64,000 nt of DNA from a virus. Its lineage: Duplodnaviria > Caudoviricetes. The notes beneath the pieces were generated by a model, which saw only the letters and a list, made by a program, of their open reading frames with translations, was not told where the DNA came from and ran no database searches. Positions 1-64,000 of this stretch are shown in pieces. Numbering within the stretch: position 1 is the stretch's first letter; each line of letters begins with the position of its first letter. The stretch lies in IMG/VR virus record IMGVR_UViG_3300015360_000043, positions 774-64,773 of that record; one strand, 5' to 3'. The position numbers were made by a program, and so were the translations under genes.

Positions 1-32
1 GTGGACTGGTACCCAGCGCCCCGCCGGACTAC

Positions 33-257
33 ATGAGAGTGCAATCCAGCGCGACACTCAAGCTAGCTGCACGCGCATCAATGTCAGAACGCGCCAACGC
101 CACCATCAAGGCATTCAATGCGCTACAGGCGCAAGTGGACAGCAGGGAGAATGAACTAGACATCTATATGACAGACGCCGATATGGCTCGTTCGCACGGC
201 GCATTGACCATTACACAGCGGGGTATCCCGTATCTAAGTCTGCTAGCACGACGTTGA
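33..257 (+). CDS. hypothetical protein (74 aa)
   Basis: ORF with upstream GGAC, followed by an intrinsic terminator; no recognisable motif. Confidence 0.5.
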   Translation: MRVQSSATLKLAARASMSERANATIKAFNALQAQVDSRENELDIYMTDADMARSHGALTITQRGIPYLSLLARR

Positions 258-287
258 TATCCCTCCCGCTAATCGCCTCCCTCTAAG

Positions 288-323
288 GCCGCCCTATCCC
301 TCACCGGACGGGCGGCTTTTTTT
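288..323 (+). terminator. Rho-independent terminator
   Basis: GCCGCCC...GGGCGGC stem followed by T7. Confidence 0.8.
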
Positions 324-402
324 CGCCTACTCATCTACTGGTATGATGAGCATACCTGTTCCACGTGGAACCCTCACACCCCTATTGGCACTACTCCCCT
401 AC

Positions 403-470
403 TACCGCCGCTCACCCTGCCGCTCACCCTTCGCCACCGCCGCTACCTGCCACCGCTCACCGTCCCGAGT
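403..470. repeat. degenerate CCGCTCACC/CCGCCGCT short repeats
   Basis: accgccgctcaccctgccgctcaccc...accgctcacc in non-coding DNA. Confidence 0.6.
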
Positions 471-482
471 AACCCGCGCCAC

Positions 483-630
483 CACTTAGTAACACCCACT
501 TACACCACTTAGTAACATCGACTTACTTGACTTAGTAACATGAGTAAGTCAGATGGGGGGGACCCGACCCCCCGACTTAGTAAGTGACTTAGTAACATCG
601 AGTAAGTGACGGAACGGCACTTAGGTGACG
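483..630. repeat. iteron-like (C/G)ACTTAGTAACA repeat field, candidate origin or packaging region
   Basis: ACTTAGTAA occurs 5 times, plus ACTTAC/GTAAGT inverted half-sites; followed by an A/T tract at ~638-662. Confidence 0.7.
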
Positions 631-775
631 GACGGGGTTTGGAAATTTTTGCAAAAAAAATTAGGATCAGAAGTGAGAGGTGTGTAAACGAGCCCGCGGC
701 CCCCCGCCCCCCGCCCCCGAAGGGGGCACGAGAGGGGCACGAGAGGTAGCCGGAGGGGAGGTAGCCCGCGAGGTA

Positions 776-805
776 ATTTTACCGCCGGCGGCCCGGCCCT
801 GTCAA
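776..805 (-). promoter_or_regulatory. sigma70-type promoter pointing into the repeat field
   Basis: minus strand reads TTGACA-18 nt-TAAAAT; shares GGCGGTAAAAT with the promoter at 51991-52020. Confidence 0.7.
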
Positions 806-892
806 CCCCCGAAGGGGGTCCGAGCGTGGCCCCGAAGGGGGTCCCCCCGGCGGTCTCCCCGGCGATAGCCCCCCGGCTGCTAAAATACTCTC

Positions 893-1459
893 ATGGATCC
901 ACGTAGCAAAATTGACCCCAGGGCGCAGGCCCGCGTGGATGCTTTGACCAGCGCCGCCCGAGCCCGCGACGGCCAAATGGAAGGCTACGCCGACATGCTC
1001 GGTCCTTTTGGGGGTCCCGAGGCCGGTTTGCTAAACAGCATGGCCTTCCCGGTATACAAAGCCTCCACCGCGCTCGCCAAGGCATCCGGCCCCGGAAAAC
1101 TCCTACCGCTTTTTGACGAAGCCAAAAGCATGTCAGCCTCGGCTCGAAAATCCCTCATATCCGAAATGAAGGACTTCATGGGGGCGTGGTACCCGGGCAA
1201 GCTCGACAAGCCCGAGTGGCTGCGTAACTGGGCCGAAAGTCTAGGCAAAGGCGGCGGGTCAAACGCCGAAATCCTCGGCACCATCCCGCAAGAGCTCACC
1301 CAATCCCTCTACCAATCCCTGAAGCACCAAGGCTACGGCGGCGTAAAAAGTGCGGCCAAAGGGTCGCGGGACTGGGAGGATATCCTAAAGTTTGAGCAAG
1401 GTAACCCGAACTATCTTCCAAAAGCACCATACCCTTCGCAGACTCGTACAAAAAAATGA
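893..1459 (+). CDS. hypothetical protein, possibly virion-internal
   Basis: 188-aa ORF; TGCTAAAAT 6 nt upstream (possibly leaderless); LKHQGYGGVK segment. Confidence 0.75.
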   Translation: MDPRSKIDPRAQARVDALTSAARARDGQMEGYADMLGPFGGPEAGLLNSMAFPVYKASTALAKASGPGKLLPLFDEAKSMSASARKSLISEMKDFMGAWYPGKLDKPEWLRNWAESLGKGGGSNAEILGTIPQELTQSLYQSLKHQGYGGVKSAAKGSRDWEDILKFEQGNPNYLPKAPYPSQTRTKK

Positions 1460-1577
1460 GTACTTTTTCTACAAACCGGGTGCCCACGAAGGGGGCACAG
1501 GGTAGCGAGATACGCTCGAAGAATGCAAGGCTGACTTGCATGAGGGGACCCGGCTGCGCCGGGCTACAGGAATAACT

Positions 1578-2273
1578 ATGGCAGAACTTACTCCAAAACA
1601 AAAACGTGACCAGCAAAGAGACATAACCCGTAGCGAGAAAAAGTACGAAATTGCTGGTACCATGTCAACTCTGTTTAATAAACGAATTGCATATGATCGC
1701 CTGTATAAAACGCCGATAACAGAAGGTGACACTGGCGGCGCTCGGGGAGTTACCACGAGGGTGAGCTCGGCCTCTCCGACTCACAGCAAAATTACCCTAC
1801 CGCTGGATCGTAAATTGCGATCGTTCAGCCCCAGTGACGAAAATACGCCGGGTGGCAGGACCATGGAAGAGATGATGGACTCTCACAAGTCCACCATGAA
1901 CCACGAAATGATTCATGTGCTCCAAAACATGGTACCCGACCAGAATTATAAGTCCCTCAGTAAACTGAGAGATAACAACTCTGCTGGGAAGAGACTCATG
2001 AGGAAATTCCAGCCTACCGGGTACGACGGCGACGAATTCGAAGCGTATTTGCTTTCGGATACCGCAAAAGATAATCCGCAGCTCAATGAGGCGCTGGGTC
2101 TTGGCACTGCCAACCGGCATCTAACCAATACGATGGAAAGGATGCTGGAGTATTTTAGACCTTCCCCTCGAAGAGAGCTTGAAGAGGCCCGAAATGAATT
2201 GTTGAATACCTACCAGCCGGGCCATCGCAAAATCATAGAAAATATGAACAACCCCCGCCGGCTACAGGAATAA
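1578..2273 (+). CDS. zincin-like metallopeptidase domain protein, paralogue 1
   Basis: TMNHEMIHVLQ (HExxH) with downstream EFEAY third-ligand motif; start moved to ATG 1578 by alignment with paralogue 2. Confidence 0.75.
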   Translation: MAELTPKQKRDQQRDITRSEKKYEIAGTMSTLFNKRIAYDRLYKTPITEGDTGGARGVTTRVSSASPTHSKITLPLDRKLRSFSPSDENTPGGRTMEEMMDSHKSTMNHEMIHVLQNMVPDQNYKSLSKLRDNNSAGKRLMRKFQPTGYDGDEFEAYLLSDTAKDNPQLNEALGLGTANRHLTNTMERMLEYFRPSPRRELEEARNELLNTYQPGHRKIIENMNNPRRLQE

Positions 2274-2275
2274 TC

Positions 2276-2965
2276 ATGCCCGAGCCTACACCAAAACAAA
2301 AACGCGACCGCCAGAAACGAATTAACAAGGAGCTCGAACCCTACGAGATGTTGGGTAACATGCACTTCGCGATGGACAGGCCCGTGGCTTATGATCGACG
2401 GTTTAAAACGCCGATATTCGAAAAAACCCTGCCCTCCAACATCGGCGCGACTACCACCCGAGTGACCGACACCTTTTCCCCCTCCAACAGCGCTATCACC
2501 ATACCCAAGGGCTCGCGGTCGTTTAGTCACGAAAAGGCCAAGGCGCAGGGCAAGACCATGGACGACATGGTGGACGAATTCGGGGGCACTATGAAGCATG
2601 AGCTGATGCACGTACTCCAAAACATGGAACCCCACCTGATTGGCCCTACAATGAAGAAGCTCTGGACTAATAGGTCTCAGGGGCGTAAAGCCGTCAGTGC
2701 CTTCCCCGAAGGGTACAACGATCGTGAATTCGAAGCCTACATGCTATCCGACACTGGAAAGCAAAACAAGGACATCAACAAATCGCTCAAACTTGGCCAA
2801 CCTAACCGACCGCTGAATGGTATCCTGGATAAGATAATGGAGCTTATGCAACCTTCCCCTCAAAGAGAAGCCGAATACGCCAGGGATGAATTGATGGATA
2901 CCTCCCAGCCGGGTCGTCGCAGAATAGTTAACGATATCATGGGAGACCGGCGTCCCCCGGAATAA
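2276..2965 (+). CDS. zincin-like metallopeptidase domain protein, paralogue 2
   Basis: TMKHELMHVLQ and EFEAY; collinear with the 1578 protein along its whole length. Confidence 0.75.
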   Translation: MPEPTPKQKRDRQKRINKELEPYEMLGNMHFAMDRPVAYDRRFKTPIFEKTLPSNIGATTTRVTDTFSPSNSAITIPKGSRSFSHEKAKAQGKTMDDMVDEFGGTMKHELMHVLQNMEPHLIGPTMKKLWTNRSQGRKAVSAFPEGYNDREFEAYMLSDTGKQNKDINKSLKLGQPNRPLNGILDKIMELMQPSPQREAEYARDELMDTSQPGRRRIVNDIMGDRRPPE

Positions 2966-2970
2966 TACCA

Positions 2971-4140
2971 ATGCCAGACCCCAGACTCTTAGAAAACTAC
3001 CTCGCTAGGGCCGCTGAGGAAAACCGATCGGCCCCCCGGAACCTCCAGGGCAACCGGATAGCCTCACAGGGCACTACAGACGCCAGAATGGCCAAGCTGC
3101 GTGGCGAGGTCGAGTCTGGAGGGGACGGCCTCATGGCCGGCTGGGGAGACGTCGCTACCATGGTCAGCGGGGCCAGAGACCCCCTCATGGAGGCCCTAGG
3201 CCAACTGACCCCCACGGGCAGCGGGGCCGAGTATCTCCCGGCGATGATCCCGACCGGGAAAAACCTCGGGAAATTCACGGCCAAAATGAAAGACGCTCGA
3301 AAGACCATCGACCCTAGGCTAAGCGGAGACCTAGCCGACGCGATGGCCTATATGACGGCGAGGTACCCTAACCGTAGCAAGGCGGCTAAGATTGTGGGAC
3401 TGCGTAAGGATTTGAATCACGATACAAGCACCTACGGCAGTTTCTACCCCCAAGCCAATGCAATAGTTGTAGGAGACGGTCCAAAACTTCCCAAACTTGT
3501 TGAAACCCTCGCGCATGAAACCCAACATGCGGTGGATCACAAACGGCTCGGTCGTAACAATCTGAAAAAGGACTCTTTTACAAACTACCAAGATGTAGGC
3601 ACCTTACAGGAAATGGGCTTCAGCCCTGAATACGCCTACGAGGTATACGCCAATCAGCCGATTGAGCGCCGGGCCTTCAAAGCCGGCAAAACCGGTGCCG
3701 ACGGCTTAGAGGAGTTCCGTAATCTCCAGGACTACATGATCTCCGAGGGAGGCTTCAACCCCAAAGACGCCTACGACTTCTCCAGGAAGAGAAAGCCCAA
3801 ATTCTACGGTACTGAAAAACCCATATCTTCTTCTTCTTCTAGCGGAAAATCCTCGGTGTTTGACAAGATCCACAAGTTCATGATGGGAATTGACCAAGCT
3901 GTCCCGCCACTCAGGGACTCCCTTCCCGTAAAACGAGGTGTAGCGCAGCAGAACCTTCGAGAGGCCATCACCTCCGAAGCCCTGGACACCCTGCCGGCTA
4001 TCTCCCCCAAGCTAACCCGCAAAGTCCCTTCCGACGCCTTCTCGGAGCTCTCCTGGAAAATGGACCGGCCCAAACACCCCCGGATCGCGCAGCAAGAAGC
4101 TCTCGACGCGGCGCTCAACCTCTTCAGAACCGGGAAGTAA
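2971..4140 (+). CDS. zincin-like metallopeptidase domain protein 3
   Basis: YGSFYP...TLAHETQHAVD...PIERRAF (HExxH plus downstream Glu). Confidence 0.75.
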   Translation: MPDPRLLENYLARAAEENRSAPRNLQGNRIASQGTTDARMAKLRGEVESGGDGLMAGWGDVATMVSGARDPLMEALGQLTPTGSGAEYLPAMIPTGKNLGKFTAKMKDARKTIDPRLSGDLADAMAYMTARYPNRSKAAKIVGLRKDLNHDTSTYGSFYPQANAIVVGDGPKLPKLVETLAHETQHAVDHKRLGRNNLKKDSFTNYQDVGTLQEMGFSPEYAYEVYANQPIERRAFKAGKTGADGLEEFRNLQDYMISEGGFNPKDAYDFSRKRKPKFYGTEKPISSSSSSGKSSVFDKIHKFMMGIDQAVPPLRDSLPVKRGVAQQNLREAITSEALDTLPAISPKLTRKVPSDAFSELSWKMDRPKHPRIAQQEALDAALNLFRTGK

Positions 4141-4348
4141 TCGCGGCCCGTCGCCCGCCGGCCACCAACCGGCAAATGTGACTCCGCGTCACCCCCAGAG
4201 CTTTCGCCAACTGGTTCTGGTTCAAAACGCCCGTGTCCCACATGAGGCACACCCACTTTACATCCGCCTCGCTCAATTTGTACTTCGGCATGCTTTTATT
4301 ATAGTCAACATCCGCCTACCCCGGCCTACTCTACCCTTAGGAGACCTC

Positions 4349-4759
4349 ATGTCCACTTACAACATCACCCTCGCCAATGACGGATCGGGCAACATTACGC
4401 CCACGGTTCGCCGGATTGGTACTCCCGCCTCGGGCGGAACCTTGCTTACCATCCCCGCCGGCGAGCTCTTCCCGGGCACCACCACTTTGCTGCTCGGCTT
4501 GGCCGGGGGCGCGGCTCTTCGCGCTGCTCTCAACAGCTACGCAACCAATCCGACGGGCGCGTACCATATTACCCTGACCGACGATGGCACCGGGGTCTTC
4601 ACCCCCTTGGTCCGACTCGGCGGCACCGCGGCCTCTGGCGGGACCGTGCTCACTCAGCCGGCGGGCGAACTCTTCCCCGGCAGCACCACCTTGCTGATGG
4701 GCTTGGCCGGCGGCTCCGCACTTCGCGCCGCGCTAAACGACCGATCGGCAGGCAATTAA
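4349..4759 (+). CDS. putative virion protein made of two ~68-aa repeats
   Basis: AGGAGA RBS before ATG 4349; two copies of Y(N/H)ITL..DG.G..TP.VR..GT.ASGGT.LT.PAGELFPG.TTLL.GLAGG.ALRAALN. Confidence 0.75.
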   Translation: MSTYNITLANDGSGNITPTVRRIGTPASGGTLLTIPAGELFPGTTTLLLGLAGGAALRAALNSYATNPTGAYHITLTDDGTGVFTPLVRLGGTAASGGTVLTQPAGELFPGSTTLLMGLAGGSALRAALNDRSAGN

Positions 4760-4774
4760 TCCCCCGAGGAACAC

Positions 4775-6244
4775 ATGGCGATTATCCCTTCCGGCGGGAC
4801 CATCCGTAATGACTTGTATTCCATCAGTACGACGGCCCAAATCCTCAACAACATCAACACCACTTTGGTAGCGGCGGGGTGGACTTCGGTTCCCGTCGCC
4901 GCCCGGAATACCATTATCTTCTCCGGTCAACCGAGCAACAACCAAAACGTCACCCTAGGACTGGTCACCTACACCTTCCTTACGGTGATGCCTAACCTGT
5001 TGCCCGGGCAGGTGCTGATCGGAGCAACCGCGCAAGACACGTATCAAAACCTGTATTATGCCATGCAGCTCGGCCTGGGCTCGGGTACCTTGTATTCTTC
5101 CTCGACTCCCTTGAATGCTGACCTCACGCCGGTCCTAACCACCGGTCGCTTCCTGATCCTCTACAACACGCCGGGTCCCGTCGGCAACACTTTCTACGTT
5201 TTCACCGGAACGCTCGCCAATGCCGTCTTCTACAACGGATGCAACAGCCCAAACGGGTTTCCACTCATCGGCGGGGGCTATAACTGGACCTCGACGGGGA
5301 ACAACGTAGGAATGAAAGTCCAGGTCTACGGGTACAGTAGCCCCGAAGGTGGAAATCAGTGCCGTTTTATCGTGCAAAACGAAACGGGGCAGTCCACCAC
5401 GGGAGTCTTGACCGTCGGATGCTCGGATTCGGGCAATAATATCTACGGTATGATACTGCGAGTGGCCTCCGTGCCCAATATGAGGGTAATTGCGAACAAT
5501 AAGCAATTTTTTGCCTTCGAGAATGACTCTTCTACCGGCTTTGGCAGCTTCATAGGCTTCGGCGTACCCTATTTGTTGGACTTTTTGGCTCCAGTGCCCC
5601 TCACAGGGGCTTCAAATGCCAACCCCATCCAAATCCAGACTCCAACACCTCACGGGCTCGTAAGTGGGGACAACGTTTGCATCAGCGGAGTGCTGACTAA
5701 CACCGCCGCGAACGGCCAATTCAACGTAACCGTAATCAGCGCGACCGTCTTCACCATCCCAATCGCAGGCAATGGCATTTATACCTCCGGCGGGCTAGTC
5801 GGGAAGATCGGGAGCACCATCAGTGAGGCCTTTTTTGGGATTAACCGGGGGAACGAGCCCTCGTTTATCCGCAACAGCTTGTCCAGCGGGTACGAGGCCG
5901 CTTGGGTTCTTAACGGATCTGTCACGCTTGCCAGTGTAAACAACACCAACGTTGGCGGGCTTAGATTCGTAGTGCCCCAGCTCGCGGCGTCAGCCCTAAA
6001 CGGCAAACGACTACCCTTCTACGACAACACCTCCTTGTTCTCGGAACCTATCATAGGCTGGGGGACAAGTCCGACGGGCACCTTCTTCGTTTTTGGCCAA
6101 TTGTACGACTCCTTTGTAGAGAACCGGCAAGAACCCATCGGTACGCAAGGAGTTCTAAACGGGCTAAACTACTATTCGCTGACCGTTGACAACGCCGGCG
6201 ACGCCAACAACGTGCAGGGTACCTTTTGCGTTAGGATTCCTTAA
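4775..6244 (+). CDS. tail/appendage protein with an E1-FCCH-like beta domain
   Basis: G/N/T-rich 489 aa; ANPIQIQTPTPHGLVSGDNVCISGV...NGQFNVTVISATVFTI...YTSGG pattern seen in phage tail proteins. Confidence 0.7.
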   Translation: MAIIPSGGTIRNDLYSISTTAQILNNINTTLVAAGWTSVPVAARNTIIFSGQPSNNQNVTLGLVTYTFLTVMPNLLPGQVLIGATAQDTYQNLYYAMQLGLGSGTLYSSSTPLNADLTPVLTTGRFLILYNTPGPVGNTFYVFTGTLANAVFYNGCNSPNGFPLIGGGYNWTSTGNNVGMKVQVYGYSSPEGGNQCRFIVQNETGQSTTGVLTVGCSDSGNNIYGMILRVASVPNMRVIANNKQFFAFENDSSTGFGSFIGFGVPYLLDFLAPVPLTGASNANPIQIQTPTPHGLVSGDNVCISGVLTNTAANGQFNVTVISATVFTIPIAGNGIYTSGGLVGKIGSTISEAFFGINRGNEPSFIRNSLSSGYEAAWVLNGSVTLASVNNTNVGGLRFVVPQLAASALNGKRLPFYDNTSLFSEPIIGWGTSPTGTFFVFGQLYDSFVENRQEPIGTQGVLNGLNYYSLTVDNAGDANNVQGTFCVRIP

Positions 6245-6891
6245 TGGCTTTTGGATTCGCAGTAACTTTCGTCCCGTTTAAGTCTTCCGCCCCGACGGGC
6301 ATTACCCCGTTCGACCCGGCGGCGGCTATCTTCGTAGTTGCTGGTGATGACGCCCGGGGCAAATCATTTATCCTGGGCGGGATCACATTCCAAGAGCGCA
6401 TTGGAAACTGGCAAGGAGAGGACTGTTTTATCGTTGCAATCCCCAACGTCCCCCCTCCGGTTTACATAGACCCACCCTTTCCGCCGGTCTACCCCTACTT
6501 ATTCGCAACCGACCCCATCTATGGGAGAGAAAACTTGTCACTCAACTTTCAAATGGTCCGAATGGACGACTATGTATTCGAAGCGACAGTGATCCTTGAC
6601 TCCCTCCCAGTCAACCTGACCGACTCCACGCTTATCTTCACCGCTAAATGGTCAGTCAAAGACCTTGACTCGGCGGCGGTCTTTCAACTCACCTCCGGCA
6701 CGCCCCAGCTCACGATCACCAACGCCCTGCTCGGCCAGTACCGGGTAGACATCCCGTCGTCGGCTACTTCCCTGGTGCCTCTCAACAAAACCGAACTCGT
6801 CTACGATATCCAAATGCTTACCCCCACCGGAAAGCGCAAAACTATCCAACGCGGCATCCTAATAGTGGTGCCTGACGTAACCCTCAACTGA
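6244..6891 (+). CDS. tail protein with a BppU-N-like domain
   Basis: PVNLTDSTLIFTAK...GQYRVDIPSSAT...YDIQM...TIQRGILIVVPDVT pattern. Confidence 0.65.
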   Translation: MAFGFAVTFVPFKSSAPTGITPFDPAAAIFVVAGDDARGKSFILGGITFQERIGNWQGEDCFIVAIPNVPPPVYIDPPFPPVYPYLFATDPIYGRENLSLNFQMVRMDDYVFEATVILDSLPVNLTDSTLIFTAKWSVKDLDSAAVFQLTSGTPQLTITNALLGQYRVDIPSSATSLVPLNKTELVYDIQMLTPTGKRKTIQRGILIVVPDVTLN

Positions 6892-6914
6892 TACCATATT
6901 CTTAGGAGATCCAC

Positions 6915-7199
6915 ATGCCTATCATCGTCGGCTCAGCAATGCGCCAAATCGTTTTCGAAGGAACCGTCTCGCCGGAGGCAGTACTTGCGGCCACCGCGCC
7001 TAACTTTTCCTTTACCGTGCCGCAATCGGTCCCTGGCCAAGTCTTTCTCATCCAGCTTCCTGCCTTGGAAGCGGGCTTGATTCCCTCTGGCGTTGGCCAG
7101 TGCTCGACCGCAGGCACTGTGCTTTGCCGTGTCGCCAATGTTACCGCGGCCACAATCACCCCGGCGGCGGCCCAAGCGTTCACTTGCGTGGCCGTGTAA
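6915..7199 (+). CDS. small putative structural protein
   Basis: AGGAGA RBS; beta-rich 94 aa ending VANVTAATITPAAAQAFTCVAV. Confidence 0.65.
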   Translation: MPIIVGSAMRQIVFEGTVSPEAVLAATAPNFSFTVPQSVPGQVFLIQLPALEAGLIPSGVGQCSTAGTVLCRVANVTAATITPAAAQAFTCVAV

Positions 7200-7209
7200 G
7201 GATCCCCCT

Positions 7210-7542
7210 ATGGCAACCCTATCCAGCAAAAACTTTGACGCGGGGTACCCTAATCAGGTACCTCGGTTCATCGTTGCAGTCCCCACTGTAGCTGCCGATC
7301 TTTTTGCCCAAGACGGTCAGCTTTTCCAACTCTCCCTCACAAACGGCACCGGCGGGGCTCTCACCATCACCGTGTTTGACAAAGCTGCAACCCCCCGCGC
7401 TGCCCTACGGGTCACCAGCGTCGCCGCAGGGGGCACTGTAGTCTTCTCCTGGCCCGAGGGGCTAACGCTCCAAGGCGGGCTCAACTGGGTCGCCAGTGGC
7501 GTCGGTCTGGAAGCGTCCGTCGTCGCATACTTCAAAAACTAA
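7210..7542 (+). CDS. small putative structural protein
   Basis: ATG 7210 just after the previous stop; beta-rich sequence (LSLTNGTGGALTITVFD...GLNWVAS). Confidence 0.65.
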   Translation: MATLSSKNFDAGYPNQVPRFIVAVPTVAADLFAQDGQLFQLSLTNGTGGALTITVFDKAATPRAALRVTSVAAGGTVVFSWPEGLTLQGGLNWVASGVGLEASVVAYFKN

Positions 7543-7547
7543 CCACC

Positions 7548-7934
7548 ATGTTTATCTCCAGCTACCTCAATGTCCAACTGCTCAACGCTACGCTGAGGAA
7601 TACCGCGTACACCCCAGTCACCCCGCTGTACGTGGCCCTCTACACGAGCAACCCCGGCCCCACAAACACCGGCGTTGAAGTAACAGGAGGCGCTTACGCT
7701 CGACAAACCATCGCCTTTGGAGCCCCGGCGAGCAACATAACCCTAAACACCAACCTCATCACCTTCCCCACCCCTCTTGCCTCCTGGGGGACCGTAGGCT
7801 GGGCGGCTATTTTTGACGCCAGCACCGGCGGCAATCTGCTCTACTACTTCCCTCTCACGGTCTCGTTCGTCATCGGTATCGGAGTCATTCTGAACTTCGC
7901 CGTGGGCTCGATCTCCGGTAAGTTTGACGTTTAA
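7548..7934 (+). CDS. phage tail fibre-associated protein (Gp80-like)
   Basis: YVALYTSNP...EVTGGAYARQTIAF...ITFP...WGTV..AAIFDASTGGNLL signature. Confidence 0.8.
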   Translation: MFISSYLNVQLLNATLRNTAYTPVTPLYVALYTSNPGPTNTGVEVTGGAYARQTIAFGAPASNITLNTNLITFPTPLASWGTVGWAAIFDASTGGNLLYYFPLTVSFVIGIGVILNFAVGSISGKFDV

Positions 7935-7939
7935 ACAGC

Positions 7940-8881
7940 ATGCCAGAACTCTACACCACCCTAGGCGAATCTACCCTCGCCTCAAGTTATACCGCCGGCG
8001 GCACCTCGATTGTCGTCGCCTCGGCGGCCTCGTTTCCCACCGCGGGCACTTTTCGCGTTCGCGTTGACGACGAGATTTTCCGGGTAACCGCAGTCTCTGG
8101 CGCGACATTTACCGTCGTGGGGGCTACAGAAGGCACCACCGCGGCCAATCACAACTCCGCGGCAGACATTACTGAGGTTTTGACCGCCGCGGCCCTTGAC
8201 GGGATCCGATCGGATATCTCCCAGTCGGGGCTAGTCAGCGCAATCCCCGGCGCTACCAAGGCCGGCAACCTCTACTTCCCCACCGACGGAATTGCAATCT
8301 CCCGGGACACCGGTGCCGCTCAGCAACGCTGGGGGCCCATTTTCCCACAAACTACCTCCCTGGCTAGCTCTTTTAGCTGGAGCAACCAAGGCCCTGCAAC
8401 AGTGTCCGCCTCAAGCGGCAGCGAGTTCCTCTGGTCACCCGCCGGCGGAGTCGAGCTTCGCACGCGCTATGTTGCTGCGCCGGCTACCCCCTACACGCTT
8501 ACCGCGTGGATAACGCCGATGCTGAATCATGTTGGCAATTCCTGCTTTATCGGCTTCCACAACATCTCCACCGGCGGAACTATCACCTTCGGGTACTCGA
8601 ATGACAACCCGGTCAAGGTAGCATCAATCAAATTCAGCAGTCCGAATAACTACGCGGGTGAGTACTTCCGAAACCAAGGAATAGTAGGCCTGATTTGTCT
8701 GCGTCTTACGGACGATGGGACCCTGAAAAAAGGGCTCATCTCAGTAGACGGCGTAAACTTTGTCGAATTGATGTCAATGACCTCGGCTGACTTTTTCACA
8801 CCAACGGGGCTCAACTGGGGAGCTTACTCAAACTCCGCCGTAGGATGCGGCGTATTGTTGAATTCGTGGGTAATCACTTAA
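7940..8881 (+). CDS. tail fibre / receptor-binding protein
   Basis: N-terminal tail beta domain (SIVVASAASFP..G.FRVRVDDEI...EGTTAANH) and a beta-rich C-terminus. Confidence 0.7.
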   Translation: MPELYTTLGESTLASSYTAGGTSIVVASAASFPTAGTFRVRVDDEIFRVTAVSGATFTVVGATEGTTAANHNSAADITEVLTAAALDGIRSDISQSGLVSAIPGATKAGNLYFPTDGIAISRDTGAAQQRWGPIFPQTTSLASSFSWSNQGPATVSASSGSEFLWSPAGGVELRTRYVAAPATPYTLTAWITPMLNHVGNSCFIGFHNISTGGTITFGYSNDNPVKVASIKFSSPNNYAGEYFRNQGIVGLICLRLTDDGTLKKGLISVDGVNFVELMSMTSADFFTPTGLNWGAYSNSAVGCGVLLNSWVIT

Positions 8882-8888
8882 CCCCCCG

Positions 8889-9353
8889 ATGAGCGCTATT
8901 TCCCAACTCGGCGGCCTACAGCTAGGCAGCGGCCAGCTCGGCGCAGTTGGCGGGGGCACTAGCGGTACGGGCAATTTCTCCGTTGCTCTCGTATGGTCTG
9001 CGGTGCCTTCGTATTTGGTACTGGCATCGGCGACCTTCAACGTCCCGATGGTTTGGCTAGCCGACTCCACCATCCCGGTGTTTGCCTTCGGCACCTTCTC
9101 AGTCCCCCAGGTCTGGTCCGCCCTTCCAGGAGCTACGGCGCTCGCCGGCGGCATCTTCGTCCCCGCAGTGCTCTTCTGGCTGCCCTTCGTAGGCAACCCA
9201 GAAGCCGAAAGCACCTTCCGGGCAACCATGCCGAAAAGCTGGCCGCGGGGCGCTATGCCGGTATCCTTCGTTCGCCGGTTCGAGAAGTTCACCTCCCCCA
9301 TCCGGCCCAACCTCCAAGAGAGCAACGGGACCGTCCCTTACATTTCAGGCTAA
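8889..9353 (+). CDS. hypothetical tail-module protein
   Basis: ORF tiling between tail genes; repeated F.VP.VW.A segments. Confidence 0.6.
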   Translation: MSAISQLGGLQLGSGQLGAVGGGTSGTGNFSVALVWSAVPSYLVLASATFNVPMVWLADSTIPVFAFGTFSVPQVWSALPGATALAGGIFVPAVLFWLPFVGNPEAESTFRATMPKSWPRGAMPVSFVRRFEKFTSPIRPNLQESNGTVPYISG

Positions 9354-9362
9354 ACTAGGAGG

Positions 9363-9839
9363 GTGCCCCTGCCTTTGATGCCTGATGTTTTGGTGAGATT
9401 CCCCGAGCGGCTACGCAGGGAGTTTCGAAAAGCAGTCCTGAAAGCCTTTCCCCTAGAAGAAGTCGCGATTTTGCTTGGCAAGCGCGGCCCAAACGGCGAG
9501 TACGACCTCGACCGGCTGTACTTCCCGCCCACGCGGCTTAAAAAATCCACCACCGAGAACATCGTAATCCTCCCCGAGTGGTTTAGCGACGCCGAGGCTG
9601 CCCATCCGGGCTATCAGGTCTTCGGCGACATCCACTCGCACCCGTATATCGGCCTCGACATGCCAATGTTATCCGCGGAGCCCTCTGAAACCGACTGGAT
9701 ATCCGCGGCACACAAACGAAAGCACTACCCCGGCGGCTACCACCTCATGGGCATCATGACATGCCTTGAGATAGGTCAAAAATACGTCACAAAAACCAAA
9801 TTCTGGCCCATAGGAGCCCCGGTTACCCTCGTCAGATGA
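9363..9839 (+). CDS. JAB/MPN (JAMM) metalloprotease
   Basis: EEVAILLG...GDIHSHP...PSETD matches E...HxH...SxxD; stop overlaps the terL start (ATGA). Confidence 0.8.
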   Translation: MPLPLMPDVLVRFPERLRREFRKAVLKAFPLEEVAILLGKRGPNGEYDLDRLYFPPTRLKKSTTENIVILPEWFSDAEAAHPGYQVFGDIHSHPYIGLDMPMLSAEPSETDWISAAHKRKHYPGGYHLMGIMTCLEIGQKYVTKTKFWPIGAPVTLVR

Positions 9840-11593
9840 GCGAACAACGATTCGATCTTAAAAAGCTACCAGAAGACGTCTACCAAAAGCTGGTGACAAC
9901 CCGCTGGCGGTGCCGGACTGACTTGAAATTCCTCTGCAACGAAGTCCTGGGCTTCAAAGACGTCAGCGAAGAACTGCACGGGCCGGTCATCGCCAATTTG
10001 CAACAATTTCCCCTACCCGACGTAGAGACCCAGCGAAGCTCGGACAGAATTATCGACGGCAAATGGTACTTCACCAGCCCCACCCGCATGCTGGACCTCG
10101 AAGGCCGCCGCCGGATGCTGCTTATCGACAGCCGCGGGTTTCTCAAAACAACCATCAACATCATCGCGCACACCATCCAGTGGATCATCAACTACCCCGA
10201 CATAGCACTGTTAATCGTCCAAAGCAACTCAGCAAAAGCTGAGGCGTTTTTGCGCGAGATCAAACAGCACTTCCAGGGGAACCCCCGCCTCCGGGCCCTC
10301 TTCCCCGAGCACTGCCCCATGAAGCGCATCATGGAGTGGGGCACCCAGACCCAGTTCACGTCAGAGGCCCGCAGCATCACGGCCTTACGCCGGGAGCCCA
10401 CCGTCGTGGCCGGCTCTATCGACAAAGGGATGGCCGGGTACCACTTTGACCTCATCAAGTTCTCCGACATCGTAGACCCCTCCAACATCACCGGCAACGG
10501 GCTCCAGCAGGTCAAAGACAGCTTCGGCATGATGCACAATCTGCTGATCTCCCCGCTGTACTGGATCGACGTGGAAGGCACCCGCTACCACATGGACGAC
10601 CTGTACGGGAAGATCATCGAAGACGAGGACAAAGCGACGGAAGACATGAAGGAGTGGAACATGTTCATCCGGGGGGCGACCTTCCGGGAATGGGGCGGCA
10701 AGCCCGAGGAATACACCATGGAGGCCCTGCTGACCCGCCCCGAGGTGATAGACAAGGACGGCTTGCCAAAATCCCGCTGGCCTACCCGCTTCCCCAACAA
10801 AGACTTGGCCAGCATGAAACGCAAAAACCGCTTCATGTACATGACCCAGCAGCAGCAGTTGCCCATGCCGACCGACGGCGACGCCTACTTCCCCGTCAAC
10901 CACGCCTACCCGACCTGGATCTCCCGAAAGGACTTCAAACAGAACATAAGAGTGGCCGCGTATGAAATCACCGTGGACACCGCGGAGACCATTAACAAAA
11001 AAGCCGACTACACCGTCATCATAGTCGCCGCATGGTCCGGCAACGGCAAATGCTATATCGACAAAATCATAATGGGGCAGTTCCTTCCCGATCAAACCAT
11101 TTCAAAAATCCTAAACGAGGCCCTCACTCACTACGGCAAGCTCCGAAGCATTAAAATCGAAGAAACCGGCTACGTCCGGGGTATGAAATCTTCCCTCCAG
11201 CGCAAGATGGACATGAACGGCATTACGCTTCCGATCACCTTCGTGAAGCGCGATACCCAAGTCGGCAAGGAAGAGCGCATCGCCCAAACCCTCCAGCCCC
11301 CCTACCGGGCCCACGAGCTAATTTTTCTCGACGACCTGGGGCTCACCGTGGACAGCGAGGAATACCTTCTCACCAAAAGCGAGCTGCTCGAAGAACTGAA
11401 AAACTTCCCGGCAGCGAAGCATGACGACATCCTTGACGCCATCTCCGACCTCTGGCAAAACAAAGGCTGGCACGGGCGAGAATTTACCCGACGCACGCTC
11501 ACGCAAGAGTACGACACCAGCATGGCCCGGCTGCTGGGGCTCGACGACGAATACTCGATAGTCAACGCGCCCCGCAAGAGCTTCACGCTATAA
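9836..11593 (+). CDS. terL: terminase large subunit
   Basis: SRGFLKTT Walker A variant, GYHFDLIKFSD, EGTRYHMDDLYG, nuclease motifs ITVDTA and KHDDILDA. Confidence 0.93.
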   Translation: MSEQRFDLKKLPEDVYQKLVTTRWRCRTDLKFLCNEVLGFKDVSEELHGPVIANLQQFPLPDVETQRSSDRIIDGKWYFTSPTRMLDLEGRRRMLLIDSRGFLKTTINIIAHTIQWIINYPDIALLIVQSNSAKAEAFLREIKQHFQGNPRLRALFPEHCPMKRIMEWGTQTQFTSEARSITALRREPTVVAGSIDKGMAGYHFDLIKFSDIVDPSNITGNGLQQVKDSFGMMHNLLISPLYWIDVEGTRYHMDDLYGKIIEDEDKATEDMKEWNMFIRGATFREWGGKPEEYTMEALLTRPEVIDKDGLPKSRWPTRFPNKDLASMKRKNRFMYMTQQQQLPMPTDGDAYFPVNHAYPTWISRKDFKQNIRVAAYEITVDTAETINKKADYTVIIVAAWSGNGKCYIDKIIMGQFLPDQTISKILNEALTHYGKLRSIKIEETGYVRGMKSSLQRKMDMNGITLPITFVKRDTQVGKEERIAQTLQPPYRAHELIFLDDLGLTVDSEEYLLTKSELLEELKNFPAAKHDDILDAISDLWQNKGWHGREFTRRTLTQEYDTSMARLLGLDDEYSIVNAPRKSFTL

Positions 11594-11610
11594 TACCCAT
11601 AGGCCCCTTC

Positions 11611-11904
11611 ATGAAAAAGTACAACTTTAAGCCGACCACTCTCCCTGGCATGATCGCCGTTGCCCTGGCTATTATCGCCGAGTACCCCAGCCCCTTCCCC
11701 TACGCCGAGAATATCCAACCTCTGGCCGGCCTTCTGGCCGCTATCGCGGCGGCGCTCTTCGCCTACAACGTCTCCGGGGCTCACCCGACGCCCCCCATTG
11801 TATCAACCCCTGATCTCGCTGAGGAAGACCCGGCAAACAAACTTCTCCTGGCCATCCCTAAGGCCATCCCCGAGGTCTCGGCAAAACCCAAGGTCCGCGC
11901 ATAA
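11611..11904 (+). CDS. putative holin / membrane protein
   Basis: two hydrophobic segments after KPTTLPG; 97 aa. Confidence 0.5.
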   Translation: MKKYNFKPTTLPGMIAVALAIIAEYPSPFPYAENIQPLAGLLAAIAAALFAYNVSGAHPTPPIVSTPDLAEEDPANKLLLAIPKAIPEVSAKPKVRA

Positions 11905-14195
11905 TGCCCAATCAAGAAGCCCCGGTACAACTGAACACCGTAGACCTCGACCAGGGGAAATTTGAGGTCGAGCGGGACAAACTTGAAAAAGACTACGCGC
12001 TCACCCTAGTCAACCAAACCTACGCCACTTACGAGAATTTCCGCACCAGAAACCACGACAACCGCTGGTCCGCCAGCGACTCCCTGTACACGGGTTTCGT
12101 GGCCTCGCGGGTCTGGGAAGGCTCGAACGTCCCCCGGGCCAACGTGTCCCACAAGCTCGTCTTCGACCACGTAGAAGCGGCCATCCCCTCCATCCACCAA
12201 GCCATCTTTGGCCTCGGGGACGAATGGTATTCTGTCATGCCGGAAGGCGAGGCTCGCCCGGAAGACGCCCGGAAGGTAAAAAAGGCCTTAGGGTTTGTCG
12301 TTCAAAACGCCCGCGATGACTACGGCGGCACCGCTGAAATGCAGATCGGCCTCGCGGTCAAAGACATCCTGCTGTACGGCAACGGGGGTATCGCCGTCGA
12401 ATGGAACCAGCTTAAAAAGCGCCCTGAAATCTCCCGCGTGGACCTACGCGACATCTACATCGACCCCTCGCTATCCGACCCCTCCACCGATCGGGCTAGA
12501 AGCATCATCCGCAAACGCCTCATGACCGTCGCCGAGCTTATCGAGCTGCGAGACGACTCGCGCATGGAGATCCCTTCGGACTCGATTCTTCAATATCTGG
12601 CCAAAACAAACCCGTCGCCCTATGGCGACCAAACAAAAGCCACCCAAGAAGCCTATCGTGGGGTCAACTATCAGCCCGCCAGTGACAACGTACTCCCCAA
12701 TGCCTCAAACAACTACATCGAAGTCCTGGTGTATTACAGCATGTCCCGGATCATCTGGGTGTTGGGCCGGCAATGGGTCGCCTACAACGGCAAAAACCCC
12801 TACAACTTCTTCCCCTTCTGCTTCGCCCCTTGTTTTGTCTTTCCGAACAGATGGTATGCGTTAAGTTTTGCGGACGTCCTAGAAGACAAGCAGAAGTCCA
12901 TCGAAGGCCTATTCAACGGCCATTTGGATGAAGTCGCGCTGGCGCTAAACCCGCCGCGGTCACAAGCCCAAAACAACAACATGACGCCAAACCGAAGAGC
13001 GTGGGCTCCGGGCATGGTGTTCAACTCCGGCAGCAACGATCCCAGCAAGGCCGTCGCCCTACTCCAGCCGTCCCCAGTCACCACCAACGTCATGTCAGAC
13101 ATTTCGTTTTTGGAAATCGGGGCCGAGAAGAGCACGGGGATTAACGCCGTCGGCCAAGGCATCCCGCGGCCCGGCAATGCCAATCGTACCGCGACGGGCA
13201 TGAATTCTCAACTGCAAGGCAGCGCCTCCCGCTTGTCAACGATTGTTAAAAACATCGAAGACTACCTGATGACGCCCCTGCTGTACAAAATCTACCTGCT
13301 TCTCCGGTATCACGTCAACAGCTTTGACAAATTCGCCTCGCAGGACAATAACGGCGTCGTAGAATGGATCGACGGCGGCACCTTTCGGCAGCCGGTCAAT
13401 TTCAAAATGCTCGCGTCGTCGAAAATGGTGACCCGCGACAAGCTAATGCAGATCTTCCCCTTCCTGACACAATACCTAATGTCGGGACCGTTCATGCAGG
13501 GGCTTAACCGCGCCGGACAAACAGTAGACTTCGCCGAGCTATTCAAATTCATGCAGGACGCCTCCGGTGTCGAGCAGCTCTACACGCTAATCCGCCCCCT
13601 CAGCCCCGAGGAACAGCAAGCCCTTCAACAGCCCGACCCCCAATCGGTCGCCGCCGACAAAAAAACCCAAATGGACTCGCAAACCAGAATGGGTGTGGCC
13701 CAGCTCGGGTCCCAAACGGCCCTCGAAGTCGCCAGGATCAACAACGCGCCGGATCCGCAAGCAGACGAAGGGACCCGGCTCAAACTGCAAATGGAAACCC
13801 AGGCCAAACAAGAAGAACTCGCGGCTAAGCGCGAGGAAGCCATGCTAAAAATCCAGCTCAAACAGGAAGAGGGGCGGATAAAGGGCGAAGCCGCCCAGAT
13901 CAAAATGCAGTCGGACGCCGCGGCCACCCAGTCCAAGCTGGGGCTCGCCCAGGCGGAAGGCCAACTGAAGCTCCAGGCCAAACAGCTCGAAACCGAGTCC
14001 AACCTCCAGAACCAACAGCTCACCCAAGCCTTTGCGCGGGAAGCGGAATCCGAAAAACACCAAAGGGGGCTCGCCCAGGGCGAAGAAGGGCACCAAGCCA
14101 AGCTATCACAAATGAAGCAAATGGCCACTGTCAAGCCCTCCTCGGGCAAAAAGGCAGCGCCGGCCAAGGGCAAAAGCTCTCGGCCTCGGGTGTAA
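11904..14195 (+). CDS. portal protein
   Basis: 763 aa after terL; D.LLYGNG, IYIDP, TGIN...TATG motifs and a long Q/A/K-rich coiled C-terminus, as in P22-like portals. Confidence 0.9.
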   Translation: MPNQEAPVQLNTVDLDQGKFEVERDKLEKDYALTLVNQTYATYENFRTRNHDNRWSASDSLYTGFVASRVWEGSNVPRANVSHKLVFDHVEAAIPSIHQAIFGLGDEWYSVMPEGEARPEDARKVKKALGFVVQNARDDYGGTAEMQIGLAVKDILLYGNGGIAVEWNQLKKRPEISRVDLRDIYIDPSLSDPSTDRARSIIRKRLMTVAELIELRDDSRMEIPSDSILQYLAKTNPSPYGDQTKATQEAYRGVNYQPASDNVLPNASNNYIEVLVYYSMSRIIWVLGRQWVAYNGKNPYNFFPFCFAPCFVFPNRWYALSFADVLEDKQKSIEGLFNGHLDEVALALNPPRSQAQNNNMTPNRRAWAPGMVFNSGSNDPSKAVALLQPSPVTTNVMSDISFLEIGAEKSTGINAVGQGIPRPGNANRTATGMNSQLQGSASRLSTIVKNIEDYLMTPLLYKIYLLLRYHVNSFDKFASQDNNGVVEWIDGGTFRQPVNFKMLASSKMVTRDKLMQIFPFLTQYLMSGPFMQGLNRAGQTVDFAELFKFMQDASGVEQLYTLIRPLSPEEQQALQQPDPQSVAADKKTQMDSQTRMGVAQLGSQTALEVARINNAPDPQADEGTRLKLQMETQAKQEELAAKREEAMLKIQLKQEEGRIKGEAAQIKMQSDAAATQSKLGLAQAEGQLKLQAKQLETESNLQNQQLTQAFAREAESEKHQRGLAQGEEGHQAKLSQMKQMATVKPSSGKKAAPAKGKSSRPRV

Positions 14196-14198
14196 CCC

Positions 14199-14477
14199 AT
14201 GCCTATCAACCTCGCAGCCTTCCATATCCCCCTACGATCGGCAGTGCCTTTGGCTGCCCTTCCGGGCCAAACAGGGTATACTGAAATCAAGGAAGTTTTC
14301 GGGCAAGCTGAACGTTTTCTTGCTAACCAACTTGACATCGACGATACCAAAAATGTCCTAAACCTCTGGCGGGCCGCCCGCCTTGCCCAGCAACTACTAA
14401 CGTACATTCCAGAGAATGCAAAAATGCTCCTGGAGACAGTACCGGCACATGAATTTGACCTCCCGGAGAACCAATAA
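14199..14477 (+). CDS. hypothetical protein
   Basis: ORF tiling between portal and scaffold genes. Confidence 0.65.
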   Translation: MPINLAAFHIPLRSAVPLAALPGQTGYTEIKEVFGQAERFLANQLDIDDTKNVLNLWRAARLAQQLLTYIPENAKMLLETVPAHEFDLPENQ

Positions 14478-15253
14478 TGGAACAGACCTTTACCCCCGAC
14501 CAAATCGCGGCCTTCATGGCTGAAATGACCAACCACTCTGAGGACTCTTCGTCTTCGCAGCCTATCAAAGTTCAGGTCGGCGACCAAACGGTCACCTTCA
14601 ACAATGAGGCCGAGCTCAGCTCGGGGCTAAACACGGTCTCGGCGAACTACAACGCTGCCAAGGCCGAAGCCCAGCAACTACGGCAGCAAAACGCCGCCCT
14701 CATCGCCCAGCATACTCAAGCAGGCCGGGGCTCTCAGGTATCCAGCGACGATGATACCCCTGAGTTCAGCCGGGATGAGTTTGTGGATGAGCTGGGGCGC
14801 GACCCCCTGCAAGCAATCAACCGGGCGCTCAACCATCTTGTATTTGACGGCAGGGCCGGCTCGGACGCCGCGGCGCTACTCCGAGAAGGCCTAATCCGAG
14901 GCACCTCCGCGGAGCGAAAGCTCGTCGCCACTCAGTACGCCGGCATTCACCCGGAAGTCGTGGGCAACAACCAGTACGCTAACGTCGTCGAACAAACTCG
15001 CAAGGAACTAGGTCTCGCCTTCGACCTCAACGGCCTTGAGGCTGCAACCGCGATGGCTGAACGCCGGGGTCAAATCCCCGACTACCGTCAATTCCAGCAA
15101 TTCCAGCAAGCCCAGCAAGCCCCGCCGCCGGGTATGCGGTCAGGCTCCACCCCTACCTACCAAGATACCCAATTGTCCGAAGACTATCTCGAAAGTCTTT
15201 CCGTTGAGCAATTAGAGAATCTCGCAAATCGTATGTCAGCGCCTCCGCGCTAG
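14477..15253 (+). CDS. putative capsid scaffolding protein
   Basis: acidic, helical and Q-rich; directly upstream of the capsid gene. Confidence 0.7.
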   Translation: MEQTFTPDQIAAFMAEMTNHSEDSSSSQPIKVQVGDQTVTFNNEAELSSGLNTVSANYNAAKAEAQQLRQQNAALIAQHTQAGRGSQVSSDDDTPEFSRDEFVDELGRDPLQAINRALNHLVFDGRAGSDAAALLREGLIRGTSAERKLVATQYAGIHPEVVGNNQYANVVEQTRKELGLAFDLNGLEAATAMAERRGQIPDYRQFQQFQQAQQAPPPGMRSGSTPTYQDTQLSEDYLESLSVEQLENLANRMSAPPR

Positions 15254-15313
15254 TCTATGATACAATAACAACAGGTTTAGGGTAACCCCCGACCACAAAA
15301 AAGGATTCAAGAT

Positions 15314-16300
15314 ATGCCTTATTCCCCAGCAACAAATCTAACTTCTAGTGTAGGGTTGCCCCATGTTCAGACCGTCGTCTACCGCAAAAAGGCGCTCGAC
15401 CGACTGATGACCAAGTTCCAGTTCCGCCAAGCCACCATGAAAGACACGATCGGCAAGCAGGAAGGCCGGACGGTCCAGTGGTTCCGGTACAATAACCCCT
15501 CGGCGGTTACTTCGGTAGCGGCAGAAGGGACTGTCGGCACGGGCACCGCGGCCAGCTCGCGTGTCGTTTCCGCAACTGTCTCCCAGTACACGGCCTTCAT
15601 GACGATCTCTGACTTCCTGGAAGCCACCGCCATCGACCCCGTGGTCAGCAACACCAGTGACTTGCTGGGCTATCAGGGCGGGCTCTCTGTTGACACCATC
15701 ACGCGAAACGTGATCGACGCGGCTTCCACGGCGACCAACCAGCCGCTTTTGGCGACCTACCTCCGCGTGGCTGACATCCGCTCCTCGCGCCACGGCCTGC
15801 AAGCTCTCAACGTTATGCCGTTCGAGGACAGCAAGTTCCTCGTCCTGGCCCACCCGTATGTCACCTACGACTTGGTGAACGATCCGTCGGCTAACGGCCT
15901 CGCGGACATCGTTAAGTACACGGCTCCCCAGAACACCGCACTCGTCCGCTACGAGGACCGTGGGCTCATCGCCGAGGTAGCTGGCTGCCGGGTTATCGAG
16001 ACCACCAACGTCTTCACGCAGACGACCCCCAACCGGTACCGCGCTTACGTCTTCGGCAAGGACGGCCTCGGCTCCCTTGAGCTGGCGGGCAAGGCTCCGG
16101 CCACGGTTACCGACCCGGCCAAGCAGCGGTTCAACATCCGCGTGATTCGCCCCGATCCGTCCATCGCGGACCCTGAGGGCGTGATTGCGGCTGCCGTCTC
16201 GTACAACTTCATGTACACCGTCGTATTCCTTGAGGGCCCCGCGGGCATCGGCGGCGTATATCGCTCCCGGACCTTGGATCCCCAATCGACCATCGCCTAA
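15314..16300 (+). CDS. major capsid protein (N4 gp56-like, HK97 fold)
   Basis: GRTVQWFRY, EGTVG, ATVSQY..FMTISD, LAHPYVTYDL, IAEVAGCRVIET motifs; AAGGA RBS; strong codon bias; terminator downstream. Confidence 0.9.
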   Translation: MPYSPATNLTSSVGLPHVQTVVYRKKALDRLMTKFQFRQATMKDTIGKQEGRTVQWFRYNNPSAVTSVAAEGTVGTGTAASSRVVSATVSQYTAFMTISDFLEATAIDPVVSNTSDLLGYQGGLSVDTITRNVIDAASTATNQPLLATYLRVADIRSSRHGLQALNVMPFEDSKFLVLAHPYVTYDLVNDPSANGLADIVKYTAPQNTALVRYEDRGLIAEVAGCRVIETTNVFTQTTPNRYRAYVFGKDGLGSLELAGKAPATVTDPAKQRFNIRVIRPDPSIADPEGVIAAAVSYNFMYTVVFLEGPAGIGGVYRSRTLDPQSTIA

Positions 16301-16325
16301 TCCCCGGCGCTAACCAACACACGAC

Positions 16326-16351
16326 AAACCCTCCTTAACCGGGGGGTTTTT
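16326..16351 (+). terminator. Rho-independent terminator after the capsid gene
   Basis: AAACCCTCC-TTAACC-GGGGGGTTTTT. Confidence 0.75.
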
Positions 16352-16437
16352 CGCGTTTAGCCCCCACGAAAGGCCGCTTCGGGCACCGGGCCCCGGGCCC
16401 TCGCGGAACCCCTTCGGATATCAGCTACAATATAACC

Positions 16438-16848
16438 ATGGGCCCTACCACTCTGCCACCCCGCGTGTCTGCGTTCTCGCAGACCCAAACCCTCTACTGG
16501 TCCACGGGCGAGCTCTTCAACGGCTTCGCGCTCATTGGCCTCGTGACCCCGACAAGCGCCGGCACCCCCTGGGTGCTCGTGGCCCCCAACGGCTCATACC
16601 CCGGGGACGCGCTACCGGACTTCATGTACGCCCCGATTGTCAACGGCAAGTGGAACCAGAGCTCGGGCCTCTTCTACAACTCCGACCTCACCCCTCCGAA
16701 CTCCAGGTATGTCGCGTGGTACTACGACCTCAGCAAGCGCCAACTGGCTGGCCCCACCAGCAACTTTGCCGCAAGCACAGCTACCATAACCCTCCCCGAA
16801 TTACCCCTGACCTCCCCCACGATCGGCGCGAATCCGGTACCCGACTAA
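16438..16848 (+). CDS. putative virion protein
   Basis: 136 aa with NSDLTPPNSRY; TACAAT 6 nt upstream. Confidence 0.65.
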   Translation: MGPTTLPPRVSAFSQTQTLYWSTGELFNGFALIGLVTPTSAGTPWVLVAPNGSYPGDALPDFMYAPIVNGKWNQSSGLFYNSDLTPPNSRYVAWYYDLSKRQLAGPTSNFAASTATITLPELPLTSPTIGANPVPD

Positions 16849-17105
16849 TGCCTAAATTTTTAGAGAATTCCATAACCGTCAAGGAGCTACTCGCATATGT
16901 GATCAGCGCAGTTACAATACTCGTCAGTATTTCCATCAGCTATGCCGAGTACACCAGAAAAGAAGCAGTTACGCAAGTAAAACTAGAAGGGATCATTGAA
17001 GCCCTCAAAGACAACACGGCTATTAACGCACGCCAGAACGATCAACTTGAGCGTTTAAACATCCTGTTGACGGAATTCAAGGTGCGCGTGGAGATTAAAC
17101 GATGA
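16848..17105 (+). CDS. membrane protein with one TM helix and a coiled coil (lysis-related?)
   Basis: TAATG coupling; LLAYVISAVTILVSISISY followed by a heptad-rich segment. Confidence 0.6.
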   Translation: MPKFLENSITVKELLAYVISAVTILVSISISYAEYTRKEAVTQVKLEGIIEALKDNTAINARQNDQLERLNILLTEFKVRVEIKR

Positions 17106-17692
17106 TCGTAAACGACGAAGCTAGGCAAGCGAGGGTAGCGCAGGCACGAAAGCGCGATGATACGCTCCAAGCCAACTTCAACAACGTCACCCGCGAGATC
17201 AAAGACGCGGGTTTAATTGACAAGACAAACACCTTGCTCCAGATGGGCAAGATGATGTTGACGCCGGACTTTGAGCAAAAGCTCTTCCCGCTCAACAAGG
17301 GGTTTGTCGCCGAGACTTTCCCGCATGACTCGTCCAAAAGGGCCCTCTATATAGTGGACCTCCGGGGCAAGTTCCACGTCATGTCATATGAGTCGGCATG
17401 GATGCCGGAGCGCTCTGTGATGACCCACAAGACCGTCCGGGTCCCAGATCCTAAGCTCAGCTCCATGAGTGGCCGCGACGTGCCCTCAAGCGACCCTGAC
17501 GCGCTTAAACCCGGCTGGATGGACGTGCAGATACCCGGGCGGGAAGCTGTCCGAGGTTGGCGCACGGTACTAGCCCGGCTCATCCAAAACGACCTGATAA
17601 CCCTCAGTGACAGCGATCGAGTTTTCGGCGGTGACAACACGCCTGAATGGCAGCAGAACACAGGAGCCGCCGGATACACCCGGCCCTGGTAA
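17102..17692 (+). CDS. hypothetical protein
   Basis: 196-aa ORF with ATGA overlap; RGWRTVLARLI motif. Confidence 0.75.
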   Translation: MIVNDEARQARVAQARKRDDTLQANFNNVTREIKDAGLIDKTNTLLQMGKMMLTPDFEQKLFPLNKGFVAETFPHDSSKRALYIVDLRGKFHVMSYESAWMPERSVMTHKTVRVPDPKLSSMSGRDVPSSDPDALKPGWMDVQIPGREAVRGWRTVLARLIQNDLITLSDSDRVFGGDNTPEWQQNTGAAGYTRPW

Positions 17693-17706
17693 CCAACGGA
17701 GATCAT

Positions 17707-18144
17707 ATGGAAATCAAGAAAAAGACCGACGAAAATCCACTAGCGGATCCAATGCTGCTGGCGACCCTGGCAGCCCAGGCCAGCACCGGTGGGGGCGCAA
17801 TGTCGGACGACCTTCAAGCGCTGCTAAAGCTCGCGCTCAAAAAGGCCGCGAAGATTGACGCGCAAGAGGAAGAGACCGAACGGACCAACAAGGTAGCCCA
17901 GCTCAGTAACGCGCATGTCCTCGAAGGCGTGCGGAAACAAAGGCTGGAGGAGCAGGAGTTCTGCAACCATCGGAACGAGCATAATCAGTCCTTGCTGGTC
18001 GGCCAACGGACTCAGCATGGATTCGCCGTGCTTTTGTGCCAGAAGTGCCAGAAACTATTCACGTCTCCCCCGCAAAACCCCGAGGAACGCATCCCGCCCG
18101 GCCTAGAGCCACGGCCTAATTTCGTCGGCGGGCCTCATCAGTAA
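17707..18144 (+). CDS. hypothetical protein with a putative Zn finger
   Basis: GGAG RBS; CNH...CQKC. Confidence 0.7.
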   Translation: MEIKKKTDENPLADPMLLATLAAQASTGGGAMSDDLQALLKLALKKAAKIDAQEEETERTNKVAQLSNAHVLEGVRKQRLEEQEFCNHRNEHNQSLLVGQRTQHGFAVLLCQKCQKLFTSPPQNPEERIPPGLEPRPNFVGGPHQ

Positions 18145-18160
18145 CCAGCAAGGATAACCT

Positions 18161-18853
18161 ATGGCGGCAACCAAAACACCCTACGAAGCGTTCGATATCG
18201 CGAAAAAGTTTGTCAAAAACATGCCTTTGGAGAGCGTCGGGCCCCAAATTCTCGACGAGATTAACAAAAGGATGTGGATGGCCGCCCCCTGGCGATGGAC
18301 CCTTGGTGCGTTGCCGCCGATCACCCCACTTGTAAACGTCACGGACTACAACATTGCCCTCCCGAACAATTTTCTTTATATATATGATGCGATTCTGGCT
18401 AACGCCGGAAAGATTGTTCGCCATCTGGAGTGCATTGGGGAGATTAACCCAACCGTTAACCAGATCGGGCAGATTAGCAAAATTGCTCACGTTACTGCGG
18501 GGACATTCCGGGTATACCCGAAGCCGCCGCAAGTAGACAACCCCGCGTCAAGTATCCTATGCCGGTACAAGAAGGTCTCGCCCTTGGTGACTAACCAGTC
18601 CCAGAGCACCCCCGGGCTACTCGTCATGGATGACGACTGGTTTTGGGTTTACCAGCACGGTGTCATCTGGCTGTCCTACCTCTGGGGTGATGATTCCCGG
18701 GCCGGGTCGGCGACGGTGGACAAAAACGGCCAGACGCAGTATTCAGGGCAGAGGGCAGTCTTTGAAGATGGCCTCTGGCAGATGCGGAATCGCGAAAAAC
18801 TAATCCCGCTCGATGACCGAAAAGCCATCGACGTCGAGGAGAACAATAAATAA
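18161..18853 (+). CDS. head-tail adaptor / ring protein 1
   Basis: APWRWTL...TDYNIALPNNF...FRVYPKP...RYKK pattern of podoviral adaptors. Confidence 0.7.
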   Translation: MAATKTPYEAFDIAKKFVKNMPLESVGPQILDEINKRMWMAAPWRWTLGALPPITPLVNVTDYNIALPNNFLYIYDAILANAGKIVRHLECIGEINPTVNQIGQISKIAHVTAGTFRVYPKPPQVDNPASSILCRYKKVSPLVTNQSQSTPGLLVMDDDWFWVYQHGVIWLSYLWGDDSRAGSATVDKNGQTQYSGQRAVFEDGLWQMRNREKLIPLDDRKAIDVEENNK

Positions 18854-19582
18854 ATGGCTCTATCCCCCGCCACGCTTACTTACGCCGACGTCTTAAACGT
18901 CGCCCGGTCAACCATCCCGGCACTCAAAGAGGATGATTTCGCGGCGACCATTTGTAACATGGCGGTCAACCTTATTTGGTCCGATTTTGACTGGCGCGAG
19001 TCTATCGTACCTCTGCCTCCCTTCTACCTGACCGCCCTACAGCAGGACTACGGCTCCCCCGCAGTAGTCATCCCGGCAGATTTTGGCGGCCTTCGGAAGG
19101 TCCACCTTACCGACTTACAGAGCAACCCTACCACGCAAACCGAACTACGGCCCTTGCGGTTTCTCGACCGGACAAGTCGAATCGGAATGCCAGAGGCCGT
19201 AGGGTATGTGCCCGAGCTGGCCGTTTTGCGAGTATTCCCTTTGGTCCCTGGCGGCATTCAGCCTCCCCGGTGGACTATCTCAGGCACTTACAAGAAAAAC
19301 CCGCCGGTCATCAGCGCGGCAATTCTCAACTCTCCCATCCCGTTTCAGGATAAGTATTTTTTAACCATGCTCGATGCAGTGCGCTGGGCAGCCGCAGCCG
19401 TAGGTGGCAGCGGGGAGCTGGCGAATAGCCGTCGGGGTATTGTAGCTCAGTCAATAATGGCCCAGGCGGCGCAGGAAGGTGTGGATATGGGGGATACGAC
19501 TATTCACCCATCAGCCCCCCTGGGTTTCACAGGCCGGGGTATGATGTGGTCCGCGAGGTACCCAGGTGGAGCCTCTTTCTAA
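18854..19582 (+). CDS. head-tail adaptor / ring protein 2
   Basis: FDWRES...QDY...IPADF...LRVFPLVP...TYKK; paralogous to ring protein 1. Confidence 0.7.
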   Translation: MALSPATLTYADVLNVARSTIPALKEDDFAATICNMAVNLIWSDFDWRESIVPLPPFYLTALQQDYGSPAVVIPADFGGLRKVHLTDLQSNPTTQTELRPLRFLDRTSRIGMPEAVGYVPELAVLRVFPLVPGGIQPPRWTISGTYKKNPPVISAAILNSPIPFQDKYFLTMLDAVRWAAAAVGGSGELANSRRGIVAQSIMAQAAQEGVDMGDTTIHPSAPLGFTGRGMMWSARYPGGASF

Positions 19583-19694
19583 CAAGCTCATCCTCAAACT
19601 GCCCAAACTTCCGCCTCGTCCCTTACCGGACCCGGCATCCACAATACCGCCGGTTTATCACCCGGCCCCTTTTAAAGGTTTAGAATAGGAACAT

Positions 19695-20192
19695 ATGAGT
19701 ACCAAAGCAATTCAACACGAAGACGAGAATGACAAGATCGAGGCCAAGCTGTCCGCTGACGCCGTGAAGGCCAAACTTCCTGACGGCAAATACGATATTT
19801 TTGGCTTGGTGTTTGACGTCAAAAGTGGTAAGTTCGAAGATCGAGTGTCCGGTAAGCCCGTCAGCGATTTCACTTTCGAAAGCGGCGAGACGACGCTGGG
19901 CGAGGCCATTTTTCCCGTTAATCCGACCCAGTTTGCCACGGAAGAGACCCGCGACGCCGTGCTGGCAATCGTGCTCCCAGAGCTGCTGAAGTCCGGTTCC
20001 GTGACCGATTACTCCAAGCATGACACCAAGCTGCACCAGCCGGCCTATCGGCCCATCGTCGAGCGCGGGATCGAGTTTTTCAAAGGCGAGAAAGCCGTAC
20101 TCGTCAACGCTGGTTTGCTGGCGAACAGCATCATCCGCAGTGGGGAAGCGGTGACCATCGCCGGCCTGAAAGACACCCTCAACTTGGACTAA
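19695..20192 (+). CDS. hypothetical protein with an NPxQFAT...NAGL domain
   Basis: 165 aa; AGGA RBS; strong codon bias. Confidence 0.75.
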   Translation: MSTKAIQHEDENDKIEAKLSADAVKAKLPDGKYDIFGLVFDVKSGKFEDRVSGKPVSDFTFESGETTLGEAIFPVNPTQFATEETRDAVLAIVLPELLKSGSVTDYSKHDTKLHQPAYRPIVERGIEFFKGEKAVLVNAGLLANSIIRSGEAVTIAGLKDTLNLD

Positions 20193-20219
20193 TCCGCAAA
20201 GCAAAATAGGAGCCCTTCT

Positions 20220-21503
20220 ATGGCAGACATCTCATTCAATCCCGACAACGACAATTTCGATTACAATCCTCCTGCTCCTGAAGGGGCTCCTACTGGCGGC
20301 GGCCCCCTGCCGCCCAGTCCATCCGGCGGCATTGGAGATTTCAGCAACTGGACCCCGGGGGGCTCCAACAAGCCTGATTCTGCTTATTACGACTTGTTCT
20401 CGGGCCCTTCGGGCTTTGCGCCCTTTGGCGCGGGCGCTCCGACAGCCCCCCGGACGAGAGATAACCCGAACAGCGGAGGCGGCGGTGGAACCGATCGAGC
20501 GCCAACGCCACCACGAGCGCCGGGCGCTGCACCTCCCCCTGCTGCCCCTCCGCTTGCCCCTGGTGGTGCCCCGCCTACTGGCAGAGGCGGTGTCCCCCCG
20601 CCCGTAGCCCCTCCGGCACCGCCGGCCCCTCCCGCTGGCCCCTACCAGCCTGGGTACGAGTCCAATGGCTACAATCCTCTCCAGTACGCTAACCTGAAGA
20701 CGGCCAACGACATGGCAACGTCCTTCGGGGGCAACGCCGTGCAGACCAGGGGCGTCGGCGCGGGAGCGGCTCCTGACCAAAACATGATCAACATGGGCGG
20801 CGGAAACTTGTTCAACGCCGGTCTCGTGGCCCAAAATGTCCAGCGGTATGGCCTAGAAGCTGCCAAAAAGATGATGCAGGCAGAGATGAATATGCCGGGG
20901 GCCTATAACCCGAATTGGCAAAATGAGGACTCTGTGTTCAGACTGGGGGGCGACAACGCGCAAATTCGGTCTCTGCCCGGCGGCGTCCAGGCGGGAGCCA
21001 ACAATCCGGCATGGGGCATGCAGGCCCAAAATGCTGGAGGTCCCGGCGGAGGTCCCGGCGGCGGAACTGGCCGAGGCCCCGGCGGCGGAGGTGGCGGAGG
21101 TGGCGGCGTAGCACCCCCCGCAGGTCCCACGGCACCCCCCGTACACCCCGGCGGCGGAGCTCCAACGGCTTCCGGCGCTGGTCAAGACCCTCGCTTTGTC
21201 GGTGGCGGAATAGGCAACTTCGACCTGTTCTCCGCAATCAATAACTTCATGCCGGGCGGGAACCGCGGGAAACAGGGCGGGCAGCTTAACGCCCAATCCC
21301 TGCTCGCAATGCTGCTGGGCGGTAACCTCGGAGGGAACCAGTCCCTCGCGCCCGGACAGCGAAGCCCCGGCAGCAACGGCGCATTTAACCCGAATCTCAT
21401 GGGACCTGGAGGGACACGACAAAATACCCCACCCTCGGGCCCGCGGGGCCCTATGTCAAAACAGGACATGGAGTCTCTACTCCAAATGATCTTCGGCGGC
21501 TAA
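20220..21503 (+). CDS. Pro/Gly-rich low-complexity protein, possibly virion-internal
   Basis: 427 aa with PAAPP and GGGG tracts around a central NPLQYAN...FNAGLV domain. Confidence 0.75.
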   Translation: MADISFNPDNDNFDYNPPAPEGAPTGGGPLPPSPSGGIGDFSNWTPGGSNKPDSAYYDLFSGPSGFAPFGAGAPTAPRTRDNPNSGGGGGTDRAPTPPRAPGAAPPPAAPPLAPGGAPPTGRGGVPPPVAPPAPPAPPAGPYQPGYESNGYNPLQYANLKTANDMATSFGGNAVQTRGVGAGAAPDQNMINMGGGNLFNAGLVAQNVQRYGLEAAKKMMQAEMNMPGAYNPNWQNEDSVFRLGGDNAQIRSLPGGVQAGANNPAWGMQAQNAGGPGGGPGGGTGRGPGGGGGGGGGVAPPAGPTAPPVHPGGGAPTASGAGQDPRFVGGGIGNFDLFSAINNFMPGGNRGKQGGQLNAQSLLAMLLGGNLGGNQSLAPGQRSPGSNGAFNPNLMGPGGTRQNTPPSGPRGPMSKQDMESLLQMIFGG

Positions 21504-21521
21504 GGGACTTTCTAACTAATC

Positions 21522-23834
21522 ATGAGCCAAAATACACAGTGGGACTCCCTTGACTGGGACGTCGTAAACTTCCCCTATGACCGCATCGAACCGGAGCTTT
21601 CCACGAGGCCCCGGTTCTTCCGCGGGGAAAACATGGCTGTTACCCTGGGGGGCAAGCTAATCAAGCGCCCCGGGACCCTGCAAGTCGATGTCTCCAGCAA
21701 AATCACCAACAGCTACGCCCAACGGCTCGTCGTGTTGGAGACCCTGGATACCCCGCCTTTGCTCTACTGGCTCACCAGCGTATTTTCAACCACAACCGGC
21801 CTGTACCAGATCTACTACAAACGTATGTCGTCTCCGGCCCCCGGGCCTTGGATCCTGGTGCCCAGCTACCGGGACAACCAAGCCTCCACCCGGCCTCACG
21901 AGATAGTGATCTCCCGGGGCGTCGCCTACATCAAAGGCTACCCGGCGGCGGCGAGCGCCGAGAAGCTCGGCACGTTTATCTTTGACGGCACCGCCAGCGT
22001 CGTCAGCGTGCGTCCGTGGGGGTTAAACGGCCCTACGGAGCCTTCTAGGCTCAGCGGGGCCACCACGAGGCTCTCCGCGAGCGTAACGAGCACTGCTACG
22101 ACCCTGAACGTAGTCGCCAGCGCCGGCTTTCCGATCAGCTTCCCCTTCGTAGCCCAGATTGGGTACGAACAGGTCGAGGTGTCCGCGGGCCCGCCCGGGC
22201 TAGCCTGGACAGTTGTCCGGGGCGCTAACGGGACCCTGCCTACCGCACATGACCTAGGTACGCCGATAATCTACGTCAACTGGGCGAATTCTCTGCATCA
22301 GGTGAACGTCAATTACGGCTGGCGGTACGCCTACGCCTACAAGACGATCACAGGGCAGATAAGCAACCGGTCGCAATTGGCGACCAACCCGGATAAAATG
22401 GGGGACAACACCGGGCCGTTTTTTGACCTCATACCGAAGATCAAAATCCTAGGCCATGTGGACACCACGAATATCCCGAAGATTAACGTCTACCGGACCA
22501 CCGACGGCGGGGGTACTTTTTACTTCCTGAAAGAAGTGGCTAACCCGGGGGCGAGCTTATTCGACTTCGAGGACAAATTTTTGGAGAGCGGGGTAAGCGG
22601 GGGCACTTTCAGCGACCCGACGCCAGACGCCGATCTCAACATCGCTAACGTAGCGCCCGGGCTCGACAGCAACTCGCCGCCGCCGACGACCCTAGCTCCG
22701 AAGATTACCGGCGTAGATCCAGTGCAAGCCTCGACTCCGGTAGTGAGTTACTCGGGGCGCTTGTGGTACGCCATCGGGAATGTGCTGTTTTACAGCGCGG
22801 ACGAAGAGATCAACGCCGGCATACCGGAGGAATCCTGGCCCAGCGGTCTCAAAGGGGCAAACTTTTTCCGGTACCCCCTGCCGGTCACGAACCTCGTGGC
22901 GACTAACAACGCACTGCTGGTGTTCACGCTCAAAAACACCCACCGGGTGATCGGAAGCAACAGGGAAACCTTTGCCTCGGAGCCCTTCTTCGAAAATGTC
23001 GGGGCACCATATGGGCATCCCCGGGCAGTGACCCGCTACGGTAACTCAGTTGTGTTTGTAACCAACGACTACCGGGTAGCCCGGGCTACTGATAATGGCC
23101 TGGAAATCCTCAGTGACCCGCTGTTTACGGACATCGTAGATGCCGTGAATGCCGGCGGCGAGCTGGATATCAAATACTTTGGAGACTTAGAAAAAGAATG
23201 GCTTGTCCTTGCAGCTCACCGACCGCTAAACACCCTCCAAAGCAAACAATGGATCCTAGACATCAAAAAGACCAGCATGGTGAGCAAGCCATTTTGGTTC
23301 GTCCCCTGGCAAGTACGGACGACCTGCCTGCTCAGCGACCGGGAGAGTGAAGGTTCCAGCCAGCGCCGGCTGATCTTCGCAGTCTTTGACCCCGAGACCC
23401 CCGTCATGAACCTAACAAAGATGGACCCGACGGCGAGAACGCCTACAGATTGGTTTATCACCGCGGCGGTAGGTATCTCGTACTACTGTGATTTCCACCA
23501 GATGCTCGTCCCGGCGGGAAATCACGTCAACGAGCGGAGAGTGGGCGGCATCACCCCGACGGTGTATGGACTCGCTATCGACCGGCTAACCTTCCCGCTC
23601 GACGAAGACCCCCAGGTCTACTACTACCTGGACGATCTCTGGACGGATCCAATCTCGCCTACCACCGTGGAGCCCCCGGCCCGGCGCAGGCTCTCAAAAG
23701 CCTACAAAAGTATGAATTTTGGAATCCATCAAGCATGCCAGCACTTCTCCCTACGCCTCCAGAGCATCAAAAGCACGGATTTGTTCGAAATGTCGCGCTT
23801 GACTGTAATCTGGAACCCGGATGCGGGGGCCTAA
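21522..23834 (+). CDS. tail nozzle / DNA stabilisation protein (P22 gp10 / T7 gp12-like)
   Basis: 770 aa; ENM...GKLIKRPG start, YAYAY, KINVYRTTDGG, YSGRLWYA; located after the adaptors. Confidence 0.8.
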   Translation: MSQNTQWDSLDWDVVNFPYDRIEPELSTRPRFFRGENMAVTLGGKLIKRPGTLQVDVSSKITNSYAQRLVVLETLDTPPLLYWLTSVFSTTTGLYQIYYKRMSSPAPGPWILVPSYRDNQASTRPHEIVISRGVAYIKGYPAAASAEKLGTFIFDGTASVVSVRPWGLNGPTEPSRLSGATTRLSASVTSTATTLNVVASAGFPISFPFVAQIGYEQVEVSAGPPGLAWTVVRGANGTLPTAHDLGTPIIYVNWANSLHQVNVNYGWRYAYAYKTITGQISNRSQLATNPDKMGDNTGPFFDLIPKIKILGHVDTTNIPKINVYRTTDGGGTFYFLKEVANPGASLFDFEDKFLESGVSGGTFSDPTPDADLNIANVAPGLDSNSPPPTTLAPKITGVDPVQASTPVVSYSGRLWYAIGNVLFYSADEEINAGIPEESWPSGLKGANFFRYPLPVTNLVATNNALLVFTLKNTHRVIGSNRETFASEPFFENVGAPYGHPRAVTRYGNSVVFVTNDYRVARATDNGLEILSDPLFTDIVDAVNAGGELDIKYFGDLEKEWLVLAAHRPLNTLQSKQWILDIKKTSMVSKPFWFVPWQVRTTCLLSDRESEGSSQRRLIFAVFDPETPVMNLTKMDPTARTPTDWFITAAVGISYYCDFHQMLVPAGNHVNERRVGGITPTVYGLAIDRLTFPLDEDPQVYYYLDDLWTDPISPTTVEPPARRRLSKAYKSMNFGIHQACQHFSLRLQSIKSTDLFEMSRLTVIWNPDAGA

Positions 23835-23835
23835 G

Positions 23836-24069
23836 GTGAAATCACTACTTTTCGCCTGCATTTTGGCTTTCGCGACCCCCTCCCGAGGGGGCGACGCCAT
23901 AAACTACGACAGGATCATCGAATTCGACACCCACTGGGTGAAATTCATCAATGATTTAGCCGGCTGCCCCTCCCCGGGCGCTCCCTGTACCCCCGCCCAA
24001 GGCCGTGTCAATTATGCAGAATTCCTCAAATCCCGCAACGCAGCAAGGCAACTTTTCTCCGATAGATAG
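23836..24069 (+). CDS. small secreted or periplasmic protein with two Cys
   Basis: GTG start; MKSLLFACILAFATP signal-like N-terminus; GCP...C. Confidence 0.5.
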   Translation: MKSLLFACILAFATPSRGGDAINYDRIIEFDTHWVKFINDLAGCPSPGAPCTPAQGRVNYAEFLKSRNAARQLFSDR

Positions 24070-25147
24070 CACGGTCTTCCAGGACAAAGTACTTGCACAC
24101 GCGATAGGCCGGCTGCTGAACTACACCGGCTCCGCGGAGGGCACCAATATGCCCCCTCCCCAGGTGGGAGAATTCCGGGTACCTTTCGTCAGCAAACTGG
24201 AGATCATCAAGCGCGATACCTTCCTTGGCGGAACCGCCTTCACGCTCCGCTGGCTGGAGCCTGACGGGACTGATACCAAATTCATCAGCCATTACAATAT
24301 CTACGTCAAAGGTATTGACGGGAATACCCGGCCTAACGGTCCATACGCGGCAACTAAATCTCCAGCCGTGGTGCGAGTGACAACCAATAACGCTGACGCT
24401 GTTACACTAGTAGTCCAAACAGTACTCAACAACGGGCTTGTCAGCGACCCCGAGCGGTCCCCGTCGGTCAGCAACTTCACAATCAAGCCAGAGATCCCGG
24501 CCAACGCCATCACCGGCCCTGTCAGCGGGGCCCTGGCGGGCTCTCTTCCCTCGCCGACCCTGGTAGGCGTTTCCCCGACCTTTGTCACCTACGGCAGCGG
24601 CACCACGGGCATCCTAGCCTCCAGTTCAGCCTTCACATACGTCTCCGGGCTACTCACCACCCCCCGAGCCAACACCCTCGCCGGCGGCCTCCCTGTCAAC
24701 ACCGGCGGCGTGCTCCACGTCAACACCACCACAACGGGCAACTCCGGGGCCGCCGAGACGACCCTCTTTGCCTTTAGCCTGCCGGCCAACACGCTCAACA
24801 CCCACAAGTCAAGCCTGGATATCCTAGGCTCGGGCCGCTTCGCGGCTACCGCGGCAAACAAGCGGCTGCGGCTCTACTTAGGGGCCACGCTGGTATTCGA
24901 CTCGGGGGCACTCGCAGTAACCGCCGCGTCCGCGTGGAAGCTATCCGCAACGCTCGTTAGCACCGGTGCGGCCACTGGTAAGCTAGTAACAGAGCTATCC
25001 TTTGTCTCTGCCGCAGTAGCAAATCTGGTCGCGTACACGACCACGGTAGAGAATTTCACGGGCGCGTTGGCGCTCGACCTGACCGCGCAAGCGACCGCGA
25101 ATGACGATATTTTTGGGGATTTCTACCGCATCAACTACTTACCATGA
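24014..25147 (+). CDS. tail fibre / spike protein
   Basis: FN3-like N-terminal part (LRWLEP...HYNIY), G.LAGSLPSPT motif, beta-rich C-terminus. Confidence 0.7.
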   Translation: MQNSSNPATQQGNFSPIDSTVFQDKVLAHAIGRLLNYTGSAEGTNMPPPQVGEFRVPFVSKLEIIKRDTFLGGTAFTLRWLEPDGTDTKFISHYNIYVKGIDGNTRPNGPYAATKSPAVVRVTTNNADAVTLVVQTVLNNGLVSDPERSPSVSNFTIKPEIPANAITGPVSGALAGSLPSPTLVGVSPTFVTYGSGTTGILASSSAFTYVSGLLTTPRANTLAGGLPVNTGGVLHVNTTTTGNSGAAETTLFAFSLPANTLNTHKSSLDILGSGRFAATAANKRLRLYLGATLVFDSGALAVTAASAWKLSATLVSTGAATGKLVTELSFVSAAVANLVAYTTTVENFTGALALDLTAQATANDDIFGDFYRINYLP

Positions 25148-25533
25148 CACATATTGAAGTTTTAGACAAATCAAGCGAGCTGGCTAAACTGGCTTTTGAC
25201 GAGGGAGACGACGAGAAGTCACCACGTAGCCGGGCGGCAGAGCTCTTGGATTACCTAGAAAACAATGACTTTACTCCCGATTCCGTCCAAGTAGCGGAGG
25301 GAAAGGTCATCATCATGTGGGCTATCGAGCTGCCGACGCTGAAGCTCACGGCGGATATCGAATTCGAAGGTGAGGAAATCTCGGCCTCCTTTATCCCCTA
25401 CTGGCCCGAGGCCGACGACAAATGGTATCCCGACGGCACCAAAGAGATCCCGTTGGAAATATGGGAAGTCGAAGAGGCTTTTCCTTACCTAAACACGCTT
25501 GCTACCCTGAAAAAGCTGCTGCTGCTAGAATAG
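25144..25533 (+). CDS. acidic hypothetical protein
   Basis: 129-aa ORF with ATGA overlap. Confidence 0.7.
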   Translation: MTHIEVLDKSSELAKLAFDEGDDEKSPRSRAAELLDYLENNDFTPDSVQVAEGKVIIMWAIELPTLKLTADIEFEGEEISASFIPYWPEADDKWYPDGTKEIPLEIWEVEEAFPYLNTLATLKKLLLLE

Positions 25534-25548
25534 AAAAGAGAAGGTGCT

Positions 25549-27618
25549 ATGCCAGTTGATCCCGTTAGTTTAGCAGTTGGTTCCGCCGGAGGTATCCTCG
25601 ACGGTATCGGGTCTATCATATCGGCCAGAGCCCAGTCAAAAGCCGCCGAAAGGGCCGCCGAAAGGGCCCAGCAAATGGCTGCTCAGGGCCAGGGGATCTA
25701 CGGCGAGTTTCGCCAATATGGGCTTAATAACCTCGGCGACGTCAACGACACCTCCAATAAGATGCGTAACAACGCCAGCGCCCTGCTGTACGGCTCTGAC
25801 GGCAACTATGAAGGCAGCCAGCTCTCAAATTACCAAAAGTTAATCGACACGATGGGCCCCGAGGCCCTGATGGCGATGCTCAACGACCCCTATGGGGCGG
25901 GCATGAACCCCGAAATGCTGCAAATGATTCAGCAGATGGGGGGCAGTGAAGCCTTTTCGTCCTTAATGAATGGCGTCAAAGGCAACGGCGGCAACGCCCG
26001 AGGCAACCGGCAGACCTTATTCGATCGCGCCAACGAGCTCGCGAACGGCGCGGGGGGCAGCTTTGCCCAACAGGACGCAGGATCCGAACAGGTAAGCAAC
26101 CGGGGCGTAAACCCATTCAACCAGACCATGATGGACCGCGGGTCTGAAATGGTCAATCGCAGCGGCGTGACCGAGAATTTGAATTTTGGCCGCGGGGCCG
26201 CCCTCGACATCCTGGGTGCTCAAGGCAAAAATGCCGACTCGCGGGCGTTGGTCGGCGCAGGCCGGGATATTGTAGCCAACGGCGGTCGGACTGCCGATCA
26301 GCAAAATGTGTTTAAACAGTCCATGCAGGACTTCGCCGGCGGAGGCCATACTGACGGCACCCGGGGGATGACCGCGGCGGGCATGGGGATGGTCAACTCG
26401 GGCGGGCGTACTGACGCCAGCCGGTACCTTGTAAACCGGGGCCAAGAACTCAGCTCTGAAAATCCGCTGCTCAGCATGGAAGACACCATGTCGTTTGCCC
26501 GCGACACCGCCGGGCGGGGTATCCGGGACCGGTCTCAGCAAGCTCGCGCTCAAGCGTTGGCTCGCGGCGGCGGGGCGGGGTCCACCGTATTCAACGGGCA
26601 ACAGGCCGACGGGCTATACGAGTTCGCCGATCAGGCGGCGGAAGCCGAAAGCGCGGCCATGCAGAAGGCGTTGGTGGACCGTCAGTCGTTGGGCCTCAAC
26701 CAGCTCAACCAGGGCCTCAACTCCGTCGGAGCCGGCGGCGGTATGGAAAACACCCGTGTAGGACTCGGAAGCGGTCTCGCCCAGGCGGGCGAAGGCGTGG
26801 CGGCCAACCGGTATAGCACCGCGGGGGGCATCGCCAACAGCAGCGAGCAATCCACCACGAATCGACTGAACGCGGGGGGCAACATTGCCCTTTCGGGTCT
26901 CTCCCAAGAACAACAGGCGTACCTTGAGAGCATCAATATGATGCCGAAGTTAGATGCCGCCGCGGCCAATAACGCTAATGTTTTTGGCGGTTTGGGTATT
27001 GCTGGTAGCGGAGATCAGGTGAACCGGATGAACGCCGGGAGCTCGATGATTAGCAACGGGATAAACAACCGGAATAACAGTATCAGCACTGCTAATAATG
27101 TAGAAAACTCCACGGACAACACCGAGATCCAAAACAACCAGCTTCTGCGGGCGTTGTTTGGCGACGAGCGGTCAGCCGCGGCAACCCAGTTCGGCAGCAT
27201 GCTGAACGGCGGGCAGTTCGGGCAAAGCCTAAACCAGAATCGTGTCCAGGCGGGCCAAACCGGCCTCGGGAACACGCAGTCCATGATTAACTTCCTGAAC
27301 GGGCAGTTGGGCACCAGCTTGTCCACCTTGTTGGCCAGCGGCGGGCAGAATTTTGACATGGCCAAGTCCGGGCTGAATCTGCAAGCCGGCGGCACCTCGG
27401 GGGCTAATGGCATCCCGGGCATGTCCGCTACTGGCGGGCTATTTTCGGGCCTGGGGCAGATGACCTCGCAAATCCCCAGTTTTAACCGAGCTCCTAGGCA
27501 AAACCCCGCTATATCAATGCGAAACACCATAGGTAGTGGGAGGTCCCAGAATCCGATGACCTTTATGCCGGGAGGCCCAATCAGCCCGTACTTTAACCCC
27601 TACTCCTACGACGACTAA
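25549..27618 (+). CDS. DNA ejection / pilot protein
   Basis: DPVSLAVGSAGG..GSIISARAQSKAA N-terminus typical of pilot proteins; G/N/Q/A-rich periodic repeats. Confidence 0.75.
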   Translation: MPVDPVSLAVGSAGGILDGIGSIISARAQSKAAERAAERAQQMAAQGQGIYGEFRQYGLNNLGDVNDTSNKMRNNASALLYGSDGNYEGSQLSNYQKLIDTMGPEALMAMLNDPYGAGMNPEMLQMIQQMGGSEAFSSLMNGVKGNGGNARGNRQTLFDRANELANGAGGSFAQQDAGSEQVSNRGVNPFNQTMMDRGSEMVNRSGVTENLNFGRGAALDILGAQGKNADSRALVGAGRDIVANGGRTADQQNVFKQSMQDFAGGGHTDGTRGMTAAGMGMVNSGGRTDASRYLVNRGQELSSENPLLSMEDTMSFARDTAGRGIRDRSQQARAQALARGGGAGSTVFNGQQADGLYEFADQAAEAESAAMQKALVDRQSLGLNQLNQGLNSVGAGGGMENTRVGLGSGLAQAGEGVAANRYSTAGGIANSSEQSTTNRLNAGGNIALSGLSQEQQAYLESINMMPKLDAAAANNANVFGGLGIAGSGDQVNRMNAGSSMISNGINNRNNSISTANNVENSTDNTEIQNNQLLRALFGDERSAAATQFGSMLNGGQFGQSLNQNRVQAGQTGLGNTQSMINFLNGQLGTSLSTLLASGGQNFDMAKSGLNLQAGGTSGANGIPGMSATGGLFSGLGQMTSQIPSFNRAPRQNPAISMRNTIGSGRSQNPMTFMPGGPISPYFNPYSYDD

Positions 27619-27620
27619 CC

Positions 27621-29606
27621 ATGAGCCAAGAAACCTCTCTAGATTTTCTTTACGACCAGCAAGCCGAAACTGCCCCGACGTTCCAAGCCTCCGCAGAAGA
27701 GCGGGCTCGCGCCGAGCGCCTAAAGCAGATGCTCGAAAAGACTGTCACGCAGCATGAAGACGATGCGTACAACCGGCACTGGAAGCAAAACTACGGAATA
27801 GACCGCGACTCCCCCTGGTATGCTAAATTGATCGCCGGGCTAGGTGAAGGCGGGCGCTCGATGGGGGCACGCTCGAAGGACTACCAAAGTCCGCGCAGTC
27901 TGGCGCGGCAGCAAGGGTTAGAGAACTACAAGCTCGCGCAGACGACGGGGCTTGGGCAGCTCAAAGACCTAGGTGCCGACGTTCGAAGCCAGCGGACCCT
28001 CGCGTCGAGCAACTATTACAAATCCCAGGCGGCTGAAAAAGCACTCGCGAACATAATCCTCAAGAGCCAATCGGATGGCGTCAGCAAGAGGTTAACAGAG
28101 GCCAAGATCCGCGAAATCGCCGGACGACTGGAGCTGACCTCTGCCCAAGTTGACAAAGTAATCGCTGAAACGGCACTTACAGAAAAGAAGACTGAAAACT
28201 TCGAGACTGGCATGCTCACTCCCGCGTATCGCAATGCCGAAATACTCGGCAAGAAAGAGGACGGCGGGGCGGCCACCCGAGCGGGGACCTTCGGCGACAT
28301 GTTTGCCGAGAACGTCATTAAACACGGCTCCAGGGCTATGTTTGGCGGCGGCAGCGGCAGCGGCGGCAAGACCAGCACGACCACCTCCGAGCGAGTCATC
28401 AATGACCTCCTCACCGGCCCAAGAAAGGAGTCCTTCACCTCTACCCGAACCACCGGCGGCGGCGGCGGCGGGCGCAACCCTCAGGACATACTCTCCCTCC
28501 TGAAAGGCATAATCCCCAGCATCCCGGGCAGCACGGCGGCACCCCAGCAGGCACCCGGTATGGACCCCCAGATGGCCCCCCAGATGGCCCCCTCCGGGGG
28601 CGCTGATCCCCAGCGGGACGATATTAGCAAAATGGCTCTTGACCGGAATATCAACAACGTACCGCAGGATCCGGCCCCCCAGGCCCAGCCGCCCGCTATG
28701 TTCCAGGCTCCCCAGGCCCAGCCACCGCAGGGGGCACCGCAGGGGGCTCAACAGGGCGCACCGCAGGCCCCGCCCGCAGGAATCCCGCAGTTGCCGGGCC
28801 CGCTCGGAAAAGTCGCAGACGACATGAACGAGAAAACCTGGGTTAGAAAACTTCCCTGGCTGCCCTACGACAACCTAATCCCGGGGTTTAGCAGGTCCAA
28901 GTACTCAATCCCCGCCGTCTACGAGAATAGCTTGGGGGCGATTCCGAGAGGTCAGTCCGATCCCAAACGGGTAATCGAGCGGGAGTCCACCGGGAACTTC
29001 AGCAACCTCATGCACCTCACCCGGAGAGGGCTTATCGACGGAAGCATGAAGGATGTCGCCGGGATATTCCCCCAATGGGGCCAGTACTTGGCCAAGTTCT
29101 CAGAAGAGGGCCGGGCTGCAACCGGAATCGCGGCGGACTATATGTCGGTCACCGCCCTTGCCGATCGCGTCCGGGCTATCTCAGGCCTAACGGTATCGGA
29201 CAAGGAACAAGAGCGCCTTTCAAGGTTGGTCCCGAGCGCCAGAAATTCCCCGGCTGAAATGGCCAAGCTGGCGCTGTATGCGTCCGGCATCATGAGCAAA
29301 ATGCAGTGGATTAAGGACATGAATTTGCCGCCGGCCATGGAAACCGCGCTTGCGGGTGACGAAACCGTGCAGGCCCAGATGAGCGCGGCGTATGACAGCG
29401 CCGTGACCTTTATGGAAATGGCAAAAAGGGCCCGAGAGGAGGGCAAAGATAGCATAGATCTCCCTACTGGTGGGGGCAAGACACAAAAATACCCCATCAA
29501 GAAGATCATGGATCTCGACCTGTATACCCCGCGGATCAAGAAAATTCTCTGGGAAGCCTCCCGTAGACTATACCCAAAAAGTCCCTACCTGCCGCAGGAG
29601 CGCTAA
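27621..29606 (+). CDS. internal virion / ejection protein
   Basis: 661 aa, helical with a QAP-rich linker; SGLTVSDKEQERL motif common in ejection proteins. Confidence 0.7.
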   Translation: MSQETSLDFLYDQQAETAPTFQASAEERARAERLKQMLEKTVTQHEDDAYNRHWKQNYGIDRDSPWYAKLIAGLGEGGRSMGARSKDYQSPRSLARQQGLENYKLAQTTGLGQLKDLGADVRSQRTLASSNYYKSQAAEKALANIILKSQSDGVSKRLTEAKIREIAGRLELTSAQVDKVIAETALTEKKTENFETGMLTPAYRNAEILGKKEDGGAATRAGTFGDMFAENVIKHGSRAMFGGGSGSGGKTSTTTSERVINDLLTGPRKESFTSTRTTGGGGGGRNPQDILSLLKGIIPSIPGSTAAPQQAPGMDPQMAPQMAPSGGADPQRDDISKMALDRNINNVPQDPAPQAQPPAMFQAPQAQPPQGAPQGAQQGAPQAPPAGIPQLPGPLGKVADDMNEKTWVRKLPWLPYDNLIPGFSRSKYSIPAVYENSLGAIPRGQSDPKRVIERESTGNFSNLMHLTRRGLIDGSMKDVAGIFPQWGQYLAKFSEEGRAATGIAADYMSVTALADRVRAISGLTVSDKEQERLSRLVPSARNSPAEMAKLALYASGIMSKMQWIKDMNLPPAMETALAGDETVQAQMSAAYDSAVTFMEMAKRAREEGKDSIDLPTGGGKTQKYPIKKIMDLDLYTPRIKKILWEASRRLYPKSPYLPQER

Positions 29607-29611
29607 ACCCT

Positions 29612-31794
29612 ATGTTTGACCAACAAGTACTAGACCTATCTCTCCTCGACGACGCCGAAGAGGAACTCGCCAAAGCAAAGGCCCTTCGCGGACTAAAAGG
29701 TAAGCAGCCCGCCATCGTTGGCAAATTCGACGACATGGGGCGAGCCTCCGTGCCGGACCCGCAAAATCTCCAAGGCATGAAAGCCCCCCCCTCCGGGGCC
29801 GACAACATAGCGCGGTTCTTGGCCAGCATAGCCTCTGCCGGGGCCGGAGGAGCCATGGCTTCTCGCTCGCCCATCGGGGCCGGGTTCGGGGCCGGGATCC
29901 AAGGCCTCATGAACGCGGGCCGAATGGTGGCCGGCCAAGAACTCCCTGACGTGTTCTCCCGGGAGAACCTGGGCCATCTGGCCGGCGGCGGTGCCGGTGG
30001 AGCTGCGGCCAAAGTCCCCGGTCTGGGCCGGCTCGGGTCCAACCTACTCCAGGGCGTGTCCTCCGGGGCCACCCAGGGGGCTATCATGACCCCCGACAAG
30101 CCTGGGGAAGGGGCGCTCCAAGGCGGGCTCCTGGGGGGCGTCATGGATGCCACCGCGGGCAGCTTCGGTACCCGGGCCCTCAAAACCCCGGCGATGGTTG
30201 CCGAAAAAACCGTGCGCGAGATGCGCCGCATGGCGGACACCGGGGCCTCCACCAACCTAGTGACCGACCTGGGCGACACCGCCCGGAGCTACGGGCCTAC
30301 CCTACAAGCCCTGGAGAGCTACTACCACCCGACCAGCGTTAGTAAGCGCATGGCGCGAGAAGCCCAGTATGCTGACTTGAATAAGCAGCGAGCAACCGCG
30401 CAACGCGACTAAACAGTCAATCAAAGGACATCAAAGCGAGCATAGCTCAGTCCGGTACTGAAATCCAGCAAAAGGCCGCACAGCGGCTACAGCTTGCTCA
30501 AGAGGCGATAGACGCCGAGCAGCCGAACAGCCGCGAGCTGATAGACCAAGCAAGCCGCGAATTACGGGCAACCCGGTCCCGACTGCAACAGGTCGAGCTC
30601 GAAGTTGACAAAACGAAATACGCGGAGGCCTCCACGCCATTGGAACTTCAGCAGCGGCTGAAAGCAAGGACGTCCGAGTTTGAAAAAGCCCAAGAGCTCT
30701 ACAAGTCCCGCGAGACACTCACGGACTCGAAACTCCGTGAAGAGTACGATGATGCCCGGGAGGCTTTTGACGTAGCGGTGCCCTCGGAATCAGAGCTCTT
30801 CAAAGGGCTCGACCTGGACACGAGGCAAAAGTACCTGAAGGCCAAAAAGAGCCTGGACACGATAAAAAGCCGGCACAGCAGTTTGGCAACGACCCGCAAG
30901 CTCGACCTGGATCAAGAATTAGGGCTCAAGCAGATTAGCAATGAGCTCGTAAGAGTTGGGCAGCATCACGGCGCTGTAGGCCTTGATCCCCAAGAGGTCA
31001 TGAAGTACCCAAACCAGAGGGCTTTCCTGGCCGCCCTGGCCGGCAGCGGCTCCAAAACCCCCGTGATGGATTTCATCCGAAAGCAGCATACCCGAGCGAC
31101 GGGATCATCGGGGCAAGCGTCCCCGTCGAGTATCGTCAAAGGGATGGAAGAGACGTTCCCTTCTGGCAGCCCGCAGCGAAAAAACTTCGCCGGCAACTTC
31201 CTCAAGGAGTTCATGGATGACCTCCGGGAAAACACGACGGCGACCCCCACTAACCCGTTCGGCACGATCAACCCAGAAAAAATGAATCAGGCGCTGAAGG
31301 AGTTCAACCACGAGACCCTTAACGCCATGATGGACAATAAAGACGCCTACGAGACCCTGAAGGGCTTTGTGAACAACCTCGACAAGGCTGAAAAGTATGG
31401 CCGGGGCAACAAGGCGGCTATCCTACGGGCCAGTGGCGGGCTCGGCGGAGGCGGGCTCATGTTCTTCATGGGCAACCACGCGCTCGGAAACACAAACAGC
31501 CTCGAAAGCACCTTGGGCGCGGTAACCACCGGAGCCGCTGCAATCGGCGTGCTATCCTGGCCAAAGATCGCCAACGCCTTCATGGAGGGGAACTCCGGGG
31601 TCGGACAGGCGATTCGGAAATTCGCCAAGTCCACCAACGCCGGGGGCGCGATGAATGCCTTGAGAAATGACATACTCTCGTTGGCCAAGAACGGCAAGGT
31701 CTCGCTGGTCAAAAAACAAATGGCCACGCCAAAGCTGCCCTCCTCGACCCTGATCCCGCAGGATATCGTAGACGGCATGGCAGCACAAGACTAA
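29612..31794 (+). CDS. large internal virion protein split by a -1 frameshift near 30385-30412
   Basis: ORF 29612-30412 stops at TAA; the adjacent frame is open from 30385 to 31794 with continuous helical sequence. Confidence 0.65.
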
Positions 31795-31808
31795 CCGGTC
31801 AAAACGAC

Positions 31809-31844
31809 AAAAAGGGCCACCCGTTAAAGGTGGCCTATTTTTTT
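31809..31844. terminator. bidirectional terminator between the two converging arms
   Basis: AAAAA-GGGCCACC-CGTTAAA-GGTGGCCT-ATTTTTTT. Confidence 0.85.
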
Positions 31845-32754
31845 ACAGCGGCTTGAGTTTTAACTGAGTCGCCACCGGCTCGGGGGTTTCTTTTTTGGCC
31901 GGCTGGTCGTAAAACTTCACGTTCTTCCGAAGAGCGCTCTCCCCGCTTTTGTACCGAACCCGAAGATCATTATGCTGATTGACCGTAACCGGGGTATCCT
32001 CCGGCGGCTCCCCGTGGCGTAGCTCAAACCTCATGGTAGCATTCCAGGCCTTCCAGTCCAACCCGGGCATGTAATGACCCCGCTGGACAGTGATTAGCGA
32101 GTCTGGAGCGGCCCGCCACTTGTTCGCTCCCCGGAAGTTATCCATAGAGAGCCCGTCGTGTTCTGCCGCATGCTGACCCTTCGGCGGCTTGCTAAAATGG
32201 TGCGTGATAACTACCGACAAATCATACCGGACAAACTCCGCCCGCAAATCCTCCAGCACATGGAACAGCCTGGATATCTCTGTGTTAGAGTTTTCATCCC
32301 AGGCGTGCATGTTGCTGATCGGATCCAGTATCAACACATTCGCTTCAGTTTCCCGCAGCCGGGCCTTCAGTTCCTTCACCCCCTCCGAGGTGTCCAACAT
32401 CAACAACGGATCCTGACTGACGTAAAACAGCCGGCTGGCGAAGTCAGCCCGATTCGCCGTTTTGTTGATCTTATTCACCCGCTCTTGCAGCCCATACTCG
32501 CCGACTTCCTTCTCTACATACAGCACGCGGGCCTTCTGAGGTACCAAAAAATCCGGGTGACCGAACAAATTCTCCCCGGTTCCCAGCGAGCGGGCTATCT
32601 CCAAGTCAATCAGCGACTTCCCGATCTTCGGCAGCCCGCCGAACAGCAAAACTCCGCGCTTCGGCAAAATGGCCGGCTGTATCCATGACGGCAAGCCGAC
32701 CAATTCCCTATCCATCAAATCAGCAAATGATTGAGCGGGAATGCCCGCACTCAT
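31843..32754 (-). CDS. RepA-like (AAA_25) SF4-type DNA helicase
   Basis: GGLPKIGKS Walker A, VLYVEKE, LILDPIS Walker B, ITHHFSK, FRGA. Confidence 0.85.
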   Translation of the reverse strand: MSAGIPAQSFADLMDRELVGLPSWIQPAILPKRGVLLFGGLPKIGKSLIDLEIARSLGTGENLFGHPDFLVPQKARVLYVEKEVGEYGLQERVNKINKTANRADFASRLFYVSQDPLLMLDTSEGVKELKARLRETEANVLILDPISNMHAWDENSNTEISRLFHVLEDLRAEFVRYDLSVVITHHFSKPPKGQHAAEHDGLSMDNFRGANKWRAAPDSLITVQRGHYMPGLDWKAWNATMRFELRHGEPPEDTPVTVNQHNDLRVRYKSGESALRKNVKFYDQPAKKETPEPVATQLKLKPL

Positions 32755-32755
32755 C

Positions 32756-33280
32756 CTAGCTTGCCTTCACGCCGCCAAGGGCAGCCAGCACCCGCTTAAC
32801 GACCCCGGGGACTACCTCATCCGAGGGCACCTCGACGTTTGCAGGTTCGACTACTTCGCTCGGACTCACTTCAGCTTCCTCAGACCTTCCCGTAGTCGCA
32901 CCCAGCACCATATCCGCCAACACCTCCGGGACGTCGGGGTAATTCAGCCCGCCTTGTGTGTTGATCCACACCCGCAAGATATTCACGTAGTTAATGATGT
33001 CATCAAAGGTGTCATCCAAGGACTCGTCGCTGAAGTTCGCCGGTAGGCTGCCGGTGGTTTTGAAAACCGTCAGTACATTTCGAAGACGGCCAAACTTATC
33101 TCCCACCCGGGTCATGATGCCGTCTACAACAGTAGTGTCCGCAAAGGACGCCGACGACAAAAAGTTCTCAAAGGGCTCGTCTTCATTTGCGTACTTCAGA
33201 ACCCTTTCCCGCTGTACACTGGCCGCCCGGATAAGCGCCATCTGACATAGGGCCAAATACTTGTTCTTGTTAGTCATCAA
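32756..33280 (-). CDS. nucleotide-modification-associated domain 1 (DUF1599-like) protein
   Basis: KYA...PFENF...RVGDKFGRL...DESLDDTFDDIINY. Confidence 0.7.
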   Translation of the reverse strand: MMTNKNKYLALCQMALIRAASVQRERVLKYANEDEPFENFLSSASFADTTVVDGIMTRVGDKFGRLRNVLTVFKTTGSLPANFSDESLDDTFDDIINYVNILRVWINTQGGLNYPDVPEVLADMVLGATTGRSEEAEVSPSEVVEPANVEVPSDEVVPGVVKRVLAALGGVKAS

Positions 33281-34082
33281 TCCTCATTTTGTAATCCTTC
33301 GCCGGCTGCCATAGCTTCCCCTGGCTATCCTTGAATTTATTCCCAAACAGGTCAAACACGTAATGGTTAAAGTTCCCGTTCGGCTGGAAGTGAAATTCAG
33401 CAAACGCCTGCTGCCAATTTGTCGGTGCGCCTCTCAAATACGACGCATTGTACTCACACAGGCACCCAAGGCTCTCTCCGGTTTTTGTGTCGTCTCGTCC
33501 GACAGTCACCTTGCTGTGAAGCTGACGGCTATGCAAGTGCCCGTAGAACACATTCCGGTCAAACCGCTCGACGTGGGTTTTCGCATGGCTTGGCCCCGTG
33601 TACATGCCATGGATGAACGCCGCTTTGCCTATTGATAGAATAGCAGACTTAGACCAAAAGGGCACCCAGGTTACAGTGGCGTTGTAAGCGCCGGGCTCGT
33701 TCAACCTCAGCCCCGAGGTCACATTCACCAGCCCGTCGAGCTGCGGGTTTTTCGCAATCAGCCTCTCGGCTCGGAACTCATGATTCCCTTCGATGTACCA
33801 GATCGGGGCCCCGAGGTTGTAGATCAGATCCTGCAAGACTCGGCGGCCCGCCGCGTAGTCTCTCGCCAGCCGGGTACCCTCCACGGCCTTGAGGTTATCA
33901 ACGTTGTGCCCGCTGATGCACCCCAGGTCCAGGAAGTCCCCTAGGATGACCACGCGGTCATACTTTTGCTGCTTCGCGTACTGCATCATCGTCGAGTAGG
34001 ACTTCATATCCAACCCACCGACATAAGCCCCTTTGGCCTCAACGTGCATGTCCGGCAATACCAATACCCGCTCTTCTCTCAT
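33270..34082 (-). CDS. calcineurin-like metallophosphoesterase
   Basis: DMH, GDFLD, GNHE, HG and GHLH motifs. Confidence 0.88.
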   Translation of the reverse strand: MREERVLVLPDMHVEAKGAYVGGLDMKSYSTMMQYAKQQKYDRVVILGDFLDLGCISGHNVDNLKAVEGTRLARDYAAGRRVLQDLIYNLGAPIWYIEGNHEFRAERLIAKNPQLDGLVNVTSGLRLNEPGAYNATVTWVPFWSKSAILSIGKAAFIHGMYTGPSHAKTHVERFDRNVFYGHLHSRQLHSKVTVGRDDTKTGESLGCLCEYNASYLRGAPTNWQQAFAEFHFQPNGNFNHYVFDLFGNKFKDSQGKLWQPAKDYKMRIDD

Positions 34083-34462
34083 TTACCAGAACCCTCGGGA
34101 CCGGAGATATCCGGCCTGGGAGGGCCAAAGCTCGGCGGGGCCTCGACGGTAGCCGCTGCCTGGGCTTGCACCAGATGCTCAAAGAGGCCGCCCAGCGCAG
34201 ATAGAGGGGCCGGAGGGGCGGGGTCCCCGAGGGGCTTTACCAAGTGGATTTTGGACACCCTCTTGACCTCTGTCTGTTCCACGGTGCTCTGCTGCGCCGC
34301 GGCTAATTCATGTTCCAGCCGGAACACTTCCTGCTCGTACAGGGTGATTAGGTTGAGGAACGCAAAGTAAGTCGCGTCGATATCCCGGGCGTTTAAACGC
34401 GACGTCTCCAGCCGGGCCTGTATGAAATTCGCGGTAGCCGCTATGTTATTTGTGACTGACAT
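34079..34462 (-). CDS. hypothetical protein
   Basis: ORF overlapping both neighbours; coiled segment. Confidence 0.6.
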   Translation of the reverse strand: MSVTNNIAATANFIQARLETSRLNARDIDATYFAFLNLITLYEQEVFRLEHELAAAQQSTVEQTEVKRVSKIHLVKPLGDPAPPAPLSALGGLFEHLVQAQAAATVEAPPSFGPPRPDISGPEGSGK

Positions 34463-34814
34463 TCAAAACCTCTCGTACTTCGACGTCGCTCGGCAACATC
34501 CCGGGGCGACCTTGGACATATGCTGTTTGAACAAACAGGGCCGCGGCCAGCAAGGCATAAACGGCCTTCTCTGGGGTTAGAGCTACGGGGGCATCAGTTG
34601 CCGGCATAGCCAAAAGCTCGCGAATCGGCTCTAACAGCGCCTCAGCGAACTCCCGCAGCCGCCGGCGGTCGCTATCCCCGAATGGTCCTGTCTTGACAGG
34701 CCGGGAAGACATTGTGAAAGTGTTGTTGATTGCAACAGCGATTTCTCGCTGCGTGAAGTTTTCATTTTGTACCATTATCACCTTTAGACTAGCAATTTTC
34801 TGAACAAAAGGCAA
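34446..34814 (-). CDS. hypothetical protein (start uncertain)
   Basis: ORF tiling. Confidence 0.55.
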   Translation of the reverse strand: MPFVQKIASLKVIMVQNENFTQREIAVAINNTFTMSSRPVKTGPFGDSDRRRLREFAEALLEPIRELLAMPATDAPVALTPEKAVYALLAAALFVQTAYVQGRPGMLPSDVEVREVLNVSHK

Positions 34815-34855
34815 ATAGCCCTTCGGGAAGAAGGGCCGTATGCTGCCGGCTACCT

Positions 34856-36040
34856 CTAGGACTCGTTCATGTCAGGTTCTTTCGTGACTTGGTAATCGGG
34901 GTTAAAATACTTGGCAATCTTTCTCTCGAAAGCCGGGGAAAGCGAGACCCGCTGGTCTACCTTTCGGACTACCACCCCCTCGCGAATATGATTGGCCCCG
35001 AGGATACGACTCTTCCCCTGGCAGGCCCCCTCAAGCTCCTTGCCAAACAATTCTTGAGCAGTAGCAAACGTCCCGGTGAAGATCAACGGCGGCACTTCAA
35101 AGCCCCGGCTTATCAGCAACGCCCGGCGAGATCTTGTGTCGATATACTCGCCTGTCTTGGTGTTCAGGAGGTCAAAAGCCCTAAACTTGACTTCGCCGGG
35201 GATAGTCCCGTAGTTGAGGTACTGCACGCCGGTACCGTATACCTCGCCGAACAACACCTCGCCTTCCGTCAGCTTTGAAAACACGTCGTAGAGTTTGGCG
35301 ACTCGACCCCACCAGTTGCCCGGCTTGCCGGCTGCCACGTACCAGTCCGATATGCCCGCATGAGTCCGCAGCCCCTTGATCGCATGATGACTACCAACGA
35401 TATCCCGAACAACCTTTGCCGGCGACACCCCCAGCAGCTTCTTCAACTCATACCAAGCCTTGGTATACCACGGGCTACCCAGAGGCAGCACATTGGTCAC
35501 CAAGAGCTTACCGTACCGCGCATTGGCCCCGTGGATCTTTTCCTCGATTTCGACATAATCGTCTGGGGCGAAAAAGTCATACCCTACCCGGCGGATGGTC
35601 GGAAACTTCGAATACTCTACAAACCCAGCCCGGATAATCTCCCGTTTGAGGTTGAAATACTTGCTAATCTCGCCGACTTTCACCCCCAGCTCATACAGCG
35701 GCTGGTACTTGGTAATCCCGAGGATCTCGGACACCTCATCCCCCTCTACGGCCCCTACAGGGGCCTTCACCAGCAGGCCTTCCGAGTAGACATTCCGAAG
35801 GCGCACAGCTCGAACCCGGCGGTGCCGCTGGTCGTCTAGCCCCTTATGCACATAGTCGTACTCCGGCAGAAACGGCACCACCGAATCCTCAGGCACAAAC
35901 ACTCCAAGGTCGCCCGGCTGCCACTCCTCCGTCCGCACAACCACGGGGTACTCAAACACCTTGGTGATGGATAGCAAATCCGCGTTGGGATGCTTGTTCA
36001 AAGCCCCTACCTTAACCACAATACATTCTGCTTGTCTCAT
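34856..36040 (-). CDS. RNA ligase, DRB0094/Rnl5 family
   Basis: N-terminal OB domain (HPNADLL...SEGLL), EEKIHGAN motif I, FGEVYG, FRAFD, REGVVVR, AKYFNPDY. Confidence 0.88.
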   Translation of the reverse strand: MRQAECIVVKVGALNKHPNADLLSITKVFEYPVVVRTEEWQPGDLGVFVPEDSVVPFLPEYDYVHKGLDDQRHRRVRAVRLRNVYSEGLLVKAPVGAVEGDEVSEILGITKYQPLYELGVKVGEISKYFNLKREIIRAGFVEYSKFPTIRRVGYDFFAPDDYVEIEEKIHGANARYGKLLVTNVLPLGSPWYTKAWYELKKLLGVSPAKVVRDIVGSHHAIKGLRTHAGISDWYVAAGKPGNWWGRVAKLYDVFSKLTEGEVLFGEVYGTGVQYLNYGTIPGEVKFRAFDLLNTKTGEYIDTRSRRALLISRGFEVPPLIFTGTFATAQELFGKELEGACQGKSRILGANHIREGVVVRKVDQRVSLSPAFERKIAKYFNPDYQVTKEPDMNES

Positions 36041-38211
36041 AATTTTACAAACTCCTGGTAAGCCGGGCCGAAACTAAAGTCAGCCGCCATCCGATGTTTT
36101 ACTTTTTTCTTATCCTCATGGAGGAACACATACGAGCCTTCGTGCTGCTCAAACTCCGTCATGCTTGCCCAGTGGGGCCCCACTTCCATCTTAACCGGGC
36201 ATGTAAATCCTGGCAAGCGAGCCGTACTCAGTTCCATGAATTTACCTATCTGGTAAACCTCCTCCGGGGGTATGGTTTTCAGCAACGACTTCACCAGCGC
36301 GTCGTGGATCATGCCCTGGAAGATGAGCCCCTTCTGGCGGGAAAACTCCAGCATGACCGCCGTAGCATGGTCAGCGCCGGTCCCTTGGCCCAGAAAGGCC
36401 ACCGTCAGCTTGGCATTTTTCTCAGCGGTGTCATTGAGTTCTAAAAAGCGCCCGGTTGGCGATTGCACATACCCGTTGAGCTCGGCCTTTACCGTCTCGG
36501 CCTGCTGCCAGCGCCGGATGAACGGAAACGCCGAAAAGTAGATATCTTCCTGGATTTCAAGCGCCTTGGCCCGGCTGGCTAACGACTTGTCGCCAAACAT
36601 GCTCGCGGCCAGATGCGACCCGGTGAAGGCCACTGCCTTACCGCCGTAATACCAATCCTCCGGCAGCTCCGGCATGTATTCTTTAAGGTAAACCCGTAGA
36701 GCCCCGGCGGCGATTTCCTTCTTGAACCGAAGGCTATTCAAATCCTGCTTGCTTAGCAGCTTAAAGCCCATGAGGTAGTTGGACCCATGGGAGACCATCT
36801 TACCAATATCCCTAGGCTTGCCCCCGTACTTTTGCGCTGCCCGCTCAAACCTACCTCCCGACTGCTCAACCAGCCATGTGAAGGCGTCCGCCCCAATCAC
36901 GGACTGATCCACCCCGGCCAAGTACAGAATAATCCGCAACTCAAGCTGGCTAAAGTCGGCCTCGAACAAAAAATGCTCAGGCGTCTCAGGCACAAACGCC
37001 CGGCGGATCAGCTTCCCCCACCCGCGCTTGGGGACATTTTGTAGGTTTGGCCGCGACGACGAGAGCCGGCCTGTCGAAGTGCCTGTGATGACAAATCGGG
37101 GGTGTAGCTTACGGTCGGGTCCGAAGTACTGGTCCCCAAACCAGCTCTTACTGCCTTTGCCGGCAATCTTGTACGCATGGAGATCGGCCAGAGCTCTAAC
37201 TGTTTCTGATAGAGGCTCTCCGGTGTCAATAGCCTCGTCCAGAAAGCCTCGCAAGTCTTCGAACTTTTCGAAATCATACCCCTCGTCCCTGGACCTCTTT
37301 ACCAGCGTTTCTTGTATCGCGTCCTTGTCGGTCTTTTTCAGCTTCACGTCCCGGGCCGCAAACCATGCCAGAACTTCCTTGGGCGACTTGGGGTTAAACC
37401 GGTACCCTTCGTCGCCGGCGAGCGGAAACAGCTTGACCTGCTCGACTTTCATCCGGGCATCAAGGGTCTTGATGTACTCGTGGTCTACCGCGGTCCCGGT
37501 GTCTTGCATTTGGAGACTGATAGTCTGCAACTCGTGTAAGTCGTCAATCACCACCTGAGACATGTTTTTCTCGGCCAATAACTTCCGCACCTCAATGTCC
37601 CCAATCAGCCCCACCCAGGAGTCTATCGCACAATACCCTAAAACATCGTGCCGCGGGCAGTAGCTTTCCGAGCAATCCCGGCCTCGGCAGATCTTCCATT
37701 GCGGCAAATCCGTATGCAACAACCCCATCACGCCCAAATTCATCAAACCCAGGCTTTCGGTGTCCTCTTCCTTGGTGGGCATTTTACAAAGCCCGTGGTG
37801 GGCGAGCCAGAAAGTCAGCAGCGAGTCTTTCCAGGCCTGCCAAGGCGTCGTCAAGCCGGCTGAGGCCTCCAGGATGGGTTTGTCGGCGGACAGCACGCTA
37901 TGCCCGACGTACTTGAGCCCCCGGGCCTCTGCCGTCTCGGCTACCCACTTGCCTAGCTCGATATTCCAGTAGCATGCCGCCGCGGCGGTCAGGCCGGCTA
38001 CGCCAAGAATCTCGGCCTTTAGGCCATAGAACTCGAAGTCGATACCCAGGTCGCCGCCGGCGGGGATACTTTCGACAATCCGCCGCACCGACGCCTCGTC
38101 CCGGTAAACCTTCGGAAAAGGATCATAGGTGCCCTGGTGGTCGCCGGCAAACAAGGACCGTTGAACGTATTCTTCGTCAGAAGGTAGGATGATTTTTTTT
38201 AGCTTGCTCAT
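36037..38211 (-). CDS. polA: family A DNA polymerase with 3'-5' exonuclease
   Basis: IDFE, YCAID, TGRLSSSRPNLQN, ADFSQLELR, RDIGKMVSHGSNY, QGTGAD, IHDAL. Confidence 0.95.
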   Translation of the reverse strand: MSKLKKIILPSDEEYVQRSLFAGDHQGTYDPFPKVYRDEASVRRIVESIPAGGDLGIDFEFYGLKAEILGVAGLTAAAACYWNIELGKWVAETAEARGLKYVGHSVLSADKPILEASAGLTTPWQAWKDSLLTFWLAHHGLCKMPTKEEDTESLGLMNLGVMGLLHTDLPQWKICRGRDCSESYCPRHDVLGYCAIDSWVGLIGDIEVRKLLAEKNMSQVVIDDLHELQTISLQMQDTGTAVDHEYIKTLDARMKVEQVKLFPLAGDEGYRFNPKSPKEVLAWFAARDVKLKKTDKDAIQETLVKRSRDEGYDFEKFEDLRGFLDEAIDTGEPLSETVRALADLHAYKIAGKGSKSWFGDQYFGPDRKLHPRFVITGTSTGRLSSSRPNLQNVPKRGWGKLIRRAFVPETPEHFLFEADFSQLELRIILYLAGVDQSVIGADAFTWLVEQSGGRFERAAQKYGGKPRDIGKMVSHGSNYLMGFKLLSKQDLNSLRFKKEIAAGALRVYLKEYMPELPEDWYYGGKAVAFTGSHLAASMFGDKSLASRAKALEIQEDIYFSAFPFIRRWQQAETVKAELNGYVQSPTGRFLELNDTAEKNAKLTVAFLGQGTGADHATAVMLEFSRQKGLIFQGMIHDALVKSLLKTIPPEEVYQIGKFMELSTARLPGFTCPVKMEVGPHWASMTEFEQHEGSYVFLHEDKKKVKHRMAADFSFGPAYQEFVKL

Positions 38212-39005
38212 ATTCCTTTAAGGCGCTTTGCTCCGATCTGCACAAGATCCGATCGGTACTTCCAGTCGGCTTCAAAATAATGCCCATTCCACGCTTTTAT
38301 ACCGCCGGTGTCGGCCAAGTCAGGCGCTACCAGCGAGAGCGCCGGCTCCCCGAAAAGCACGCAGACCCTGAAGCCCAGGTCTTTGAATTTTTTGGCCCGG
38401 GCCAAACTTGCTCTTATCAGCGTTTTCAACGCCATCACTTCCATCGCTTTCTGCGGCTCAAAACTCACGACGAACATATTAGGCCGGAAGGCCAGCAAGC
38501 CCCCGGGTGCGAGTCCGCCCACCCCGTCACCATGCTGCCCGTCGTAGGTCCGGCACGACATTTCAGCCGCCCGCCGAGCCCCCGCAGTCGGGTACCCATC
38601 AGCGCCTATTCGGAAGTCCCACGGGGGCCTACAGCGCAGCACGTGGGTAATCATGATATCCTTCCGCCACAACCCTACGGGCTTCAGCAGCTCTTGCCCG
38701 TAAATCCAGCCTTGAGGCCCAGCCCAGCCGACCTGATCGCTGATTTCCCCCTTGGTGGGGGTCGGCAATAAGAACATCATGTTTTTGCCCTCGGGGGAGT
38801 CATCGGGACAGAACCCGGCACCTCGGGGGGCGAACTTACACATGGCACAATTGGCCGGCTTATCCATCAGCCCGCTCGGCAACCCCCCAAGGTTGACAGG
38901 GGCATGCACGAACCCTTTGACGGGCGCGAGCTTGGGCCCTTCGGCCACCTCAAGCGGCTCAACCTTGGGCAAATTCTTGGGCACTAAGGACAGCAGCTTT
39001 ATCAT
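38208..39005 (-). CDS. family 4 uracil-DNA glycosylase-like protein (degenerate)
   Basis: CAMC, G..G..L, ITHVLRCRPP, SC; usual GEAPG motif replaced by LPTP; ATGA-coupled to polA. Confidence 0.7.
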   Translation of the reverse strand: MIKLLSLVPKNLPKVEPLEVAEGPKLAPVKGFVHAPVNLGGLPSGLMDKPANCAMCKFAPRGAGFCPDDSPEGKNMMFLLPTPTKGEISDQVGWAGPQGWIYGQELLKPVGLWRKDIMITHVLRCRPPWDFRIGADGYPTAGARRAAEMSCRTYDGQHGDGVGGLAPGGLLAFRPNMFVVSFEPQKAMEVMALKTLIRASLARAKKFKDLGFRVCVLFGEPALSLVAPDLADTGGIKAWNGHYFEADWKYRSDLVQIGAKRLKGI

Positions 39006-39024
39006 TTTCTCCTCTATAAACAAC

Positions 39025-39057
39025 AAAAAAGGCCAGGGCGGGGAGCCACTGACCTTT
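39025..39057 (-). terminator. intrinsic terminator downstream of the tRNA-like gene
   Basis: minus strand AAAGGTCAG...CTGGCCTTTTTT. Confidence 0.6.
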
Positions 39058-39132
39058 CTGTTTCTCTCTTCCTTGCGTCTATTACCCTTGTCTGTCGTTT
39101 TTATAGTCCCTCGACATAAGGGATAATGAGGG

Positions 39133-39205
39133 TGGGGTACTCATGGATTTGAACCATCGCTTGCGAATTTGGATCCGCCGTGCTAACCGCTACACCAAAT
39201 ACCCC
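39133..39205 (-). tRNA. tRNA-Trp(CCA)-like gene with an atypical anticodon loop
   Basis: GGGGTATT/AGTACCCC acceptor stem, TAGCGGTTAG D region, GGTTCAAATCC T arm; GCGGA-TCCAAA-TTCGC has only a 6-nt loop. Confidence 0.6.
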
Positions 39206-39266
39206 GAAAATTATACTCGTCTCTCCGAGTCGTCAAGCCGCCTACAGGGGCTTTCCTTGTCCCTAA

Positions 39267-39872
39267 TTACTCGTACATCGCACGGGACTTACCGTCGCTT
39301 TTCTCTGCCGACTTTTTAAGAGCCTTCAGTTTATCAGCCGTGGGGAAGAACAGGTTGTCGATCTCGTAGCCGTTCTCCAGCACCCGGACAGGCTTTCCCT
39401 TGTCGTCCAGGTCGCCCGTTACGGACGTTTTCTGCTTGAGCACATAACCGATGGTTCGCGTCTTCTCGAAGAACTTGTTCAGCACCTTGCTGATGTCCTC
39501 TACTGTCGGGTCCCCGTCGCTATCGGGCGGAAGGCTCAACAGCAAGTCTTCCAATTCAGCCGCCGCCTCTTCCTGGCCGGTCAGCCCTTGAAGGATGCTC
39601 ACGTTGCCGTGCTTGCTGATATTTCGGCCAAAGACAAACTGCGTCTTGGAGTCGGGCAGGTCCGTTTTCGGATTGAATCCCGGCTTGAGCCACTCGGGCC
39701 GGTACAGCAGCATCACGTTGAAGTTCGGACTCGCGCCTTCGCCGGTGATACCGAAGGATTGATTGATGTAAGTCTGGCTCTCGGTAGGCTTGGCTTCCTT
39801 CACGTCGGTGATGGTGCCTACGCAGTAGAGTCTGGGTTTGATATCGGCCTGAGCCGCAATGATTCTTGACAT
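39267..39872 (-). CDS. putative ssDNA-binding / replication protein
   Basis: OB-like N-terminus (YCVGTITDVKEAK...YIN); follows the Sak4-like and Cas4-like genes; own promoter; strong codon bias. Confidence 0.5.
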   Translation of the reverse strand: MSRIIAAQADIKPRLYCVGTITDVKEAKPTESQTYINQSFGITGEGASPNFNVMLLYRPEWLKPGFNPKTDLPDSKTQFVFGRNISKHGNVSILQGLTGQEEAAAELEDLLLSLPPDSDGDPTVEDISKVLNKFFEKTRTIGYVLKQKTSVTGDLDDKGKPVRVLENGYEIDNLFFPTADKLKALKKSAEKSDGKSRAMYE

Positions 39873-40034
39873 GGTATTGTATGGTTGTTTAAACGGTTAC
39901 TGCAATGAATGGGCCGTTGGCGAGGGCCCGAGCGCGGTAGTCTAGGGCGCATCGGGCCCTCTTGGACAGCGTACCGGGCACCCGAGGATTTAGGTGGCCC
40001 TGTCCGGTACACAAGTTGTTCGCCGGTCACTTTT

Positions 40035-40063
40035 AGATTACCCCGGCGAGGGAAGATTGTCAA
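40035..40063 (-). promoter_or_regulatory. sigma70-type promoter
   Basis: TTGACA-17 nt-TAATCT. Confidence 0.6.
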
Positions 40064-40071
40064 CCCGGGGG

Positions 40072-41049
40072 TTAGACTGGCTTGGTCAACCGGGTAAACG
40101 GTTTTGGAGTTGGTATCGGGAGTTCAAGCTGGGCAAACAGCTCTTGAAAAAGCTGAACCCCGTCGGCGGGAAAACTCGGCTTGAGATCAAACCCTCGCAG
40201 CTTGGCCGCGTTGTTCTGGTTAGGCAGGACAGAGAACGTGTACTCGCGGTCGGAGAGGTCCTTGTCCGAATCTCCAGTAACTGAGGTGGCCGACGACCGC
40301 ATCACGATGTCGAACGCGGCCATAGCCAGCTTGCCGCCCGCACCTTGCAACAGCGGTTCCTTGGACTCCGTGAAAGCTCCCGAGACGCCGGTCTTGTGCT
40401 TGAGGGCTTCGAGCCCCGTGGCTATCTTGTGCCAGACTTTGCCCGTGGTCGCGTTTTTCATGTCGCAAAAGGAGTTAAACGCTCGAACAGTCGCGTTTCG
40501 GATCCGGCCCCACGACTGCTGGTCGTTCTGGATACCGGTGGAGACGGCCTCGTCTACGTCCTTGCCGAGGGCGATTTCTCCGCAGTACTCGGAGACGTCG
40601 ATTTGCTGAAAGCTGCTAGACCCATCCCAGAATACAAAATCGGGGTCCCAGGCGTCGATATCCGGGATGACGGTACTGGGAGCCGCGAAAAGGTTCGTCA
40701 CGGCCTCGTAGCCTGAAATCTCGACCTCACGCAAGCGGGTCCGAGCCTCGGCCCAGGTGCCCTCCCGCTTCAGCGGCAGCGTGACCGTGGTGAGACCGGA
40801 GCCGCCGACGTCGGTGGAGATCACCAACACCTTAAAGCCCAGGTCTAGCAGCGCCTTGACAAGCAAGGTCTTGCCGGTGGCCATCGGCCCGAAGATGAAC
40901 ATTTTCAGGTAACTGGAATCAGTCTCCGCGTAGTTGTTGAATTTGACCCGCGGAGGTGTCAAAGTACGAGCAGTGCCGCCGCCGATGAATTTATCCTTGG
41001 TAGGAGAGGTGGCCGGGGCCGCTTGGGGTTTTAGTTTAAGATCTGCCAT
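40072..41049 (-). CDS. AAA_24 / Sak4-like ATPase (ssDNA annealing)
   Basis: IFGPMATGKT, VFWDGSS, WG, PLLQG, FDIV. Confidence 0.8.
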   Translation of the reverse strand: MADLKLKPQAAPATSPTKDKFIGGGTARTLTPPRVKFNNYAETDSSYLKMFIFGPMATGKTLLVKALLDLGFKVLVISTDVGGSGLTTVTLPLKREGTWAEARTRLREVEISGYEAVTNLFAAPSTVIPDIDAWDPDFVFWDGSSSFQQIDVSEYCGEIALGKDVDEAVSTGIQNDQQSWGRIRNATVRAFNSFCDMKNATTGKVWHKIATGLEALKHKTGVSGAFTESKEPLLQGAGGKLAMAAFDIVMRSSATSVTGDSDKDLSDREYTFSVLPNQNNAAKLRGFDLKPSFPADGVQLFQELFAQLELPIPTPKPFTRLTKPV

Positions 41050-41083
41050 GGTTGTGTAAGTTGAATGTGGTTGATATTGGTGG

Positions 41084-41275
41084 TTAGCCCGGAGGCTGAG
41101 TTATTAGGTGTGTGTGGATTTTGTCTCGTAGAGCTTGTAGTTCAACGAGCTCTTGTTCTATCCGAGAGAGTAACGGCCCGGGGCCCAGCCGCAAACAAAA
41201 CCGAGTCTGGGCGACTACCTGATGCTGTAAGATGTTACCCAGTTGCTCCAGTTCCCCGTGAGATAGCTGTATCAT
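41084..41275 (-). CDS. hypothetical protein
   Basis: 63-aa ORF with ATGA coupling. Confidence 0.5.
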   Translation of the reverse strand: MIQLSHGELEQLGNILQHQVVAQTRFCLRLGPGPLLSRIEQELVELQALRDKIHTHLITQPPG

Positions 41276-42126
41276 AGTTTGTAAACCTGCCTGTATATTT
41301 CCGCCATGCCCCGGTGGACCGCAGAACCAAACTCCGTTGCCTCACTGCCCCCACGCTCAGCGCCGGCAAGCCGGCTTCGCCGAAACTTCTCGGGGCAGGA
41401 AAGGAACCTCTCAGACCCAGAGTAACTGATAGGCCGGGTGAAGTCAATTCCTCCAAACGGCCCCTCTTCCTCGCCGCAAGGCCCGCTGTACTCGCAGTCC
41501 ATCCCATAGCTAAAGCAGGCCGACGGGCGGTGCTTCGGCCACATAGGAAAGTCCTTCAAGGCGTCTATCTGCGAGTAAATGCCCTTCAGGTGCATGTGAA
41601 CCAGCGCGGTGTTTCCGAACGGTACCACGATCGGCACCTCGCGGAAAACCTTAGTCCGGCTAAGCCCCCGGTACAAGATGACTTGGACGTCCCGCTGGGC
41701 GGCGTAAATTCGCCACTGCCAGGAGTCCTTGAGGTCATTTGACCATTTGGTATCCAGCCCGCCGCCGCTGGTCTTCCAGTCGATGATGAACTTCTGGCCC
41801 GCGTAGGGTTTGAACGCGGTGGAGAACCCGAGCAGCTCGCCTTCTATGTCGATAATGGATTTTTGCAGCAGGCCCGGGAACTCCGGTACCAGTGCATCGT
41901 CGTGTTCCTGTTCGACATGGGAGACCTTCAGGTTGAGAAGGTCGAGAGGCAGCCATCGTTGGGCGGTCAGGTAGACTATCTCGCGGGCGTCGGTTTGCTC
42001 AAAACTGTAAGACCGGGAGCCCTGCTCGGAGAGATCCCCGACCGCGGCGGATACCCGATCCCAGTCAATGCCCGCTTCAATGAAGGGCCAGGGGGTCAAC
42101 TGCTCGGCGACGGTGACCTTCGCCAT
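41272..42126 (-). CDS. Cas4/RecB-like PD-(D/E)xK exonuclease, circularly permuted
   Basis: VEQE, IIDIEG, IIDWKTS, QWRIY, C-x6-C-x5-C, then the normally N-terminal SYS..F.SCP...FGSAVH block. Confidence 0.8.
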   Translation of the reverse strand: MAKVTVAEQLTPWPFIEAGIDWDRVSAAVGDLSEQGSRSYSFEQTDAREIVYLTAQRWLPLDLLNLKVSHVEQEHDDALVPEFPGLLQKSIIDIEGELLGFSTAFKPYAGQKFIIDWKTSGGGLDTKWSNDLKDSWQWRIYAAQRDVQVILYRGLSRTKVFREVPIVVPFGNTALVHMHLKGIYSQIDALKDFPMWPKHRPSACFSYGMDCEYSGPCGEEEGPFGGIDFTRPISYSGSERFLSCPEKFRRSRLAGAERGGSEATEFGSAVHRGMAEIYRQVYKL

Positions 42127-42341
42127 TATGCGGGATCCTCGTCACCGGGGGCCGATAACCACTTCAGCGCCGCGGTCCAAATACTGGTCTTTAGCTGGTG
42201 GTATATGTGGTGGTCGTGCCCGGTCCTGACAGCATCCGCCCGGGTCGCCAAAAACCGCTGGTCGTTCACATGCGATTGAAAGCGCAGCTCGGAGGGCACC
42301 TCAGCCGAGCCGGAGAGTTTTTCGTACACTGGTATGCTCAT
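42126..42341 (-). CDS. hypothetical protein
   Basis: ORF coupled to both neighbours. Confidence 0.55.
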   Translation of the reverse strand: MSIPVYEKLSGSAEVPSELRFQSHVNDQRFLATRADAVRTGHDHHIYHQLKTSIWTAALKWLSAPGDEDPA

Positions 42342-42871
42342 TGTTCTGCCTTGTTGAAAATGTCAGCTAGCGCCCCGAGGTCAATCTCGATCGCGGGCCC
42401 GGCATGCTTGAGCCCCACCTCAGGATCCTCAGCTATCTGCTTGGCCGCATTCAGCGCGTCTTTTCGTAAATCCGGGTCGTCGCTGTTAATCCCCCGGGCG
42501 AAGGCTTGATTCAGCCCGCCCCGGATCATCATTTTTCGGACCTCGGCGGGCAAGTACCCCTGCACGACCAGCCCTTGGACCTGGGCCATAAACGCCGGGT
42601 CGGCAATCAAAGTCCCCACCGTAGCGTGTAAACGCTTGGCGGCCATCTGCACCGTCTCCCCCGTCAACATCAAATCCACAAACTTCTTCGCCGTCTTCCC
42701 GGCCACCGTGGCGGGGTTTTTCGACGCCCCGTGCCCGTTTTCCACCTCCACTATTGTGTCTGACATAGGCAAGGGGACCCCCTCCGGGGGCGCAGAGGCC
42801 GACCCCTGGTACTCGTCGGGGCTCAGCCGGGGGGCGATATCCGGGTGGTTCTGCTTAAAGCGGGACATCAA
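42338..42871 (-). CDS. HTH-like protein, candidate terminase small subunit
   Basis: KKFVDLMLTGETVQMAAKRL helix-turn-helix-like segment; DLRKDALNAAKQI. Confidence 0.45.
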   Translation of the reverse strand: MMSRFKQNHPDIAPRLSPDEYQGSASAPPEGVPLPMSDTIVEVENGHGASKNPATVAGKTAKKFVDLMLTGETVQMAAKRLHATVGTLIADPAFMAQVQGLVVQGYLPAEVRKMMIRGGLNQAFARGINSDDPDLRKDALNAAKQIAEDPEVGLKHAGPAIEIDLGALADIFNKAEQ

Positions 42872-43259
42872 AGCCCCCGGGGAACCCTAATTCCGTCGCG
42901 GGCTTGCTGGGATGCCCTTTGGGTGGTGCTGGCAGCCCCGCCACGGCGTCAAGCCACCCGAGCGGGTCTTGGGGGTCGCCGAAATAGCCGCGAGCCTCTA
43001 GAGCGCCTTGGATGATGTTGTACAGGGCGGGGGAGGCATTGCCGGTGTAAACCCAGAAGGCCCCGGCGCGGTGCATGGGCATACGCCACTCTGCACGGCC
43101 ATCTTTACCCCGCCCTCCCATGCAGCCTTTGATGTCTACCCCGATGTCGTTGTGGTCCGGGGTGGTCCACCAGAGGGAGAGCGTGAACCGGAAGGGTTTG
43201 AGGTAATCCTTGACCTGCCGGTGGATGAATTCTACGTCAGAAATTGATATGCGTGCCAT
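42855..43259 (-). CDS. hypothetical protein, SpoVG-like beta motif
   Basis: VDIKGC...GKDG..EWRMP. Confidence 0.5.
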   Translation of the reverse strand: MARISISDVEFIHRQVKDYLKPFRFTLSLWWTTPDHNDIGVDIKGCMGGRGKDGRAEWRMPMHRAGAFWVYTGNASPALYNIIQGALEARGYFGDPQDPLGWLDAVAGLPAPPKGHPSKPATELGFPGGFDVPL

Positions 43260-43268
43260 TCAATACCA

Positions 43269-43802
43269 TTATAGCGTGGGGCCCTCCAGGAAGGCAAGCA
43301 CGCCCGGGGTCCGCCGGGCAGCCTCCTTGGCCGCTTGCATCTCAGCATGGGCAGCCCGGTTCGCGGCCCGTTTGAGATCTTTGGCCTCCTTGCGTAAATT
43401 CACCGCGGTCTTGCCGTTGGGATCCAATCGAGAGGCGAGACGCCTCTTAGCATCTTCGGTCTGATTTTCGGTCAACAAGTCTGGGGCGATAAGGTAAACA
43501 TCCTGGGGCTTCATCTGTAAGAACTTTACAGAGTCGTCCCGGAGAAGCGAAGTCCCGGTAGCCTCTTCGAACAGAGGTGATACCTCATCGACTATCTCAG
43601 CGGCAGTAGTAGTCGATAGATGCACAGTACGGTTAAAGAAACTGCCGTATCTATAAACAGGAGGCATGGCAAGGGAGTCTCGAATTCGGAAGCCGGGCAC
43701 CAGCATGCCGCCGGTCTCCCCGAGCGTGAAGTAGACTCCGAAGAAGAACAATTCGGGTTCTGTGGGTGAGCGTTTAAACGCTGTAATTGTGGGTTTTGTC
43801 AT
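43269..43802 (-). CDS. hypothetical protein, SpoVG-like N-terminus
   Basis: GGMLVPGFRI....AMPP; basic helical C-terminus. Confidence 0.5.
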   Translation of the reverse strand: MTKPTITAFKRSPTEPELFFFGVYFTLGETGGMLVPGFRIRDSLAMPPVYRYGSFFNRTVHLSTTTAAEIVDEVSPLFEEATGTSLLRDDSVKFLQMKPQDVYLIAPDLLTENQTEDAKRRLASRLDPNGKTAVNLRKEAKDLKRAANRAAHAEMQAAKEAARRTPGVLAFLEGPTL

Positions 43803-43961
43803 TTGGGTCTCGAAAAAATGGTCCGTATATATTAACGCGCGGGTATACGCGGCGTGGGGGCGGTCGCACAGTGGAAGAATCAGCAAAGGCTGATTCGATA
43901 ACATAGGGGCACAAACCCCGGGTCGGGCCCTTGACGGGCCCTTCTCACTCCGGCTGCCGGG

Positions 43962-44768
43962 CTAGAAGTCCTCAGGGTTGCTAGAGGTCGCCGAGGCCCG
44001 GCGAGGGTCGTAGAGGCCCGCGGAGAAATCGTTCGCCATTGCGAGGGCGGTGGCGGGCTTGGCGGCGGCGTCGAGCCGGGCGTACAGGGTGGTGAAGTCG
44101 AAGACCACCTTCCCGTACTCCAGCGGGGTGATGGTGTAGCCCCGGGCCGTAAACCTCAGCACCCGCAGAAGGGAGCCGGCGAGGCGATTCCGGGTGTACG
44201 CCGGGTCGAGGTTGCCGCCGAGCAGGAGCCCGGATTTGATTTCGTCGGGGGAGGGAGGAGCCGGCCAGGAGAACGGGGTGTAGGTGAGCGCCTTGGTAAG
44301 GACGTCGTGCTCCCAGGTTTGGTGGACCAGGAGCTTCCAGGCATTGCCCGTTTTGGGCCACCAGAGGGCCGCCATGCTCACGGTGAAGTCAAAGTGAGGT
44401 AGGAGGTCCTCCGGGGAGGCGAAAGTCATCAGGTGGACGAGCTGGATGGGGAGCCCGCCTCGGATGCCGGCGAAGGTGGTCGCCCGCTGGGAGTAGGTGA
44501 CCTTGCTGGTTTGCAACTGTTCGCTGAAGAACTTCTCCACCTCAGCACGGAGGGGGGAGTTCTCGGATATGAAGAAATCGTAATCCCGAGGTAGGCGGTC
44601 GGCCAGCCGGTCCCCGAGGGACCCACCGGCGAGCACCAGGGTTTCGGGGAAGGCCTGGAGGAGCAGGAGGATGGTTTCCGGCACGGTGGAGAGGTGCTGG
44701 AGGGGGTAGGAGGGGATGTAGTAGAAATTTTTGGGGGCCGAGTCGCGTAGTGGCGATAGGAGAGACAT
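43962..44768 (-). CDS. tRNA nucleotidyltransferase / poly(A) polymerase head-domain-like protein
   Basis: LAGGSLGD....PRDYDFF, IQLV, FDFTVSMAA, LLRVLRFTARGY. Confidence 0.8.
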   Translation of the reverse strand: MSLLSPLRDSAPKNFYYIPSYPLQHLSTVPETILLLLQAFPETLVLAGGSLGDRLADRLPRDYDFFISENSPLRAEVEKFFSEQLQTSKVTYSQRATTFAGIRGGLPIQLVHLMTFASPEDLLPHFDFTVSMAALWWPKTGNAWKLLVHQTWEHDVLTKALTYTPFSWPAPPSPDEIKSGLLLGGNLDPAYTRNRLAGSLLRVLRFTARGYTITPLEYGKVVFDFTTLYARLDAAAKPATALAMANDFSAGLYDPRRASATSSNPEDF

Positions 44769-45004
44769 GGTGATTAGGTTCCTTGGTTGGGCCCCACGGA
44801 GGGGGCGGTAGGGGGAGCCGGCGACCAGCGGTTTTTCGAGCCGGCGTAAGCGATTGCGTTGGGGAAGTTGATGTAGATGGCCAGGATTAGCCCGGCGGGG
44901 TAGTATGATTTGACGTGCCAGAGGTACCGCTGGTGGTAGAAGGAGTAGACGCCGACTACGTGGACTTTGTGGGGTATTCGCATAAGGATTAGGGGTAAAA
45001 TACA

Positions 45005-45040
45005 AAAGGGCCTAGTAGTCGGATAGACTAAAGGCCCTTG
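45005..45040 (-). terminator. putative terminator
   Basis: minus strand AAGGGCCTTTAGTC-TATCC-GACTACTAGGCCCTTTT. Confidence 0.55.
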
Positions 45041-45062
45041 TGGAGTTGTTGATGATTTTGGA

Positions 45063-45431
45063 TTATAGCCCGTTGCCGCCCCGATAGTTCCATTGGTCCG
45101 GGGGGTAGGCGTCGGGGCCGAGGTCGCCCCGGAGGGGCGCTGAAGAGGGCGCGGAAGGGGGCGTAGCCGGCGCAGCCGGCGGTACACGGCGGGCACGTTG
45201 TTGTTCTGCGACGTAATCATGAAGAGCCGCTTGGGCGGCCATGTAGGCGTCGAGCTCGCGGGAGTCGTTGCCCGAGGGGGCGTCGTGGTAGGCGATGCAG
45301 CCGGCGACGATTCGGTCGAGCAGGGCGACCTTTCGGAAGATCGTTGCGGTGATTTCGGCTTTACTGGCGTCGTCTTTGCGGATGCCCTCCAGGGCCTGTA
45401 GGACAATGAGGTCTAAGTCGGGTATTCTCAT
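45063..45431 (-). CDS. hypothetical protein
   Basis: coupled ORF. Confidence 0.6.
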   Translation of the reverse strand: MRIPDLDLIVLQALEGIRKDDASKAEITATIFRKVALLDRIVAGCIAYHDAPSGNDSRELDAYMAAQAALHDYVAEQQRARRVPPAAPATPPSAPSSAPLRGDLGPDAYPPDQWNYRGGNGL

Positions 45432-45865
45432 GGGATTAGCTCGCCATTAAAGGGTAGTACTGTGGCCCCTTTGGCCAGATGGAGCACCCATTGTTGGAGA
45501 GTGCAAGAGGATATTTGAGGAACCCGGTGCTTGGGCAGGATTTCCCAGGTGATGGTGTGGTCGGCGTCGCGGGTCAAGACGAGAATCATGAGGGCGACAA
45601 AAGTCCGGGGGCGTATGATGTCCCCCGGCTGGGGGTTTTTGAGGGGGTCTCTGGCTGGGGGCTCGCCGCGTAAAGCCCCTTGCTTGGAGCCCTCGGGCTC
45701 GGGCTCGTCCCGGTCCAGCGCCTCGGCCCCGGCCAGGAGGGCGTCGATCCCCGCGAGGATTTTTTGGTCGTGGGCCAGCTCGGCGGCGTCTTTGGGTGGG
45801 CCGTCTTGGCGGATGTTCAGCCGGTTGAGATCGGCGAAGGCTCTTAGGGCATCCGCGTAGTTCAT
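45428..45865 (-). CDS. hypothetical protein
   Basis: coupled ORF; RDPLKNPQPGD motif. Confidence 0.65.
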   Translation of the reverse strand: MNYADALRAFADLNRLNIRQDGPPKDAAELAHDQKILAGIDALLAGAEALDRDEPEPEGSKQGALRGEPPARDPLKNPQPGDIIRPRTFVALMILVLTRDADHTITWEILPKHRVPQISSCTLQQWVLHLAKGATVLPFNGELIP

Positions 45866-46107
45866 TTGGCCTCCAGGATGAGCGCGACGGTGTTGTCGGC
45901 GATGATGTTCATTTCGAACATGTCTACGATCTCGCGGGACAATTCCTTACCGGTGTATTCTTTCCTGTCGGGTAGCCATTCCTTTAGGATTATAGTGTCG
46001 CCGATCATAAAGCCGCGGTCGTTTTGGCGGATTTCGAAGTTCTTGCGCCGGTATCTGACCAGCATGAAGTATTCAGGGTAGCATTTTAGGGCGTGCGTTC
46101 GAGTCAT
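45862..46107 (-). CDS. DUF3850 / ASCH-like domain protein
   Basis: HALKCYPEYF...KNFEIRQNDRGFMIGD.IILKEW...YTG. Confidence 0.8.
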   Translation of the reverse strand: MTRTHALKCYPEYFMLVRYRRKNFEIRQNDRGFMIGDTIILKEWLPDRKEYTGKELSREIVDMFEMNIIADNTVALILEAK

Positions 46108-46760
46108 TTGCCCTCCAGGGCGTTGGCTTCGTCGGTTAGATCGGCGGCACGATCTCTAAGATCCGTGCTCGTCACGACGTCTAGGTCTTGGGAGACCAAA
46201 TGGGCGTTGGAGACGACAATTTGGAGTCTTTCCGCCAGCCCGCTGCCCTTGCGAATATAGCGGGAGCCGGCCACCCGGACCAGCTCCGCAGCAGCCGCCC
46301 GCTTCTCTGTCGCCTTCAACCAGACGCTGCCGGAGCCCGAAGAGGCCGCGACTGCCGCGTCTATGTCCACCGCGGCATCGTCGTAGGGGTAGTAGCCCCC
46401 GCCGCGGAGCTTGTCTGCCACGTACTCTAGTTCTCCGAGCGCCTCGGCCATACGCGCCGCCCGCAACTCAGCGGCATCCTCCATTTGATTGGACAATTCT
46501 TTAAGTTCCTTCCAGCCGTTGACTGCTTCGCGCAGCCGCGCCACCTCGGCGATCAGGTCGGGGACGATGGCGACGGAGGTGAAAAAAAGCTGATGTTCCC
46601 GAACCGCTTCCTCGGTGGTCCTGTCCCAATATCGCCCGACGTTACGGTACAGGTACCCTTCGAGATTCTCCACTTCCCACGGCACCGGCGTGCCCGCCTT
46701 ATCCAGCCCTGCCCATTCGGCCATTCTCTCGTCGAGGTCGCGGGGTTTATTTGGCTGCAT
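46104..46760 (-). CDS. Ead/Ea22-like hypothetical protein
   Basis: LDERMAEW...AGTPVPW...VPDLIAEVARLRE. Confidence 0.6.
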   Translation of the reverse strand: MQPNKPRDLDERMAEWAGLDKAGTPVPWEVENLEGYLYRNVGRYWDRTTEEAVREHQLFFTSVAIVPDLIAEVARLREAVNGWKELKELSNQMEDAAELRAARMAEALGELEYVADKLRGGGYYPYDDAAVDIDAAVAASSGSGSVWLKATEKRAAAAELVRVAGSRYIRKGSGLAERLQIVVSNAHLVSQDLDVVTSTDLRDRAADLTDEANALEGK

Positions 46761-47007
46761 AAAGCACCTCGGCACCGACGAGACGGCGGCGCATGTCTAC
46801 CACGTAACTGCACCAAATATCCGCAAATAACTCGTCGCGATATTCGACCCAATTGCCCCCGAGCCTGATGTTTCGAGGGTGACCCTGCTCTACTTTTTTA
46901 CCGGTTGCGACAATCGTGATCGCGTCGCGCCATCCGTGTTTATCCTTAACACACAGGAATCGGTCCTTCGGTCTAAAGCGCTTTCTCGGATCCCTATTCT
47001 GCGGCAT
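46747..47007 (-). CDS. hypothetical protein
   Basis: GAGG RBS; RDPRKRFRPKD resembles the motif in the 45428 protein. Confidence 0.55.
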   Translation of the reverse strand: MPQNRDPRKRFRPKDRFLCVKDKHGWRDAITIVATGKKVEQGHPRNIRLGGNWVEYRDELFADIWCSYVVDMRRRLVGAEVLYAAK

Positions 47008-47257
47008 GGAGCGCCACCTCCCGCAGCCGGTGTATCTCGGCGATCAGGTCCGGCACGAGGTTGACGGAGGCGATGATGATAGGCCGATTGCTCGCCCACG
47101 CCGCCGCCCCGACTCCCCCATCTGCGGATTGACAGACCACCGTTCCCGTTCCGGCAGCGCCCGCCACGACGCTGTATCTACGGTAGGGCCACCATTCCCC
47201 CGGCGTGCCCGCTTCTCTCAGCGCGGCAAATTCGGCCATTCTCTCATCAAGTGTCAT
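46994..47257 (-). CDS. Ead/Ea22-like hypothetical protein
   Basis: LDERMAEF...AGTPGEW...VPDLIAEIHRLRE; paralogue of 46104. Confidence 0.6.
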   Translation of the reverse strand: MTLDERMAEFAALREAGTPGEWWPYRRYSVVAGAAGTGTVVCQSADGGVGAAAWASNRPIIIASVNLVPDLIAEIHRLREVALHAAE

Positions 47258-47688
47258 CGGTTCCTCTGGTAATCTTCGTGCCGGTCCAAGCGTTTTTGGA
47301 GGCTCCCGTTCTTCACTACGAGCTCGTCGATTAGTTTGTTTTGGATCACGTTTTTGTGCTCGGCGTAGACCAGGGCCCGGAAGCGGGCGGCGTCAAAGTC
47401 GATGACCCACCTTTCGGCCTCGGCTTTATTGGTATCGCCGTTCAAAAGCCCCATGATGATGTCATTGGCCCGGAGGCGCACCAGCTCGGCAAGGTTGTAG
47501 CCCGTGTTCGATTCCAGGCTCGACTCGACGTAGTTCTGGATGGTCTCGTATGCACTTTCGGTGAATTTTTTGACCACGCTGTCCAATGCGGGCAAGAGCG
47601 CGGTAATCATTTTTTCTGCGTATGCTTGGGTTTCCACGAACTGTGCGTCGCTTATTCCGTGAATGCCGGGGGGTATTTTGGATTCCAT
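47254..47688 (-). CDS. hypothetical protein
   Basis: GAGGA RBS; 144 aa. Confidence 0.65.
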   Translation of the reverse strand: MESKIPPGIHGISDAQFVETQAYAEKMITALLPALDSVVKKFTESAYETIQNYVESSLESNTGYNLAELVRLRANDIIMGLLNGDTNKAEAERWVIDFDAARFRALVYAEHKNVIQNKLIDELVVKNGSLQKRLDRHEDYQRNR

Positions 47689-47856
47689 CTTCCTCGTTGT
47701 CTCCTTATTTCTAGGTCTCGTAAGTCTTCTAGCGGCTCTTCGTATAGTGCCGGCTGGGGTTCAGGGTCAGGCTCCGGTGGGGGCTTAGCGGGTTTCTCGG
47801 GGGGCCCGGCAAACAATCCTTGGCGGAACCAGTGATCTGCTTCGCGCAGGTCTTCG

Positions 47857-48081
47857 TTACTTGGCATGAGTTGCCTCCAGTATTTTTTTTATATCTTCCA
47901 TCCCCGACACAAGAGAGTATCTTCGGGGCGAGGTGGCCTTGCCGCTGGCGAAGGCTATGCCCGCCCGAAACATATCGTTGAGCACGGCGGCGATAGCAGT
48001 GTGCTCTTCGTAAGTAAGTAGCGATGGCCGGGTCGCCCCCGAAGGGGGCAGTAGAGGGGGCTTAGCGGGGGGCTCAGGCAA
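47857..48081 (-). CDS. hypothetical protein
   Basis: coupled ORF. Confidence 0.5.
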   Translation of the reverse strand: MPEPPAKPPLLPPSGATRPSLLTYEEHTAIAAVLNDMFRAGIAFASGKATSPRRYSLVSGMEDIKKILEATHAK

Positions 48082-48439
48082 TCGCCACCCCCATCGCCTT
48101 GAGCGCAGCCATCACGATGGCGGTCGTCATGAGCGCGTCGCGGTGGGCCCCGGCCCGCGCTACCGCGGCGTCTTCGGTTGCATAAAACTCAAAGTAGTGT
48201 TTGGAGCCCTCGGAGCTGCCCTCGTATTCGAACCCGTTTAAACGCATCGACGCTATTACCCGGAGGGCGTCGTTGGCGTCGGTCGTGGGGGTGAAGTGGT
48301 ACATGAAATCGCGGGGCGTGTCGGGGGTAAGAAACCCGTCTTCGCCGTAGGCGTCTGTGGCTTTTTCCCAGCCCATCACATGAACTGCCGCTAGGCTATT
48401 CAATTCGTCTTTAGTCATCGTCGTCGTTGTCGTCGTCAT
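48074..48439 (-). CDS. phage ABA-sandwich-domain-like protein
   Basis: ELNSLAAVHVMGW...FTPTTDANDALRVI...AIVMAALKA. Confidence 0.7.
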   Translation of the reverse strand: MTTTTTTMTKDELNSLAAVHVMGWEKATDAYGEDGFLTPDTPRDFMYHFTPTTDANDALRVIASMRLNGFEYEGSSEGSKHYFEFYATEDAAVARAGAHRDALMTTAIVMAALKAMGVAIA

Positions 48440-48767
48440 CGGTCTCCTCGTCTTCCCATTCGTCTTCGCAATCGCAGAGGCCCGGCCAGCCGATCGTCCC
48501 GCAGCTCGGGCACTTTTCTTCTAAATCGCCGCCGCCGCCGGCGCATTTTTTGGACGACAGGCATTGGGTGTTTAAACAGGTAATTTTGGTTATCGGGCAG
48601 TAGTCGGCCCCCGAAGGGGGCCCAGGAGGGGGCAGGGGCCCGAGGGCGGCCAGCAGTGACCGGCAATCGGTGCAGATTACCGTGTCGTCATAGTCGGAGA
48701 CCTCCAGGGACTCCGAGAGCCAGAGAAGGCCCTCGCAGATGGCGCAAGTGACGGTGATGTCGGTCAT
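48411..48767 (-). CDS. Cys-rich protein with an acidic tail
   Basis: several CxxC pairs; GGAG RBS. Confidence 0.5.
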   Translation of the reverse strand: MTDITVTCAICEGLLWLSESLEVSDYDDTVICTDCRSLLAALGPLPPPGPPSGADYCPITKITCLNTQCLSSKKCAGGGGDLEEKCPSCGTIGWPGLCDCEDEWEDEETDDDDNDDDD

Positions 48768-49048
48768 GTGGAGGTCTCCGGCCCCGCGAGGGCGGCGCGG
48801 GCAACCTTGACTATGGCTCGCTGCACGTCGTCTTCAGGGAAGGAGCAGCCGCGTTCAATTTGCTCAAGAGCCTTCTGCATCGTCGCCACCCGGCCCCGGA
48901 GCTCCTCGGCCTCATGGAGCGCCGCGTCCCGCTCGGCGGCTTCAAAGCGCACTCTGTGCTGCAATACAGCCCGCTGCTCCTCGTAGAGCGTACTCAGTGC
49001 CTCGACTGCTGTTTGGATATTGAGGATTAACTGACGGTCGTTAGCCAT
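48764..49048 (-). CDS. coiled-coil hypothetical protein
   Basis: GGAGG RBS before MANDR. Confidence 0.55.
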   Translation of the reverse strand: MANDRQLILNIQTAVEALSTLYEEQRAVLQHRVRFEAAERDAALHEAEELRGRVATMQKALEQIERGCSFPEDDVQRAIVKVARAALAGPETST

Positions 49049-49436
49049 TCCCGGCCTCCTTCGCGGCGCGTAGGGATGCGCCAAAAGCACTCAGGGCGTC
49101 GCAGGCCGCATGGTATGTTTGCATTTCGTCCGTGTCGTCCTTCCCGGCCACTCCCTCTTTGCCTAGGTAGGCGTGGTGGGAGGTATACACAGCGACCACT
49201 AACGCATGAGTTTTCATCGCCTCTTCGTATTTCTGCTCGGCTTCGTTCAGTGAGTACTTCAGCAGCTCGTTATGCCTGAGGGCAAAGGCCCCGAGGGTCA
49301 AGGCTTCGGCCTCGCCGGTGCTGGCCTTTACTCGTTCTTTGGCATAATGGCTTGAGCCAAAAGTGTACTTGCTGGCGAAGCTGGTGGTCCAGGCAGCCAT
49401 CTGGGTCAGCTTGTCGGCAGCCTCAGCCGCCGTCAT
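49041..49436 (-). CDS. hypothetical protein
   Basis: coupled ORF. Confidence 0.6.
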   Translation of the reverse strand: MTAAEAADKLTQMAAWTTSFASKYTFGSSHYAKERVKASTGEAEALTLGAFALRHNELLKYSLNEAEQKYEEAMKTHALVVAVYTSHHAYLGKEGVAGKDDTDEMQTYHAACDALSAFGASLRAAKEAGNG

Positions 49437-49654
49437 CCTTGGTCCCCGTCAAGTAACGATTCCAGGAGTATCCGGGCGGCCAGCCCGCGGCCCGCGACTA
49501 TGTGCTTCTGGATCTCGGGCGACCACTCTTCGAACTTCGCCCATCGGGCCACCGCGGCGTCGCGCTCGACCCGGGCTACGTCTCGCTCGCTGGTCAGAAT
49601 AGCGAGGTCCTTTTTACAAGAACGCAGGTGTACTTTGTCTTCGTATTTAGTCAT
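49433..49654 (-). CDS. hypothetical protein
   Basis: AAGGA RBS; coupled ORF. Confidence 0.55.
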   Translation of the reverse strand: MTKYEDKVHLRSCKKDLAILTSERDVARVERDAAVARWAKFEEWSPEIQKHIVAGRGLAARILLESLLDGDQG

Positions 49655-49666
49655 TTAGGGATTCCT

Positions 49667-50383
49667 TTACTGCGGCGGCCCCTGGGCGGTAATCTTTGGG
49701 GGCTCCACCCCGCAGTCAATCAATACCGAGCTTTCCGCTGGCTGCCGAACAAATGCAAACGTCCACCAGATGCAGCGCGAGGTTGTGTTGTAGTTCTCCG
49801 GCCCGATGCGCCCGGGGCGAAGCTGGTTGGTGCCGAGGCCTGCCCTGTAAAGCGGATCAGGCGGCGAGCGGTGCGCACGGTTCGAGACCTGATCCCAGTT
49901 TTGCACCTGCTCGACGCGGGCGAGCGTTGGTTGGTCCGCCGCGACGCCAGACGCCACGGGTCCCGCCAACTGTAGCTCTACTGCCACGACGAGATCGCCC
50001 GCCCAGGACGTTTTCGGCAGCGCCCCCTCGCCGTTATGGTCGTAGTCGCCCCCCGCGACCATCAGCATCCCGTTACGCATGATGAGGGCCTCGGCGCTTA
50101 CAACATAGTGCCCCCAGGCGTTGGCCTGGAGCACCCGAGCTGTAAGCCGCTGGGGGGCCGCAGGCGGCACCGGTGCAGCGTCGAGCACCCAGCCGGCGGG
50201 CGTCTGGCGCAGGCCCAGCCCGGCCCCCACCTTGACGCGAAACGCATCCCCATTAAGGGCTACTGCATAAAACCGTATCTCTGACGGCGGGGAGCTCAGG
50301 GCGCTCGACTCCCGCAGCATCGACGGCGGTATGGTGGTTTGCGCGTACATCGCGGTGGCGAAAAGGAAAATCAGATATCGCAT
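49667..50383 (-). CDS. secreted-type protein
   Basis: MRYLIFLFATAMYAQ signal peptide; RNGMLMVAGGDY motif. Confidence 0.6.
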   Translation of the reverse strand: MRYLIFLFATAMYAQTTIPPSMLRESSALSSPPSEIRFYAVALNGDAFRVKVGAGLGLRQTPAGWVLDAAPVPPAAPQRLTARVLQANAWGHYVVSAEALIMRNGMLMVAGGDYDHNGEGALPKTSWAGDLVVAVELQLAGPVASGVAADQPTLARVEQVQNWDQVSNRAHRSPPDPLYRAGLGTNQLRPGRIGPENYNTTSRCIWWTFAFVRQPAESSVLIDCGVEPPKITAQGPPQ

Positions 50384-50879
50384 AGGGTAGATCCTGGAAA
50401 AGTGTGTTGAGGTGGGAAGTTCTGAGGGGACTGACTGCGTTGCAGCCAAAGCTCCTCCATTTTGGTTAAGGGCGTCGGGGCCGGCTGCATTTTCGCCCGG
50501 GCAATAGTCGCCCGACGCTGCGCAAGGGAGCACTCTTTAATCTCCCGCACGATCCGCCTCCACCATGCCAACCTCTCGGTCGCGGTCAGCCCGGGAGGTA
50601 TGGCGTGGCGGTAATCACCAGGGTGTGCCATTAGAGGCTCCTGGTATTGTGGGAACGAAAGGGTCGTCGAACGGGGCCTGCAAGGGTCGCCCGAGCACGG
50701 CTTCCAGGGTGGCTTGCATTTCGGCCAAGCGGTCAAGAATTCGGGTGATTTCGAGCCGGGCGGCAGTCAGTTGGCCCTCACATTCCATTTCCGGGGCTGT
50801 GTCGTGCAGCCAGGGGGGCAGGTGGAGGGGGGAGGTTGAGGGGCCCGTCAAGGGCCCCGCTCCTTGCGGTTTGGGTAGT

Positions 50880-51170
50880 TTAATAGGTGGCATGAGGGGG
50901 TCTGTTGTAGGCCGCCATAGCGGCACGGTCGAGGATGTCTTCGTAGTCCGCTCGTTCCGTTTCTTGCTCCGCTGTCCGGCCTTGCCAGATTGTCAGGTTG
51001 GCGAGCAGGGTAGGCCGGGCGTGGGGCAGCTCCCCGCAGTAGGCCCCGAACGTCCATTCGGGCCACGACCTGAGGTGGCCGTTGTTGATGTCGTCTTGGA
51101 CCGCCGCGGCTTCCTGCTCGCCCCAGGCGGTGCCACGCTCAGTGGCTTCTGTTATTTGCTCCGTTGTCAT
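50880..51170 (-). CDS. hypothetical protein, paralogue of 62933-63193
   Basis: WPEWTFGAYCGELP versus WPPWSPGAYCGAIP. Confidence 0.7.
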   Translation of the reverse strand: MTTEQITEATERGTAWGEQEAAAVQDDINNGHLRSWPEWTFGAYCGELPHARPTLLANLTIWQGRTAEQETERADYEDILDRAAMAAYNRPPHATY

Positions 51171-51242
51171 GTGAATTTTCTCCAGTGGGGTACCAAAGGG
51201 GGCTCGTTAGGCCCCCGAAAGTTGAGTGTTTAAACGCTACGA

Positions 51243-51488
51243 CTAGCCGATCACCGAGACCGGGAAGACGAGCGGCATGGGTGCCGCCAGGGTGGTAGGC
51301 TGCGGATCCGTCTTGCGGGCCGCCCGCTTCCGGGTCTTCCGCATGGAGGTCGAGCGGGCGTCGGAGTTGGCAAGGCCGCTGGTCAGGATCTCCGAGACCT
51401 CGGAGTAGCCCATGGAGCCTTTCAGCACCGTGTAGATGGCCTTGCGAAGAATTCGCAGTTGCTTGGGGTGATTGTTTGTGTCAGACAT
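51243..51488 (-). CDS. small basic protein
   Basis: AAGGA RBS; R/K-rich. Confidence 0.6.
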   Translation of the reverse strand: MSDTNNHPKQLRILRKAIYTVLKGSMGYSEVSEILTSGLANSDARSTSMRKTRKRAARKTDPQPTTLAAPMPLVFPVSVIG

Positions 51489-51569
51489 GATTTCCTTTAA
51501 GGGTTGAGGCCCCTCTACTGAAGGGGCCGGAAGGCGGTTTTGGGTACCTCAGGAAGAGGGCCCGGGGGG

Positions 51570-51968
<399 letters not shown>

Positions 51969-51990
51969 AATGTGCTCTGGTTTCGTTATT

Positions 51991-52020
51991 ATTTTACCGC
52001 CCGGGCCGGTAATGTGTCAA
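51991..52020 (-). promoter_or_regulatory. sigma70-type promoter
   Basis: TTGACA-18 nt-TAAAAT; spacer is a near-palindrome (TTACCGGCCCGGGCGGTAA). Confidence 0.75.
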
Positions 52021-52037
52021 CTCGATTGGTAGGATAC

Positions 52038-52295
52038 CTAGGTAAGCGCCGCGTAGGGCCGGCGGCCTACATGCCATTGGTGACAAAAGTCACATGTGTA
52101 CGCGGTGAACTCATACCCTGGGGCCAGGGGTTTTCCAGATGTCGGGGCTTCCATGATTGATTTCACGACCGCCTCCTTCGCCCGGCGTTCAGTAGGGAAG
52201 GCGGTTTTTCGTAGGCAGGTTGCGATTAGCCGGTTCCGGGCCGCCCCCTCAGGGAGAGCTAACGGATCAATCCGGCGGCTTAGGGTGCGCGGCAT
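52038..52295 (-). CDS. small Zn-binding phage protein
   Basis: C..K.AF...AYTCDFCHQWH. Confidence 0.65.
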   Translation of the reverse strand: MPRTLSRRIDPLALPEGAARNRLIATCLRKTAFPTERRAKEAVVKSIMEAPTSGKPLAPGYEFTAYTCDFCHQWHVGRRPYAALT

Positions 52296-52307
52296 GGGGT
52301 GCTCGGG

Positions 52308-52862
52308 CTAGCCGCCCGCTCCGTTAGCTATGATCGCCGAGGAATAGGTGAGCCCGAGGGCCTTTTCTCGCCGGTGGAGCGCTGCTTCGATAGCCCGTAG
52401 CGTGACTTCGTTGTTCGTTGCCCGGATGCTCGACTGGGAATCTATGCTAGCCCTTAGGTTTTCTAGCTTGGTCGTCAGGTCAAGTATCTGGGCCTCGTAG
52501 GCGTTGGAAATCGCGGTACAAGTCATTTCGCCGGTGTTGCTCAACATTCCCACGCCCGCCCGGTGGTAGAGCGTTTTCATGTCGGCGTCAACCAAATTCG
52601 TCAGCAGGATCTTCCAGCCGTAGATAATGTTGTAGTTTACCCACTCGCGGACCAGGATGATATTTCTACTCCACTCCGCCGAGTCAGTGACCCGGGTGAC
52701 CCGGTGGGTCACGATACGGACCTTGAAGCCCAGGGTAAGCTGTTTTTCAATTTGTTCAATGGTTTTTTTGATCGGTTTGCCGAGGATGGTAGTATTGTCC
52801 GCCGGTATGGTGGCGACTACCCCGTCGAATTCATAGCCTATCCAGGCGTTAGGGTTTGTCAT
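52308..52862 (-). CDS. HAD-fold protein with degenerate catalytic motifs
   Basis: WIGYEFDGVVA, GKPI, GFKVRIVTHRV; DxDGT and DD motifs altered. Confidence 0.65.
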   Translation of the reverse strand: MTNPNAWIGYEFDGVVATIPADNTTILGKPIKKTIEQIEKQLTLGFKVRIVTHRVTRVTDSAEWSRNIILVREWVNYNIIYGWKILLTNLVDADMKTLYHRAGVGMLSNTGEMTCTAISNAYEAQILDLTTKLENLRASIDSQSSIRATNNEVTLRAIEAALHRREKALGLTYSSAIIANGAGG

Positions 52863-53194
52863 TTGAGTAACGTTTTCTCCATTTGTGTGTATTTTTCCAA
52901 TATCGGGTGCCCGTATGGCACCGCCAAAGCTAGCTCTCGGGCGAGTGCTACCCAGTCCTTCATGAAATACCCCGGAAGGGCCTCAGGGGGAGTCCATTCC
53001 GGGTCCATGTTTCGTTGTTCAACCAGCGCGGTGAAGTAGCTGCGGACGTCTTTCTCCTCGTGGCTGATAAACACTTCCTTGCCGCCCTTGTTGGCCTCGC
53101 ATACTCCCCAGAAGCGCTTTGACCTGGAGTCGAAGGAGCTGAAGATCATGTACGCCGGGGCGTCCGGGCGGTCGATCGCGCATTTGACGCTCAT
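52859..53194 (-). CDS. hypothetical protein
   Basis: ATG directly after the Pnkp stop. Confidence 0.6.
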   Translation of the reverse strand: MSVKCAIDRPDAPAYMIFSSFDSRSKRFWGVCEANKGGKEVFISHEEKDVRSYFTALVEQRNMDPEWTPPEALPGYFMKDWVALARELALAVPYGHPILEKYTQMEKTLLK

Positions 53195-53195
53195 C

Positions 53196-54179
53196 CTAGA
53201 ACTCCCGCCCGAAGCCCAACTGGTAGAGGGGCAGTCCGAGCTGCTGCCACATGCGGCAGACTTGAGGCCGGTCGTCGAAGACATACGCGACGTGGTACTG
53301 GGGGGCGATGAGGCTGAGGAAGAAATCCTTCTTGACCAGCCAGTCCGCCCGGGTGTCCGCCGGCGCTCTGCCGAGGAGGGAGAACGTCGAGGTCCGGTCA
53401 TCCACGCTGCCGAAGTGCCTGCTGTAGAACTTTTCGTGCAGCTTTTGCAGGGTCGCGGCTTCGGTGGCCTTTGACAAGGTTCGGCCCGTGAGGAAGATGA
53501 TTTTGCCGATACTGCTGTCCAGCCGCAGGGCGGCCATGATGTCGAGCAGGCCGTAATTCCAGGTGTCTGTCAGGCAGGCGTCGCCGGGGTCATACATGTT
53601 GCGCTTGCCGTCGCTGTAGAGCAAGGTGCCGTCGAGGTCGCAGATGATCGCCCGAGGGCGGGGCAGCCGCAGCGGCCCAGTCAGGTGGGTAAGGTTGGGG
53701 TGCGGCGTAAGGAATACCCGGTAGTCCTGGTAGAGCGCCTGGAAGTTATCCATGGCGTCTTCTGGTACCGGGGTCTCTCGCTCGGAGTTGACAAGCCGGG
53801 CTTGCTCGATCGAGTTGCCCAGCCGGCCCCTTTCGGAGTTGGCCGCGTGGACGTCGATAAACCGCAGGGCCGCGCCGGCTTGCTTGGCCAGCTCGGACCA
53901 GCTAGCGTGTGATCTGGCGGTCAGGTTGGTGTCGTCTACCACGACCGTGATGCCGAGGGAGAGCCAGAGGCGGGCGAGCTTTCTCTCGGACTCGATGATA
54001 AGTGACTCGGGGGGCCGGACAGCGCCCGTCATGGCCCGGAGGTCGTCCCGGTTGATCCGCAGCGCCGGGGCGTTGATTTCGAGTATTTGTTTGGCGATGG
54101 TCGATTTGCCGCCGCCGGGGATACCTTGCAGGACGTAGAGCAAGGGCGGTACAAGAGAGTTGATTGAGGTGTTTTGCAT
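53196..54179 (-). CDS. pseT: polynucleotide 5'-kinase / 3'-phosphatase (T4 PseT-like)
   Basis: GIPGGGKST, RINRDDLR, VVDDTN; HAD domain DLDGT, LTGR, R.D..VK, FDDRPQV. Confidence 0.9.
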   Translation of the reverse strand: MQNTSINSLVPPLLYVLQGIPGGGKSTIAKQILEINAPALRINRDDLRAMTGAVRPPESLIIESERKLARLWLSLGITVVVDDTNLTARSHASWSELAKQAGAALRFIDVHAANSERGRLGNSIEQARLVNSERETPVPEDAMDNFQALYQDYRVFLTPHPNLTHLTGPLRLPRPRAIICDLDGTLLYSDGKRNMYDPGDACLTDTWNYGLLDIMAALRLDSSIGKIIFLTGRTLSKATEAATLQKLHEKFYSRHFGSVDDRTSTFSLLGRAPADTRADWLVKKDFFLSLIAPQYHVAYVFDDRPQVCRMWQQLGLPLYQLGFGREF

Positions 54180-54367
54180 GGGGTTAGAGAGGCAAGAGGT
54201 GGATGAAATCATAGATGTAAACCAGCAGGTAGCAGCCGAACCAGAAGATGGAGCCTCTCCACTCCCGCCCGGTGCTAAGGTCTTCCCAGGCGCAGATGAG
54301 AGAGGAGGTGATAATGCTGGTTATCAGGGTGAGGCAGAGGAGCAGGACCACGCGCTCAAGCATTTGG

Positions 54368-54613
54368 CTACTCGACCCGCCAGATATTCCAGCTCGTCTC
54401 CAGGAGCCCGTCGGCGTCAACGGTTTTGACTGTCCGGCTGGCCGTCTTCATGTTTAGCCGTTTTGCGGCAATGCAAAAGTTGCTGACCTGGGTCTTTTTA
54501 TGCACGGTGACATAATCCGTGCCTACGGCCATTTTGTTTAGCGTGTCTCGGAACTCGCCCGAGCGCAAAGCGCGGGGAGGAAGGGGGGAGTTTTTGGTGA
54601 TTTCAAACGGCAT
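54368..54613 (-). CDS. small putative DNA-binding protein
   Basis: FEITKNSPLP...MAVG...IWRVE pattern. Confidence 0.65.
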   Translation of the reverse strand: MPFEITKNSPLPPRALRSGEFRDTLNKMAVGTDYVTVHKKTQVSNFCIAAKRLNMKTASRTVKTVDADGLLETSWNIWRVE

Positions 54614-54645
54614 GGGGTTCCTTTAGGTTGGGTGTTGGGCCTGGG

Positions 54646-55248
54646 TCAGGCGGGTTCCGGCGGATCCTCGTCTTCAAGGTCGGGGGCCGGGAATTCACGT
54701 CCGCAGAAGCACGTCGGTAGCCCGAGGGCGATTGTTTTGCGGGACGCTCGTAGCAGATAATCATCCTCGTGGCGGTCATTTGCCGCGCAGATGAGTTTTA
54801 TCATCCGGGTGGTTTGCTTTTTCTCTACCAGCAGGGGGATGAGCTCGACATGGGGGTAATCGCCGATCGCGGCTACCATCTGAGACAGCATGTCGTGGGT
54901 TGCTTCGGTGATCTCAGTCGAGGTCGCTTTGCCGGTGAGGCCGATTTTGGCCATGCCCCGTTTAAACGGTGCCTTGTGGCCGGCTCCCGAAGGCAGCGCC
55001 GCGTGCAGCAGCTCGTGCATGAGAACGCCGCCGACTTGGACAGGTTCCACCATCTTAGGTGATATATAGATCTGAGATACTTGATCCGGGGCCGCCTCGC
55101 GCACCCAGCATTGACCCAGGGTCTTCCAGGGCGTCTTGCTCGCGAACCCAACGCTGACCCGGAGAGTCTCCGGCAGCTCATGTTCGCAGGCTTTAAAGTG
55201 GGGTCGGAGGCGGTCGGTGAGGGTCGTGAGCCATTGTTCTCTGTTCAT
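54646..55248 (-). CDS. SprT-like zinc metalloprotease
   Basis: REQWL, LGQCW, IYISP, HELLHA...GHK..FK; C-terminal Cys motifs. Confidence 0.8.
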   Translation of the reverse strand: MNREQWLTTLTDRLRPHFKACEHELPETLRVSVGFASKTPWKTLGQCWVREAAPDQVSQIYISPKMVEPVQVGGVLMHELLHAALPSGAGHKAPFKRGMAKIGLTGKATSTEITEATHDMLSQMVAAIGDYPHVELIPLLVEKKQTTRMIKLICAANDRHEDDYLLRASRKTIALGLPTCFCGREFPAPDLEDEDPPEPA

Positions 55249-55253
55249 AGGGG

Positions 55254-55478
55254 TTACCGGGGGATTTTGTCGATCTGGGACCAGAGCGCCGCGGAGCTTA
55301 GAAAGCCGATGGCCAGGAGGAAAAAGCCAATGCCCGCCCAGATTATCGCGTCGATCTCGTACTTACGCTCTTTCCAGCTAAGGACAAAGGCGGCGGTGGG
55401 AAGCATGAGGAAGCAGAGGCCGAACATGAAGACGCCTATTTTGAGGCCGGCGATAACGCCGGGGGCCTCGGGGGTCAT
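55254..55478 (-). CDS. membrane protein with two TM helices
   Basis: two hydrophobic segments. Confidence 0.55.
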   Translation of the reverse strand: MTPEAPGVIAGLKIGVFMFGLCFLMLPTAAFVLSWKERKYEIDAIIWAGIGFFLLAIGFLSSAALWSQIDKIPR

Positions 55479-55768
55479 ACTGGCCCCTGGAAGATGGTCC
55501 AGACGGCGTAGACCGCCAGGGCTCCGAGCACCGCAAAGTAGCAGAGCTCTTTAAAGCTCGGCGGCTCCGGCGGCTGACAGCTCGGGTACTCACAGTCTTC
55601 CCCGTAATCGTCATCCCAGAGGGGGGTTTTATTTATGTCCTGTGCCATCGTTATCCTTGTTTTCCGGTAGGGGGTCTGGGTGAGGGGGCGGGGCAATGTA
55701 GGACTCCTTGGGAGGGGGGATGATAAACTCTTTCAGAAAGCCGAGGTCTTCGGCGTCGGGTCGCATGG

Positions 55769-56104
55769 CTACTCGGCCCCTGGGTGCGGCAGGCTGCGGC
55801 CTTTTGCCTTGAGGTCGGTGTAGGCAATCGAGGGGGAAGTCCAGGCGGCGGTGGACGTCCGGCATAGCATACGGTTGACCCACTCGGAGAGCGATTCGGC
55901 CCAGCGTTGGTCCGTCGCCGTTCGCCACTCGTTGAACTCCTGGGTTTCGATAAGTGTCCCCGCCCGGCCACCCAGGGGCCAGAGGATTTGGATGCCCGTA
56001 GGCAGGTTGACCGTCGCGAGCACGGCGGGGGACAGAACGGTTTGGCCGCTCTTCCAGCCGGGGTGGATTAGTCGTTTTGGTTCAGTGTGTTCCAGATACA
56101 GCAT
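55769..56104 (-). CDS. hypothetical protein
   Basis: GAGGA RBS. Confidence 0.55.
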   Translation of the reverse strand: MLYLEHTEPKRLIHPGWKSGQTVLSPAVLATVNLPTGIQILWPLGGRAGTLIETQEFNEWRTATDQRWAESLSEWVNRMLCRTSTAAWTSPSIAYTDLKAKGRSLPHPGAE

Positions 56105-56339
56105 ATAATTTCCTCGTGCGGGCGGCCCGCGGGTTAGAAGGGGAGTAGGGGATTAGGGACGTGGATTCCTCGGGGTCGCCGAGGGCGGCGGTTGCGCCGG
56201 CAGAAGTCCCAATAGGGCACATGCTCGGGGTGTTTAGGAGGGCTTGTTGGGCCCTCCAGGGTTGGTGGTGCCGGGTTTGCCAGATGTTCTCCCACCGGAG
56301 CTCATCGGCGATTTCCTCTGCGCGACTTCGCATGGAGGT

Positions 56340-56741
56340 CTAGAAGATGGCGAGGCAGCCGTCTCGGTTCTTGTATTCCTTAATGGTCATATCGGTGAAC
56401 GAGATCTTTCCGAGTCGCGTAGCGCCGCCGGGGTGTTTGCCAGAGGTGTAGAACGCAGAGTCAGTGGGAATGGTAGTGCTGTCGGTAATGTAGAACCGGT
56501 CATGGGGGGCGCGGGTACCTAGCGTAGCAGGGTTATTGACTCGCACAGCGCCAATCTTATCAGCCAATTTGGCAATGGCCGATTCGCGATGTTCCGCAAA
56601 GACGACGGCCACCCGTGAGACGTAGACGATGGAGTCTAGCTGGGTCAGAACGCTGTCTTCGGGGCATATAAGGTAGGAGAACAGGTACGCCACGTAGTCG
56701 TCGGCATTTGTTTCCTCTTCACGCTCAATAGTCTTTCTCAT
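56340..56741 (-). CDS. hypothetical protein
   Basis: GAGGA RBS. Confidence 0.6.
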   Translation of the reverse strand: MRKTIEREEETNADDYVAYLFSYLICPEDSVLTQLDSIVYVSRVAVVFAEHRESAIAKLADKIGAVRVNNPATLGTRAPHDRFYITDSTTIPTDSAFYTSGKHPGGATRLGKISFTDMTIKEYKNRDGCLAIF

Positions 56742-56755
56742 GTGTTTTCCTCGGG

Positions 56756-57235
56756 TTAGTTGAATTTTGGTTTAGCCGGGGTAGTTGTGGCTCCGCCGTC
56801 TATTTTTTGCTCTTTTCGAATGTTTTCGATCATGTCCGGCGGCATCGCCGGGATGTTGAGCCGTGGCTCGTTGTTCGCCAACGAGAGCACGCCCTTGGCG
56901 CTCGCCCAGAAGTAATACTCGGCGAGCAGCTTCAGCACCTTGCGGACGTTGGCTTGGCTCACCTCCAAGTCTTGCGTCTTGGGGAAGCCTACTGAGAGCT
57001 GGGGCAACGCGAGCGCGTAGTTCTCGCTGTTCAGCTCCCCGATCGGGATAGTCAGGTCCGCGAGCCCCAATGGCCGCGCCCCGCTTTTTTTTAGCTCATC
57101 AGCGACCGCTTTTGCGGAATCGCCCGCGAGGTTCCGCAGGTTGACCGGAGTCATCCCCGCGTAGCGGAGGCCGGTGTTGACCGCGACGTTGGCGGCGGTG
57201 ATGCCTATTTTCTTCAGTATGCTTTTGAATCCCAA
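56756..57235 (-). CDS. hypothetical protein with an amphipathic N-terminus
   Basis: AGGAGA RBS with TTG start; GFKSILKKIG. Confidence 0.65.
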   Translation of the reverse strand: MGFKSILKKIGITAANVAVNTGLRYAGMTPVNLRNLAGDSAKAVADELKKSGARPLGLADLTIPIGELNSENYALALPQLSVGFPKTQDLEVSQANVRKVLKLLAEYYFWASAKGVLSLANNEPRLNIPAMPPDMIENIRKEQKIDGGATTTPAKPKFN

Positions 57236-57349
57236 TTTGGTTCTCCTATGTCAGTGTTCATTGCCTCCAATGTGGCGGCGGGGTCATCCTATCGCCTAGC
57301 CAGTAGGTGTACCACCTACAGCGAAAGTATCTAAGGATCGACGTGAGGG

Positions 57350-57823
57350 TCATCTCTTGCTGGGGCTGGGGTAGAAGGAGTCGGTGTAGACGTATTTCCG
57401 GGTCGTGTTGTTGTAAATCGCCGGTCGAGGCGGGATACTCTCCAGCAGGCTCCGAGCTGACCCATGGCCTTGGGAGTGGCCGGTGATGGTGGCCCCGCCT
57501 GGGATGTCGCCGGAGACGGTCACGGTGACCGACGTGAGGTCGATACGGAGAGAGAACACGTGCTCCATGACTGCCAGGGCGAGCTGCTCGCAGGAGATAG
57601 AGATCTTGGGGATGCCGGCCAGGATTGGTCGGATCTTGTCAAGCTGCCCGTTGTCTATCACGAAACCATTCGCATCAAGGGGCCCTTTGGCGGTGATGCT
57701 AATGGTTACTTCGTCGGAATCCCGTGTCCCACAATGGTAGATGTATTTCTCGGACTCGTCGTACTTCAACGGCACGACGAGGGTCCGGGAAAAGGACGTT
57801 TCAAACTTCAGGTACGCTTCCAT
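57350..57823 (-). CDS. QueD/PTPS-like T-fold protein (degenerate)
   Basis: VTISITAKGPLDANGFVIDN, SCEQLA, VTVTVS; no CxxxHGH motif. Confidence 0.55.
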   Translation of the reverse strand: MEAYLKFETSFSRTLVVPLKYDESEKYIYHCGTRDSDEVTISITAKGPLDANGFVIDNGQLDKIRPILAGIPKISISCEQLALAVMEHVFSLRIDLTSVTVTVSGDIPGGATITGHSQGHGSARSLLESIPPRPAIYNNTTRKYVYTDSFYPSPSKR

Positions 57824-57850
57824 AATGGTTTCCTTGAGGGGTTGAGGGGC

Positions 57851-58057
57851 CTAGGCGGCCTCTAGTTGAGGTCTATCCTTGTCGGTGTTGGATGCGCCGT
57901 TCTCATACGGCAGGGAGTCGTCAGGAACCCACACCCAAGCGGCCACGTAGGCCCCTCGAGAGGGGCCCCGCGACACCCGAGCGAGAGGGTCGATTTCCAG
58001 CTTGCCTTCGGACGCGAAGAGCGCCCGGGCTCGTTTTCTGTAGGCAGGATCGTTCAT
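57851..58057 (-). CDS. hypothetical protein
   Basis: EGKLEID...GAYVAAWVWV. Confidence 0.65.
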   Translation of the reverse strand: MNDPAYRKRARALFASEGKLEIDPLARVSRGPSRGAYVAAWVWVPDDSLPYENGASNTDKDRPQLEAA

Positions 58058-58416
58058 TGTGGGTAGATGAACGCCTGATTGATGCCGATGTTCTCGAAGT
58101 AGACGACCTCGACGAGGACGTTTTCTTGGTTGAACTTGTTGTTGAGGAATTTGGCGACTTTCTCTGGCACGTCGGGGTCTTGATCCACGGTGAAGACCGT
58201 GAAGATGTTCACCCGCTCTTGGACGATCAGCTTACTTTTCGGATTTTGCCAGGATCCGGTGCCGCGACTCACCGTTACCCCGCCGAACTCAAACGTCAAG
58301 TCCGTCAACGCCTCCTCGGTCATGACCTTGGCGTCGTAGTCGTCAATGCGACTCAACTCCCGGTCATACCCAATTCCGACGGTGACCGTGACTTTCATTC
58401 CTAATCGTTGGCCCAT
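58054..58416 (-). CDS. PII-like protein (DUF3574 / phage SAM-lyase-like)
   Basis: FGGVT...GSW...E...VAKFLNNKFNQENVLV. Confidence 0.6.
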   Translation of the reverse strand: MGQRLGMKVTVTVGIGYDRELSRIDDYDAKVMTEEALTDLTFEFGGVTVSRGTGSWQNPKSKLIVQERVNIFTVFTVDQDPDVPEKVAKFLNNKFNQENVLVEVVYFENIGINQAFIYPQ

Positions 58417-58658
58417 TAGGCGGCCTCCTCTTGGGCGAGCGCGTCTTGCAAGATGCCCGCGGTGGCGTCGCTCTTCGGGACCCGGGGGAAGTCGGCGACA
58501 AGGGCTTCCACGGTGTACTCACCGCGGAGCAACCGCAGCTTCTGCTCCTTGGTCGCCGTCGTGTGGAAGTTCCGGGGGCTGTCATAGCCGAGCCCGGCTT
58601 CCTGTTCTTTCCCGGTCAAAATGCTCTCGGGCTCTAGTAATGCAGTAGAGTTTCTCAT
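58416..58658 (-). CDS. hypothetical protein
   Basis: AGGAGA RBS. Confidence 0.6.
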   Translation of the reverse strand: MRNSTALLEPESILTGKEQEAGLGYDSPRNFHTTATKEQKLRLLRGEYTVEALVADFPRVPKSDATAGILQDALAQEEAA

Positions 58659-58746
58659 GGTGTCAATATCTCCTAGTAGGCAGCTTGCCTGCTACCTCCC
58701 CTAGGACTTGGGAGTCCTAAGAGAGTAAGCACGAAAGCGCCGGCGC

Positions 58747-58809
58747 TTATTCGTTGGGGGTTTCGTCGTCGTAGTCCGGCGGCGAATGACAATAGCTGTC
58801 GTTTCTCAT
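58747..58809 (-). CDS. 20-aa micro-ORF MRNDSYCHSPPDYDDETPNE
   Basis: perfect GAGGAGGT RBS 7 nt upstream of the ATG. Confidence 0.45.
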   Translation of the reverse strand: MRNDSYCHSPPDYDDETPNE

Positions 58810-58853
58810 GAATTTTAACCTCCTCTTAAAATTGTACTGCTCGGCCAATGTGG

Positions 58854-59474
58854 TCAGATGGAATGCTTGCGCTTCCAGGTGACCCATGTGATAGCTTGCA
58901 ATTGATGCGGCTTGAGGCCGACGGTGGCGGCAGCGGCCACGTAGGCGGCGACCATTTCACTGTATCGTTGCTCTGTCAATCTAACCATACCATGTGTCGT
59001 GAAGCGCCACAAGTGCGCTACAGAGTACGCATGGGCGTCAATCGTGACAATACCAGCCGTCCTAGGATGCTGGATGTTGTGGGCGAAGGCGCTGACCTTC
59101 GGCCCTTTCAGGATCTGTTTAAACGGTTCGCTTTTGCGGTCGGCGGCGATGATCGCTTTGGCCTTTTTCAGGTTAGCCTTGTAGCAGCGGTACGGACCCC
59201 GCTTGCCCAGGACGGCCATTTCTGCGTCCCGCATGTTATCCTCCCACCTGGAATTAGGTGACAGGGCCGCGATGACGTGGCAGACCGCCGGGACGCTAAC
59301 CCGGCCTATCAGGGCCAACCTATGCGCCATCCGGTTCGCGTTCCAATACCAGCAGGTGCCGAATTTTACCTCTAGCGCGTGAGCCTGCCGGTAAACCGTC
59401 AAGATATTTTCAGCCGCTTCTTCCGTGCAGCACCAAGGAGGTGCGCCCGGCTCGAACAGACGCTGGGGAGTCAT
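58854..59474 (-). CDS. conserved phage protein, HhH-glycosylase-like (DUF7178-type)
   Basis: WY..A, IAALSP...W..N, GPKVSAF..NI, VTIDAH, QLQAITW. Confidence 0.7.
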   Translation of the reverse strand: MTPQRLFEPGAPPWCCTEEAAENILTVYRQAHALEVKFGTCWYWNANRMAHRLALIGRVSVPAVCHVIAALSPNSRWEDNMRDAEMAVLGKRGPYRCYKANLKKAKAIIAADRKSEPFKQILKGPKVSAFAHNIQHPRTAGIVTIDAHAYSVAHLWRFTTHGMVRLTEQRYSEMVAAYVAAAATVGLKPHQLQAITWVTWKRKHSI

Positions 59475-59728
59475 TTTGCAAAGTTGAGAACCCGGGTAAT
59501 CTTTTCTTGCAGCTCGCGCAATTCCTCTATGCTAAAAGCAATTTGAATAGGGTCGCTTTTGCCGATGCGCTTCGAGTTCACGAAGAATAGGATATCAAAG
59601 CCCTTGGGGATCTCTTCGGTCTGGCCGACGAAAGGTACTACTATCGCCAGCTTATGGGCTTGAAAATATCCGTTTTTACCCTTAGATTGGAATTGCTTTT
59701 TAGAGCTCAAGTCTATCTCATATACCAT
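59471..59728 (-). CDS. hypothetical protein
   Basis: GAGGT RBS. Confidence 0.6.
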   Translation of the reverse strand: MVYEIDLSSKKQFQSKGKNGYFQAHKLAIVVPFVGQTEEIPKGFDILFFVNSKRIGKSDPIQIAFSIEELRELQEKITRVLNFAK

Positions 59729-59784
59729 AAGTCACCTCAGCTAGGCCCCCAACTAAAGGGGCCTAATCAGGAGACTAAAATATG

Positions 59785-60339
59785 CTAGTCCAGAGCGATA
59801 CCGAGTAGGAGATCGGCCCAGCTAGTCAGCGGGATCACCCGCATGGTCTGTACGGGCATAAAATGCCCTCGCACCTGCAAGTATGCCACTGTGGCTACTA
59901 CCTCCGTCAGGTAGACGGCGATATGGCTCAACGGCACCCGGCCAGACTGGTAGTCCTTTAGGGCTACAGCCAATTCCTCCTTGGGACTAAATCCCTCGCC
60001 GTGGGCCAGATGCCCCAGGTCGTGGAACACCCGGCCCACTTGGTTCAACGATAAGGGATCGTCGGGACCGAAGAAGTGGTGCCCGCTTGCGTTGGCCAGA
60101 TAATGAAAGGCAGACAGGCTTGAGTCGTCTGGGTTTACCGGATAGACCCCTGCTGTGAACTGCTCTCGCATTTCATCCAAGGAGAGCTCCGCCGGCTCCC
60201 TGACAAACCGTCCTGGTGGCCGACCTTCCAGAGCGCCAACCAAGGCACTATCCAACCAGTTGCCGTACTGTAGGTACGCTGGCGGATTAAGTATCCCTTC
60301 ATCTTCATACAGGTCGTAAACCTGCTGCCATAGAGTCAT
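59785..60339 (-). CDS. putative metal-binding protein with an HDxxH motif
   Basis: N...RVFHDLGH...GFSPKEE...TEV; GAGGTG RBS. Confidence 0.6.
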   Translation of the reverse strand: MTLWQQVYDLYEDEGILNPPAYLQYGNWLDSALVGALEGRPPGRFVREPAELSLDEMREQFTAGVYPVNPDDSSLSAFHYLANASGHHFFGPDDPLSLNQVGRVFHDLGHLAHGEGFSPKEELAVALKDYQSGRVPLSHIAVYLTEVVATVAYLQVRGHFMPVQTMRVIPLTSWADLLLGIALD

Positions 60340-60391
60340 GATAATCACCTCATCGGTAACCCCGGTGCTATTAAGGGTTACCATCAGGAGA

Positions 60392-60922
60392 CTATTCGGT
60401 ATAGAACGGCACGGCGGGGAGCTCATGCTCCAAGTACCACTCGAAGTACTTAATCGCGAGCCCTTTCCGTCGAGCCCTCGCTTCTAAATTACGCTCAGGA
60501 TCCGTGGTTGAAAAAAGCAGTCCGGCCTGTTCATAATCTTTGGAGATCCTCCGGTTCAGCCACCGATGGGAGAAGAATATCTCCGCACTATGGCCCCACG
60601 TAAGATGCGGGATGTCCAGTAGCTTGCAGGCCTCCTGCTCCACTCCCTGGTTGTCCTGCTCCCCGTTGAGAGGATGTCCCAACTCCAGAACCGCATGGCC
60701 GCCGAAGCAGCACACGGTACCGCATGAGGTATCCGTATAAAGGCTTGACGGGATTTCGCGAGTGTAGCAGACGAAAGCAGATTCCATCTCTGACTTCGGA
60801 CCGAGTATGCGAATCCAACTACCCATGTCAAACTTATCAGGCGGACAGGCCTTGATCCTGTCGATTACTCGACGCCATTTTCTATTGCGGTCCTTATGCC
60901 GCGTCGTCACTACAGGTCCCAT
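60392..60922 (-). CDS. hypothetical protein, paralogue A
   Basis: FDMGSW...CGTVCCFGGHA; GGAGGT RBS. Confidence 0.75.
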   Translation of the reverse strand: MGPVVTTRHKDRNRKWRRVIDRIKACPPDKFDMGSWIRILGPKSEMESAFVCYTREIPSSLYTDTSCGTVCCFGGHAVLELGHPLNGEQDNQGVEQEACKLLDIPHLTWGHSAEIFFSHRWLNRRISKDYEQAGLLFSTTDPERNLEARARRKGLAIKYFEWYLEHELPAVPFYTE

Positions 60923-61607
60923 GTCAAATACCTCCATCAGGGCCCTCTGGTTACCCAAAGGGCTCGGTTGAGATACTTGAAGCCTATGCGTATTCGCCGA
61001 AGAACGGCGCATCAGGCAACCAGTACTGCATATACCACTCGAAGTAGCGAATCGCTATTTCTTTGCGCTTGATTTCCAGCGATTTGTTGAATTTGTTGTC
61101 GTACTTCGTCATCAAAGACGAATTTTGCGAGTACTCTTGGCGCATTCGTTCGTTCCTCCACCGATGGGAGTAGAACACAGTGCCCGCGTAGTCCGACCCT
61201 TGCGAGATGTCCAGCAGGCTACAGGCCTCTTTTTCGATGGACTTGTAATCCTCTAGGTAAGCATCGGCAGCGAACCAGGGGGACAGAGGAGCTACAGGGG
61301 ATCCCAAGGCCAAGATCGCGTGGCCGCCAAAACAACACACCCCGCCGCAAGTCGTCCCCTCATAGTACTCCAGGGGAATATCTCGGGTATAGGTGACGGA
61401 GAAGTCTTCAACATCTACCACAATGGCGGGCACCCTAATCCAGGTGCTCATATTGAACTTCTCCGGCGGACACGCCCGGATCCTGTCAATCACGCGCTCC
61501 CACTTGTTAAGCCTTGCGACCAAGCGCACGGTGTGGGCAATCTCAGTTTTCATGTCAAATACCTCCATCAGAGCCCTCTATGAATAAAGGGCTCGGTTGA
61601 GATACTT
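60920..61607. repeat. ~57-bp intergenic direct repeat (60920-60978 and 61551-61607)
   Basis: catgtcaaatacctccatcag(g/a)gccctct...aaagggctcggttgagatactt occurs twice, differing mainly in the hairpin loop. Confidence 0.9.
60984..61553 (-). CDS. hypothetical protein, paralogue B
   Basis: FNMSTW...CGGVCCFGGHA; collinear with paralogue A. Confidence 0.75.
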   Translation of the reverse strand: MKTEIAHTVRLVARLNKWERVIDRIRACPPEKFNMSTWIRVPAIVVDVEDFSVTYTRDIPLEYYEGTTCGGVCCFGGHAILALGSPVAPLSPWFAADAYLEDYKSIEKEACSLLDISQGSDYAGTVFYSHRWRNERMRQEYSQNSSLMTKYDNKFNKSLEIKRKEIAIRYFEWYMQYWLPDAPFFGEYA

Positions 61608-61953
61608 AGGGGTATCGGTACCAAAGCCGGGCCTTTTGGCCGGCGTACTCCACCAGCTTTCCCAGAATCCCTCCTGAGGTCCCGATACCGAACGCATCGG
61701 GGGTGAAGACCACGTTCGAGGCGGCTCCCCAATAGAACCAACTCCCGGACGTATGACCGGGCGAAGGCTCGAATTGGATCCCGTTGTACTGCGCCCGTTT
61801 TACCTCACGGATCAGCCCTTCGGGTGACTCAATCGCCTTCCTCAAGGTAGGATCCGGCCATGGTTCACCTACGAGGAACAAGCTGAGCTTGACCCCGGGG
61901 ACCAGAAATCGTTTCAATTCGGCCAAATTCTGTGGCCGCTCATTTTCAGGCAT
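61606..61953 (-). CDS. hypothetical protein
   Basis: GGAGGT RBS. Confidence 0.65.
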   Translation of the reverse strand: MPENERPQNLAELKRFLVPGVKLSLFLVGEPWPDPTLRKAIESPEGLIREVKRAQYNGIQFEPSPGHTSGSWFYWGAASNVVFTPDAFGIGTSGGILGKLVEYAGQKARLWYRYP

Positions 61954-61999
61954 GGAATAACCTCCAGCTCGATCCCTTGTTAGAAGGATCGAAAGTAGG

Positions 62000-62464
62000 T
62001 TACTGCACGGGCTCGAAGTCGTAGTTCGAGATAATGGCCCAATCCGGCGGCGCGGGCAAGATATCCGGGTATTGAAGCATCAGACGTCTCAACTCCCTGA
62101 TATACTCCGCCCACGCCTTGTACTTCGTCACGTGGTCGTTTATCGCCCCCGCCGCGTTATCATGAGCGGTGATCAACCTATGAATCAGGTCCGCATCATC
62201 CGCGCTATGCGAGTCTTCTAGCGTCTGCTCTGAGATCACTTTCAAGATCTCTTTCCAGTGAGACCCGGCTCCTGAATCCCAGGCCGGGTCATACAGCTCC
62301 TCGGAGATAGCGTAACCGAAGTTACACTTTCTCCCATCGGAGGTATGATAGATGCACCGGAAATCGGACCCTGTTCCCCGAAAGGATAGCGTCCGGGCTC
62401 TCAGATTCGAGGTCGCGCCTTGCCATACGGCTTCGCGAACCTCTGCGAGCGAGTTATGTTGCAT
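62000..62464 (-). CDS. hypothetical protein with a C.Y...DG.KC motif
   Basis: CIYHTSDGRKCNFG...AHD; GGAGGT RBS. Confidence 0.7.
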   Translation of the reverse strand: MQHNSLAEVREAVWQGATSNLRARTLSFRGTGSDFRCIYHTSDGRKCNFGYAISEELYDPAWDSGAGSHWKEILKVISEQTLEDSHSADDADLIHRLITAHDNAAGAINDHVTKYKAWAEYIRELRRLMLQYPDILPAPPDWAIISNYDFEPVQ

Positions 62465-62511
62465 AATAACCTCCATCCTTGACCCTTCGTTACTAAGGTC
62501 AAGGACGCAAG

Positions 62512-62739
62512 TTACTCCGTGGTGGTTTGGGGCAACTGCACCATGATCGAGCGGCGCAACTTCGAGTAGTAAATCTTTACCTCGCCTACGTCTGCATTGA
62601 GCAGGTTCGCCCGGTTGACCGGCTTACCGTCCCATTTTGACGAGGTATCGGCGACTCGGAATTCTTTGTTCGCCTCAAAGTCGGCCAATAGCGCCGATTT
62701 CTTCTTATAATCCTTTCCAATGGCCGGAATGATTGTCAT
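62512..62739 (-). CDS. hypothetical protein
   Basis: PAIGKDYK...ADFEANKEF; GGAGA RBS. Confidence 0.65.
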   Translation of the reverse strand: MTIIPAIGKDYKKKSALLADFEANKEFRVADTSSKWDGKPVNRANLLNADVGEVKIYYSKLRRSIMVQLPQTTTE

Positions 62740-62846
62740 GTTATCAATGTCTCCAATCGAAGCCCCTCGTATAGCCCCCGAAGGGGGCCCTATGTAGCCC
62801 CGAAGGGGGCCCTATGAAGGACTTCTCAGGAATCACTGGCGAATAA

Positions 62847-62921
62847 TGGTAGCCTTGACGGGAGTCGAACCCGCGCCCCCACCTCGAAAGGGTGGTGTCC
62901 TAACCGTTAGACCACAAGGCT
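62847..62921 (-). tRNA. tRNA-Glu(TTC) with encoded CCA
   Basis: AGCCTTG/CAAGGCT acceptor stem, CCACC-CTTTCGA-GGTGG anticodon arm, GGTTCGACTCC T arm, ACCA end. Confidence 0.93.
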
Positions 62922-62932
62922 GTGGGGAGAAT

Positions 62933-63193
62933 TTAGATGAACCCGAAGGGCGAGACCTTCAGGGGTTCCTGTTGGTCGTACTCGGATTCGGCTGCCGCCT
63001 CTAGCACGCTTTCATACCAGCGTAATGGAGTGCCGTCGGGCTCCGTTGGGATGGCTCCGCAATAGGCTCCCGGGCTCCAGGGCGGCCATATGGCAAACGT
63101 GCCATCGGCCATGCTTTGTTTCATGAGTTTTGCTTCCGCTAACCCGTATGCCCGGCCTTCTCTTTCGGCCTGTTCGAACAATGCTACTGTCAT
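62933..63193 (-). CDS. first early protein, paralogue of 50880-51170
   Basis: GAGGT RBS; GAYCG motif. Confidence 0.7.
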   Translation of the reverse strand: MTVALFEQAEREGRAYGLAEAKLMKQSMADGTFAIWPPWSPGAYCGAIPTEPDGTPLRWYESVLEAAAESEYDQQEPLKVSPFGFI

Positions 63194-63735
63194 ATAGTTA
63201 CCTCAATTACCAGTCCTATTTAAAGACCAGCTACTCAAGCAACTAATCATTTCGAGCAGCCCCCGAAGGGGGCCCTTTGTGGGGGCGTTCCTATTCACCT
63301 TTCCGCGAATCCGGTTAAGCCGGGCCGCTCGAATTAGACATCGGGGACTGCTCAAGACGTTCCTATGCCGGGGCTAACCATAACCATGTGCCCGGCGAAC
63401 ATTACACTCTGTGCAATTTACAGAGAAATCAAGGGACCGTGTTATCGGTCGCAATCGGATCAATGATAGATATTATGTTCCTATTCGGTATAGCCTAGTC
63501 CCTTGGGACAACTAACCCTTCAAGTCTCAATTACTATCACGGTCGCAATCGCTTGCATACTCTAATTGTTACTATCAAGTCAATGATAGTCTCAATCGAG
63601 CCCTTATAGCAGTACGGTTAGTCGCGCTGAAGCATACGCCTTGCTATTATTTTGGCTATGGTCACCGATTAGCCTATTCGGTTATGAGCGTATATCGTAA
63701 GGAACGCGATATATGTTGTTTGTCCGACTGAGAAC

Positions 63736-63765
63736 ATTATACCATCTGCTACTAGTTGCCGTCAA
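63736..63765 (-). promoter_or_regulatory. strong early promoter 2
   Basis: TTGACG-18 nt-TATAAT with an extended -10 TG. Confidence 0.85.
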
Positions 63766-63865
63766 CTATGTGACAAACCGCTAAAGTCTCAAGTGTCAGG
63801 CTACCGGAACATCACTAGGCGAGACATCCGTCTAGCTCGTTTCTGGTATTCGGTCACGTGAAAAC

Positions 63866-63895
63866 ATTATACCGCGGTACCCATCAAACCGTCAA
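63866..63895 (-). promoter_or_regulatory. strong early promoter 1
   Basis: TTGACG-18 nt-TATAAT; shares the upstream CGGTTTGTC with promoter 2. Confidence 0.85.
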
Positions 63896-63951
63896 TGTTG
63901 CGACAAACCGTGTGACAATCCCGCGATAGACTGCCAGAGGTAACGCCCGCT

Positions 63952-64000
63952 CACCCGCGCATACACGCGCATACACGCGCATACACGCGCATACACGCGC
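63952..64000. repeat. 10-bp tandem repeat ATACACGCGC running off the window end
   Basis: four perfect copies plus one degenerate copy. Confidence 0.9.

Follow-up and report, generated by a model that had tools for sequence, protein, structure and literature searches.

What does a podovirus-type phage gain from a stand-alone JAB/JAMM peptidase gene placed directly before the gene for its large terminase (terL)? Such a gene lies in the stretch of viral DNA analyzed here (the window), which is 64,000 bases long and taken from a virus record of 64,773 bases with a completeness rating of 100%. Several bacterial systems (Bil, type II CBASS, and Bub-type operons) attach ubiquitin-like modifiers to phage proteins or to immune proteins, and deubiquitinases are common in animal viruses, which makes an optional, partner-less phage family of JAMM enzymes an obvious candidate for a phage equivalent. 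We found no paper on a phage enzyme that reverses such ubiquitin-like tags. A preliminary description of the gene had offered two readings, a deconjugase that protects virion proteins from a ubiquitin-like defense and a new tail maturation protease.

The JAB gene and its surroundings

The features of the locus to which the text refers are the following, all on the + strand.

9357..9362, +, AGGAGG, a Shine-Dalgarno-like hexamer read from the sequence; it abuts GTG 9363 and lies 15 nt 5' of ATG 9378
9363..9839, +, stand-alone JAB/JAMM (MPN+) zinc peptidase gene; 158 aa from GTG 9363, with a start at ATG 9378 (153 aa) likelier
9456..9458, +, codon of the catalytic Glu (E32)
9633..9695, +, HSH-x14-SETD zinc-binding/catalytic block with a lengthened spacer (H91, H93, S108, and D111)
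9836..11593, +, terL (large terminase); phrog_38, E of 1.2e-50; its ATG overlaps the JAB stop

The ATG at 9378 is the likelier start because the AGGAGG directly abuts the GTG, and both a homolog that is 96% identical (P0001) and the Atlas record start at the position matching this ATG. At the other end of the gene, the translational coupling to terL that had been described from the sequence is seen in an ATGA at 9836 to 9839, where the JAB stop codon (TGA, 9837 to 9839) overlaps the terL start codon (ATG, 9836 to 9838), and the next open reading frame (ORF) is indeed TerL.

The placement between tail-fiber genes and terL in a podovirus-type phage also holds. The upstream fiber module includes a phrog_1084 protein (6244 to 6891), Gp80 “podophage GP4 fiber I” (7548 to 7934; PF23140, E of 1.3e-36), and a 313-aa tail-fiber-like protein (7940 to 8881; phrog_8469, E of 9.3e-6). 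Downstream of terL are genes for an SU10-type portal (PF23899, E of 6.6e-30), a putative scaffold protein, the MCP, and SU10-adaptor-like proteins (the last being subthreshold matches). The stretch from the last fiber-module ORF through the JAB gene to terL showed no terminator-like site, and the GC content around the JAB gene is not anomalous; one promoter-like site lies within it (9756 to 9783). The minus strand of the window carries replication and RNA-repair genes.

Several other ORFs of the window deserve mention. Just 5' of the JAB gene is a 154-aa, Gly-rich, internally repetitive ORF (8889 to 9353) with the C terminus ...YISG, which has no family match and no homolog in any related locus and is overlapped by a minus-strand ORF of 165 aa. 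Between terL and the portal gene is a 97-aa ORF (11611 to 11904) with two hydrophobic stretches by eye and no family match. A 489-aa fiber-module protein (4775 to 6244) has a subthreshold Pfam match to the “ubiquitin-activating enzyme E1 FCCH domain” (23.4 bits; cutoff, 29.5), which is probably a small beta-barrel in the fiber with no link to a ubiquitin system. The minus strand also encodes an RNA ligase (PF09414 plus an OB domain; 34856 to 36040) and a polynucleotide kinase-phosphatase (HAD_PNKP plus AAA_33; 53196 to 54212). T4-type phages repair cleaved tRNAs with such a pair, which suggests a separate counter-defense module of this phage. ARAGORN reports two tRNA genes (39131 to 39205 and 62847 to 62921), one a tRNA-??? 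with a two-base “anticodon” and one a tRNA-Glu(ttc).

Enzyme class, catalytic residues, and fold

The encoded protein is almost certainly a single-domain JAMM/MPN+ zinc peptidase and a member of the Prok-JAB family. Its sole Pfam match, even at an E of ≤10, is to Prok-JAB (PF14464; E of 3.2e-9, 37.1 bits against a cutoff of 25), and the five relatives found first also match Prok-JAB or JAB. There was no PHROG match and, even at an E of ≤10, no match in PADLOC or NCBIfam (including Cap3). The intact E...HSH...SxxD motif with a lengthened spacer, as reported in the preliminary description, is borne out by E32 (9456 to 9458), H91-S-H93 (9633 to 9641), and S108-E-T-D111 (9684 to 9695), and H93 is separated from S108 by 14 residues. 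In canonical JAMMs (HxH-x7-SxxD) this spacing is 7 residues, from which the window JAB departs; 2kcq and AfJAMM show a 7-residue gap relative to the family profile. With its catalytic residues intact, the JAB protein is apparently active.

The AlphaFold model, based on an alignment of 49 sequences, has a pLDDT of 93.6 and consists of a JAMM/MPN fold with a domain of ~150 aa. A Foldseek search of the PDB with this model retrieved JAMM deubiquitinases (AMSH/Sst2, BRCC36, BubCD, JAMM1, and Rpn11), with E values down to 2e-7. The best solved relatives of the family profile are 2kcq (1.5e-13) and 2kks (3.3e-8), both uncharacterized bacterial stand-alone JABs, and its matches to BilC and BubCD are weaker (2e-4 to 5e-4). 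Given the Prok-JAB match, the 120 homologous clusters described below, and the JAMM-fold model, the motif is no chance occurrence; the JAB protein is genuine and intact, and it adds a new member to an enzyme type already known.

The family and its occurrence

A HMMER search of 1.84 billion representatives returned 120 clusters at an E of ≤1e-3, 27 at ≤1e-10, and 2 at ≤1e-30. Nearly all members have 140 to 165 aa, and only 1 of the 120 clusters exceeds 200 aa. This member (P0054, 274 aa) is the sole fused form, with C-terminal Cys/His motifs that resemble, by eye, those of an HNH/EndoVII-type endonuclease; we read it as a homing-endonuclease fusion that is uninformative on the function of the JAB domain. 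No sequence of the 49-sequence alignment departs from the E, H, H, S, and D; the alignment consists of the query and 48 of the top 50 hits (P0035, of 105 aa and matched in two pieces, was dropped). In the fetched DNA, all 40 unique JAB copies keep the H, H, S, and D, and 38 keep the catalytic E, the remaining two being cut by contig ends. The HxH-S spacer is 11 to 21 residues long across the locus copies and has 14 residues in 23 of 39; the exception is the distant copy of G001 (22 bits), with 8. Since it is kept across the copies, the lengthened spacer is a trait of the family and no accident of the window gene.

In the fetched DNA, the family is almost confined to phage-like contigs. A tblastn search with the window JAB and two family members gave no match in 50,697 GenBank phage records, and of the many viral JAB models in BFVD, none is close to the window JAB (TMq of ≤0.59). 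Twenty-one JAB loci were found in metagenomes, 9 of which (JAB identity, 27 to 39%) have a TerL homolog immediately 3'. The other 12 (identity, 25 to 36%) lie elsewhere in phage-like DNA, with neighbors that include an exonuclease and an endolysin, a dNMP kinase, a MazG-like gene and a deoxyribosyltransferase, and DNA-polymerase exonuclease-like genes; one of these 12 copies lies between a TerL fragment and a portal gene. For a 453-aa gene located 3' of distant JABs (L021), neither the PDB nor PHROGs gave a match. One family-type JAB is carried by a contig of a Solibacteraceae MAG (L009:4998-5453; spacer of 15 residues, 39% identity over residues 3 to 111), where no phage gene was found among the 10 neighbors scanned; these include genes for KAS, a sigma-70 factor, and a Ser/Thr kinase. 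The best GenBank match of TerL is to a phage of the acidobacterium Tunturiibacter (24.9% identity), and together with the Solibacteraceae copy this gives a weak hint at the phylum of the host.

Conserved position beside terL and patchy presence

All five of the JAB-bearing viral loci found first have the TerL gene next and then the portal gene, with an HNH gene between JAB and TerL in one. We fetched 80 viral loci by TerL (29 to 55% identity) and searched them with a JAB HMM, which found JAB in 19; among the 61 JAB-negative loci are 7 with <500 nt upstream, which cannot be judged. In 18 of the 19 viral loci, the gap from the end of the JAB frame to the first TerL-aligned codon is 0 to 44 nt; the remaining locus has the HNH insert. 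The arrangement of JAB directly 5' of terL is thus repeated in 28 further loci (19 viral and 9 metagenomic), and wherever JAB is found at TerL loci of this SU10/GP4-like lineage, it is on the 5' side of terL.

The TerL tree (81 rows, 20 of them JAB positive) implies at least 7 gains or losses of JAB, at least 4 of which are required by branches with good support. JAB is absent from one clade of 27 rows, and the other clade holds 20 JAB-positive, 28 JAB-negative, and 6 unjudged rows. Searches of whole records found five relatives rated 100% complete without a JAB at an E of ≤0.01 and a sixth with only a distant copy located elsewhere; in three JAB-positive whole records (96 to 100% complete), the gene adjoins terL. 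Shallow groups of the TerL tree reappear in the JAB tree, whose branches are longer by a factor of about three; this indicates stable inheritance within those groups. Overall, the JAB gene is dispensable across the SU10/GP4-like lineage and stably inherited inside sublineages, and the existence of close relatives without it makes it probably an accessory gene.

In the JAB-less relatives, the slot 5' of terL is filled by many unrelated small ORFs, and no TerS PHROG was found among 30 ORFs from this slot. In two of these relatives (L033 and L047), the very slot of JAB is taken by a small, unrelated zincin-like protein with HExxH. The JAB-less TerL clade includes a conserved Cys-rich protein of 109 to 126 aa directly 5' of terL, with no PHROG match (L087:1372-1701, L088:2579-2953, L089:2564-2941, L094:2162-2530, and L102:2549-2929). 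Mobile inserts are drawn to both terL and its junction with JAB, as seen in the HNH gene at L003:1641-2264 and a split TerL match at L029:4498-7257, and the TerL ORFs of three relatives (G004, G005, and G008) have 754 to 1,001 aa. GenBank phages give TerL matches of only 24 to 27% identity; in Lentibacter phage ICBM2, the gene before terL encodes a tail assembly chaperone, with no JAB.

Possible partners and substrates

None of the 96 window ORFs is confined to JAB-positive genomes (tblastn at 1e-4, a search that very divergent or tiny genes could escape). The 313-aa fiber protein is the only window ORF present in all three JAB-positive genomes, and it is also present in two JAB-negative genomes. 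No conserved upstream partner was found, as the ORFs just 5' of JAB are unrelated across four loci and the window, and the fiber-module genes upstream differ completely between JAB-positive loci.

Comparisons by blastp to the window proteins revealed no end offset tracking the JAB gene in the MCP, the adaptors, the 770-aa protein, or TerL. The MCPs of JAB-positive and JAB-negative genomes are colinear from residue 1, and N-end offsets of the portal occur in both JAB-positive (G007 and G008) and JAB-negative (G010) genomes. Complex prediction for JAB with TerL (score of 0.00, mark of 0.32) is evidence neither for nor against an interaction.

The preliminary description had seen no gpI-, gpJ-, or NlpC-like partner and had called for a check of the neighbors for a beta-grasp fold. 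Pfam searches agree, with no NlpC/P60, lambda gpI/gpJ, or ubiquitin-like (Ubl) family among the 69 window proteins scanned, a set that covers the ORFs of <120 aa only in part, and PHROG searches gave no gpI, gpJ, or Ubl match either; a beta-grasp fold could escape such sequence-based searches. The scanned window proteins likewise include no ThiS/MoaD, E1, or sulfur-transfer gene and no TerS family (Pfam and PHROG).

Possible functions

The explanation that we favor, tentatively, is that the JAB protein is a deconjugase acting on a ubiquitin-like tag supplied by the host. As a single-domain JAMM/MPN+ zinc (iso)peptidase of a largely phage-borne family with a 14-residue HxH-SxxD loop, it would hydrolyze the peptide or isopeptide bond at the C terminus of a ubiquitin-like (or CD-NTase-like) tag, by analogy with characterized JAMMs, whose chemistry is cleavage at the C terminus of ubiquitin-like or CD-NTase-type tags. 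Where present, its gene is the first of the packaging/head block, and the enzyme would be made with the late proteins. Since no phage gene covaries with JAB and relatives build the same virion without it, the substrate is most likely supplied by the host. An enzyme that is optional, self-sufficient, fast evolving, and free of partners, with relatives in unrelated modules of other phages, suits such a host-derived substrate. It may free phage proteins of the tag soon after their synthesis or weaken a defense that depends on conjugation, an anti-defense role that we infer. Bil has been reported to tag virion proteins (bioRxiv 10.1101/2023.09.04.556158), so late expression of JAB would fit the protection of virion proteins, and Cap3-type deconjugation has been reported to lower CBASS output (PMC10419184). 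A more specific proposal, in which we place somewhat less trust, is that phage-specific, partner-less JAMM isopeptidases, here welded to terL and made with virion proteins, remove tags of host origin, whether ubiquitin-like (Bil/Bub-type) or CD-NTase (Cap2-type), from proteins of the phage or the host, with the 14-residue loop serving as a substrate-recognition element.

Several points count against a deconjugase. There is no specific link to Cap3 or BilC, and the closest solved relatives are uncharacterized bacterial JABs. A late structural operon is an unusual place for counter-defense genes, and JAB and TerL groups mirror each other, i.e., the gene is stably inherited within sublineages. 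The zincin-like protein in the JAB slot of L033 and L047 could point to a proteolytic step intrinsic to the phage. We found no paper on a phage JAB used as counter-defense, so the deconjugase reading has no precedent, and none on JAB/JAMM genes beside phage terminase genes.

A morphogenetic protease is another candidate, with JAB acting in virion assembly to trim or release a phage protein (a tail fiber, the chaperone of a fiber, or a protein used in the head or in packaging). The gene sits inside the late structural operon, free of terminator-like sites or a GC anomaly that would set it apart, its translation is coupled to that of terL in an arrangement repeated in 28 further loci, and an unrelated zincin-like protein takes the same slot in two JAB-less relatives. 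Precedents for such a role are TAPK, which is found beside the Ubl protein TAPI (as reported in PMC1779556), and gene 19 of phage Patience (as reported in PMC4324244). However, five complete relatives have the same core virion genes without JAB, no terminal extension of a core virion protein tracks JAB, and no gene co-occurs with it. The wholly different fiber modules upstream of JAB, the lack of Ubl, gpI, gpJ, and NlpC/P60 matches among the scanned window proteins, and the location of family members of other phages in replication/nucleotide-metabolism modules also speak against an assembly role, which we consider less likely. The tail maturation protease of the preliminary description is weakened by the complete JAB-less relatives and the lack of a JAB-linked virion extension. 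Its deconjugase gains from the optional, patchy distribution and the lack of a partner or virion extension in the comparisons made, although the specific tie to Bil or CBASS did not materialize. Optionality, no partner, and no JAB-linked extension point to an enzyme that works by itself, and away from a gpK-type protease or one that is essential for assembly.

Slightly less likely still is another host-directed or metabolic peptidase unrelated to immunity, e.g., one that reprograms the cell by processing a ThiS/MoaD-type carrier or some other protein of the host. The nearest solved relatives (2kcq and 2kks) are uncharacterized bacterial stand-alone JABs, the Solibacteraceae copy (spacer of 15) has no phage gene among its 10 scanned neighbors, and distant members adjoin nucleotide-metabolism genes, all of which would agree with such a role. 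Against it, no neighbor suggests a specific pathway, and searches of the window turned up no gene for ThiS/MoaD, E1, or sulfur transfer. The position in the small-terminase slot could also mean that JAB stands in for TerS or acts as a regulator, assisting TerL in recognizing or packaging the genome: it is immediately 5' of terL with overlapping stop and start codons, the adjacency is conserved (0 to 44 nt in 18 of 19 viral loci), and no TerS family was found in the scanned window proteins or in the 30 slot ORFs of relatives. We regard this as very improbable, because strictly conserved catalytic residues would be pointless for a TerS, the protein has no PHROG match and hence none to TerS, its fold is a plain JAMM domain of ~150 aa, most TerL relatives, including complete genomes, lack JAB, and distant members are not near terL. 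A TerS surrogate was thus rejected. Our order of preference, accordingly, places a deconjugase before an assembly protease, another host-directed peptidase next, and a terminase accessory last.

If the JAB protein is a deconjugase that strips host tags, it would be the first viral “deubiquitinase” counter-defense described for bacterial viruses; should its role lie in the maturation of a virion or packaging protein, it would represent a protease class so far unassigned to podophage assembly. What is supplied here is a defined family (~120 clusters) with invariant residues and a distinctive loop. The natural JAB-positive and JAB-negative sister genomes and the fixed address beside terL make the idea testable by plating and cleavage assays.

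Comparison with known JAB systems

Phage JAB domains are known from the TAPK proteins of lambdoid and T1 tail clusters, reported to contain JAB together with NlpC/P60 and to lie beside the Ubl protein TAPI and TAPJ (PMC1779556). Like lambda gpK/TAPK, the window JAB is a JAB domain among phage late genes near tail-fiber genes. Unlike them, it is a stand-alone protein of 158 aa with a single Pfam domain, as first described, it has no NlpC/P60, TAPI, or TAPJ at its locus, and its phage is a podovirus. Furthermore, gpK-like BFVD models match it worse (TMq of 0.40 to 0.46) than do DUB-type structures. A gpK-type reading was rejected, as no NlpC/P60, gpI, or gpJ turned up among the proteins scanned. 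A RadC-like JAB was rejected as well, since Pfam at an E of ≤10 gave only Prok-JAB and RadC-named BFVD models are weak matches (TMq of 0.39 to 0.46).

The window JAB differs from the Cap3, BilC, and BubC-type JABs of bacterial defense in having no PADLOC or NCBIfam match and no E1, E2, Ubl, or CD-NTase neighbors; neither CD-NTase and Cap2 (E1/E2) genes nor BilABD-type Ubl/E1/E2 genes were found among the window proteins scanned. It resembles these enzymes no more than it does eukaryotic JAMMs. The structural Z score to Cap3 is 12.8, a value matched or exceeded by a dozen other JAMMs, and the BilC profile match (E of 2e-4 to 8tyx) covers only core residues 29 to 100. A claim of orthology to Cap3 or BilC was rejected on these grounds.

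Among actinophages, gene 19 of Patience is reported to encode a 17-kDa “Protease” in the head module of a phage whose capsid is cleaved after residue 82 (PMC4324244). Like Patience gp19 and its counterpart in Gordonia phage Yikes, the window JAB is a small stand-alone JAB-fold protein in the head/packaging region. However, the structural match is weak (TMq of 0.44 to 0.48; for the gp19 BFVD model, TMq of 0.44 and E of 0.011), there is no tblastn match, and the actinophage genes lie between portal and capsid genes whereas the window JAB precedes terL. The Patience capsid is cleaved, whereas the window MCP has no extension relative to those of JAB-less relatives. Trimming of a capsid leader was rejected, as no JAB-linked extension was found on the MCP, portal, adaptors, 770-aa protein, or TerL. 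By the features tested, then, the window JAB is not of the gpK, Cap3, BilC, RadC, TerS, or Patience type.

Among the closest kinds are the small stand-alone prokaryotic and archaeal JAMM/MPN+ proteins (PF14464), represented by PfJAMM1 (5ld9/5lda), the Caldiarchaeum Rpn11 homolog (6fno), 2kcq, and 2kks. The window JAB differs from these in having no Ubl/SAMP or E1 gene adjacent to it, in an HxH-S loop of 14 rather than 7 residues, and in being carried by a phage and coupled to terL.
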